The position numbers were made by a program, and so were the translations under genes. Shown piece by piece: positions 1-38,190 of a DNA stretch of 38,190 nt. Position 1 is the first letter of the stretch. Each line of letters starts with the position of its first letter. The DNA comes from an uncultured Dehalococcoidales bacterium (GTDB lineage Bacteria > Chloroflexota > Dehalococcoidia > Dehalococcoidales > Fen-1064): assembly GCA_964354765.1 (NCBI GenBank), contig CAYHBE010000001.1, positions 1-38,190 of the forward strand, written 5' to 3'. Under the pieces are notes generated by a model. That model was not told where the DNA came from, made no database searches, and was given only the letters and a program-made list of their open reading frames with translations.

Positions 1-341
1 TTATCAGAAAACAATAGATATATTCCCAGCAAGATAACGACCGGAGGCAGTACATAATTCCAGAATCCTCCCACATCCCCAAAGAGCCTGCCCAAGGCAC
101 CGGCAACTACTCCCAGGATAGTAAAGGTGATTGTCAGTCCTAGTGTAAACATCAGTGAATACTGGACGGCTTTTTGTTGCGAGCCTTCGGCATACCCACC
201 GACATAACCGATAATAAGTGGTATCATCGCTAACACACATGGACTGGCGCTCGAAACAACCCCACCAAAGAAACAGGCAGGGAAAGCAAGCCAGCCCTGG
301 TTCTGTATAATATCCCCGATACCAGCTATCAAACTTTCCAA
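1..341 (-). CDS. ccdA: CcdA/DsbD-family transmembrane thiol:disulfide electron-transfer protein (cytochrome c biogenesis type). N-terminal 113 codons only; the 3' end runs off the window start.
   Basis: My own translation of the complement frame ending at 341; this gene is not in the ORF track. The TTG start at 339-341 directly abuts the stop of the upstream thioredoxin gene. Translation: (M)ESLIAGIGDIIQNQGWLAFPACFFGGVVSSASPCVLAMIPLIIGYVGGYAEGSQQKAVQYSLMFTLGLTITFTILGVVAGALGRLFGDVGGFWNYVLPPVVILLGIYLLFSD.. It has a conserved Cys in TM1 (SPC) and a CcdA-like helix pattern. The listed ORF 4..240 is a different, spurious frame. Confidence 0.75.
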   Translation of the reverse strand, partial: MESLIAGIGDIIQNQGWLAFPACFFGGVVSSASPCVLAMIPLIIGYVGGYAEGSQQKAVQYSLMFTLGLTITFTILGVVAGALGRLFGDVGGFWNYVLPPVVILLGIYLLFSD

Positions 342-749
342 TTACTCGATCCCCATTTGCTTTAGCTTGATAATCATGTCTTTCTCAGGGTAGAAACCAA
401 TATGCCGGAATGTTTCAGTACCACTGCTATCAAAAAATATCTGAGTTGGAATTGCCATTATGCCGTAACGTGAGGTAAGGCTTCGGTAATCATCGACGCT
501 GACAATCACCACATTTAATTTATCTTTATATAACAAAGCTAATTCGTCCAGAATAGGCTTCATTTCTTTACAAGGTATACATGTTCCCCGCCCGAATTCT
601 GCGAGGGTTGGCGTTCCACTTGATAAAGCTTTTTCAAGCGGTGAAGCTGCTAGTGGAGTATAAAAGTCAGTCGCTGTGCGTGAGCATCCTATCAATAAAA
701 GCAAAATAGGTAACAAAAGTATGGAGATTACCCAGATTATTCTTGTCAT
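342..749 (-). CDS. Secreted or lipid-anchored thioredoxin-fold protein (TlpA/ResA-like thiol:disulfide oxidoreductase)
   Basis: 135 aa. N-terminal signal peptide with lipobox LLIGC. Thioredoxin CxxC motif GTCIPC followed by a typical Trx-fold sequence (MAIPTQIFFD). It lies immediately upstream of ccdA with no spacer. Confidence 0.8.
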   Translation of the reverse strand: MTRIIWVISILLLPILLLLIGCSRTATDFYTPLAASPLEKALSSGTPTLAEFGRGTCIPCKEMKPILDELALLYKDKLNVVIVSVDDYRSLTSRYGIMAIPTQIFFDSSGTETFRHIGFYPEKDMIIKLKQMGIE

Positions 750-918
750 GCGTATCCTCTAATTACTATGTGAGATATTATAAAGTGACCAAGCGATTCG
801 TTATCCTAAATCCGCCTCTTTTTTTCATATGGTTATACTAGTCATCCCCTTGTCCTCATCGGTCTGGCTGATATTTAGCTTCAAAGTCACTATTTCAACT
901 CAATTCGAAGCCATCTGT

Positions 919-1170
919 CTAGGCTTCCTTTGATAAAGCCGTGGTGATAAAAGTAGTCACTTCTGCCTTACTGGGTAGACGTCCGGAAACAACAAGTTTT
1001 TCATTAATTACTAAACCAGGTGTAGCGAGTATGGGGTATGCCATGATCTTCTTGATATCCTTCACTTTTTCCACAGTGGCATCGATGGCGAGATCCTTGA
1101 TTACCTCACGGGTAATCTTCTCGAGCTGATCGCACTTAGCTCAACCCATGCCGAGTACCTTGATTACCAT
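919..1170 (-). CDS. Small thioredoxin-fold protein of the redox-active disulfide protein 2 type, with an in-frame TGA (1141-1143) at the first CxxC position. Candidate selenoprotein, 83 codons.
   Basis: My own translation: MVIKVLGMG-[TGA]-AKCDQLEKITREVIKDLAIDATVEKVKDIKKIMAYPILATPGLVINEKLVVSGRLPSKAEVTTFITTALSKEA-TAG. SD AGGAGG at 1178-1183, 7 nt before ATG 1168-1170. The sequence on both sides of the TGA matches the short GxGCxxC thioredoxin-like family. The ORF track shows only the antisense shadow ORF 941..1129. Confidence 0.65.
1089..1123 (-). promoter_or_regulatory. SECIS-like stem-loop 17 nt 3' of the in-frame UGA
   Basis: The mRNA (complement, 1123->1089) can fold as CGAGA-A-GAUUACC-CGUGA-GGUAAUC-AAGGA-UCUCG. 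That gives a 7-bp perfect upper stem, a 5-nt apical loop containing GU, an internal loop and a 5-bp lower stem. The distance and shape fit bacterial SelB-binding elements. Confidence 0.5.
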
Positions 1171-1257
1171 TGACCGTCCTCCTATTTTTATTACTTGTTA
1201 ACCAACTTGTTATTTTTAACCAGCCGTACTGACCAATCCAATTCTGAATCCGGGATA

Positions 1258-2262
1258 TTAAAGAAGCAAATACCCAAAGGCGTTGAATAGAAAACCAATC
1301 GCGATAATGCCCAGGGCAACAATACCGACTAAAACGACCAATAGCTTCATTTTGATAACGTTCTTCAACAAAACCATCGACGGCAGCGAGAGAGCCGTGA
1401 CAGCCATCATAAATGAGAGGGCGGTACCGAGCCCTACCCCTTTTGACACCAGTGCTTCAGCAATTGGCAGTGTCCCAAAAATATCGGCATACATGGGGAC
1501 GCCGACTATAGTGCCAACAAAAACCGAGTACCACTTATCCTGGCCTAGAACAGTTGATATTATCGACTCTGGAATCCAATTGTGAATAGCAGCGCCTATT
1601 GCAACGCCCGCCACCACGTATATCCATACCCTTTTTACGATGTCGGATAACTGGTTTCTTGCGAAAATGATCCTATCATGGCTGGTCATTTTTTCCTGGT
1701 CAACTTCGAGCATTTTATTGCCGAAGACAAATGGCTCTACGTATTTCTCAAGTTTTAGCTTGCTTATCATGGTTCCCGCAAGAACAGCAAGAATGACGCC
1801 AACAACGACATAAGCTAATGCAATAGGCCAGTTAAATATGCTGGCAAGTAAAAGCACAGATGCCAGGTCTACCAAGGGCGAAGATATCAGAAAAGAAAAG
1901 GTGATCCCAATCGGCAATCCGGCACTGGTAAAGCCAATGAAGAGCGGAATAGATGAACATGAACAAAATGGTGTTAACGTCCCAAGTAAAGCGCCTAGCA
2001 TATTTGCCCAGATACCGGTAAATCTCCCGAGAATTTTCCTGGATCTTTCAGGCGGGAAGAAGCTCTGGAGATATGATATTACAAAAATGAGGACAGAAAG
2101 AAGGATGAATATTTTCACCACATCATAGAGGAAAAATTGAATGCTCCCCCCGACCTTGCCCTCAACATCCAATTTAAATACGTTTGTTACTAACCATGTG
2201 ACTAAATTGCTCAGCCATTCCATTCTGAGCAACTGATCGTTTAGCCATCCAAAAATAATCAA
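1258..2262 (-). CDS. Multi-pass permease, COG0701 / ArsP-like (DUF318) family
   Basis: 334 aa, highly hydrophobic. Has the characteristic TPFCSCSSIPLF motif of this permease family. Sits between ArsR and the Trx-like gene, a recurrent arrangement. The start is uncertain: TTG at 2262 or ATG 13 codons in. Confidence 0.8.
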   Translation of the reverse strand: MIIFGWLNDQLLRMEWLSNLVTWLVTNVFKLDVEGKVGGSIQFFLYDVVKIFILLSVLIFVISYLQSFFPPERSRKILGRFTGIWANMLGALLGTLTPFCSCSSIPLFIGFTSAGLPIGITFSFLISSPLVDLASVLLLASIFNWPIALAYVVVGVILAVLAGTMISKLKLEKYVEPFVFGNKMLEVDQEKMTSHDRIIFARNQLSDIVKRVWIYVVAGVAIGAAIHNWIPESIISTVLGQDKWYSVFVGTIVGVPMYADIFGTLPIAEALVSKGVGLGTALSFMMAVTALSLPSMVLLKNVIKMKLLVVLVGIVALGIIAIGFLFNAFGYLLL

Positions 2263-2355
2263 CTGGATTCCGTCCTGAGTTTAAACGAATAAAAATAAAT
2301 TCTTTCGGCTATTCTCGTTTGAATGCATGAGGTAAGAAAGATATTGATATGCAAA

Positions 2356-2739
2356 TTACGCTTCTTTCACAAGAACCTTTTGGGCTGCCGATGTCTCTAC
2401 ACATCGTGCGCCAACACGCTGCGATTCCTTAAGTCGCTTTTTATCCAGTGCCGCTATCCTGTCGTTCTTCATTACTTCTTTGACAGCTTCGAGTAATTGA
2501 GTCCGATACCCTGCGACTCCATCTCTGTCAATCGAGTACATGGACCACAATCCATCTTTCCGCAATGTTAAAAAGCCAGCGTAATATAGAGTGGTCAGGC
2601 AACGTGAAGCCCTGGATTGTGATATCTCGAGAGCTTGCATGACCTCACAAACACAGCATTCTCGTTCTAAAAGGATGTTGAGGACACGCAGCTTGGTCTC
2701 ATCGGACAGCACTTTAAAAGCTTTTACTGTTTCCCTCAT
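2356..2739 (-). CDS. arsR: ArsR/SmtB-family metalloregulatory transcriptional repressor
   Basis: 127 aa. Winged-HTH region LSDETKLRVLNILLERECCVCEVMQALEISQSRASRCLTTL with a CVC-type metalloid-binding motif. SD GAGGTGA lies before the ATG. Confidence 0.9.
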   Translation of the reverse strand: MRETVKAFKVLSDETKLRVLNILLERECCVCEVMQALEISQSRASRCLTTLYYAGFLTLRKDGLWSMYSIDRDGVAGYRTQLLEAVKEVMKNDRIAALDKKRLKESQRVGARCVETSAAQKVLVKEA

Positions 2740-2757
2740 TTCTCACCTCGTCAACTG

Positions 2758-2812
2758 TATGCATAAACCTGCATACAAGCATATAATAACTTGTTGAACA
2801 GTTGGTTGTCAA
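2758..2812 (-). promoter_or_regulatory. Putative arsR-cluster promoter plus operator palindrome
   Basis: Complement strand: TTGACA (2812-2807), an 18-nt spacer, then TATTAT (2788-2783). The inverted repeat TATGCA-N6-TGCATA (2758-2775) overlaps the predicted transcription start, and a third GCATA half-site lies at 2779-2783. Confidence 0.35.
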
Positions 2813-2919
2813 CGCATAATATTGTGGTAATCACGCCTATGAGGATGTCATCAAGCGGTAGATAATATATTGTCTACCGATAAAATAAGCACTAGATGGT
2901 AGGAGTGCTGTCCTGCCTG

Positions 2920-3915
2920 TCAACTGAATTGTACTCCAAAAATCACCTTGATAAAGTAGACGATGGCCGGAGAAATAAGTGACGCTAGCAGCTGGCGAAG
3001 TATAGAAGCGGTGTAAGGCCAATCATGAATGCTCCGCACATTGGCTTCGTATGTCCCCCAGGCTGTAACCTCGGAAAATACAGTCTCATCTGTCTCCTCC
3101 GCTCCGAGTGAGCTCGACCCTCGCATCTTGCGGAAGGCTATTGTAAGTTTTTCCTGTGCCGCATTAAGCTCTCGCTGTTTGACCCGTAGAATCGCGTTGT
3201 GGGTGCTTAGCATGGAAGAGAAGAAAATCAGGATAGTAGTGACAATGAGGATGCCATATACAGAGATACTGATGGCATTAAGAAGACTATCGTATGGCAC
3301 AAAAATCAAACTGATGGTGATACCGCCAATGAATGCCAGTGAGACACCCAGACTCCACTTTGCCACCGGCGACAGTAGTTCCAGATTGAAGATATCCAGG
3401 TACTGGATCGAACGCGTCAACCGCGTCAGGTTGCGAACACCGCGCAACCCCGTGTAAACCAACCAGCCAAGCAGTCCTATCATCGTAAATTGGGTGACTA
3501 AACGGTACCACTCGAACCATCCATCGGGCCAACCGTCCCAGGTATGCGAAATCACCACTATAGTTCCGATAGATGCTAAAGCTGTCCCTGATTCTCGCCA
3601 GCGGTCGTTTTTAGTCAGATCCGTTATCAGCTTTTCTTTGAGCTTACTATCTTTTATGAGAGGGAACAGAGTATTAATCGCTCGATTCCAGTAGCCGTTT
3701 ATTATCGGGCTGACCAAGATAATGTATATGATGATTGTAGGTGCCTGCACGCTGCCGCGCCAGAATTCCCAGTCCATTTGTCTGAAAGTGATCCGGTCGA
3801 GCAGCGCCGACCCGACGAGTAAAGCCAGCAGGATTACAGCAAGGAGCATAATCCCTGCGTATCGCATTCGACCTGATCGCGGCATTTTCTCGATAATAGC
3901 TGATTTTACACGCAA
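2920..3915 (-). CDS. Hypothetical multi-pass membrane protein with a C-terminal coiled-coil-like segment
   Basis: 331 aa ORF with several hydrophobic helices. I recognise no motif. TTG start at 3915 is preceded by AGGAAA; alternative ATG starts lie 10 and 16 codons in. Confidence 0.55.
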   Translation of the reverse strand: MRVKSAIIEKMPRSGRMRYAGIMLLAVILLALLVGSALLDRITFRQMDWEFWRGSVQAPTIIIYIILVSPIINGYWNRAINTLFPLIKDSKLKEKLITDLTKNDRWRESGTALASIGTIVVISHTWDGWPDGWFEWYRLVTQFTMIGLLGWLVYTGLRGVRNLTRLTRSIQYLDIFNLELLSPVAKWSLGVSLAFIGGITISLIFVPYDSLLNAISISVYGILIVTTILIFFSSMLSTHNAILRVKQRELNAAQEKLTIAFRKMRGSSSLGAEETDETVFSEVTAWGTYEANVRSIHDWPYTASILRQLLASLISPAIVYFIKVIFGVQFS

Positions 3916-4012
3916 CGAAATTTCCTGGTGTTCTTTTTTCGTGAGATAAACAACTCAACGATAAATAAAACATGATGCAAAGTCAAGGACTTCAGCAATA
4001 ACCATCACCCGA

Positions 4013-4021
4013 TGCTATAAT
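4013..4021 (+). promoter_or_regulatory. Extended -10 promoter element (TGCTATAAT) 11 nt upstream of the pcrA ATG
   Basis: TG at 4013-4014 and TATAAT at 4016-4021, with the ATG at 4033. There is no SD in between, which implies a leaderless or near-leaderless mRNA. Confidence 0.4.
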
Positions 4022-4032
4022 TAATTGATTAA

Positions 4033-6231
4033 ATGGACATTTTAGACGAACTTAATCCTGCCCAACGCCAGGCAGTCGAAGCTATTACCGGACCAGTGCT
4101 GATCCTGGCAGGACCTGGCAGTGGTAAAACACGCGTCATCACCCACCGTATTGCTTATCTCATACGATTCTGCAAGGTAAATCCGCGACGTATCATGGCG
4201 GTTACCTTTACGAATAAAGCGGCTCGGGAAATGGAAAGTCGACTTAAAAACCTGGTAAGTAGATCAGTTGAACAGTTAACAATCGGGACGTTTCATGCTA
4301 TCTGCGCGAAGATATTGAGAATCGACGGCAAAGCAATCGGCATCGAGTCCAAGTTCGTGATTTATGATGGCGATGACCAAGTCGCGATTATCAAACGCAG
4401 TTTCGAAGAGTTGAGACTCGACCCCAAGCAATATAATCCGTCGGCAGTCGCCAGCGCCATCTCACATGCGAAGAGTAAGATGGTCTCTCCATCTGAATAT
4501 CAAAAACATAACCGCAGCTACTTCGAAGAGATCGTCGGCCGCGTCTACGAATGCTACGAACAGATGCTCCGAGCAAGCCAGGCGCTCGATTTCGACGACC
4601 TCCTATTGAAAGTGGTCGAGTTGTTAAAAAAAAGTCCCGAAACACTCAAGCATTATCAAGATCGCTATGCTCATGTCATGGTGGATGAATTCCAGGACAC
4701 GAACCTCGTCCAGTACGAGTTGGTTAAGCTCATTAGCGGTAGATACCGCAACATTTGCGTAGTCGGTGACCCCGACCAGTCGATATATTCGTGGCGGTCT
4801 GCCGATCTCCGCAATATATTGAGTTTTGAAAAGGACTTTCCCGATGCCAAGGTTATTTTCCTCGAGCAGAACTACCGGTCGACCAAGACTATACTGGAGA
4901 CTGCTTCGCATGTTATTTCCACCAACCAGCAGCGCAAACCAGTAAAGCTGTGGACTGAGAATGTCAAGGGAGAGAAAATTAACGTCATCGAGGCATTTAC
5001 CGAGCAAGACGAAGCGTTATTTGTGGTGAGGGAAGTGGAACGACTCGTCAGCCATGACGAATTTAAACCCGGCGACATTGCCGTCATGTACCGTACCAAT
5101 GCACAGTCGCGAGTCCTTGAGGAAGCTTTTATAAGATATGGAATGCCTTATCGACTTGTCGCCGGGACTCGATTTTACGAACGGCGTGAAGTCAAAGATG
5201 TGATTGCTTATTTTCGACTTATCCAGAATTCTCAGGACAGCGTCAGCTTGCTGCGTATTATCAATGTGCCGGGACGCGGTATCGGACAGCAGACGCTGAA
5301 CAAACTTACCGCATGGGCTAATTCGATGGGTATTTCGATATTCGAAGCGCTGAACAGGATGTTGGAAGCCAGAAAAAAAGACAGTAGCCTTCAGCAGCCG
5401 TTCGATACGCGGTCAACTGATGTTTTGGTTCGATTCGTTCGAATACTCAACGACTGTATTTTAAAAAGTCGGGAAAAGAACCTAGCGGAGTTATTCGATT
5501 TTCTCATGGAATGTTCGGGGTACAAGCAATATACTTTAAATGACGCCGACGGCCAAGAACGGTGGGAAAATGTCATGGAGCTACGGACCGTCGCCGAGCA
5601 ATACCGCGACTTGTCTCCATCGGAAGCCTTAACAGAATTCCTGGAGAAAGTAGCTCTGGTTTCGGACGTCGATGGGATGGAGGAGGGAGTCGACCGCGTC
5701 ACCCTGATTACGCTCCACCAGGCGAAGGGGCTGGAGTTTCCGGTAGTATTTATCATCGGGATGGAGGAAAAGCTCCTGCCGCATATCCGGTCGATGGACG
5801 ATCCTGCCCAAATGGAGGAGGAACGTCGACTTGCCTACGTGGGGATTACGCGGGCAAAGAAGAAGGTTTACCTGGTACATGCTTTCCGACGCTCCTTCAT
5901 GGGGATGAGTACCATCAATCCACCCTCGCGGTTTCTCGACGATATTCCCAAAGAGTTAACTGTTTCACCCGACTGGTCGGAGGAAAGCAGCAAATCGGTC
6001 GAATCATTGTACTCGTGGAACCGGGTACGATCTGATGAACCAGCGAAAGCAGCGGTGGAATCGACGATGGACTTGAAGGACGGCGACCGCGTTCGACATA
6101 CGCAGTTCGGCGAAGGTCTCGTGATCAGTATGAAAAAAGCGAAGGGCGACTGCGAAGTGACAGTAGCTTTTGACAAAGTCGGACTGAAACGATTGATGTT
6201 GAGCTTTGCCCGACTAGAAAAAATATCCTGA
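4033..6231 (+). CDS. pcrA: ATP-dependent DNA helicase PcrA/UvrD (superfamily 1)
   Basis: 732 aa. Walker A AGPGSGKT, motif II DEFQDT, and typical UvrD helicase motifs throughout (TFHAICAKIL, VGDPDQSIYSWRSA, QNYRST, TLHQAKGLEF, LAYVGITRAK). Confidence 0.95.
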   Translation: MDILDELNPAQRQAVEAITGPVLILAGPGSGKTRVITHRIAYLIRFCKVNPRRIMAVTFTNKAAREMESRLKNLVSRSVEQLTIGTFHAICAKILRIDGKAIGIESKFVIYDGDDQVAIIKRSFEELRLDPKQYNPSAVASAISHAKSKMVSPSEYQKHNRSYFEEIVGRVYECYEQMLRASQALDFDDLLLKVVELLKKSPETLKHYQDRYAHVMVDEFQDTNLVQYELVKLISGRYRNICVVGDPDQSIYSWRSADLRNILSFEKDFPDAKVIFLEQNYRSTKTILETASHVISTNQQRKPVKLWTENVKGEKINVIEAFTEQDEALFVVREVERLVSHDEFKPGDIAVMYRTNAQSRVLEEAFIRYGMPYRLVAGTRFYERREVKDVIAYFRLIQNSQDSVSLLRIINVPGRGIGQQTLNKLTAWANSMGISIFEALNRMLEARKKDSSLQQPFDTRSTDVLVRFVRILNDCILKSREKNLAELFDFLMECSGYKQYTLNDADGQERWENVMELRTVAEQYRDLSPSEALTEFLEKVALVSDVDGMEEGVDRVTLITLHQAKGLEFPVVFIIGMEEKLLPHIRSMDDPAQMEEERRLAYVGITRAKKKVYLVHAFRRSFMGMSTINPPSRFLDDIPKELTVSPDWSEESSKSVESLYSWNRVRSDEPAKAAVESTMDLKDGDRVRHTQFGEGLVISMKKAKGDCEVTVAFDKVGLKRLMLSFARLEKIS

Positions 6232-6333
6232 AAAGATATTGACTAATTACACGGAAACGTGTACCATTAACTAGACCTCAATGCAGATAATCGTAATATC
6301 TTGTACTCGAAATAAATCTGAGGGTGAATAATA

Positions 6334-8061
6334 ATGCCCATAAAAATCCTCGATGAAAGAACAATTGCGCGGATTGCTGCCGGCGAGGTGATTGAAAGAC
6401 CTGCTTCGGTGGTGAAAGAGCTGGTGGAGAATGCCCTCGATGCGACTGCTCGACAGATGACCGTGGAGTCCAGGGGCGGTGGAGTCAGCTTTATCAGGGT
6501 GGTCGATGACGGCATCGGGATACCATCATCGGAAGTGGAGCTAGCATTCGGTCGACATGCCACCTCTAAATTGTCGAGTATCGACGACCTGGAATCGCTG
6601 GACACGCTCGGATTTCGCGGCGAAGCTTTGCCCAGTATTGCTGCAGTGGCAGAAGTTGAGATCGTAACCGCAGTCTCTGGCACATCTGGTGGAGATTTTA
6701 TCCAGTTAAAAAATGGGATAGTTACCACTCATACTAGACAAGCCCGACCACGCGGTACCACCATTACTATAAAAAACCTTTTCCGAGATGTACCAGCGCG
6801 ACTCAAGTTCTTGAAATCGACCGCAACCGAGAACAGTCATATCGCGCAAATTGTCAGCCAGTATGCCCTCGCTTTCCCCGAGGTCAAGTTTACCCTGCTG
6901 CTGGATGGTCGCATTGCTCTTCAAACACCCGGGACAGGTAAATTGCTCGATAGCGTCATCGCAGTTTACGGGGTCGAGACCGCCGGTAAAATGGTCGATC
7001 TACCTGATATTGAAAATACTTGGAAATCGGAAAAAAACTCCGAAATTAAAGTCTCTGGTATGGTCAGTTCGCCGGTAATGAGCCGGGCAAATCGCGACTC
7101 TATCAGCTTTTTTGTAAATAAAAGGGCGATAAACAGTCGACAGCTCACCTTTGCTGTAGAGGAAGCTTATAGGGGACTCTTAATGCAAGGTCGACATCCG
7201 GTCGCTGTTATAAATATCGCCATGTCGTCAGCATTGTTAGATGTAAATGTTCATCCCACGAAGTCGGAAGTAAAGTTCCAGGAAGAGCGCGCCGTTTTTA
7301 GCGCCGTGCAAAGAGCCATTCGAGGCGCACTGGTCAACCTGGCGCCTATTCCTCAAATCGAAGACAAGGTACAACATTATCAAGGCAATCGTCCCACGCA
7401 AATCCAGATCAATCAATTATTTCCAAATGCGAAACATGATGAGGTGATTTTCTCTTCCAATGCAACTCAGCAGTCCCCCATTCCCGTCGTGACAGTTCTC
7501 CCAGCGTTACGTGTCATTGGACAGGTGAATAACTGCTATACCGTGGCTGAAGGGCCCGATGGCGTTTATATCATCGACCAGCATGCTGCGCATGAGCGGA
7601 TTCTTTACGAAAAGATTAAAAAAGACAAGGCCAGTAAAGATATCGAGGTTCAGGGACTGCTTGAGCCGACGACTTTAGACGTAACGCCTCGACAGCACGC
7701 CGTGCTGCAGGAGTGTTATCAAGACTTACAGGAATATGGCTTTACCATCGCGCCTTTTGGTGCACGGAGTTATCTGGTGCGGACCGTACCAGCGGTGTTG
7801 AGTCGGGGCGACTGGCTTTCTGCGGTGCGTGAGTTCCTGGACGATCCCACCCACCGGGACAAAGAGCGCAGTGAGGCTATTACAAAGACGCTAGCCTGTC
7901 ATGGAGCGGTGCGGTCGGGACAATCGCTGAGCGACGAAGAAATGCGGTCTTTAATCCGCCAATTGGAGCTAACGCAGGATCCCTATCATTGCCCGCATGG
8001 TCGACCGACCCTAATCCAACTGAGCATCCGGCAACTTGAAAAAGAGTTCGGAAGAGGGTAA
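6334..8061 (+). CDS. mutL: DNA mismatch repair protein MutL
   Basis: 575 aa. N-terminal GHKL ATPase signature IAAGEVIERPASVVKELVENALDA, plus a C-terminal dimerisation/endonuclease region ending CPHGRPT. Confidence 0.95.
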   Translation: MPIKILDERTIARIAAGEVIERPASVVKELVENALDATARQMTVESRGGGVSFIRVVDDGIGIPSSEVELAFGRHATSKLSSIDDLESLDTLGFRGEALPSIAAVAEVEIVTAVSGTSGGDFIQLKNGIVTTHTRQARPRGTTITIKNLFRDVPARLKFLKSTATENSHIAQIVSQYALAFPEVKFTLLLDGRIALQTPGTGKLLDSVIAVYGVETAGKMVDLPDIENTWKSEKNSEIKVSGMVSSPVMSRANRDSISFFVNKRAINSRQLTFAVEEAYRGLLMQGRHPVAVINIAMSSALLDVNVHPTKSEVKFQEERAVFSAVQRAIRGALVNLAPIPQIEDKVQHYQGNRPTQIQINQLFPNAKHDEVIFSSNATQQSPIPVVTVLPALRVIGQVNNCYTVAEGPDGVYIIDQHAAHERILYEKIKKDKASKDIEVQGLLEPTTLDVTPRQHAVLQECYQDLQEYGFTIAPFGARSYLVRTVPAVLSRGDWLSAVREFLDDPTHRDKERSEAITKTLACHGAVRSGQSLSDEEMRSLIRQLELTQDPYHCPHGRPTLIQLSIRQLEKEFGRG

Positions 8062-8177
8062 TTCTTGCCTTACACAAAACTTAGAGTGAAGCCGGTTGCT
8101 CATTACATGGTTCCGGACTTGCTGCCAAATGTTTATAAATCGATTCCAGAGTGAATCCGGAATCATAAATAATCTTT

Positions 8178-8206
8178 TTGACACACCACTTTTCTTATCC
8201 TATAAT
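8178..8206 (+). promoter_or_regulatory. Perfect sigma-70 consensus promoter (TTGACA, 17 nt, TATAAT)
   Basis: TTGACA at 8178-8183, a 17-nt spacer, and TATAAT at 8201-8206. It is followed by SD GGGAGG (about 8224-8229) and the small ORF below. Confidence 0.55.
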
Positions 8207-8233
8207 GAGGACAATATCCGCAGGGAGGTTCCT

Positions 8234-8482
8234 TTGGTACTGAGAAGGCGACCCGAAAGATCATCCGACGACGATTCAAAGGGGCAAAGCAACGATATGG
8301 CAGTTCAGAAGCTGGAAGACAGGTTGGACGCGCTCGACCGTCGACTAGACAATATCGACTCCATGGTTACTGCTGTTGCCGAGCGGGTCATGAACCGACC
8401 GCTCGTCGTTAATGTTACTTGTCCTCATTGTGGCAAAAATATGGAGATTGCCCTCATCGGCACAGAGAAACCCACCCGTTAA
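8234..8482 (+). CDS. Small hypothetical protein with a coiled-coil segment and a single CxxC
   Basis: The TTG at 8234 lies 5 nt after GGAGG. An alternative ATG at 8297 would give 61 aa: MAVQKLEDRLDALDRRLDNIDSMVTAVAERVMNRPLVVNVTCPHCGKNMEIALIGTEKPTR. The longer N-terminal extension in the ORF track overlaps the promoter and is unlikely. Confidence 0.5.
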   Translation: MVLRRRPERSSDDDSKGQSNDMAVQKLEDRLDALDRRLDNIDSMVTAVAERVMNRPLVVNVTCPHCGKNMEIALIGTEKPTR

Positions 8483-8491
8483 CCTCACAAA

Positions 8492-9826
8492 TTACAGAAG
8501 TGGCAGGTACCGTTTCACCTCGTAAGCAGACACCTGCGTCCGGTAATTGTCCCACTCGATCTTCTTATTTTGTATAAAACTCCGGAACACATGCTCTCCG
8601 AGCGCCTTCCTCACCAGAGCGCTTTTTTCAGTTAAGCTGACTGCTTCAAACAGGTTACCGGGTAGACTTCCAATGCCTCGTTTTTGACGTTCCTCTGGAC
8701 TCATCTCGTAAACGTTTTCTTCCGTGGGATTGACCAGTGCCGTTTTCTTTTCGATACCGTCCAATCCTGCAGCCAGAATCACGCTGAAGGCAAGATATGG
8801 ATTGCAGGCGGGATCAGGCACTCTGAACTCGATCCTGGTGGCATTTTCCTTGCCAGGCTGGTACATAGGGATACGGATCATGTCCGATCGATTTCTTCGC
8901 GCCCATGATACATATACAGGCGCTTCGTAGCCAGGAACAAGCCGCTTGTACGAGTTCACCCACTGGCTGACAACCGAGCATATTTCCGGTGCGTGCCTTA
9001 GGAGTCCGGCAGTGTAATGCCGGGCGATTTGAGAAAGATAGAAGGGATCCGACTTATCGAAAAAGACATTTCGACCGTTTTTAAATAGCGACTGGTGCGT
9101 GTGCATGCCACTGCCGGCAATGCCAAAAATCGGCTTGGGCATAAAAGTGGCGTATAATCCGTGCCGCTCGGCGATTTCTTTAATAACCAACCTGGTGGTC
9201 ATAATGTTGTCTGCCATTGTGAGCGCATCGGTATACTGTAAGTCGATTTCATGCTGGCTAATGGCTACTTCGTGGTGACTCGACTGTACCTTGATGCCCA
9301 TTTGCTCGAGGATAAGGATTGTCTCGAGACGCAGGTCGCTGGCGATATCAGGCGGAGTCAGGTCAAAGTAGCCGCCTTCGTCGATGGTCTCGGTACCAGT
9401 GTTGTTCTTAAGATAGAAGAATTCAAGTTCGGGACCGACGTTGAAGGTATAACCATACTTGCTGGCTTTTTCAAGGTTACGTTTTAACACATTGCGCGGG
9501 TCGCCTTCAAATGACTCCCCGCCTGGCTTTCGAATGTCGCAAATTAGCCTCGCTGTCGGCGATGTATTTGGACTCCAGGGTATTATTCGAAGAGTTGACG
9601 GATCCGGGAGCGCAACCATATCGCTTTCGTCGATGCGGGCAAACCCTTCAACCGATGATCCATCAAAACCAAAGCCATCGTGCAGAGCCCCCTCTAATTC
9701 CCGCGGCGCAATGTCGATGCTCTTGAGAAAACCGACGATATCAGTAAACCAGAGACTAATTTGCTTGATATTTTGCTGCTTAACCGCAAGGAGTACGTTT
9801 TCTATGGCAGAGCTTTTTTGGGGCAT
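8492..9826 (-). CDS. glnA: Glutamine synthetase, type I
   Basis: 444 aa. Typical GS-I sequence (GFDGSS, GPELEFF, SHHEVA.SQHEIDL, MPKP, GSGMHTHQSL, NPY). Confidence 0.95.
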   Translation of the reverse strand: MPQKSSAIENVLLAVKQQNIKQISLWFTDIVGFLKSIDIAPRELEGALHDGFGFDGSSVEGFARIDESDMVALPDPSTLRIIPWSPNTSPTARLICDIRKPGGESFEGDPRNVLKRNLEKASKYGYTFNVGPELEFFYLKNNTGTETIDEGGYFDLTPPDIASDLRLETILILEQMGIKVQSSHHEVAISQHEIDLQYTDALTMADNIMTTRLVIKEIAERHGLYATFMPKPIFGIAGSGMHTHQSLFKNGRNVFFDKSDPFYLSQIARHYTAGLLRHAPEICSVVSQWVNSYKRLVPGYEAPVYVSWARRNRSDMIRIPMYQPGKENATRIEFRVPDPACNPYLAFSVILAAGLDGIEKKTALVNPTEENVYEMSPEERQKRGIGSLPGNLFEAVSLTEKSALVRKALGEHVFRSFIQNKKIEWDNYRTQVSAYEVKRYLPLL

Positions 9827-9956
9827 GCTTTTCTCCTTTTTTTGCGAATCACAAGATGTTGCTGTATTCTAGTAATTTATATGAGTATACCCTGAAAGAA
9901 GTTGTTTTTAAAGGGGAGCAGTTCAACTATCAAAGAATGAGTAAAGGATTATCCTA

Positions 9957-11333
9957 ATGCTGCAACTTATTATTGTGCTGGTATTCTTTATCGCGATGAT
10001 TCTCATTGGTGTTTTGGCACGTAAAAATGCGACCGACACCAAGAATTTTTTCGTAATGGGGCAAAAAGGTTCGACTCTTTATATCGCCGGGTCGCTTTTT
10101 GCGACTATCATTGGAGCTTCAGCGACACTCGGAATGGCTGGACTGGGGTACAGTCGAGGTTTCACAGGTATGTGGTGGCTGCTGCCCGGTAGCATTGGAC
10201 TGTTGATACTCGGTATTTTCCTGGCGAAGAAAGTAAGAGAAACAGGACTCTACACCCTCCCCGAACTGGCTACCAAGCAATATAATCGATGGGTGGGAAT
10301 GGCGGTATCAGTGCTGGTACCAATCGCCTGGCTGGGAGTAATTGGCGGGCAGATTGTCGCTGCAGGTAAAATCATGGCGGTGCTTGGTATTGGTAGTCCT
10401 GAATTATGGATGGTGATATCGACCGCGGCTTTTGTCTTTATTACGGTACTAGGAGGACAGTGGGCGGCAATAAAAACCGACCTCTACCAGGGAATCATCA
10501 TAATCATTGGAATAGGGGGTGGTTTGATATTCATTCTTTCTAGACTTGGCGGATTTGAGACATTAATAGCGGAATCGCCACCATCTTCTCTATCTTTCCC
10601 GCTCAGTGAGACGTTTGGTGTTTATGATTGGATTAAACTGCTTCTGCTGGTTGGATTGACATACGTGGTTGGTCCTGATATTTATTCGCGCATCCTCTCA
10701 GCACGCGACGGCACTACGGCGCGGCGGTCCGTGTTCTGGGCGGCTGGACTGCTGCTACCGTTAACGTTCAGTATTGTTGTCATAGGAATGAGTGCGGCCG
10801 TGCTTTTCCCTGGCATTGCTGCTGAGCAAGCTCTCCCGACTATCGTTAAAGAAGTCATGCCTCCGATATTGTCCGGTCTGGTCCTGGCTGCACTTCTCTG
10901 TGCGGTAATGTCTCCCAGCCTCCTTCTGAGTGCAAGTACCATCGTCACAGAAGACATCATTCACAGGCTCAAACCTTCGCTTAGAGAAAAGCAGGTTTTA
11001 GCCATCTCTCGCATAAGCGTGGCAGTGATGGGAATGCTATCTTTACTGGTCGCTTTATATCTCAAGGGAATTATCAGTTCTCTGCTTTATGCTTACACAA
11101 TCTTTACGGCAGGGGTTATTCCATTAGTTATCGCTGGCTTCTACCGAGAAAAACTAAAAGTAACTTCCCTGGGAGCGCTGGCAGCGCTTGTCGGAGGTGG
11201 TTCGCTAGGATTTATTAGCCAATTGCTTAAAATCAAGTATCTCGATCTTGGGGCACTTGGAGCGAGTATTTTTCTACTATTTGGAGTTAGCCTGCTTGAG
11301 AGGGTGATAAAGTCGGCAAGAAGCAATGTCTAA
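9957..11333 (+). CDS. Sodium:solute symporter (SSS) family transporter
   Basis: 458 aa with roughly 12-13 hydrophobic helices. The N-terminal pattern is typical of SSS/PutP/PanF-like carriers. The substrate cannot be assigned. Confidence 0.8.
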   Translation: MLQLIIVLVFFIAMILIGVLARKNATDTKNFFVMGQKGSTLYIAGSLFATIIGASATLGMAGLGYSRGFTGMWWLLPGSIGLLILGIFLAKKVRETGLYTLPELATKQYNRWVGMAVSVLVPIAWLGVIGGQIVAAGKIMAVLGIGSPELWMVISTAAFVFITVLGGQWAAIKTDLYQGIIIIIGIGGGLIFILSRLGGFETLIAESPPSSLSFPLSETFGVYDWIKLLLLVGLTYVVGPDIYSRILSARDGTTARRSVFWAAGLLLPLTFSIVVIGMSAAVLFPGIAAEQALPTIVKEVMPPILSGLVLAALLCAVMSPSLLLSASTIVTEDIIHRLKPSLREKQVLAISRISVAVMGMLSLLVALYLKGIISSLLYAYTIFTAGVIPLVIAGFYREKLKVTSLGALAALVGGGSLGFISQLLKIKYLDLGALGASIFLLFGVSLLERVIKSARSNV

Positions 11334-11410
11334 GTGAGAGCGAACACTGAAATTTTCTTGACTGATATGCTCTCATCTGGTAGCATTTTATAGTACCATG
11401 CTGTATTTAT

Positions 11411-11487
11411 GGGCGGTTAGCTCAGCTGGTTAGAGCACTGCGTTGACATCGCAGAGGCCACTGGTTCGAGTCCAGTATCGCCCACCA
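11411..11487 (+). tRNA. tRNA-Val (anticodon GAC), with encoded CCA
   Basis: Cloverleaf folded by hand. Acceptor GGGCGGT/ATCGCCC, D arm GCTC..GAGC, anticodon stem CTGCG/CGCAG with loop TTGACAT, T arm ACTGG-TTCGAGT-CCAGT, discriminator A, then CCA. Confidence 0.9.
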
Positions 11488-11512
11488 TTATCCCCGCAGC
11501 CACACCTCGCCA

Positions 11513-11547
11513 CCAAATTCCAATAACCAAGTAATAAATTCCAAGTC
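11513..11547 (+). repeat. Phased heptanucleotide array CCAANNN (4 of 5 consecutive heptads) 26 nt after the tRNA-Val 3' end
   Basis: CCAAATT CCAATAA CCAAGTA ATAAATT CCAAGTC. CCAA starts at 11513, 11520, 11527 and 11541, an exact 7-nt phase. Confidence 0.6.
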
Positions 11548-11562
11548 TTGAAGACTAGTCAA

Positions 11563-11858
11563 TTGATTCGTTTTGTGAAAAGATGGATTTTTATTAAAGC
11601 GTAAGACCATTTTTCGTGCGTAAAAAGGTTACATAACCCATGAAACATCCATCTTAAGACACTAAAATACGCTCGATTCGTTTTCTGGAGAGGTCTGAAT
11701 TTGCTGATTTGAGCGTAGACCTGGTGCCGATTAGGTGTGCCATTACATTATTTGGTTGTTAAAGTACTCTCGATTCGTCCTGCAATGGGGTTTGAGCTTA
11801 ACCAGTCTCGATTTGTTCCGTTTGGTTATTTAAGCCTGAGCAGCCTCGTTTCGTCCTG
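11563..11858. repeat. Five degenerate direct repeats, consensus CTCGATTCGTYYTG
   Basis: Copies start at about 11563 (TTGATTCGTTTTGTG), 11672 (CTCGATTCGTTTTCTG), 11769 (CTCGATTCGTCCTG), 11807 (CTCGATTTGTTCCG) and 11845 (CTCGTTTCGTCCTG). The last copy lies inside the 3' coding end of the 11830..12411 gene. Confidence 0.6.
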
Positions 11859-12411
11859 CGGGAGTACCAGTTTCCGAATCAGGAGACACCAGATGGGACG
11901 CTTCAAGAGCTCCTAAAAGCGCAGCACGAAGCTGCCGGGCATCAAACGCATTCATCCGAGTTTCCGACCGGCACTTTTTTGTCAGCATTTTGGCAGCATC
12001 TTCCAACAGACGATGGTTATCGGGGTAGCTCTCAAGTGCTACCGCCAACTTCACGCGGACGACAGAGGTAAAGGGGCCCGCACGCTCCACTCCAATGAGC
12101 GGATAGGTAAAATGTTGTTCTCCTATCATGGGATTGCCGGATAGATGAGGAGCATATTGCACAGCAGATACCCAAACGCAAATTCCGAGGGCGACTATTT
12201 CTGTTGCCGCCAACAACCAGCCCAGCCGCCTGGGTATAATGATCGCAAGCCCGAGAGCAATTATCAAGACCGGCCAGAATTTCCAGAGTGTACCCCATAA
12301 CCGCCACTCGAGGACCCCTGTTGCCTGGAGCAGCAGCACAACTCCTAAGGACAGTATAAAAATTCCCCACGTAATTGTAATATTATTCCCGCGCCGCTCG
12401 TTCTCAGCCAT
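11830..12411 (-). CDS. Membrane protein with a LiaF/DUF5668-like N-terminal transmembrane region and a C-terminal part of unknown function
   Basis: 193 aa. The N-terminus WGIFILSLGVVLLLQATGVL..LWKFWPVLIIALGLAII resembles the LiaI-LiaF-like TM domain often paired with PspC. Its start abuts the stop of the PspC gene (12411/12412). Confidence 0.6.
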   Translation of the reverse strand: MAENERRGNNITITWGIFILSLGVVLLLQATGVLEWRLWGTLWKFWPVLIIALGLAIIIPRRLGWLLAATEIVALGICVWVSAVQYAPHLSGNPMIGEQHFTYPLIGVERAGPFTSVVRVKLAVALESYPDNHRLLEDAAKMLTKKCRSETRMNAFDARQLRAALLGALEASHLVSPDSETGTPAGRNEAAQA

Positions 12412-12909
12412 TTATCTCTTCCTGGTAATTGTTAAGATTATAATCAGTCCGATTGCAATCAGGACAACCGGGGCGATAATACTCCATCTAAACCAATCGA
12501 ATATGCGGAAAAAGCCGAACACCGCTAACAGCAGAAAAACTCCAATGACGATTAAAATGACACCAAAAATATTACGGCGCCGGGTCTGCTCGTATTCAGT
12601 ATCCTTCGATTCAGACTTATTGCTGGAAAAGGTATCTTTTAAATCTTTCCCAAGTCCCTGTGCTGTGCTTTTCGCCTCTTCGACATTTTCAAGGACAATC
12701 TCTTTGGGGGTTGTCTTAGTACTGCCTTCAAGCGGCACGATAAACGCCATCGCTATGTAAACCAGGATACCTATCCCACCGGTTGCAATCGTCAGTAGTA
12801 TGACCAGGATTCTCATCAAGGATGAATCCATCCCAAAATACCTAGCCAACCCGCCGCAAACACCAAACACTATCCTGTCCTTATCGCTGCGATATAGCTT
12901 GTTTCCCAT
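12412..12909 (-). CDS. PspC-domain membrane protein (phage-shock / envelope stress family)
   Basis: 165 aa. N-terminal PspC domain LYRSDKDRIVFGVCGGLARYFGMDSSLMRILVILLTI followed by TM segments. SD AGGAGG at 12914-12919. Confidence 0.85.
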   Translation of the reverse strand: MGNKLYRSDKDRIVFGVCGGLARYFGMDSSLMRILVILLTIATGGIGILVYIAMAFIVPLEGSTKTTPKEIVLENVEEAKSTAQGLGKDLKDTFSSNKSESKDTEYEQTRRRNIFGVILIVIGVFLLLAVFGFFRIFDWFRWSIIAPVVLIAIGLIIILTITRKR

Positions 12910-12937
12910 ATTTCCTCCTGTCTCAGCCCTTATTGGA

Positions 12938-12966
12938 ATTATAATTCAAGGTATTGAGCGTGGCAA
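12938..12966 (-). promoter_or_regulatory. Near-consensus sigma-70 promoter for the pspC operon
   Basis: Complement strand: TTGCCA (12966-12961), a 17-nt spacer, then TATAAT (12943-12938). Confidence 0.5.
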
Positions 12967-13064
12967 TACGCCCGCAGGATGTTTTTTATAAGTGATATTT
13001 CAGGCTAAGTCATCCTTAAGTAGGACAATGTGTCGGAGAATCAGAAGCGTTAATAAATCCAGTT

Positions 13065-13526
13065 TTATCCTTTGGTGGTCTCCAGGAAACGGATAATCTC
13101 CTCGATGTCAGGCAGCTGGCTAATAGGATACGTTTTTGCGAAAACCACAACCTGTGATTCATCAACAATTACTTTCGCGCGCTGAGAAAAACCATCTTTT
13201 TCACGGAACAAATCGTACAATTTCGCTACCCCGCCATGAGGCCAGAAATCTGCCAGGATACGAGTCTTTTTTAGTCCGATGGCATCCGCCCAGGCTTTCT
13301 TGGAAGGCACCGAATCTATACTTAACCCTACGGCGATAGTGTTCAAACGACTGAGCCGCTCAAAGTTATTCTCCAAGGAAAGCATTTGGTCGCGGCATAC
13401 TCCTGTCCAAGCGAGCGGATGGAAGGATAACAGGACTCTTTTGCCTGCTTGTTCTGCAAGATGAAATGATTTTCCGTTTTGGTCCTGGAGCGTGAAGTCA
13501 GGTGCTTTAACGCCAATTTGTATCAT
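13065..13526 (-). CDS. Peroxiredoxin (AhpC/TSA family, Bcp/PrxQ-like)
   Basis: 153 aa. APDFTLQDQNGKSFHL..LLSFHPLAWTGVCRDQ carries the peroxidatic Cys in a Prx-type context. Confidence 0.85.
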   Translation of the reverse strand: MIQIGVKAPDFTLQDQNGKSFHLAEQAGKRVLLSFHPLAWTGVCRDQMLSLENNFERLSRLNTIAVGLSIDSVPSKKAWADAIGLKKTRILADFWPHGGVAKLYDLFREKDGFSQRAKVIVDESQVVVFAKTYPISQLPDIEEIIRFLETTKG

Positions 13527-13538
13527 CGCCGCCTCTAA

Positions 13539-14216
13539 TTAGTATTTTCTAAGCTCAGTTTGCCCTTTTGTATCGGTTGGTGGAAGATTAGCCATCAACC
13601 CGGAAGGCGACATCCTTCCTCCGGAAATGACCATTTTAAGTGCGTCCTCGACGGAAATCCTGGTACGGATGATATCTTCCTCATGGAGTATTTCGAGGAA
13701 TCCCGAGGTAGGATTGGGGGTAGTGGGGATAAAGACGTTATAGACAGGTCTACCATCCTTATCCACGTCCTCTTTGGTAATAAATCCGATTGTCCGCATT
13801 CCCTTGGCAGGGAATTCCACCAAAACCACCGCTAAAAAGCTGTTCGCATTCTCTTCAGAAAATCCCCTGAAGACTTCCCTGAAAGCCACATATAGCAGAC
13901 GGGCAACCGGGATTTTACCGAGCATCGATTCGCCCCATCGCACAATTCTCCGCCCGACAACATTGGTCATAATAATTCCAATAACAAAGATCAAAAGGAC
14001 GGTAATGCCGAAGCCTACACCTGTTATCGGTTCAGCGCCGAAACGTTCGAAAATCCAGGCGACAACCGGTGCAAGCAGATCTTCGACGCCATTGAATATC
14101 CAGATTAATATCCAGACAGTGAGGCCAATTGGCACTACCACGATTAGACCAGCCACGAATGTGGTACGGATGGTTTTTAAAATCCACCGCCAAATACTTT
14201 TAACGACTGCTTTCAT
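13539..14216 (-). CDS. DUF502-family membrane protein
   Basis: 225 aa. Two N-terminal TM helices plus a conserved core (GRRIVRWGESMLGKIPVARLLY, VFIPTTPNPTSGF) typical of DUF502. Confidence 0.75.
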   Translation of the reverse strand: MKAVVKSIWRWILKTIRTTFVAGLIVVVPIGLTVWILIWIFNGVEDLLAPVVAWIFERFGAEPITGVGFGITVLLIFVIGIIMTNVVGRRIVRWGESMLGKIPVARLLYVAFREVFRGFSEENANSFLAVVLVEFPAKGMRTIGFITKEDVDKDGRPVYNVFIPTTPNPTSGFLEILHEEDIIRTRISVEDALKMVISGGRMSPSGLMANLPPTDTKGQTELRKY

Positions 14217-14314
14217 TCACCTCACCAGTTTGAAAAACAATAAAAACTTGAAAGTGATACCACCATTATCTTAACAGAAAACAACACCCTGCATAATGAT
14301 AATTGAATCGACAA

Positions 14315-15310
14315 TTAATTTGACTGAAAAGGGTGTCCCTGCCGGTCGAAATCCGGTCGATAGTTTTCGGACGAATCCAGAGATTGAATCCAGCCATTAT
14401 CCAGCCCGGTTTTGTTGAGAATAGCTAAGACATCCTGGTATTCGGTTTTTGTGATACGCCTGGATAAAGCTGGGAAACGCGCGGCGCGATGAGCTGGATA
14501 GTACTGAGCCATGACGCTTAAATGGACATCGCGGGAAATTTCCTCAGCTAACCAGTTAAGGGACGATTCGCTTCCTGCCAAGCCTTCGGGGAGAATCAAG
14601 TGACGTACAATCAGTCCTTTTCTTGCCACTCCATCATCATCTATGACCAGGTTACCCACCTGCCTGTACATCTCTTTAATCGCGGTGCGGACATGTTCAA
14701 CATACTGCGGCGCGCGGGAATACTTCCTCGCTGCCTTATTGTCGGCATACCTTAAATCCGGCAAGTAAATATCAATAACGCCATCGAGTAATCTCAACGT
14801 GTCCACCGAATCGTAGCCGCCGGTATTATAAACAGTTGGTATTTTCAAGCCGAGTGGGACTGCTTCGAGGATAGCTCTCGTCAATTGCGGGACAAAATGG
14901 GAAGGTGAGACAAAATTAATGTTGTGGCAACCGCATATATCCTGGAGATAAAGCATTTGCGCAGCTAATGATTTACAGTCAGTTTCACGCCCACGAGCTC
15001 GCCGCCAGTCCTGGCTTATTTGATGATTTTGGCAGTAAGCGCAACGCATATTACAATTACCAAAGAATACGGTACCCGATCCTTTCGTACCGGAAAGCGG
15101 CGGTTCCTCACCGTGATGAGCACAAACCGAGTCGACGACAGGAAATGCTCCGGACCAGCAAAAACCAACCTCACCGGCAAGCCGATTGACCCCACAGTTT
15201 CTTGGACAAAGGTCGCAGTGAGCCAACCGGGCTTCTAGAACTTCGACGCGTTTCTTAAGTTCGCCAGAATGATATAGAGATAAATAGCCTGGTTCCAATT
15301 CGATCCCCAC
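14315..15310 (-). CDS. Radical SAM protein, PflX-like (relative of pyruvate formate-lyase activating enzymes, COG1313)
   Basis: 331 aa, GTG start. CxxxCxxC cluster motif CNMRCAYCQN, plus an N-terminal Cys-rich segment CDLCPRNC. Confidence 0.8.
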   Translation of the reverse strand: MGIELEPGYLSLYHSGELKKRVEVLEARLAHCDLCPRNCGVNRLAGEVGFCWSGAFPVVDSVCAHHGEEPPLSGTKGSGTVFFGNCNMRCAYCQNHQISQDWRRARGRETDCKSLAAQMLYLQDICGCHNINFVSPSHFVPQLTRAILEAVPLGLKIPTVYNTGGYDSVDTLRLLDGVIDIYLPDLRYADNKAARKYSRAPQYVEHVRTAIKEMYRQVGNLVIDDDGVARKGLIVRHLILPEGLAGSESSLNWLAEEISRDVHLSVMAQYYPAHRAARFPALSRRITKTEYQDVLAILNKTGLDNGWIQSLDSSENYRPDFDRQGHPFQSN

Positions 15311-15362
15311 CCACCGTCACAAATCAAAAAGCTTGTGATACAGCCGGACTCTAATTCACCCG

Positions 15363-15386
15363 AAAACCGCAGGCAGGAACGCCTGC
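15363..15386 (-). terminator. Possible intrinsic terminator after gltX
   Basis: Complement RNA: GCAGGC-GUUCCU-GCCUGC (15386->15369) followed by GGUUUUCG. The stem is short and there are only four U residues. Confidence 0.35.
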
Positions 15387-15430
15387 TCGATGTTCAATTA
15401 TTGTATATTGATTCCTGGCTTTTATATTGG

Positions 15431-16891
15431 CTACGACTTCAACCTATCGACAGCCGATTGAATCCTCGCCAGGCAACGTTCGCGCCCTAATACAGCCATC
15501 ATCTGGAAAAGCGGCGGGGTTGCAGTTTCACCGCTTACGGCTGTTCGCAGCGCTCCGAAAAGCTGCCCTGCCTTTAGTTTGAGTTCTTGAGCCAGCGGTC
15601 TGAGCATCGCCTCCAGTGCCGCTGCTTCGAAAACTGCCAGACCTGCCAACCTATCTATAGCGACTAATAGAGACTGTCGGGTTGATTCAGCCGTCATGTC
15701 TTTGCTGATTAGCAGACTGGTATCATAGCTACCGCTGTCAGAAAAAAAGTAATGCGTCAGGTCAGGAACCTCTGTCAACAATTTGGTGCGCTCCTGTACA
15801 AGCGGCAAGACCTGGCGTATATATTCAGTTGAAACCACGCTGCTGGCAGGAAAAGCTTTCTCCAGGAAAGGTTTGCACCTCTTATCAAAATCTTCCGGAC
15901 TCAGCTTTCGGATATACACTCCATTCATCCACTTTAGCTTCTCGTGATTAAAGATGGCGGCCGTCTTACTGACTCTTTCAAGAGAGAAGTTTTTAACAAG
16001 ATCTTCGCGCGATATGATATCGGTCTTATCATCCAGCGACCAACCAACCAAGGCAAGAAAGTTAAGCAATGCGTCAGGCAGATAACCCTGATCTCTGAAT
16101 TCAAGCACTGAGGTTGCGCCATGACGTTTACTTAACTTCGAACGGTCAGGACCGAGCACCATTGGAACGTGAGCGAATTTTGGCGGAGTGTATCCCAACG
16201 CTTCGTAAGTCAATAGATGAAGGGGTGTGCTCGAGATGTATTCTTCTGCCCGCACGATGTGTGATATTTCCATAGCATGATCGTCGACAACGTTTGCCAG
16301 GTGATAGGTGGGATAACCATCAGATTTCAATAAGACGAGATCCTCGACGTGACTATTTTCAAAAACCACGTCGCCCCAAATTTCATCGTGGAACCTGATT
16401 TTCCCCGTTAAAGGTACTTTAAACCTAACGACCGGTGTAATGCCCTCGGCTTCCTTGGTTTTACGTGACGATTCGGAAAGATTTCGGCAGCAACGGTCGT
16501 AACCCGGCGGTAATTTACGTTTTACTTGCTCGGCACGTAATAATTCCAGACGTCCGGGCGAACAATAGCAATAATAAGCATGTCCACTTTCCACTAACCT
16601 TCGAGCTGCGTCCTGGTAAAGTTGTAGTCGCTGCGATTGAATATAAGGGCCATAATTACCCCCAACGCCCGGCCCCTCGTCCCAATTAAGCCCCATCCAG
16701 CGCATTCCTTCAAGGACGTACTCCATCGAGCCTTCAACGCTTCGATCTACATCAGTATCCTCAACTCGAAGTATAAAAACACCGTTGTAGTGGCGTGCAA
16801 GCAGCCAGGCAAAAAGCGCTGTGCGTATATTCCCGACATGGGGATAACCGGTGGGACTGGGTGCATACCGTGTGCGAACACGTTGGATCAA
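15431..16891 (-). CDS. gltX: Glutamate--tRNA ligase
   Basis: 486 aa. APSPTGYPHVGNIRTA (HIGH-type motif) and KLSKRHG (KMSKS motif). The TTG start overlaps the stop of the upstream RDD gene by 4 nt (TTGA). Confidence 0.95.
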   Translation of the reverse strand: MIQRVRTRYAPSPTGYPHVGNIRTALFAWLLARHYNGVFILRVEDTDVDRSVEGSMEYVLEGMRWMGLNWDEGPGVGGNYGPYIQSQRLQLYQDAARRLVESGHAYYCYCSPGRLELLRAEQVKRKLPPGYDRCCRNLSESSRKTKEAEGITPVVRFKVPLTGKIRFHDEIWGDVVFENSHVEDLVLLKSDGYPTYHLANVVDDHAMEISHIVRAEEYISSTPLHLLTYEALGYTPPKFAHVPMVLGPDRSKLSKRHGATSVLEFRDQGYLPDALLNFLALVGWSLDDKTDIISREDLVKNFSLERVSKTAAIFNHEKLKWMNGVYIRKLSPEDFDKRCKPFLEKAFPASSVVSTEYIRQVLPLVQERTKLLTEVPDLTHYFFSDSGSYDTSLLISKDMTAESTRQSLLVAIDRLAGLAVFEAAALEAMLRPLAQELKLKAGQLFGALRTAVSGETATPPLFQMMAVLGRERCLARIQSAVDRLKS

Positions 16892-17421
16892 TGTACATCC
16901 GCCTGCGCGGCTCTCGCTTGCCAGTCTTTACTCTCTTTACCTGTTGGAATACGGACGACAAAAGTCTCAGCGATTTTGTCGTGGAAGCCCTGGCGCCTGT
17001 TGTCGAAGCCGACCCAAAAGAAACCAATAAAAACAGTAACCAGCGAGATAATATAACCGCAATAACGTAGTAACGCAGTTCCCCAGGTGACTGGAGAGGC
17101 ATCTATCTTTGTAATTTTTATCCTCATCAGCCATTTACCAGGGGTTTGCCCGCGCCATACCCAGAAACAAACGAAATATCCGACTTGCACTATAAAAAAG
17201 ATTATCAATCGGAGCCACCAGAGCGGTGCAGTTGTAATACCTGTATCAATCATCTCTTGAGTCAAACCGCTCCAGGGTAAGCCGGTTGCCAGGTTCCACA
17301 CATGGGTCATCAAGAAGTTGATTCCCCATAAGATGGCAAGGTCGATAATGGAGGCAGCTGACCGCCACCAGAATCCGGCATAATCGACTATATAGCTTTC
17401 TTTCATCAATATTTGCTGCAT
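16888..17421 (-). CDS. RDD-family membrane protein
   Basis: 177 aa. YAGFWWRSAASIIDLAIL..GQTPGKWLMRIKI..GFHDKIAETFVV matches the RDD domain pattern. Confidence 0.8.
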   Translation of the reverse strand: MQQILMKESYIVDYAGFWWRSAASIIDLAILWGINFLMTHVWNLATGLPWSGLTQEMIDTGITTAPLWWLRLIIFFIVQVGYFVCFWVWRGQTPGKWLMRIKITKIDASPVTWGTALLRYCGYIISLVTVFIGFFWVGFDNRRQGFHDKIAETFVVRIPTGKESKDWQARAAQADVH

Positions 17422-17488
17422 AAAAGGTCTCCAATGAAATTATTCGGTATATGTCCAGATTTTATCATCTACTAGTCCACTTTACCAA

Positions 17489-18397
17489 CTAACTCCCTAC
17501 TTCGAGTGCTTGCACTAGATCCAATGGCAATGGTGAAACAAATTCTACGTACTCGCCAGTGGATGGATGTTCGAAGCCAAGCTTGTGGGCATGAAGAAAC
17601 TGTCGGGCAAGCAACGGAGATTTTACTCCGTACGTAGCGTCGCCGACTACCGGGAATCCTATAGCAGCAAGATGTACACGTATCTGGTGAGTCCGTCCGG
17701 TTTGCGGCATTACTTCAAGCAGGCTAAAGGAATCAATATAGCGGACAACCCTGTACCTTGTCAGTGCTTTCTTACCTCGGTTCTCACCAGTTATCGCCAT
17801 CTTTTTCCGGTCGCCGGTGTCCCGTCCAACAGGAGCTTCGATTATTCCTTGCTCAGGCATCAGGCGTCCTTTGACCAGGGCAATGTATACCTTCTTGACA
17901 GAATGACGCTTGAATTGGTCTGCAAGCTTCTCATGCGCAACAGGATTCCGCGCGATGACCATCACTCCGGATGTATCTTTGTCCAACCGGTGCACGATTC
18001 CCGGGCGTTCGAAATCACCAGTTGATCGGGCGAGATGAGGAAGAATAGCATTAATCAAAGTATGGCTGTGCTGGGTTGGCGAAGGATGGACTGTCAGCCC
18101 GGCAGGTTTATCGACGACGATTACATCTTCATCCTCGTAGAGAATATCTATAGCTATATCTTCCGGTGCAAGGTGGCCTGGAATTGCAGGCGGTATCTCG
18201 ATTTGCAGCAAGTCACCAGTATTTGTCCTATAACTGGCACTTCTCAACTTTCCATTAACGGTAATATGCCCGTCATCAATCAGTTTCTGTGCTCGGGTAC
18301 GAGAGATTTCCGGACACACCTCGCTGATGTATTTGTCCAGCCGAGTGCCGGATTTTACTACCGAAAATTGAAATTGCTTTGGTTTTTCAGATATCAT
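17489..18397 (-). CDS. rluD: 23S rRNA pseudouridine synthase, RluA/RluD family
   Basis: 302 aa. N-terminal S4 domain (RLDKYISE..SRTRAQKLI), catalytic HRLDKDTSG motif, and C-terminal GRTHQIRVH. Confidence 0.9.
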   Translation of the reverse strand: MISEKPKQFQFSVVKSGTRLDKYISEVCPEISRTRAQKLIDDGHITVNGKLRSASYRTNTGDLLQIEIPPAIPGHLAPEDIAIDILYEDEDVIVVDKPAGLTVHPSPTQHSHTLINAILPHLARSTGDFERPGIVHRLDKDTSGVMVIARNPVAHEKLADQFKRHSVKKVYIALVKGRLMPEQGIIEAPVGRDTGDRKKMAITGENRGKKALTRYRVVRYIDSFSLLEVMPQTGRTHQIRVHLAAIGFPVVGDATYGVKSPLLARQFLHAHKLGFEHPSTGEYVEFVSPLPLDLVQALEVGS

Positions 18398-18401
18398 TTA
18401 G

Positions 18402-18811
18402 TTACGAATTGCTGAAAGCTTTAACTAATCCTTTCAGCATGCCGCGTTTATCATCCAGTATCATCATACCATCCGCTACAACCCGCTGAGTTCCGGTATC
18501 GACCGGAAGATCTGCCCACTTAAGCGGCGCAACGCCGAATTCGACTTCTTTTCCATCGGTGTAAAAGACTCTGATAGAGGTGACTATTCCCCAGTCTTCA
18601 ATTTTAAGACTCTTCACTTCGCCGAATGTGTTACCCAGGAGACATCATCAAGAAAATCGCCCGTATCATGGCAGATTAAAATAAGATCGATATCAGATCC
18701 GGATCTGGCTGGATGTCGGGCGTAAGAACCAACCAGTGCCAAAGCTGCAATCTCGTCGCGGGTCTGTGCCCATATGGTAAGGTTGCAAATAAATAAAGCT
18801 TCAGAATCCAC
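18402..18811 (-). pseudogene. Nucleotidyltransferase-domain protein split by a 1-nt frameshift (or a sequencing error)
   Basis: ORFs 18614..18811 (GSYARHPARSGSDIDLILI NTase motif) and 18402..18617 overlap in different frames. The second frame is open back to 18644. Adding one G to the GGG run (complement of 18634-18636) gives a continuous ~136-aa protein ..DFLDDVSWGNTFGEVKSLKIEDWG.. Confidence 0.7.
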
Positions 18812-18838
18812 TGCTTTACCAGAAATTGTAAAGGTATC

Positions 18839-19336
18839 TTAATTCTTTCCCTTCATAGCCAATCGCAGAACCGTAATGGCAAGCATCACGGCTCCGATGG
18901 TGACTCCAGAGTCAGCCACATTGAAAGCAGGCCAGAATCCAGCGTCAATGAAATCGGTGACTGCACCACCGAAGCGTATCCTGTCAATCAGATTGCCAAC
19001 TGCACCCGCCAAGATTAAACCAAGAGCGATTTGATTCCATTTCGTGACGAGATACGCGTAATGTTTATAGACATAATACGCCAGGGTCAACAAAGCAGCT
19101 ATCTCAACTACCGCCAGCATTGCCAGTATTAACGAATGTCCCTGGAAAAAGCCGAAAGCCGCTCCCGTGTTTTGTATATGGATGATCTGTACAAATCCGA
19201 TTCGCTGGATGACTTCTGATAACGGATAACTGCGAATCCATTCTTTAGTCAGCAGGTCTGCAATAACAATGACGAAGACCGTTAGAAGAATAATAAAGGA
19301 GCGTTTATCGGTAAATAGATTATTACCTTTTTGCAT
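18839..19336 (-). CDS. lspA: Lipoprotein signal peptidase (signal peptidase II)
   Basis: 165 aa with four TM segments. Conserved NTGAAFG and GNLIDR..VTDFID..FNVAD motifs. Confidence 0.9.
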   Translation of the reverse strand: MQKGNNLFTDKRSFIILLTVFVIVIADLLTKEWIRSYPLSEVIQRIGFVQIIHIQNTGAAFGFFQGHSLILAMLAVVEIAALLTLAYYVYKHYAYLVTKWNQIALGLILAGAVGNLIDRIRFGGAVTDFIDAGFWPAFNVADSGVTIGAVMLAITVLRLAMKGKN

Positions 19337-19688
19337 TCTTTGATTCGAGAGCCTTGCAGGTCATACATCGCCGCGCATGAGGTAACGCTTCTAACCTCGC
19401 GGGCTCGATCGACTTACCGCAGACATCACACTTGCCGTAAGTGCCGGCTTTAATTTTTCCGAGAGCTACCTCCATGGCTGCAAGCTGTTCCTTGATGCCC
19501 CGCTCGAGCGCCAGCCGTCTTTCCAGTTCCAGACTTTCAGTAGCTTCTTCCTCTCGTTTTCCAAAAGGACTACCTTCGCGCCGTTCTTCGGAAGGCCGAC
19601 CAGCAATACTCAGTTGCTCTAATTCAACGAGCAACCGCTTTCGTTCTGTCTCAAGCCGGTTACGGATTTTTTCGATATCTGGTGCCAT
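19323..19688 (-). CDS. DksA/TraR-family C4 zinc-finger protein
   Basis: 121 aa from the ATG at 19688 (SD GGGAG upstream). Coiled-coil N-terminus and a C-terminal CDVCGKSI..RCMTC four-Cys zinc finger. The longer ORF-track start at 19769 lacks support. Overlaps the lspA start by 14 nt. Confidence 0.8.
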   Translation of the reverse strand: MAPDIEKIRNRLETERKRLLVELEQLSIAGRPSEERREGSPFGKREEEATESLELERRLALERGIKEQLAAMEVALGKIKAGTYGKCDVCGKSIEPARLEALPHARRCMTCKALESKNAKR

Positions 19689-19739
19689 GATGTGTAACTC
19701 CCTGCATTTCCGATAGATTCGCAAACAAGCAGATAAATA

Positions 19740-19769
19740 ATTATACTTAGGCTGAGATATAAATAGCAA
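19740..19769 (-). promoter_or_regulatory. Putative promoter of the dksA-like/lspA/rluD operon
   Basis: Complement strand: TTGCTA (19769-19764), an 18-nt spacer, then TATAAT (19745-19740). Confidence 0.35.
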
Positions 19770-19823
19770 TTAAACGAGGTTTATCCCGTCTCTAACATTG
19801 GCGGTATATAAATCCTCGTTTAA
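19770..19823 (-). terminator. Long imperfect inverted repeat (15-16 bp arms, 23-nt loop) downstream of mazG; terminator or operator candidate
   Basis: Arm TTAAACGAGGTTTAT (19770-19784) pairs with ATAAATCCTCGTTTAA (19808-19823) with one bulge. There is no clean U-tract. Confidence 0.3.
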
Positions 19824-19892
19824 GCTATTTTAACCGTGTTGGCAGTATTTAGCAAATATTTCTTTCTGCATGGTTCTTGAAGTGGTGTATCG

Positions 19893-20678
19893 TTACTTCT
19901 GGTTCGTACTTCGCTTAGCTTCTTCCCACAGCTGGTTCTTCTGGTTAAAAGATAGATCGGTGAAATTGACACCGCGTTGCTGACAGAGCTTTTCCATATA
20001 CTGGAACCTTCGAGCAAACTTCCGGTTAGCTTCTCTGAGAGCAACCTCGAGGTCTACTTTTTGACGGCGGGCAATATTGGCGAGTGTAAAAAGCAGGTCG
20101 CCAAATTCTTCATTTTTACTCTCAGCTGTATCCGCTCGCGTCAGTTCCCCAACCTCCTCTGCCAGTTTTTCTATAACGCCCTCATCGTTCTCCCAGTCGA
20201 ATCCGACTTCAGCCGCCCGATGCTGCACCTCCTGGCTATAACTCAGGGCAGGCAGATTCTTCGGTACGCTTCCGATGATAGACACTTCTGTGCCTTTTTC
20301 TTCACGTTTGAGCGTTTCCCAGTTATGGACAATCTCTTCGATTCCTTTAACTTTTTGTTCACCAAAAACGTGGGGATGCCGATGTATTAACTTCTGGCTG
20401 ATAGATTTAATGACGTCGGTGATTTCAAATTCGCCAGCTTCTTTGGCAATCTGTGCTTGCATGACAATGTGAAGTAATAAATCTCCCAGCTCTTCCCTTA
20501 ATTCGCGGCTATTTCCATCATCGAGGGTTTCTAATACTTCATAACATTCCTGCAGAAATGTTTCTCTCAGCGAGGCATGGGTCTGTTCTTTATCCCAGGG
20601 ACACCCGTTTGGACCTCGTAAAGTAGCAATGATATTCACCAGGGCAGAAAAACGACTCAGGTCTCTAGGAATTGCCAA
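19893..20678 (-). CDS. mazG: Nucleoside triphosphate pyrophosphohydrolase MazG
   Basis: 261 aa with tandem MazG domains (CPWDKEQTHASL..EECYEV..ELGDLLL, and a second EExGEL..EFGDLLFTL). Confidence 0.9.
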   Translation of the reverse strand: MAIPRDLSRFSALVNIIATLRGPNGCPWDKEQTHASLRETFLQECYEVLETLDDGNSRELREELGDLLLHIVMQAQIAKEAGEFEITDVIKSISQKLIHRHPHVFGEQKVKGIEEIVHNWETLKREEKGTEVSIIGSVPKNLPALSYSQEVQHRAAEVGFDWENDEGVIEKLAEEVGELTRADTAESKNEEFGDLLFTLANIARRQKVDLEVALREANRKFARRFQYMEKLCQQRGVNFTDLSFNQKNQLWEEAKRSTNQK

Positions 20679-21627
20679 TTTGTGCTCCTTCCCGCCTTCC
20701 TGGCAGCACCGAACCTATCAAATGGCGCTGGCCTCTCAGGAACTCGTCCGACGCCATGATACGTTTTCCCTCCATTTGAACACTGACTACGCCCAGGATG
20801 CCAAGCCCGGTTTCTACACCAAATCCAATACTATCAGACAATTTAATCACCCGGCCGGGAGTACTTGATGGGGCATCGATATATACCGCTTCAATTATTT
20901 TTAACCGTTTTCCCTGCCATCTGGCGTAGCTGCCTGGCCAGGGCTGGTATGCATGGACCTGGCGCCATATGTTGACCGCCGGCTGCGTCCAATCGATTTC
21001 CCCGGCTTCCTTATCTATCATTCGGGTATAGTTTGCCCGGGAATTTTCCTGAATGCGCGGAGTAATCTTACCTGCAAACCAGCGCGGCAGGATCTCAAGT
21101 AATAGCTGGGCTCCTATCCGTGAGAGTTTCTCTGTCAGTAAGCCTGTGGTATCCCAGTCAGCAATCATTACTTGTGCCTGGGCTAGAACAGGTCCTGTAT
21201 CCACTCCTTCATCGAGTTTCATGATGCTTATGCCGGTAGATTCATCACCGTTGAGAATTGCTGCTGGAATAGGAGATACTCCCCTGTACAGAGGCAACAA
21301 AGAGGGATGAATGTTTAAACACCCGTAACGTGGAAATTCAAGAACTGCCTTTGGAAGGATTTGGCCATAAGCAGCGACGACAATAGCGTCTGGCTTCAGA
21401 GCTTTTAACCTATCCTTTTCTTCCTCCGACCTAAAATTTACGGGTTGATAAATCGCGCGGCCCCAATTCAAAGCAATTTTTTTTACCGGCGAAGCGGTAA
21501 CACCCCGCCCTCTTCCCGAGCTTTTATCCGGCTGCGTATAAACAGCGATTACATCTGCGTGGTTCTGCATCAATAGCTCCAGAGGGAGCGCAGCAAACTC
21601 TGGAGTGCCCATGAAAACTATGCCCAT
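20665..21627 (-). CDS. fmt: Methionyl-tRNA formyltransferase
   Basis: 320 aa. MGIVFMGTPEFA.., NIHPSLLPLYRG, and a C-terminal Fmt domain. Overlaps the mazG start by 14 nt. Confidence 0.95.
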   Translation of the reverse strand: MGIVFMGTPEFAALPLELLMQNHADVIAVYTQPDKSSGRGRGVTASPVKKIALNWGRAIYQPVNFRSEEEKDRLKALKPDAIVVAAYGQILPKAVLEFPRYGCLNIHPSLLPLYRGVSPIPAAILNGDESTGISIMKLDEGVDTGPVLAQAQVMIADWDTTGLLTEKLSRIGAQLLLEILPRWFAGKITPRIQENSRANYTRMIDKEAGEIDWTQPAVNIWRQVHAYQPWPGSYARWQGKRLKIIEAVYIDAPSSTPGRVIKLSDSIGFGVETGLGILGVVSVQMEGKRIMASDEFLRGQRHLIGSVLPGRREGAQIGNS

Positions 21628-22072
21628 ATCTATCTCCGATCACCCGCATTTTAACATCATCATACTGTTTGGACAAACTGTATTTAAATATGTATCATTC
21701 CATCATCTCCAGAGCACTTTTATTACCATCTAAGGCGATTGGTACTTTAGTAATAGAATTCAAGCTTGACAATTAGCCGTTCAGGGGGACTTTTCATTGT
21801 CCACTGGCAACCCCAATCTATTGATGAGAGAACTGATAAGAAAGGAAGTATTTAAGAGCTATTGAATTGGAACGAAGGAGTTTTTTCCCACTGAAAACTG
21901 CTAGAATTACTCGGCAAATCTCTTGCCTTGTTAACGAAAAGCGTATTATCCTAGTTATCGTTGCTTGTTAACACCGGAATCCGCAAATAAATTTCACCAG
22001 ACCGTAAGATATCTCCGGCGAAGCTATTTTTGTGTTTTTTTTGGTATCTGCGGTTGTGGTTTAGGTTTTTAT
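21628..22072. other. Candidate replication origin / dnaA upstream region
   Basis: A 445-bp non-coding gap upstream of dnaA. Thirteen consecutive complement-strand genes lie to its left and three plus-strand genes to its right. Only degenerate DnaA-box-like 9-mers are present (TTGTCCACT 21797-21805, TGTGGTTTA 22055-22063). Confidence 0.3.
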
Positions 22073-23389
22073 ATGAATACTCGTTCTGCCCAGGAAATCT
22101 GGGAGACTGCTCTTGGCGAGTTGCAGATAGAAGTCAGTAAATCGAATTTTTGCACCTGGTTCATAAAAACAACTGGAATCAGATTCGAGAACAGCAAGTT
22201 CTCGATCGGCGTGCCTAATACGTTCGTAGCCGAATATCTCGAACAAAACCAGTACTCTTTAATAGAAAGAGTCCTTGCAGGAGTTACTCACGCAGAAGTA
22301 AATCTTGAGTTTCAAGTCGTTAACGGTAACAAACAAAACGTTGCCGAACAAAGCAGGCTCCCTCTTTTTAATCCGCGTTACACTTTCGACAACTTCGTGG
22401 TAGGTAATTCTAACAATCTTGCTTATGCCGCTGCCATGAAAGTCGCCGAACATCCTGGCGAAAATTTCAATCCGCTCTACATTCATGGCAGATCCGGACT
22501 TGGCAAAACTCACCTGCTCCATGCTATTGGCAGCCACGCAGCCAAAAATAACCTTAAAGTCATGTGTGTTAGCGCGGAGCAGTACACCAACGAACTCGTC
22601 ACTTCTATCCGTGAAAGGACGACTGATGAATTCCGTCACAAATTTCGCACTGTCGATTTACTGTTATTAGATGACATACAGTTCTTCACCGGGAAAGAAC
22701 AAACGGAAGAGAGCTTCTTCCATACCTTCAACGAACTCCATGGCAATAACCACCAGGTTGTCATCACAAGCGATCGACCTCCTAAGGCAATCACCGGTAT
22801 CAAGGACCGCATGTTATCGCGCTTTGAGTGGGGACTGGTGGCTGATCTTCAATCTCCCGACTTTGAAACGAGGATTGGCGTTCTGAAGGCAAAATCGCAC
22901 CGTGATGGTATCGAACTCAAGGATGATGTCCTCGAATTCCTTGCCTTACAGGTAAAAGAGAACATCCGCGCATTAGAGGGATCGCTAAACCGCGTTATTG
23001 CCTATGCAAAAATGCTACATACTCCGATCACAACTGGTGTCGCCGCGCGTGCAATTGACAATCTTGCATCTACGAGGATAGCCATGGCACCGGTAACACC
23101 GGGTTATATCATGGAGACGGTGGCCGGCTTTTATCAGCTTACCCTTTCGGATATCAAAGGACGCCGTCGCGACGAAGCCACGACTCTTGCGCGTCAAACA
23201 GCGATGTACCTCATGCGGGAGGAAACTGAATGTTCACTGGCTGATATCGGTAAAGAAATAGGCGGGCGCAGCCCTGCAACCATTAGCTATGCCTATGATA
23301 AAATGACAGCTGCTCTTAACAATGATTCTCGACTTCGACGCAGGGTTGTGGATATCCGGCAGAAACTGCATCCTCCGCTGAGTAATTAA
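22073..23389 (+). CDS. dnaA: Chromosomal replication initiator protein DnaA
   Basis: 438 aa from the ATG at 22073 (MNTRSAQEIWETALGELQ.., the canonical DnaA N-terminus). AAA+ Walker A GRSGLGKTHLL, LLLDDIQF, and a C-terminal DNA-binding domain. The 36-codon TTG extension in the ORF track is rejected. Confidence 0.9.
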   Translation: MNTRSAQEIWETALGELQIEVSKSNFCTWFIKTTGIRFENSKFSIGVPNTFVAEYLEQNQYSLIERVLAGVTHAEVNLEFQVVNGNKQNVAEQSRLPLFNPRYTFDNFVVGNSNNLAYAAAMKVAEHPGENFNPLYIHGRSGLGKTHLLHAIGSHAAKNNLKVMCVSAEQYTNELVTSIRERTTDEFRHKFRTVDLLLLDDIQFFTGKEQTEESFFHTFNELHGNNHQVVITSDRPPKAITGIKDRMLSRFEWGLVADLQSPDFETRIGVLKAKSHRDGIELKDDVLEFLALQVKENIRALEGSLNRVIAYAKMLHTPITTGVAARAIDNLASTRIAMAPVTPGYIMETVAGFYQLTLSDIKGRRRDEATTLARQTAMYLMREETECSLADIGKEIGGRSPATISYAYDKMTAALNNDSRLRRRVVDIRQKLHPPLSN

Positions 23390-23616
23390 TTTTAATTACA
23401 GATTCAGATTTTTTAACCACTTCTCTCGTTTATTCGATAACTTTTATAATCTTTCGATAGCCTACATATATCTCAGCTTCGGTTCATTGATCCCTAGATA
23501 CCACATACGGCTATACTTAATGCCTGTGTCGAGTAAGAACTCGTTATTATTAATACCGTACTACACCTATAAGGAGAAAATAAGAAATATAGGATTATGC
23601 TATTCTTAATACAGCC

Positions 23617-24870
23617 ATGTACGATGTTGTCAGTATTAAAGTTCAGGGTGGAAAAGGCGGAGCAGGCGCTATCAGCTTCCGCAGGGAGAAATATGTGCCG
23701 TTTGGCGGACCTGATGGTGGAGATGGTGGAGATGGTGGAGATGTAATCCTTAAGGTCGACGAAGCTTTGACAAACTTCAAAGAGTTTCGTAATAAGGGCA
23801 CTTACCGCGCCAGCGATGGAGAAAGCGGAAAAGGACAGAAGAAATCTGGCAAGCGCGGCGAAGACCTGGTGATAAAAGTCCCTATCGGTACGGTCGTATA
23901 TGGCGGCGAAGAAGACCACCGTTCTTTTCTCGTCGATCTTTTGGAAAACGGTCAAAAGATAACAGTAGCTCAAGGCGGTAAGGGTGGTTGGGGAAACGTT
24001 CATTATGCGACTTCCACAAATCAGACTCCACGACTTGCCCAGATAGGTGAGTCAGGTGAAGCCGCATTGTTGGAATTAGAAATAAAGTTGATTGCAGATG
24101 TGGGGATTATCGGATTCCCGAATGTGGGCAAATCTTCACTTCTCGCCACTGCAACTGCTGCCAAACCAAAGATCGCTGATTACCCATTCACAACGAAAGA
24201 AACAGAATTAGGTGTTGTAAATATTGGAAACGAGTATTTTGTCCTTGCCGAGATACCCGGTTTGATTCAGGGAGCACATCAAGGCAAAGGTCTAGGACAC
24301 GATTTTCTTCGCCATGCTTCTCGTACAAAGTTATTTGTTCACCTGATCAACGGTACCTCGGAAGCCACGGTAGATGACATGGTCAAAGTAAACAATGAGT
24401 TAAGTCTATACGATGAAAAGCTTGCTCAGAAATCGCAGATTGTAGCAATCAATAAGGTTGACCTGGACGGGGTACGTGATAGAATGGACGCGATTAGATC
24501 AGAATTCACCTGGATCGGGGTGAAAGTGCGGTTTGTTTCGGCGGTAACGGGTGAGGGAGTCTCCGAGCTGATGAGAGCAGCGCTGGAACAGTTGAAGAAG
24601 ATCCCCGTCGTCCCGAGGGAAGGTGAAGTCAAAGTCTTCCACCCGCAGCCCCGGCGTCGTATGGCATCCGTCTCAAAAGAAGGCGATATATTTGTGATTA
24701 ATGCCCCTGAAGTTGAAAGAGTAGTCAAACGGGTCAATATTGAAGATCCGACTATCCTATGGCAGGTGCATAGTCTATTGATGAGGAAGGGCATAGTTAA
24801 AGAACTCGAGAAAGCTGGTATTAAGGGAGGCGATAAGGTCCGCTGTGACGATATTGAATGGGATTGGTGA
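23617..24870 (+). CDS. obg: GTPase Obg/CgtA
   Basis: 417 aa. Gly-rich Obg fold (GGKGGAGAISFRREKYVPFGGPDGGDGGDGG), G1 GFPNVGKSS, G4 NKVD, and a C-terminal OCT extension. Confidence 0.95.
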   Translation: MYDVVSIKVQGGKGGAGAISFRREKYVPFGGPDGGDGGDGGDVILKVDEALTNFKEFRNKGTYRASDGESGKGQKKSGKRGEDLVIKVPIGTVVYGGEEDHRSFLVDLLENGQKITVAQGGKGGWGNVHYATSTNQTPRLAQIGESGEAALLELEIKLIADVGIIGFPNVGKSSLLATATAAKPKIADYPFTTKETELGVVNIGNEYFVLAEIPGLIQGAHQGKGLGHDFLRHASRTKLFVHLINGTSEATVDDMVKVNNELSLYDEKLAQKSQIVAINKVDLDGVRDRMDAIRSEFTWIGVKVRFVSAVTGEGVSELMRAALEQLKKIPVVPREGEVKVFHPQPRRRMASVSKEGDIFVINAPEVERVVKRVNIEDPTILWQVHSLLMRKGIVKELEKAGIKGGDKVRCDDIEWDW

Positions 24871-25477
24871 GGGGAAGAAGGTAGGGATACTAGGTGGCAC
24901 TTTTGATCCGGTGCATAATGCTCACCTGGCAATTATCGATGAAGCCAGGCTGGAACTGGAACTCGATGAAATTATCCTCGTGCCAGCCGGTCGTCCCTGG
25001 ATGAAATCTGACAGAGTCATTACAGCTGCGGAACATCGGGTCAGGATGCTGCGGTTAGCCATCACCGGGCGTTTTGGATTTTATGTCTCAACGACCGAGA
25101 TCGACCGCCCCGGACCTTCCTATACAGTCGATACCTTGAAAGAATTTAACAGAGAATACAGTGGTCTTGCAGAATTGTATTTCCTGTTAGGTTGGGATAA
25201 CCTGCCGGAATTACCTCGCTGGAAAGACCCGCAAAAGGTAATCGAGCTTTGTAAACTGGTGGCGTTCCCACGCCCCGGTTCCTCGCTTCCCGACATCGAT
25301 GCCATCGACAAAGCGATTCCGGGGCTTTGCCAGCGCATCATACTTATGGAAAGACCAATGATAGATATTAGCGCCACGCAAATCCGCGAAAGAGTGTCAA
25401 AGGGGTTAGATATCAGCAGCCTAGTGCCTGAAGCGGTAACAAAATATATCAAACAAAATCGGCTTTATACCAAATGA
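24845..25477 (+). CDS. nadD: Nicotinate-nucleotide adenylyltransferase
   Basis: 210 aa. GILGGTFDPVHNAHL (the HxGH-type motif) and ISATQIR near the C-terminus. GTG start with TAAGG 6 nt upstream; TTG at 24854 is an alternative. Overlaps the obg stop. Confidence 0.85.
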   Translation: MTILNGIGEGKKVGILGGTFDPVHNAHLAIIDEARLELELDEIILVPAGRPWMKSDRVITAAEHRVRMLRLAITGRFGFYVSTTEIDRPGPSYTVDTLKEFNREYSGLAELYFLLGWDNLPELPRWKDPQKVIELCKLVAFPRPGSSLPDIDAIDKAIPGLCQRIILMERPMIDISATQIRERVSKGLDISSLVPEAVTKYIKQNRLYTK

Positions 25478-25487
25478 GAGGGTAAGA

Positions 25488-25534
25488 ACTTGGGGTGGAA
25501 AAGGGGGGACTTGGTACTTGATACTTGTAACTTG
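25488..25534 (-). repeat. Phased heptanucleotide array CAAGTNN immediately 3' of the gyrB stop
   Basis: Complement reading: CAAGTTA CAAGTAT CAAGTAC CAAGTCC, starting at 25534, 25527, 25520 and 25513. After exactly three periods (21 nt), a further CAAGT starts at 25492. Confidence 0.65.
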
Positions 25535-25544
25535 TTATTTTCTC

Positions 25545-27494
<1,950 letters not shown>

Positions 27495-27599
27495 TTACCT
27501 CTTGAAAATAGGATGAACAGAGAAGCCAAAGGAAATTTTGTGCAATGGTGAAAGGCTTTTATATGTCGAAGGAGCATTCTCTGCTCTCATTATATTTAA

Positions 27600-27608
27600 A
27601 TTATAGCA
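27600..27608 (-). promoter_or_regulatory. Extended -10 element TGCTATAAT upstream of gyrB
   Basis: The complement of 27608->27600 reads TGCTATAAT, about 110 nt upstream of the gyrB ATG. The -35 is poor. Confidence 0.35.
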
Positions 27609-27756
27609 CAATTGAGCTTAAAATGGAAGCCTTGAATCTGTTAAATTATCGCTGTTAATCGAGTGTGGCAATGTCTTGCATGTAAATAATTGTGTGCAAT
27701 TATTATAAAAAATCGCGGATGCGGTCGCATTAAAATCAACCAGATTATGGACCAAA

Positions 27757-29004
27757 TCATCTCAGCAGCGAGGCTAGCTCTTTCATACTAATTGTAGTCT
27801 GCTGAGAAGTCGCCATATCCCGCAGGATGACACTGGCAGTTTTCACTTCGTCATCGCCGATGATGATAGCTTTGGGTATTTTAAGGCTGTTTGCCTGCCT
27901 GAGTTGCGCTTTAAGGCTCTTTGTAGATGTAGCAACGATGACCGGAATGTCGCCACGCCGCAACTGTGCTGACAGGATAATTGCTTCTTCACGAGCGGCA
28001 TCGCCAATATATGCGACAAAAACCTGGGGTTTAGGTAACATCGGTACCTCAATCCCCTCTTTCTTCAGGTTAATAATTATTCTTTCAAGTCCGATTCCGA
28101 AACCAATGCCAGGTGTTGACTTACCTCCTAGAGTCTCAATCAGGCCGTCATACCTGCCGCCCCCGCAAATAGTGCTCTGCGACCGCTGGTCCTCCGGCTG
28201 GATTTCAAAAACTGTCCGCGTGTAATAATCCAGGCCGCGCACAAGGTTAGAATTTACTTCGAAAGGCAGCCCGAGCAAGCGTAGATAGTTTTTTAGCTTA
28301 TTAAAGTGGTCGAGACAGTCCGGGCACAGATAGTCGATACTCTTGGGGGCGTCGGCGGCTATTGTCTGGCAGGAAGTTTGTTTGCAGTCGAGCAGGCGTA
28401 AAACATTGCGCTCTAAACGTGCTTTACAGTCGGTGCACATTTCATCCAGTTGTTTAGAAAAGTACTCTCGTAGAATATTTAGATATGCTGGCCGGCACTT
28501 TGGACAGCCGATGCTGTTGATGAAAAGAAGCAGCTTACGCAAACCCACTGATTTTAGAAACTGCCAGGCAAGATCGATTACCTCCGCATCTAAAGAGGCG
28601 TCAGACTCCCCAATTGCTTCCAATCCGAATTGGTAGTGCTGGCGGTAACGTCCTGCCTGAGGGCGTTCGTACCTGAAAATAGGAGTGTAGTAAAAGAGCT
28701 TGACCGGCTGGGGTAGGTTGTTATAGCCGTGTTCGAGGTAAGCACGGCAGACGGAAGGCGTTCCTTCAGGTTTCAGGGTAATACTGTTACCGCTCCGGTC
28801 TTCAAAGGTATACATCTCCTTCTGGACGATATCGGTGGTCTCCCCGGTACCTTTGATAAACAGGTGGGTATCCTCAAAAATGGGCGGATCGATCCGTTCG
28901 TAACCGTAGAGTTGACAGATTCTGGCGGCTTTTTGCTCTACGTAGCGCCAGTATGGCTGCTCTTCCGGCAGTATGTCAGTTGTGCCGCGAGGTGCCGTGT
29001 ACAA
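27757..29004 (-). CDS. hisS: Histidine--tRNA ligase
   Basis: 415 aa. Class II aaRS motifs (RGTTDILP, FRYERPQAGRYRQHYQ, GGGRYD) and a C-terminal anticodon-binding domain. Confidence 0.95.
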   Translation of the reverse strand: MYTAPRGTTDILPEEQPYWRYVEQKAARICQLYGYERIDPPIFEDTHLFIKGTGETTDIVQKEMYTFEDRSGNSITLKPEGTPSVCRAYLEHGYNNLPQPVKLFYYTPIFRYERPQAGRYRQHYQFGLEAIGESDASLDAEVIDLAWQFLKSVGLRKLLLFINSIGCPKCRPAYLNILREYFSKQLDEMCTDCKARLERNVLRLLDCKQTSCQTIAADAPKSIDYLCPDCLDHFNKLKNYLRLLGLPFEVNSNLVRGLDYYTRTVFEIQPEDQRSQSTICGGGRYDGLIETLGGKSTPGIGFGIGLERIIINLKKEGIEVPMLPKPQVFVAYIGDAAREEAIILSAQLRRGDIPVIVATSTKSLKAQLRQANSLKIPKAIIIGDDEVKTASVILRDMATSQQTTISMKELASLLR

Positions 29005-29159
29005 ATTTATACTCCTGTATAATCGCTAGAATACTGTATTTACTGGGAGATTGTAAAGAGCATCAGGCGTCAATGACATTTCCACGCTCATGCGTTATAC
29101 TTAATCTACGAATCCCCATTTTGATATTTGATTTTTTCTCGAAATTTGCATCCTGATTA

Positions 29160-31370
29160 TTGGTATTTTCTCCAAGTGTGGTTGTTGTGACTGTAAATGA
29201 ACTAATAGAGAAGGCACAGACTTATCTTTCCCAGGAGAAAGTGGCTCTCATCCAGCGTGCATATGAATTCGCTCGTGAAGCCCACGAAGGGCAGGTCAGG
29301 AAATCGGGCGAACCCTACATAGAACATCCTCTTCAAGTAGCTCTTATCTTGGTCGGGCTCCAGCTAGATGCCAGCTCTCTCGCAGCGGCTCTGCTGCATG
29401 ATGTCGAAGAGAATAGCGGGATTCCTAATGCCGAATTAGTCGAGAAATTCGGTCCCGAAGTGGCGAAGCTAGTGGATGCTGCTACTAAACTCGGCAAGAT
29501 TTCCCTGACCCCGAAGGACGAATCTTTAAAAAAGAGCGCGGCTCTTGCCGGCTCGAGTCAAGCAGAAAACCTGCGTAAGATGCTCGTCGCGATGGCAGAA
29601 GACCTCCGCGTGGTTTTTATTAAATTAGCTGACCGCCTCCATAATATGCGGACACTGCATGCTCTGAATGAGGAACAACAACAGAGAATTTCCCTCGAAA
29701 CAATTGAAATCTACGCTCCGCTGGCACACCGGTTGGGCATCTGGGAATTAAAATGGCAATTAGAAGACCTCTCCTTCCGCTATCTCGAACCCGAAAAGTA
29801 CCATGAAATTGCCAACCGTCTGGCAAGTAAACGAGGCGACCGGGAGCAGTTTATCGCGAAGGTCAGCCAGCAATTAACCCATGAATTCGAAAAGGTAGGT
29901 TTAAAGGCAGAGGTTACCGGACGTGCTAAGCACATCTACAGCATTTACCTGAAAACTGAAAGATACGCGCAACTGGGCAAGGACTTTGACGACATACACG
30001 ACCTGCTTGCGCTTCGGGTCACTGTCAATACTATCCCGGATTGTTATGCAGCTCTCGGCATCGCGCACAACCTCTGGCATCCCCTGCCGGAGCATTTCGA
30101 TGACTACATCGCCAATCCGAAGATGAACGGGTACCAATCGCTGCACACAACCGTCATGTGCGAGCGTACAATGCCCCTAGAAGTCCAGATCCGTACCAGG
30201 GAGATGCATCACATTGCTGAGTATGGTTTCGCCGTCCACTGGCGGTATAAAGAAGGAGGCAAGCCCGACAAAGGTTTCGAAGAAGGAATCGGCTGGCTGC
30301 GTCAGCTCGTAGACTGGCACCGGGAGTTGAGCGGCGCTGAGGAATTTCTTGAATCGGTCAGGACCGATGTTTTCGGCGACCAGGTATTTGTTTACACACC
30401 CAAGGGAGAAGTGAAGGACCTGCCCAAGGGGGCAACTCCATTGGATTTTGCCTACCGCGTTCATACGGAGCTGGGGAACAGGTGTATCGGAGCTAAAGTA
30501 AACGGCAGACTGGTGTCGCTAAGCTATCAGCTTGGGAACGGCGATATTATTGAAATTCTTACAAGTAAAAACCCGCGGGCACCCAGCCGGGACTGGTTAA
30601 ATCCAGAGCTTGGTTTCGTTAAGACAACGCATGCGCGAACGAAGATCCGGCAGTGGTTTTCGAGGCAGGAAAAAACAGAAAACATACAGCGCGGACGCGA
30701 CATCCTGGACAAATTCATGCGCGGTCTGGGGATAAAATTTACAGAACGGACGAATTTTGCGGCTCTTTTCAACTATGATACTCTAGATGAATTTTATGAC
30801 GCCCTCGGTTACGGCGGTATTACTACTCAGCAAATTGCCAACAAGCTGTCAGCGGAACCCGAACAAGAAATAAAGATCCCCGAAACCGCCCCAGCCACTA
30901 AACAACCGCCGTCGCATATTAAGGTACTGGGCGTGGGAGACATGCTTACCAATTTGGCGCAATGTTGCAATCCACTGCCTGGCGATGATATTATCGGATT
31001 TGTGACCCGCAGTCGGGGTGTCACCATTCACCGCAAAGACTGTGCGAACGTTATCAATGAAGAAGAGAAAGAAAGGCTTGTCCCGGTCCAATGGGGACAG
31101 AGTGATCGCACTTATCCGGTAATTGTCGACCTTGAAGCCTGGGACAGAGTTGGACTGGCTCGGGATATTACAGCAGCGGTCGCCGCTGAAAAGGTAAACA
31201 TCGCCAGCATGACGATCTCCAATCGGGTAGACCAGAAGACTTACTTCAAACTTACAATGGATATCGAGGACCTGTCACAGTTGAGTCGGGTACTGGGCAA
31301 GCTGGAAGGTGTAAAAGGGGTTGTTACCGTCGTCAGGATAGGAGAATCCAGGCCAGTTTCTCAGAATTAA
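29160..31370 (+). CDS. rel: Bifunctional (p)ppGpp synthetase/hydrolase, RelA/SpoT (Rel) family
   Basis: 736 aa. HD hydrolase domain (HEGQVRKSGEPYIEHPLQV..LLHDVEE), synthetase domain (YQSLHTTV), and TGS and ACT domains. The start is uncertain: TTG 29160, or GTG 29178 or 29187. Confidence 0.9.
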   Translation: MVFSPSVVVVTVNELIEKAQTYLSQEKVALIQRAYEFAREAHEGQVRKSGEPYIEHPLQVALILVGLQLDASSLAAALLHDVEENSGIPNAELVEKFGPEVAKLVDAATKLGKISLTPKDESLKKSAALAGSSQAENLRKMLVAMAEDLRVVFIKLADRLHNMRTLHALNEEQQQRISLETIEIYAPLAHRLGIWELKWQLEDLSFRYLEPEKYHEIANRLASKRGDREQFIAKVSQQLTHEFEKVGLKAEVTGRAKHIYSIYLKTERYAQLGKDFDDIHDLLALRVTVNTIPDCYAALGIAHNLWHPLPEHFDDYIANPKMNGYQSLHTTVMCERTMPLEVQIRTREMHHIAEYGFAVHWRYKEGGKPDKGFEEGIGWLRQLVDWHRELSGAEEFLESVRTDVFGDQVFVYTPKGEVKDLPKGATPLDFAYRVHTELGNRCIGAKVNGRLVSLSYQLGNGDIIEILTSKNPRAPSRDWLNPELGFVKTTHARTKIRQWFSRQEKTENIQRGRDILDKFMRGLGIKFTERTNFAALFNYDTLDEFYDALGYGGITTQQIANKLSAEPEQEIKIPETAPATKQPPSHIKVLGVGDMLTNLAQCCNPLPGDDIIGFVTRSRGVTIHRKDCANVINEEEKERLVPVQWGQSDRTYPVIVDLEAWDRVGLARDITAAVAAEKVNIASMTISNRVDQKTYFKLTMDIEDLSQLSRVLGKLEGVKGVVTVVRIGESRPVSQN

Positions 31371-31415
31371 AATAATAAGAGCCACCCCTAGAGGTGTTTT
31401 CAACAGGAGGATAGA

Positions 31416-31700
31416 TTGCCAAATATTGCATCATCAAAACGACAAATCAGGACTGACGCACGGCGTACGTTGCGAAATAAGAATGTGCGTACTCATGTCA
31501 AAACAGAAATCGGAAAAGCGGAACGCTTAATTGCTGCCGGTAAGCTGGAAGAGGCGGAGGCAGCCGTTAAAACAGCGGCAAGCCAGCTCGATAAAACTGG
31601 TGTTAAAGGCGTTCTTCATTCCAACAACGTCTCCCGGCGCAAGGCAAGATTAGTCGCGAAACTGAACAAAGCGAAAGCTGCAAAAACACCTTCTGCATAA
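31416..31700 (+). CDS. rpsT: 30S ribosomal protein S20
   Basis: 94 aa. TTG start 5 nt after GGAGG. (M)PNIASSKRQIRTDARRTLRNKNVR.. is the canonical S20 N-terminus. Confidence 0.9.
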   Translation: MPNIASSKRQIRTDARRTLRNKNVRTHVKTEIGKAERLIAAGKLEEAEAAVKTAASQLDKTGVKGVLHSNNVSRRKARLVAKLNKAKAAKTPSA

Positions 31701-31729
31701 GATATTAATCAATTTAGATAAAAAATTAA

Positions 31730-31755
31730 GGGGCTTGATACACAAGCCCCTTTTT
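31730..31755 (+). terminator. Intrinsic terminator, probably bidirectional (rpsT on the plus strand, plsY on the complement)
   Basis: GGGGCTTG-ATACA-CAAGCCCC (31730-31750) followed by TTTTT. An A-run on the 5' side (AAAAAATTAA) provides a U-tract for the opposite strand. Confidence 0.75.
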
Positions 31756-31776
31756 CGTCTTTAGCTCACCAAAATT

Positions 31777-31803
31777 CTTGGTTATTGTATCTTGTTTCTT
31801 GAG
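31777..31803 (-). repeat. Phased heptanucleotide array CAAGANN 3' of the plsY stop
   Basis: Complement reading: CAAGAAA CAAGATA CAATAAC CAAGAAT, starting at 31801, 31794, 31787 and 31780. The array begins 10 nt after the stop codon. Confidence 0.6.
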
Positions 31804-31811
31804 TGTTTCTT

Positions 31812-32444
31812 TTAGCGTCCTTTGATGAAGTCCCAGATGCTTGTAGATTTGGCGATTACCCCGATGGCTGTACTCGCGAACTTAATCGCGATAATTACAC
31901 CTACCACCAGCGACCAGATAACAAAGAGACCGGAGTGCATGCTCAGCCATCCTAAAAACGGCAGTGCCACCAGCCCCAGCCCCATCGACAGCGCCACATT
32001 CCGTGTCAGCAGCAGAGGTATGACAACAATCCCGCCGAAAATCGCAAGTTCCAGCGTCCAGCCGTAAATCGGCATGATCATCACCAGAGCGCCGACTGCA
32101 GCACCCATTCCTTTACCGCCGGTAAATTTCAGCCAGGGCATCCAGTTGTGCCCCGCAACAGCTCCAACCGCCGAGACGAGCACAAAAACCTGCTCCAGGT
32201 CAAGAGCGTAATAGGTAATCGCAATCACTACCGCGCCTTTGCCGATATCGACCAGCGTGACGATTATCGCCGGCAGGATGCCGACTTCCTTGAAGGTATT
32301 GAGTCCTCCGACATTACCGCCGCCCATTTTACGGATGTCTTTGCCGGTCTTCCACCTGGTTACCAGGTAGGCAGTCGGAATTGAACCGAGAATATAGCCA
32401 ATTAGAAAAGCTAACAGCCCGGTGACGAAGTTGTTGACAATCAT
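31812..32444 (-). CDS. plsY: Glycerol-3-phosphate acyltransferase PlsY
   Basis: 210 aa, multi-TM. N-terminal GYILGSIPTAYLV and G-rich GGGNVGGLN motif typical of PlsY. Confidence 0.88.
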   Translation of the reverse strand: MIVNNFVTGLLAFLIGYILGSIPTAYLVTRWKTGKDIRKMGGGNVGGLNTFKEVGILPAIIVTLVDIGKGAVVIAITYYALDLEQVFVLVSAVGAVAGHNWMPWLKFTGGKGMGAAVGALVMIMPIYGWTLELAIFGGIVVIPLLLTRNVALSMGLGLVALPFLGWLSMHSGLFVIWSLVVGVIIAIKFASTAIGVIAKSTSIWDFIKGR

Positions 32445-32459
32445 GCCGACCTCCTGAGT

Positions 32460-33371
32460 CTATTTCTTTTTATAGACCGGGGTACACCATGAAGAGTATT
32501 TTGTATTCTTATTGACAATAATATCGGCGTAAAGTTTCTGCAGTTTCTTTGTAACCGGTCCGATTTCACCGCCGGCAATCTTTCGTCGGTCGATTTCCGC
32601 TACAGGTGTGATGTGAGCCGCTGTCCCGGTGAGGAAAATCTCTTCAGCAGAATACAGCTCTATCCGGTCGACATGACGTTCTACGGTCTCGATCCCCAGT
32701 TCTTTTTCAGCAAGCTGTATGACAGTGTTGCGGGTAATACCGATGAGTGGTCCATCAGATCCTGGCGGGGTCACCAGCTTGCCGTCTTTTAAGAGGAAAA
32801 TGTTTTCGCCGCTCCCCTCAGCGACGTAACCGTCCGAGTTAAGCATGATCGCTTCATCAAAACCACCGGAAACAGCCTCGGTTTTAGCTAGCGCGTTGGT
32901 AACATAAAGCCCGGTTAGTTTTTGGCGCGGTACTTCTTTCGGGAATCGCCACGAGGAAACCACACACCGCGCCCGGTCTGTATCCAGGTAAGGTCCCCAC
33001 GGGAAAACAAACACGAAAAAGTCCGAATCGAGATTATGCAGGCGTACGCCGAGAGTCTCGCTGCTCTTATAAGCTACCGGACGCACATAAATGTCTTCCT
33101 GGAAAGCACTTTTTGCGGTGACTTTGATGGTGATATCGCATAGCTCGTCCATAGTATAAGGGATGTCGATATTCAGTATCTGGCATCCTCTGAGCATCCG
33201 TTCGTAGTGTTCGTTAAGGCGGAAAAGATAAAGCTCCCGCTTCTGCTTATTCCAATTGCCTCTTATGCCTTCAAACACGCCTGTACCATAGTGTATGAAG
33301 TTAGTCATGACGTTGATGTTCGCCTGCTCGAGCGGGACTATTTTCTTTTTAAAATACGCATATGACGGCAT
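32460..33371 (-). CDS. ilvE: Branched-chain amino acid aminotransferase (PLP fold type IV)
   Basis: 303 aa. HYGTGVFEGIRGN, EAIMLNSDGYVAEGSGENIF and TGTAAHITPV motifs. Confidence 0.9.
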   Translation of the reverse strand: MPSYAYFKKKIVPLEQANINVMTNFIHYGTGVFEGIRGNWNKQKRELYLFRLNEHYERMLRGCQILNIDIPYTMDELCDITIKVTAKSAFQEDIYVRPVAYKSSETLGVRLHNLDSDFFVFVFPWGPYLDTDRARCVVSSWRFPKEVPRQKLTGLYVTNALAKTEAVSGGFDEAIMLNSDGYVAEGSGENIFLLKDGKLVTPPGSDGPLIGITRNTVIQLAEKELGIETVERHVDRIELYSAEEIFLTGTAAHITPVAEIDRRKIAGGEIGPVTKKLQKLYADIIVNKNTKYSSWCTPVYKKK

Positions 33372-33455
33372 AGCAATGCTCCTCCTATGAGTTGGGCATT
33401 ATTATAGCCAGTGCTGAATGAGAAATCAAGGCAAATACTTCGGGGTGATACAAGG

Positions 33456-34142
33456 TTATTCTTTCTTTTCGGACCTCTCGGCTTTCTCGGCAGGTTCTTT
33501 CTTTGCCTCAGCCTCTTCACCTTCAGCAGGAGCTTCGCCCTCAGCTTCTCCCTCAGCCTTCGGTTTCTCGACGACCTTCTCTACCACCTCAATTGCGATT
33601 CTGGCAACCACGACGCCAGGGTCGTTCAAAACAGTCACGTCCTTGGCAACCTGAATGTCTTTAACGCGGATCATCAGGTCGGCGGTTACCAGCGGTGAGA
33701 CGTCCACTTCAATTGTGCTGGGGATATTTGCAGGTAGACACTCAATTGTAAGCTCGTTAAGCTCCTGGACGAGTGTATTACCCTTGGCTTTTGCGGCAGC
33801 GGAGTCGCCTACCAGGATGATTGGGACATCAACTTTGATATTCACGGTGAGCTGTACCTGGTAGAAGTCCACATGCAGAACTTCATCTTTAAGCGAATCT
33901 ATCTGAACTTCGCGGATCATCACTGTCCGTGGGCTTTTTTCACGAGCTATTTGCAGATTGATGAGTTTGGTATGTCCGGCCTCTCCCAGCATCCGCTTGA
34001 GGGTGGGTGTGTCCACCTGGATCGCAACCGACTCAATTTCCGGACCAAAAAGGTGTGCCGGGGTAATGCCGTCGCGACGCAACTGCTTTACCTTCTTGCC
34101 TTCAATCTGTCTTTTTGTAACTTTTAAATCAAGGGTACTCAT
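33456..34142 (-). CDS. rplY: 50S ribosomal protein L25 (Ctc form) with a low-complexity E/A/K-rich C-terminal tail
   Basis: 228 aa from the ATG at 34142 (SD GGAGGA upstream). MSTLDLKVTKRQIEGKKVKQLRRDGITPAHLFG is the canonical L25/Ctc N-terminus. The ORF-track extension to 34190 is rejected. Confidence 0.85.
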   Translation of the reverse strand: MSTLDLKVTKRQIEGKKVKQLRRDGITPAHLFGPEIESVAIQVDTPTLKRMLGEAGHTKLINLQIAREKSPRTVMIREVQIDSLKDEVLHVDFYQVQLTVNIKVDVPIILVGDSAAAKAKGNTLVQELNELTIECLPANIPSTIEVDVSPLVTADLMIRVKDIQVAKDVTVLNDPGVVVARIAIEVVEKVVEKPKAEGEAEGEAPAEGEEAEAKKEPAEKAERSEKKE

Positions 34143-34280
34143 TAGTGAATCCTCCATGATAATGATGCAACAAATTCTATTAAACCACATTTGCAGGAAA
34201 TTTGGTACTGTGGAGCGTAGAACTAAGTCAAAAGTAAAAGGTAAATTCTCAAAACCGTGTTCAAAACTGACAGATTTACA

Positions 34281-34315
34281 CTTTTAGCTTTGACTTTTGA
34301 GTTTTAACTTTTAAC
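34281..34315 (-). repeat. Phased A-rich heptanucleotide array directly 3' of the SDR gene stop
   Basis: Complement reading, starting at the base after the stop codon: GTTAAAA GTTAAAA CTCAAAA GTCAAAG CTAAAAG. Confidence 0.5.
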
Positions 34316-35071
34316 TTATGTTATGATCTGTCCTCCGTCTACCTGGATGGTCTGTCCGGTAATATAGGAGGAATCTTCAGATGCAAGGAACAGTACCGTG
34401 TTTGCGGTTTCCTCCGCCCTTCCCTGCCGCTGAATCGGTATTCTCTCGACCGAAGCTTTTCTACTCGAGGTCTGTATTTCGGAGACCATGGGGGTATCCA
34501 TTAGACCAGGAGCGACGCAGTTGACGCGGATGTTGTTCTTCGCATACCCGCCCGCCAGGCAGCGGGTGAGCGCGATGACACCTGCTTTGGAGACCGAATA
34601 TGCATAAGTGCCGTAGGAATAGTAGGCTGCCATCGACGCGTTATTTACAATCGTGCCGCCGCCGGTCTTTATCATTTCTGGGATGGCGTATTTGCAGATA
34701 AAAAGGACGCTCTTCAGGTTGACGTTCATGACGGTATCCCATTCTTTTTCTGTGACAGTTAAACCCCTGCCGCCGGAGCCAATACCAACGTTGTTGAAGA
34801 TAATATCGATTCTGCCATATTTAGCAATTGCAGCGTCAACAGCACTTTTAGCTTCTGGTTCTTTCGAGACATCTGCCTGGACCGCAACCGCTTCACCTCC
34901 AGCTTTTGTTATTAAATCAACGGTCTCTTTAGCCGCGGTTAAATTGCGATCGATAGCAACTACTTTTGCGCCTTCTTTTGCGAACAGGATGGCGGTGGCT
35001 TTTCCATTACCGATGCCCGGTCGTATCGAACCGGCGCCAACCACCATGGCGATCTTATCCTTTAATCTCAT
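34316..35071 (-). CDS. Short-chain dehydrogenase/reductase (FabG-like SDR)
   Basis: 251 aa. Cofactor motif VVGAGS..GIG, NNVG, and catalytic YSVSK (YxxxK). Confidence 0.85.
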   Translation of the reverse strand: MRLKDKIAMVVGAGSIRPGIGNGKATAILFAKEGAKVVAIDRNLTAAKETVDLITKAGGEAVAVQADVSKEPEAKSAVDAAIAKYGRIDIIFNNVGIGSGGRGLTVTEKEWDTVMNVNLKSVLFICKYAIPEMIKTGGGTIVNNASMAAYYSYGTYAYSVSKAGVIALTRCLAGGYAKNNIRVNCVAPGLMDTPMVSEIQTSSRKASVERIPIQRQGRAEETANTVLFLASEDSSYITGQTIQVDGGQIIT

Positions 35072-35168
35072 TGGAATTAGTCCTCCGTTATTGTATTTGG
35101 GTGCTTTGTGCTATGTAGTCTGAGCAATCGTATCACCGTGAGCGTGTTTCGTCAACTTGGGGGCTCGT

Positions 35169-36470
35169 TCAATCAGCTAATTTTATCTGTACCGGCGCGC
35201 GTTCGAAATCAGCGGCACTCAGGAGAGTTTGCGGGCGTAATTTCATTGACTTTGCTATGAACCTATCCGGGACAAGTTCGAGTCGGGCATTGTAGAAGCT
35301 GGCGATATTGTTGAAATAGTCCCGCGCCAGGGCGATGCGTTGTTCTGTCTCCGTCAACGATTGCTGCAATTTTAGAAATAGTTCGCTCGATTTCAAATCA
35401 GGGTATCGCTCTACTGTAACCTGGAGAGATGGCGAAAACCCGCTGTAATCAGGACCAGTTATGCCTGGGGGCGTGGCAGTCATTTGCTGGCGTAGTCTGG
35501 TCACCAGCTCCTGGACTTCTCTTTCGTGAGCTGCGTAACCTTCAACGGCTTCAATCAAATTTGGAATCAGGTCATAACGGCGCTTTAATTGTATATCAAC
35601 CTGTGCCCAGGCTTGCTGAACACGTTGCCGCACTCCTACGAGGCTATTAAAAACTGTCCATATCCACGCAATTGCTATAGTGAAAATGTATCCGCCAACC
35701 GCAATTACATACGGTTCCCAGTTCATGCGCAAAAGTAGCGGTCGGGTCAAATTACCTATCAATACGCCGGCGATAGCGAGTATTAATCCGAGTAACGCCC
35801 ATACCCAGAGCCAGATTCCATAACCCGTGCTAACCTGCTTCTCAGTCCGGGTAGACGTGATGAACAGTTGATTGTTTTTATCGTTAGCTACTTCGGCGGC
35901 GACGATATCCTCGCGCTGGCGCGCTTGACCCACAACGTAAAGCGGGGTGTGCAATGGAATCGCAGTTTCCTGGAAGCGACGGCGGTGGTCGGTGTTAGCA
36001 ATTTCGTTTGCCGGACCCTTGCCGAAATACAACGCATCGGTACGGGTCACAGTTTTATCGAATACTTCGTTGTCTTCAATTTTAGCACCCGCAGGCTGTA
36101 TGCGGATGATGCCGGTATCATCTTTGAGGTAGAATGGCGCAGAATCGCTGCCTTTGGCAACCGTTTTCCAGCCGCTCTCATGCCGCGTACGGGTGTGCGT
36201 CCCTTTCGAATCATGGTATGTCTCCACTACTGTCCGCGACCAGTGTTCATCGACGTGCCATTCATAAAGTACGCACGAGACTCCCGCCAACCGGCTGGTT
36301 AGCGGCGACTCGCTTTCTGCGGTACCTTTTAACTCCACAAGCCCGATGAATACACCCAGCACTTTGGAGGTGGGCAGGTCATCGATAAGGCGCTTCTTAT
36401 GGAAAAACCGGAAGGCGACTATCAAACAGACAAGAGCAGCTACAGCTCCGATAATGATTGCGATATTCAT
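35169..36470 (-). CDS. Fusion membrane protein: N-terminal GIDE-like (E3-ligase-like, TM-anchored) domain plus C-terminal LemA domain
   Basis: 433 aa. The N-terminal TM helix followed by IDDLPTSKVLGVFIGLVELKGTAESESPLTSRLAGVSCVLYEW resembles the GIDE domain. Central TM helices follow. The C-terminal half (NSLVGVRQRVQQAWAQVDIQLKRRYDLIPNLIEAVEGYAAHEREV..YFNNIASFYN) is a clear LemA domain. Confidence 0.75.
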   Translation of the reverse strand: MNIAIIIGAVAALVCLIVAFRFFHKKRLIDDLPTSKVLGVFIGLVELKGTAESESPLTSRLAGVSCVLYEWHVDEHWSRTVVETYHDSKGTHTRTRHESGWKTVAKGSDSAPFYLKDDTGIIRIQPAGAKIEDNEVFDKTVTRTDALYFGKGPANEIANTDHRRRFQETAIPLHTPLYVVGQARQREDIVAAEVANDKNNQLFITSTRTEKQVSTGYGIWLWVWALLGLILAIAGVLIGNLTRPLLLRMNWEPYVIAVGGYIFTIAIAWIWTVFNSLVGVRQRVQQAWAQVDIQLKRRYDLIPNLIEAVEGYAAHEREVQELVTRLRQQMTATPPGITGPDYSGFSPSLQVTVERYPDLKSSELFLKLQQSLTETEQRIALARDYFNNIASFYNARLELVPDRFIAKSMKLRPQTLLSAADFERAPVQIKLAD

Positions 36471-36480
36471 AATTGACTAA

Positions 36481-36509
36481 ATGATACTGGGCATTCGTAG
36501 TCGAGTCAA
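36481..36509 (-). promoter_or_regulatory. Near-consensus promoter placed for a leaderless GIDE-LemA mRNA
   Basis: Complement strand: TTGACT (36509-36504), a 17-nt spacer, then TATCAT (36486-36481), followed by only 10 nt (no SD) before the ATG at 36470. Confidence 0.45.
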
Positions 36510-36731
36510 GAAAAGCTCCATGTATATAGGCTGGAATAGCCCGGATAATCTTGATAATTTCGTTATACACTTCGTTAATATTTTATATCTGTGTAATTTT
36601 GCATATTCTAAAATTCTGATTGTAGGGTCGATGGCGAGGTAGTACTAAAATACCTGTTAAAGTAACCTAACTTTCCTATTGCCACTACGTTTTAATCACT
36701 AGAGAATAGAAGATCCAGGAGGACAACCGAA

Positions 36732-36839
36732 ATGGTTCGCAAGGTGGTCCGGAGGGTAGCATTCCGTCTCAAGTGGCTGACAATGTCAGAGCGGGCGCGC
36801 TATGCCTATTTTTGGGCGCGGACGCAGGAAAACTGGTAG
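36732..36839 (+). CDS. Orphan small ORF, 35 aa, highly basic and Trp/Arg-rich
   Basis: Below the ORF-track size cutoff. AGGAGG at 36717-36722, a 9-nt spacer, then the ATG. Translation: MVRKVVRRVAFRLKWLTMSERARYAYFWARTQENW-TAG. It is visibly GC-richer than the AT-rich flanks. No extension is possible in any frame. Confidence 0.4.
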   Translation: MVRKVVRRVAFRLKWLTMSERARYAYFWARTQENW

Positions 36840-36953
36840 ACGGCGTGTTACCTGTTAATCATGACCTCAAAATGTGGGTGACGCAATCCCTGCAAGCGTT
36901 TAATGCTTAGGGTTTGTTGAATATCAGTTTGGCTATTTTTATTAGTTTCATTC

Positions 36954-37637
36954 TCAGGATTTCTTCAAACGCTTTTTTACCGCTTCACTTTCAAGTTCTC
37001 TCAGTGCATCACTGCCAATCCATCTCGCCGATTTAGAATCCAGTGTTTTTAATTTCAAAGACGTCTCGATCGCTGCTCGATTTAAGCGTATGTTTCTTTT
37101 CCCGATGTTTCTCAGTGCCCAGTTTACAGATTTTTTCACAAAATTCCGCTCGTCAGTTGATGCCTGTACTATTAAAGGAAAAAGTTCAATAAACTTTTTA
37201 TCTTCAGTTTTCTTATCATGCCATGCCAGGCATGCAAGCAAAGAGAAAGCGGTACGTTTAACAAATTCCTCGGGCCGCTTTGCCCAATCGTCAATTTTCT
37301 TCCAGGCAAGAGGTGACTTTTCGAACAGGTTCATGCAAAGCTGGTCGCACACATCCCACGAGTCGATGTCTTTCACCCAGTCTTCGATCTGCTGCTCGGT
37401 TAACATCTTCGGGTCGTCCACCAGAGCTGCAAGAATTCTAGCCTCGGCAATACCGGTATCCCACAGCTTCAGCGCCAGCTCATGGTCTTTGCCAATTTCC
37501 TTCGCCATTTTTCTTAAGAAGGGCATTGATAATCCCAGCCTATTTTCCGTGGACATACCAAACCGCTTCATTCCGGCTAGCTGGTCTGGTCGTGCGTTCT
37601 CTTTAAGTTTTGAAATGATTTCTTTAAAAGTTTTCAT
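36954..37637 (-). CDS. DNA alkylation repair protein (AlkD/AlkC-like HEAT-repeat family)
   Basis: 227 aa. GMKRFGMS..LGLSMPFLRKMAKEIG..LALKLWDTGIAEARILA..SWDVCDQLC..FVKRTAF..NFVKKSVNWALRNIGKRN matches the DNA_alkylation family pattern. Confidence 0.8.
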   Translation of the reverse strand: MKTFKEIISKLKENARPDQLAGMKRFGMSTENRLGLSMPFLRKMAKEIGKDHELALKLWDTGIAEARILAALVDDPKMLTEQQIEDWVKDIDSWDVCDQLCMNLFEKSPLAWKKIDDWAKRPEEFVKRTAFSLLACLAWHDKKTEDKKFIELFPLIVQASTDERNFVKKSVNWALRNIGKRNIRLNRAAIETSLKLKTLDSKSARWIGSDALRELESEAVKKRLKKS

Positions 37638-37649
37638 TGTTGTCTCCAG

Positions 37650-38190
37650 CTATCTCTCTTTATCAATCCACAGCCTCTCCCCATCGGTTATCAATTCAAT
37701 TGTTCCGTTTAAGTCCGTGCGGTAGATGTTGTTTTCTCCGACTTCGGCAGCAAGTCTCGCCATTGTCTCTTTATTCGGGTGTCCATAGTCATTGGCAATG
37801 CCTACCGAAATTACGGCTACTTCCGGACTGACAGCGGTTAAAAATACAGCACTGCTTGCCGTATAAGAGCCGTGGTGGGCAACTTTAAGCACGGTACAAT
37901 CGAGCTGCGCCCTGTCCATGATCAGGTTAAGCTCTATTTCTTCGGTAATATCTGCTGTCAATAGAAAACTGATTTTCCCATCGTTTACTCTCAGTATTAT
38001 ACCGTCATTATCCATAGTTGTTTCGCTGGTTGTAGGTGATGCGATCACTTCTATCAAAGGATTTTCGTTCCCCAGGTATATTACCTGCCCAACCTGACAA
38101 ATGGTAACGTCGACATTCTTATCTTCAAGCAGGTTCTGCCATTCTTCCCAGAGAGCTGAATTGCTATCTGACTCGGTGTAAAGTACCTGT
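37650..38190 (-). CDS. MBL-fold metallo-hydrolase, ComEC/Rec2-related C-terminal domain. C-terminal part only; the 5' end lies beyond the window.
   Basis: The frame stays open from 38189 to the stop at 37650; the ORF-track M at 38057 is an internal TTG. ..VLKVAHHGSYTASS..VAVISVG..NDYGHPNKETMARL..IYRTDLNGTI is typical of ComEC-type beta-lactamase-fold domains. Confidence 0.75.
   Translation of the reverse strand, partial: QVLYTESDSNSALWEEWQNLLEDKNVDVTICQVGQVIYLGNENPLIEVIASPTTSETTMDNDGIILRVNDGKISFLLTADITEEIELNLIMDRAQLDCTVLKVAHHGSYTASSAVFLTAVSPEVAVISVGIANDYGHPNKETMARLAAEVGENNIYRTDLNGTIELITDGERLWIDKER

Follow-up and report, generated by a model that had tools for sequence, protein, structure and literature searches.

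Background

Small thioredoxin-fold proteins of the MTH895/ArsE family (TIGR00412; Pfam Thioredoxin_3, PF13192), which includes MTH895 of M. thermautotrophicus (structure 1ILO), are encoded directly after genes for ArsP_1 permeases in the company of an ArsR regulator. In Pseudodesulfovibrio mercurii, such an operon, with the order ArsR-ArsP-ArsE(PF13192)-DGC, is induced by arsenic (bioRxiv 10.1101/2022.10.17.512643). A second system with a comparable pairing is the nine-gene selenocysteine-assisted organometallic (SAO) locus, which includes SaoT (NF040730) and SaoE (NF040736) (bioRxiv 10.1101/2022.07.06.499078); here a small thioredoxin-like protein of ~85 residues, often with a UxxC motif, is found beside an ArsP-family permease with a CSC motif. 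Selenocysteine (Sec) has also been encountered within PF13192 itself, namely in the Brachyspira selenoproteins Sec.1 and Sec.2, where it is part of a short extension at the N-terminus (CxU or UxC), and one Brachyspira form is devoid of any CxxC (PMC5330540). In the classical UxxC thioredoxins and glutaredoxins (PF00085 and PF00462), as described in the accessible text of PMC13188914, Sec takes the place of the N-terminal Cys and a bacterial SECIS element (bSECIS) lies downstream within the coding sequence. For PF13192, the accessible text of this 2026 review, whose inventory comprises 119 families of prokaryotic selenoproteins, lists the Brachyspira forms only, and by text search it contains no mention of TIGR00412 or MTH895; prior annotation in BSepDB or RefSeq is possible.

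Here we describe a gene of the TIGR00412 family from an uncultured Dehalococcoidales bacterium, situated on a 38,190-nt stretch of DNA (hereinafter the window), in which UGA stands in the place of the codon for the first Cys of the CxxC motif. From comparative sequence evidence we estimate a probability of roughly 0.88 that it is a real bacterial selenoprotein gene with this UGA recoded to Sec. Like the Brachyspira selenoproteins, its product belongs to PF13192 and has been missed by annotation; unlike Sec.1 and Sec.2, it has no extension, the domain starting at residue 1 and the predicted Sec being the CxxC nucleophile itself. With the classical UxxC proteins it shares the replacement of the N-terminal Cys and a downstream SECIS-like element in the coding sequence, but it belongs to another thioredoxin-fold family, is much smaller, and is encoded in a metalloid-type operon.

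Results and discussion

A Thioredoxin_3 gene with UGA in the active-site column

The minus strand from 1170 to 919 translates to MVIKVLGMG, an in-frame stop, AKCDQLEKITREVIKDLAIDATVEKVKDIKKIMAYPILATPGLVINEKLVVSGRLPSKAEVTTFITTALSKEA and a terminal stop, giving 83 codons in all (Table 1). This retranslation is identical to that in a first-pass annotation made from the sequence alone, and the Shine-Dalgarno sequence reported there was likewise recovered. With U replaced by C, the product matches Pfam Thioredoxin_3 over 75 of the 76 model positions (E 9.4e-26; 90.1 bits, cut-off 24.8) and the NCBIfam model TIGR00412, "MTH895/ArsE family thioredoxin-like protein" (99.1 bits, cut-off 62), in keeping with the thioredoxin fold of the GxGCxxC type to which it had been assigned. 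The 83-aa product further aligns over its full length with 1ILO (E 1e-15), a match from which the fold is clear and the active site can be located: the TGA shares a column with the N-terminal Cys of the CANC motif of MTH895. Residues 7-13 of the 83 thus read GMG-U-AKC, with U where the family has the first Cys of GxGCxxC. Full-length homology, a size in the 75-85 aa range and the position of the GxG-CxxC motif are all shared with MTH895/ArsE; hence, judged by score, size, motif and neighborhood, the predicted protein is a member of the TIGR00412/PF13192 family.

Table 1. Features of the locus in window coordinates
Feature	Coordinates	Strand	Remarks
CcdA/DsbD_TM thiol-disulfide transporter gene, 5' part	1..341	-	continues beyond position 1 of the window
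Membrane-anchored or exported thioredoxin (CIPC)	342..749	-	3' in the cluster; syntenic in Sec-form contigs
ThiS-like gene remnant with ~235-nt internal deletion	838..898	-	intact in sister contigs
MTH895/ArsE-type (Thioredoxin_3, TIGR00412) gene, predicted G-M-G-U-A-K-C active site	919..1170	-	stop TAG 921-919
SECIS-like hairpin, 7-bp stem GAUUACC/GGUAAUC, loop CGUGA (1110-1106)	1099..1117	-	loop 30 nt past the UGA
Suppressed synonymous variation, codons 10-24, Sec forms only	1099..1143	-	third-position entropy
In-frame UGA, codon 10, predicted to be read as selenocysteine	1141..1143	-	aligned to the N-terminal Cys of CxxC
Shine-Dalgarno AGGAGG, 7 nt 5' of ATG 1170	1178..1183	-	AGGAGG/GGAGG before every ortholog
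ArsP_1-family permease, TPFCSCS motif	1258..2262	-	directly 5', same operon
ArsR/SmtB metalloregulator, ECCVCEV motif	2356..2739	-	profile matches

ORF calling in the window yields merely a 51-aa fragment of this protein (ORF 919..1074), beginning with a GTG at codon 33. The earlier statement that there is no usable start until residue 43 has to be amended, as this GTG is a formal restart site. The frame 3' of the UGA is nevertheless intact, and none of the decay that the first-pass annotation had named as a refuting outcome was found. Relative to the 95%-identical relative L053, dN/dS over codons 11-80 is 0.054; across all Sec-form comparisons it ranges from 0.03 to 0.11 where dS is measurable, with pN of 0.02-0.22 and pS of 0.27-0.86. 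Between the window and the more distant Sec forms, pS is 0.63-0.86 and pN 0.07-0.22, the synonymous sites being near or at saturation. Codons 11-32, which precede the GTG and would go untranslated after a restart there, specify helix 1 of the fold with Cys13; this helix is conserved and can be matched to the Cys forms and MTH895 at every residue. These comparisons argue strongly for strong purifying selection 3' of the UGA, and the low dN/dS together with the conserved helix-1 codons 11-32 renders the pseudogene and two-ORF readings untenable.

Conservation and phyletic spread of the UGA

A search with the U-to-C protein recovered 1462 matches, and in the best 120 of these the active-site column is occupied by Cys in 115 and by Trp in five, among which are the two closest matches of all (95% and 82% identity). 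As the underlying DNA of all five Trp-labeled relatives reads TGA, the W in the public entries is consistent with a code-4-type gene call. The first-pass annotation had placed the TGA on the catalytic Cys column and recommended an alignment of orthologs; both 1ILO and the prevalence of Cys among these homologs bear out the placement, with the closest clade displaying TGA in its DNA. We further scanned metagenomic DNA with GGNTGAGCNAARTGYNNNCARNTNGARAA, a pattern in which the amino acids are fixed, the third positions are free and the hairpin is left untouched. Its 16 matches comprise 14 copies of the Sec-form gene and two chance matches, and all 14 contigs found in this way have the TGA at codon 10, an AGGAGG-type Shine-Dalgarno sequence, an ATG and a frame of 81-88 codons.

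In total, the Sec forms amount to 17 distinct DNAs coding for 14 distinct proteins on 22 contigs (window included) from many independent samples. TGA occupies codon 10 in 17/17 of these DNAs, and all have the Shine-Dalgarno sequence, the ATG and the full-length frame. The proteins are 81-88 aa long and 63-95% identical to that of the window, a range which excludes a single contaminating sequence. Published criteria for a selenoprotein family ask for at least 10 examples with 100% TGA (bioRxiv 10.1101/2022.07.06.499078); the Sec clade offers 14 proteins and 17 DNAs, all with TGA, of consistent length and with similarity that continues across the TGA. In a neighbor-joining tree, which is of low resolution as it is derived from ~80 residues, 12 Sec forms and one Cys form constitute one clade and two Sec forms lie near the base. 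We also sampled 52 species-representative genomes with a homologous permease, chosen across phyla and independently of the Thioredoxin_3 gene. A Thioredoxin_3 gene lies directly 3' of the permease in 41 of the 52 species, which belong to several phyla; 40 of these 41 permease-linked genes encode CxxC, and TGA was not seen in any of them. Across the sequences examined, the Sec form is restricted to one subgroup of Dehalococcoidia, and the predicted Sec in place of the first Cys distinguishes it from the 40 CxxC members sampled in other phyla.

The window is a stretch of chromosome near the replication origin, with housekeeping genes that include those for DnaA, GyrB, MutL, GltX, HisS and RelA, and its GyrB is 90% identical to proteins labeled as Dehalococcoidales or Dehalococcoidia bacterium. 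TGA ends 8 of its 34 well-supported genes, and Trp is encoded by 156 TGG codons; UGA is hence a normal stop and the code is standard. Setting aside the decayed ThiS-like gene, a scan for read-through of TGA elsewhere in the window brought up no convincing split gene. Searches with Pfam and NCBIfam detected no selA, selB or selD among the ~30 window ORFs or in the related contigs examined, and ARAGORN found no tRNA-Sec in the window, whose sole tRNA is for Val, or in 11 related contigs. At the level of the class, the ten genomes richest in selenoprotein genes in BSepDB include metagenome-assembled genomes of Dehalococcoidia, with 46 and 49 such genes (PMC13326102), which establishes the Sec trait in this class; the novelty of lineage hinted at in the first-pass annotation is thus not upheld.

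A conserved hairpin and constraint at the RNA level

The model for bSECIS elements in the accessible text of PMC13188914 specifies an apical loop of 3-9 nt, an upper stem of 4-16 bp, a distance of 16-37 nt from the UGA, a G within the first two positions of the loop and an MFE <= -7.5 kcal/mol. The window hairpin, GAUUACC-CGUGA-GGUAAUC, fits the geometry of this model, at least as there stated, with a 5-nt loop (G second, then U), 7 bp and a distance of 30 nt; the MFE is -15.2 kcal/mol over the interval from the UGA to +60 and -6.5 kcal/mol for the hairpin alone. It is the centroid structure, albeit with an unremarkable folding energy (z = -0.87 for a 76-nt segment). Perfect 7-bp hairpins with loops of 3-9 nt occur 21 times per 38-kb strand, and by our own arithmetic the chance of one lying 16-37 nt after a given UGA is ~1%.

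The loop CGUGA is invariant throughout the Sec forms, together with the pair of C-G base pairs closing it, and so is CCCGUGAGG. The stem cells are paired in 92% of cases in these forms versus 1-54% with slid partners, and RNAalifold recovers the 7-bp stem as the sole structure conserved in every one of them. Pairing in part follows from the protein sequence, the ACN codons for Thr being complementary to the GUN codons for Val. Covariation comprises one compensatory change from U-A to C-G (ATT/ATC in the window clade versus ACT/GTC) and a change from A-U to G-U, and covariation scores above those of shuffle controls were not seen in the Sec-form alignment. Mismatches in the stem are found in five relatives: A-C in L063, L064 and L075 (-2.2 kcal/mol) and A-A in L065 and L067. 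The Cys forms carry partial stems, and the hairpin is missing from the one Cys form that groups within the Sec clade.

The clearest signal comes from synonymous variation. In the Sec forms, the mean third-position entropy is 0.53 bits over codons 10-24 versus 1.27 over codons 25-80, and of all 15-codon windows along the gene, the five with the lowest entropy begin at codons 8-12. Five distinct Cys-form DNAs show no such dip (1.00 versus 1.02 bits for the same codon ranges). Arg21, Glu22 and Val23 are encoded in the Sec forms invariantly by CGT, GAG and GTA, which account for 17%, 37% and 21% of their respective codon families in the window, while at the equivalent codons the Cys forms have AGA/CGA/CGT/AAG and GAA/GAG. 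We conclude from these comparisons that a constraint at the RNA level, specific to the Sec forms, probably spans the interval from the UGA to the hairpin, as a coding-region bSECIS predicts; such a hairpin embedded in the helix-1 codons is a further difference from the MTH895/ArsE family.

Of the element proposed in the first-pass annotation, the upper stem and loop are thus conserved in the Sec forms; the lower stem CGAGA/UCUCG, which pairs in the window only and is not conserved in orthologs, is rejected as a part of the SECIS. The check on hairpin conservation suggested there gave a divided outcome, with synonymous suppression confined to the Sec forms but covariation weak and limited to one pair. 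No SECIS family was detected in Rfam searches of the whole window at the gathering threshold or of 880-1220 at E<=10, which returned only the tRNA-Val and chance matches. Separately, a small hairpin with the UGA in its triloop can be drawn in alignment columns 20-39; its pairs follow codon constraints and one of them varies freely.

Gene neighborhood and relation to metalloid systems

On the minus strand, the gene order is ArsR, ArsP_1 permease, Thioredoxin_3 (Sec form), anchored thioredoxin and CcdA/DsbD_TM. The same order surrounds the Cys forms and the other Sec forms, often with the insertion of a DGC-domain gene, which is present in many Cys-form clusters and absent from that of the window. 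Synteny between the window and contigs L070 and L071 extends from uvrD onward. As in the MTH895/ArsE family at large, the gene directly follows that for an ArsP_1 permease in an operon with an ArsR regulator; the CCVC motif of this ArsR and the TPFCSCS motif of the permease make an ArsE-like role in organoarsenical resistance a candidate function by analogy.

The clusters of the sister contigs contain further conserved in-frame TGAs. The ThiS-like protein encoded there has a candidate Sec-Sec at its C-terminus, in the place of the Cys-Cys with which a Cys-form relative ends, and a small uncharacterized family with a U-x-U or U-x-C motif has no match in Pfam or NCBIfam. None of these candidates (Sec ArsE, ThiS-like and UxU) is noted among the 119 families in Table 1 of PMC13188914, within the accessible part of that source.

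Comparisons with the SAO locus reveal both parallels and differences. As with SaoT and SaoE, a small thioredoxin-like protein with a predicted UxxC is encoded beside an ArsP-family permease with a CSC motif. However, the window protein has but a weak full-length similarity to SaoT (E 0.0074; 16 bits, cut-off 65), its permease scores 110 bits against SaoE (cut-off 325), no genes for SaoL, SaoP, SaoA, SaoB, SaoX or SaoC are present in the window, and both the lineage and the operon type (ArsR, thioredoxin, CcdA) differ. An identification of the window protein as SaoT was accordingly rejected, given 16 versus 65 bits and no SAO neighborhood. By analogy, SaoT and SaoE would nonetheless be its closest functional counterpart, in combining a small UxxC selenoprotein with an adjacent ArsP-family exporter.

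Alternative explanations

Several readings dispense with Sec altogether. A nonsense mutation in a pseudogene, or a sequencing error, needs a single base change from TGC or TGT; most homologs indeed have Cys, and the neighboring ThiS-like gene has truly decayed. Nevertheless, the recurrence of the same TGA in 17 distinct sequences on 22 contigs from many independent samples, in an intact frame with dN/dS ~0.05 and a conserved Shine-Dalgarno sequence and ATG, makes this extremely unlikely, and the preference of the first-pass annotation for UGA-Sec recoding over a nonsense mutation is supported by the conserved TGA, the selection and the Sec-form-specific constraint. Alternatively, the UGA might terminate translation, leaving a 9-residue peptide and a 51-residue product restarted at GTG-33, or be leaky and read by a near-cognate tRNA with no involvement of selenium. 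The GTG-initiated ORF 919..1074 does exist, and gene callers annotate such shortened products in public data; yet the GTG has no Shine-Dalgarno sequence 5' to it, the fragment would be without the active site, and the codons that it omits (11-32) specify the conserved helix 1 with Cys13, aligned to the Cys forms and MTH895. We hence regard termination or leaky reading as very improbable. The five database entries with W at codon 10 could suggest that UGA codes for a standard amino acid (Trp as in code 4 or Gly as in code 25). Against this stand the use of TGA as the stop of 8 of the 34 window genes alongside 156 TGG codons for Trp, the want of any other convincing in-frame-TGA gene in the window beyond the ThiS-like remnant, and the affiliation with Dehalococcoidia. 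Moreover, Trp or Gly in place of the nucleophilic Cys of CxxC would inactivate the redox site of a thioredoxin fold, and the probability of an alternative code is negligible.

A different objection concedes the insertion of Sec but denies that the hairpin at 1117-1099 is the SelB element: its conservation would stem from a constraint of another kind (codon context or the speed of translation, for instance), the true SECIS being a different or non-canonical structure. In favor of this are the single covarying pair with scores no better than shuffles, the modest stability, the stem mismatches in L063/L064/L075 and L065/L067, and the fact that synonymous suppression begins at the UGA, in codons 10-18, 5' of the stem; furthermore, ~13% of the catalogued bacterial selenoprotein genes are without a canonical SECIS (PMC13326102). 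On the other hand, no other structure is conserved throughout the Sec forms, the loop and closing pairs of the hairpin are kept invariant through minority codons, its geometry matches the bSECIS model as stated in the accessible text of PMC13188914, and it is missing in the Cys forms, even in the one that branches within the Sec clade. On balance, we consider it rather unlikely that the hairpin serves an end other than Sec insertion.

Proposed mechanism and function

Under the favored reading of UGA as a Sec codon with the downstream hairpin as its SECIS, SelB-GTP-Sec-tRNA(Sec) would bind the coding-region stem at 1117-1099 and bring Sec to the ribosome. The resulting product, 83 residues long, would have a thioredoxin fold of the MTH895/ArsE type and U-A-K-C as its redox center. 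By analogy with other UxxC proteins, its Sec would be the nucleophile that attacks the substrate and would then be linked to Cys13 in a selenenylsulfide. A role with metalloids or the permease is suggested because the gene is the third in an ArsR-ArsP-Trx_3 operon of the metalloid type. Judged by this context, its most likely task would be to reduce or pass on a thiol-reactive (organo)arsenical or similar soft-metalloid substrate, or else to keep the CSC motif of the permease reduced. Thus, given the context and the chemistry of the thioredoxin fold, we posit that it is most likely a selenol/thiol oxidoreductase for the permease or its metalloid substrate. More tentatively, the Sec-form ArsE/MTH895 might be part of a selenium-assisted metalloid cluster specific to Dehalococcoidia, similar to but distinct from SAO and with up to three selenoproteins per operon, a proposal that we consider possible but doubtful.

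Conclusions

The exchange of Cys for Sec at the nucleophilic position of CxxC in a Sec-using anaerobe is the commonest kind of selenoprotein discovery. The principle, the lineage and the type of operon are already known, and we agree with the caveat in the first-pass annotation that the principle is not new; as a kind of selenoprotein it is routine, and the understanding of Sec decoding is unchanged. What the candidate would add to the bacterial selenoproteome is a UxxC subfamily of TIGR00412/PF13192. It also corrects annotation: the examined public entries are wrong, with five displaying Trp at the predicted Sec position, and ORF finding in the window leaves a 51-aa fragment.

Dehalococcoidia are abundant anaerobes of sediments and aquifers. 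In these organisms, the gene described here would link the use of selenium to an ArsR/ArsP/ArsE-type cluster; should its product indeed act on arsenicals, the supply of selenium could influence the handling of arsenic in sediments and aquifers.

Genomic context of the Sec-form Trx_3 gene

Among the species-representative genomes selected by their permease, the ArsP_1 permease and Trx_3 form a tightly conserved gene pair that extends over Pseudomonadota, Bacillota, Bdellovibrionota and Chloroflexota; in 41 of 52, Trx_3 starts within a few tens of nucleotides of the permease stop. In the window, the membrane protein next to arsR (see table) retrieved no match in Pfam or NCBIfam; it shares about 88% identity with its counterpart in the syntenic contigs L070/L071, whose reading frame appears to be shifted at the 5' end. 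Since the window spans the dnaA region, with gyrB nearby, it probably includes the replication origin; the point is of interest here solely because it argues for a chromosomal location of the Sec gene and against one on a mobile element.

Features discussed in this section
Feature	Location	Strand	Remark
ThiS-like gene remnant	window 838-898	-	decayed; internal deletion of ~235 nt
Intact ThiS-like gene	L070:4957-5268; L067:5442-5759		between Trx_3(Sec) and exported Trx
Multi-pass membrane protein, 331 aa	window 2920-3915	-	between uvrD and arsR
ORFs with in-frame TGA	L063:2836-3183; L063:2509-2835; L064:800-1195	+	immediately 3' of Sec-form Trx_3
Non-coding gap	window 21628-21964		upstream of dnaA
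dnaA	window 21965-23389		
gyrB	window 25545-27488		

A second, small stem is also proposed by RNAalifold (alignment A2, columns 20-39; window 1151-1132, minus strand); in it the UGA would itself form the 3-nt loop (GGY-UGA-GCN). As its pairs mostly track codon constraints and one varies freely, we consider that it is probably not meaningful.

Further candidate selenoproteins

The ThiS-like gene, which matches Pfam ThiS below the cut-off (E = 0.0012), survives in the window as a remnant and is intact in the sister contigs. There its 3' end reads ...EYQPG-TGA-TGA-GQGDG-TAG and is followed by a conserved GGCUA-GUA-UAGCC hairpin. In the Cys-form genome L001 the homologous protein terminates in ...NPRCC, so that the putative U-U aligns with C-C, and the gene is a candidate for a Sec-Sec protein.

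The ORFs of L063/L064 (105-125 codons) have conserved in-frame TGAs. With TGA read as U, those of both contigs display the motif ...IIIGDGR-U-E-U-GGGKG.TRAVI..., and a paralogous ORF ...VEGGS-U-P-C-ESGMIRAVI...; the similarity extends about 80 residues beyond the TGAs. Pfam and NCBIfam searches returned no matches, and just four homologues are present in the database, each of them truncated so that only the post-TGA part remains. These ORFs might constitute an uncatalogued selenoprotein family.

Selenoproteins missed by public gene calls

In five database relatives of the Sec-form Trx_3 from short metagenomic contigs (P0001, P0002, P0029, P0058 and P0073; loci L053-L060), public gene calls render the Sec-UGA as Trp, which is consistent with a code-4 call. 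Therefore, a 'W' in a conserved Cys column, in proteins from short contigs, is a usable flag for missed selenoproteins.
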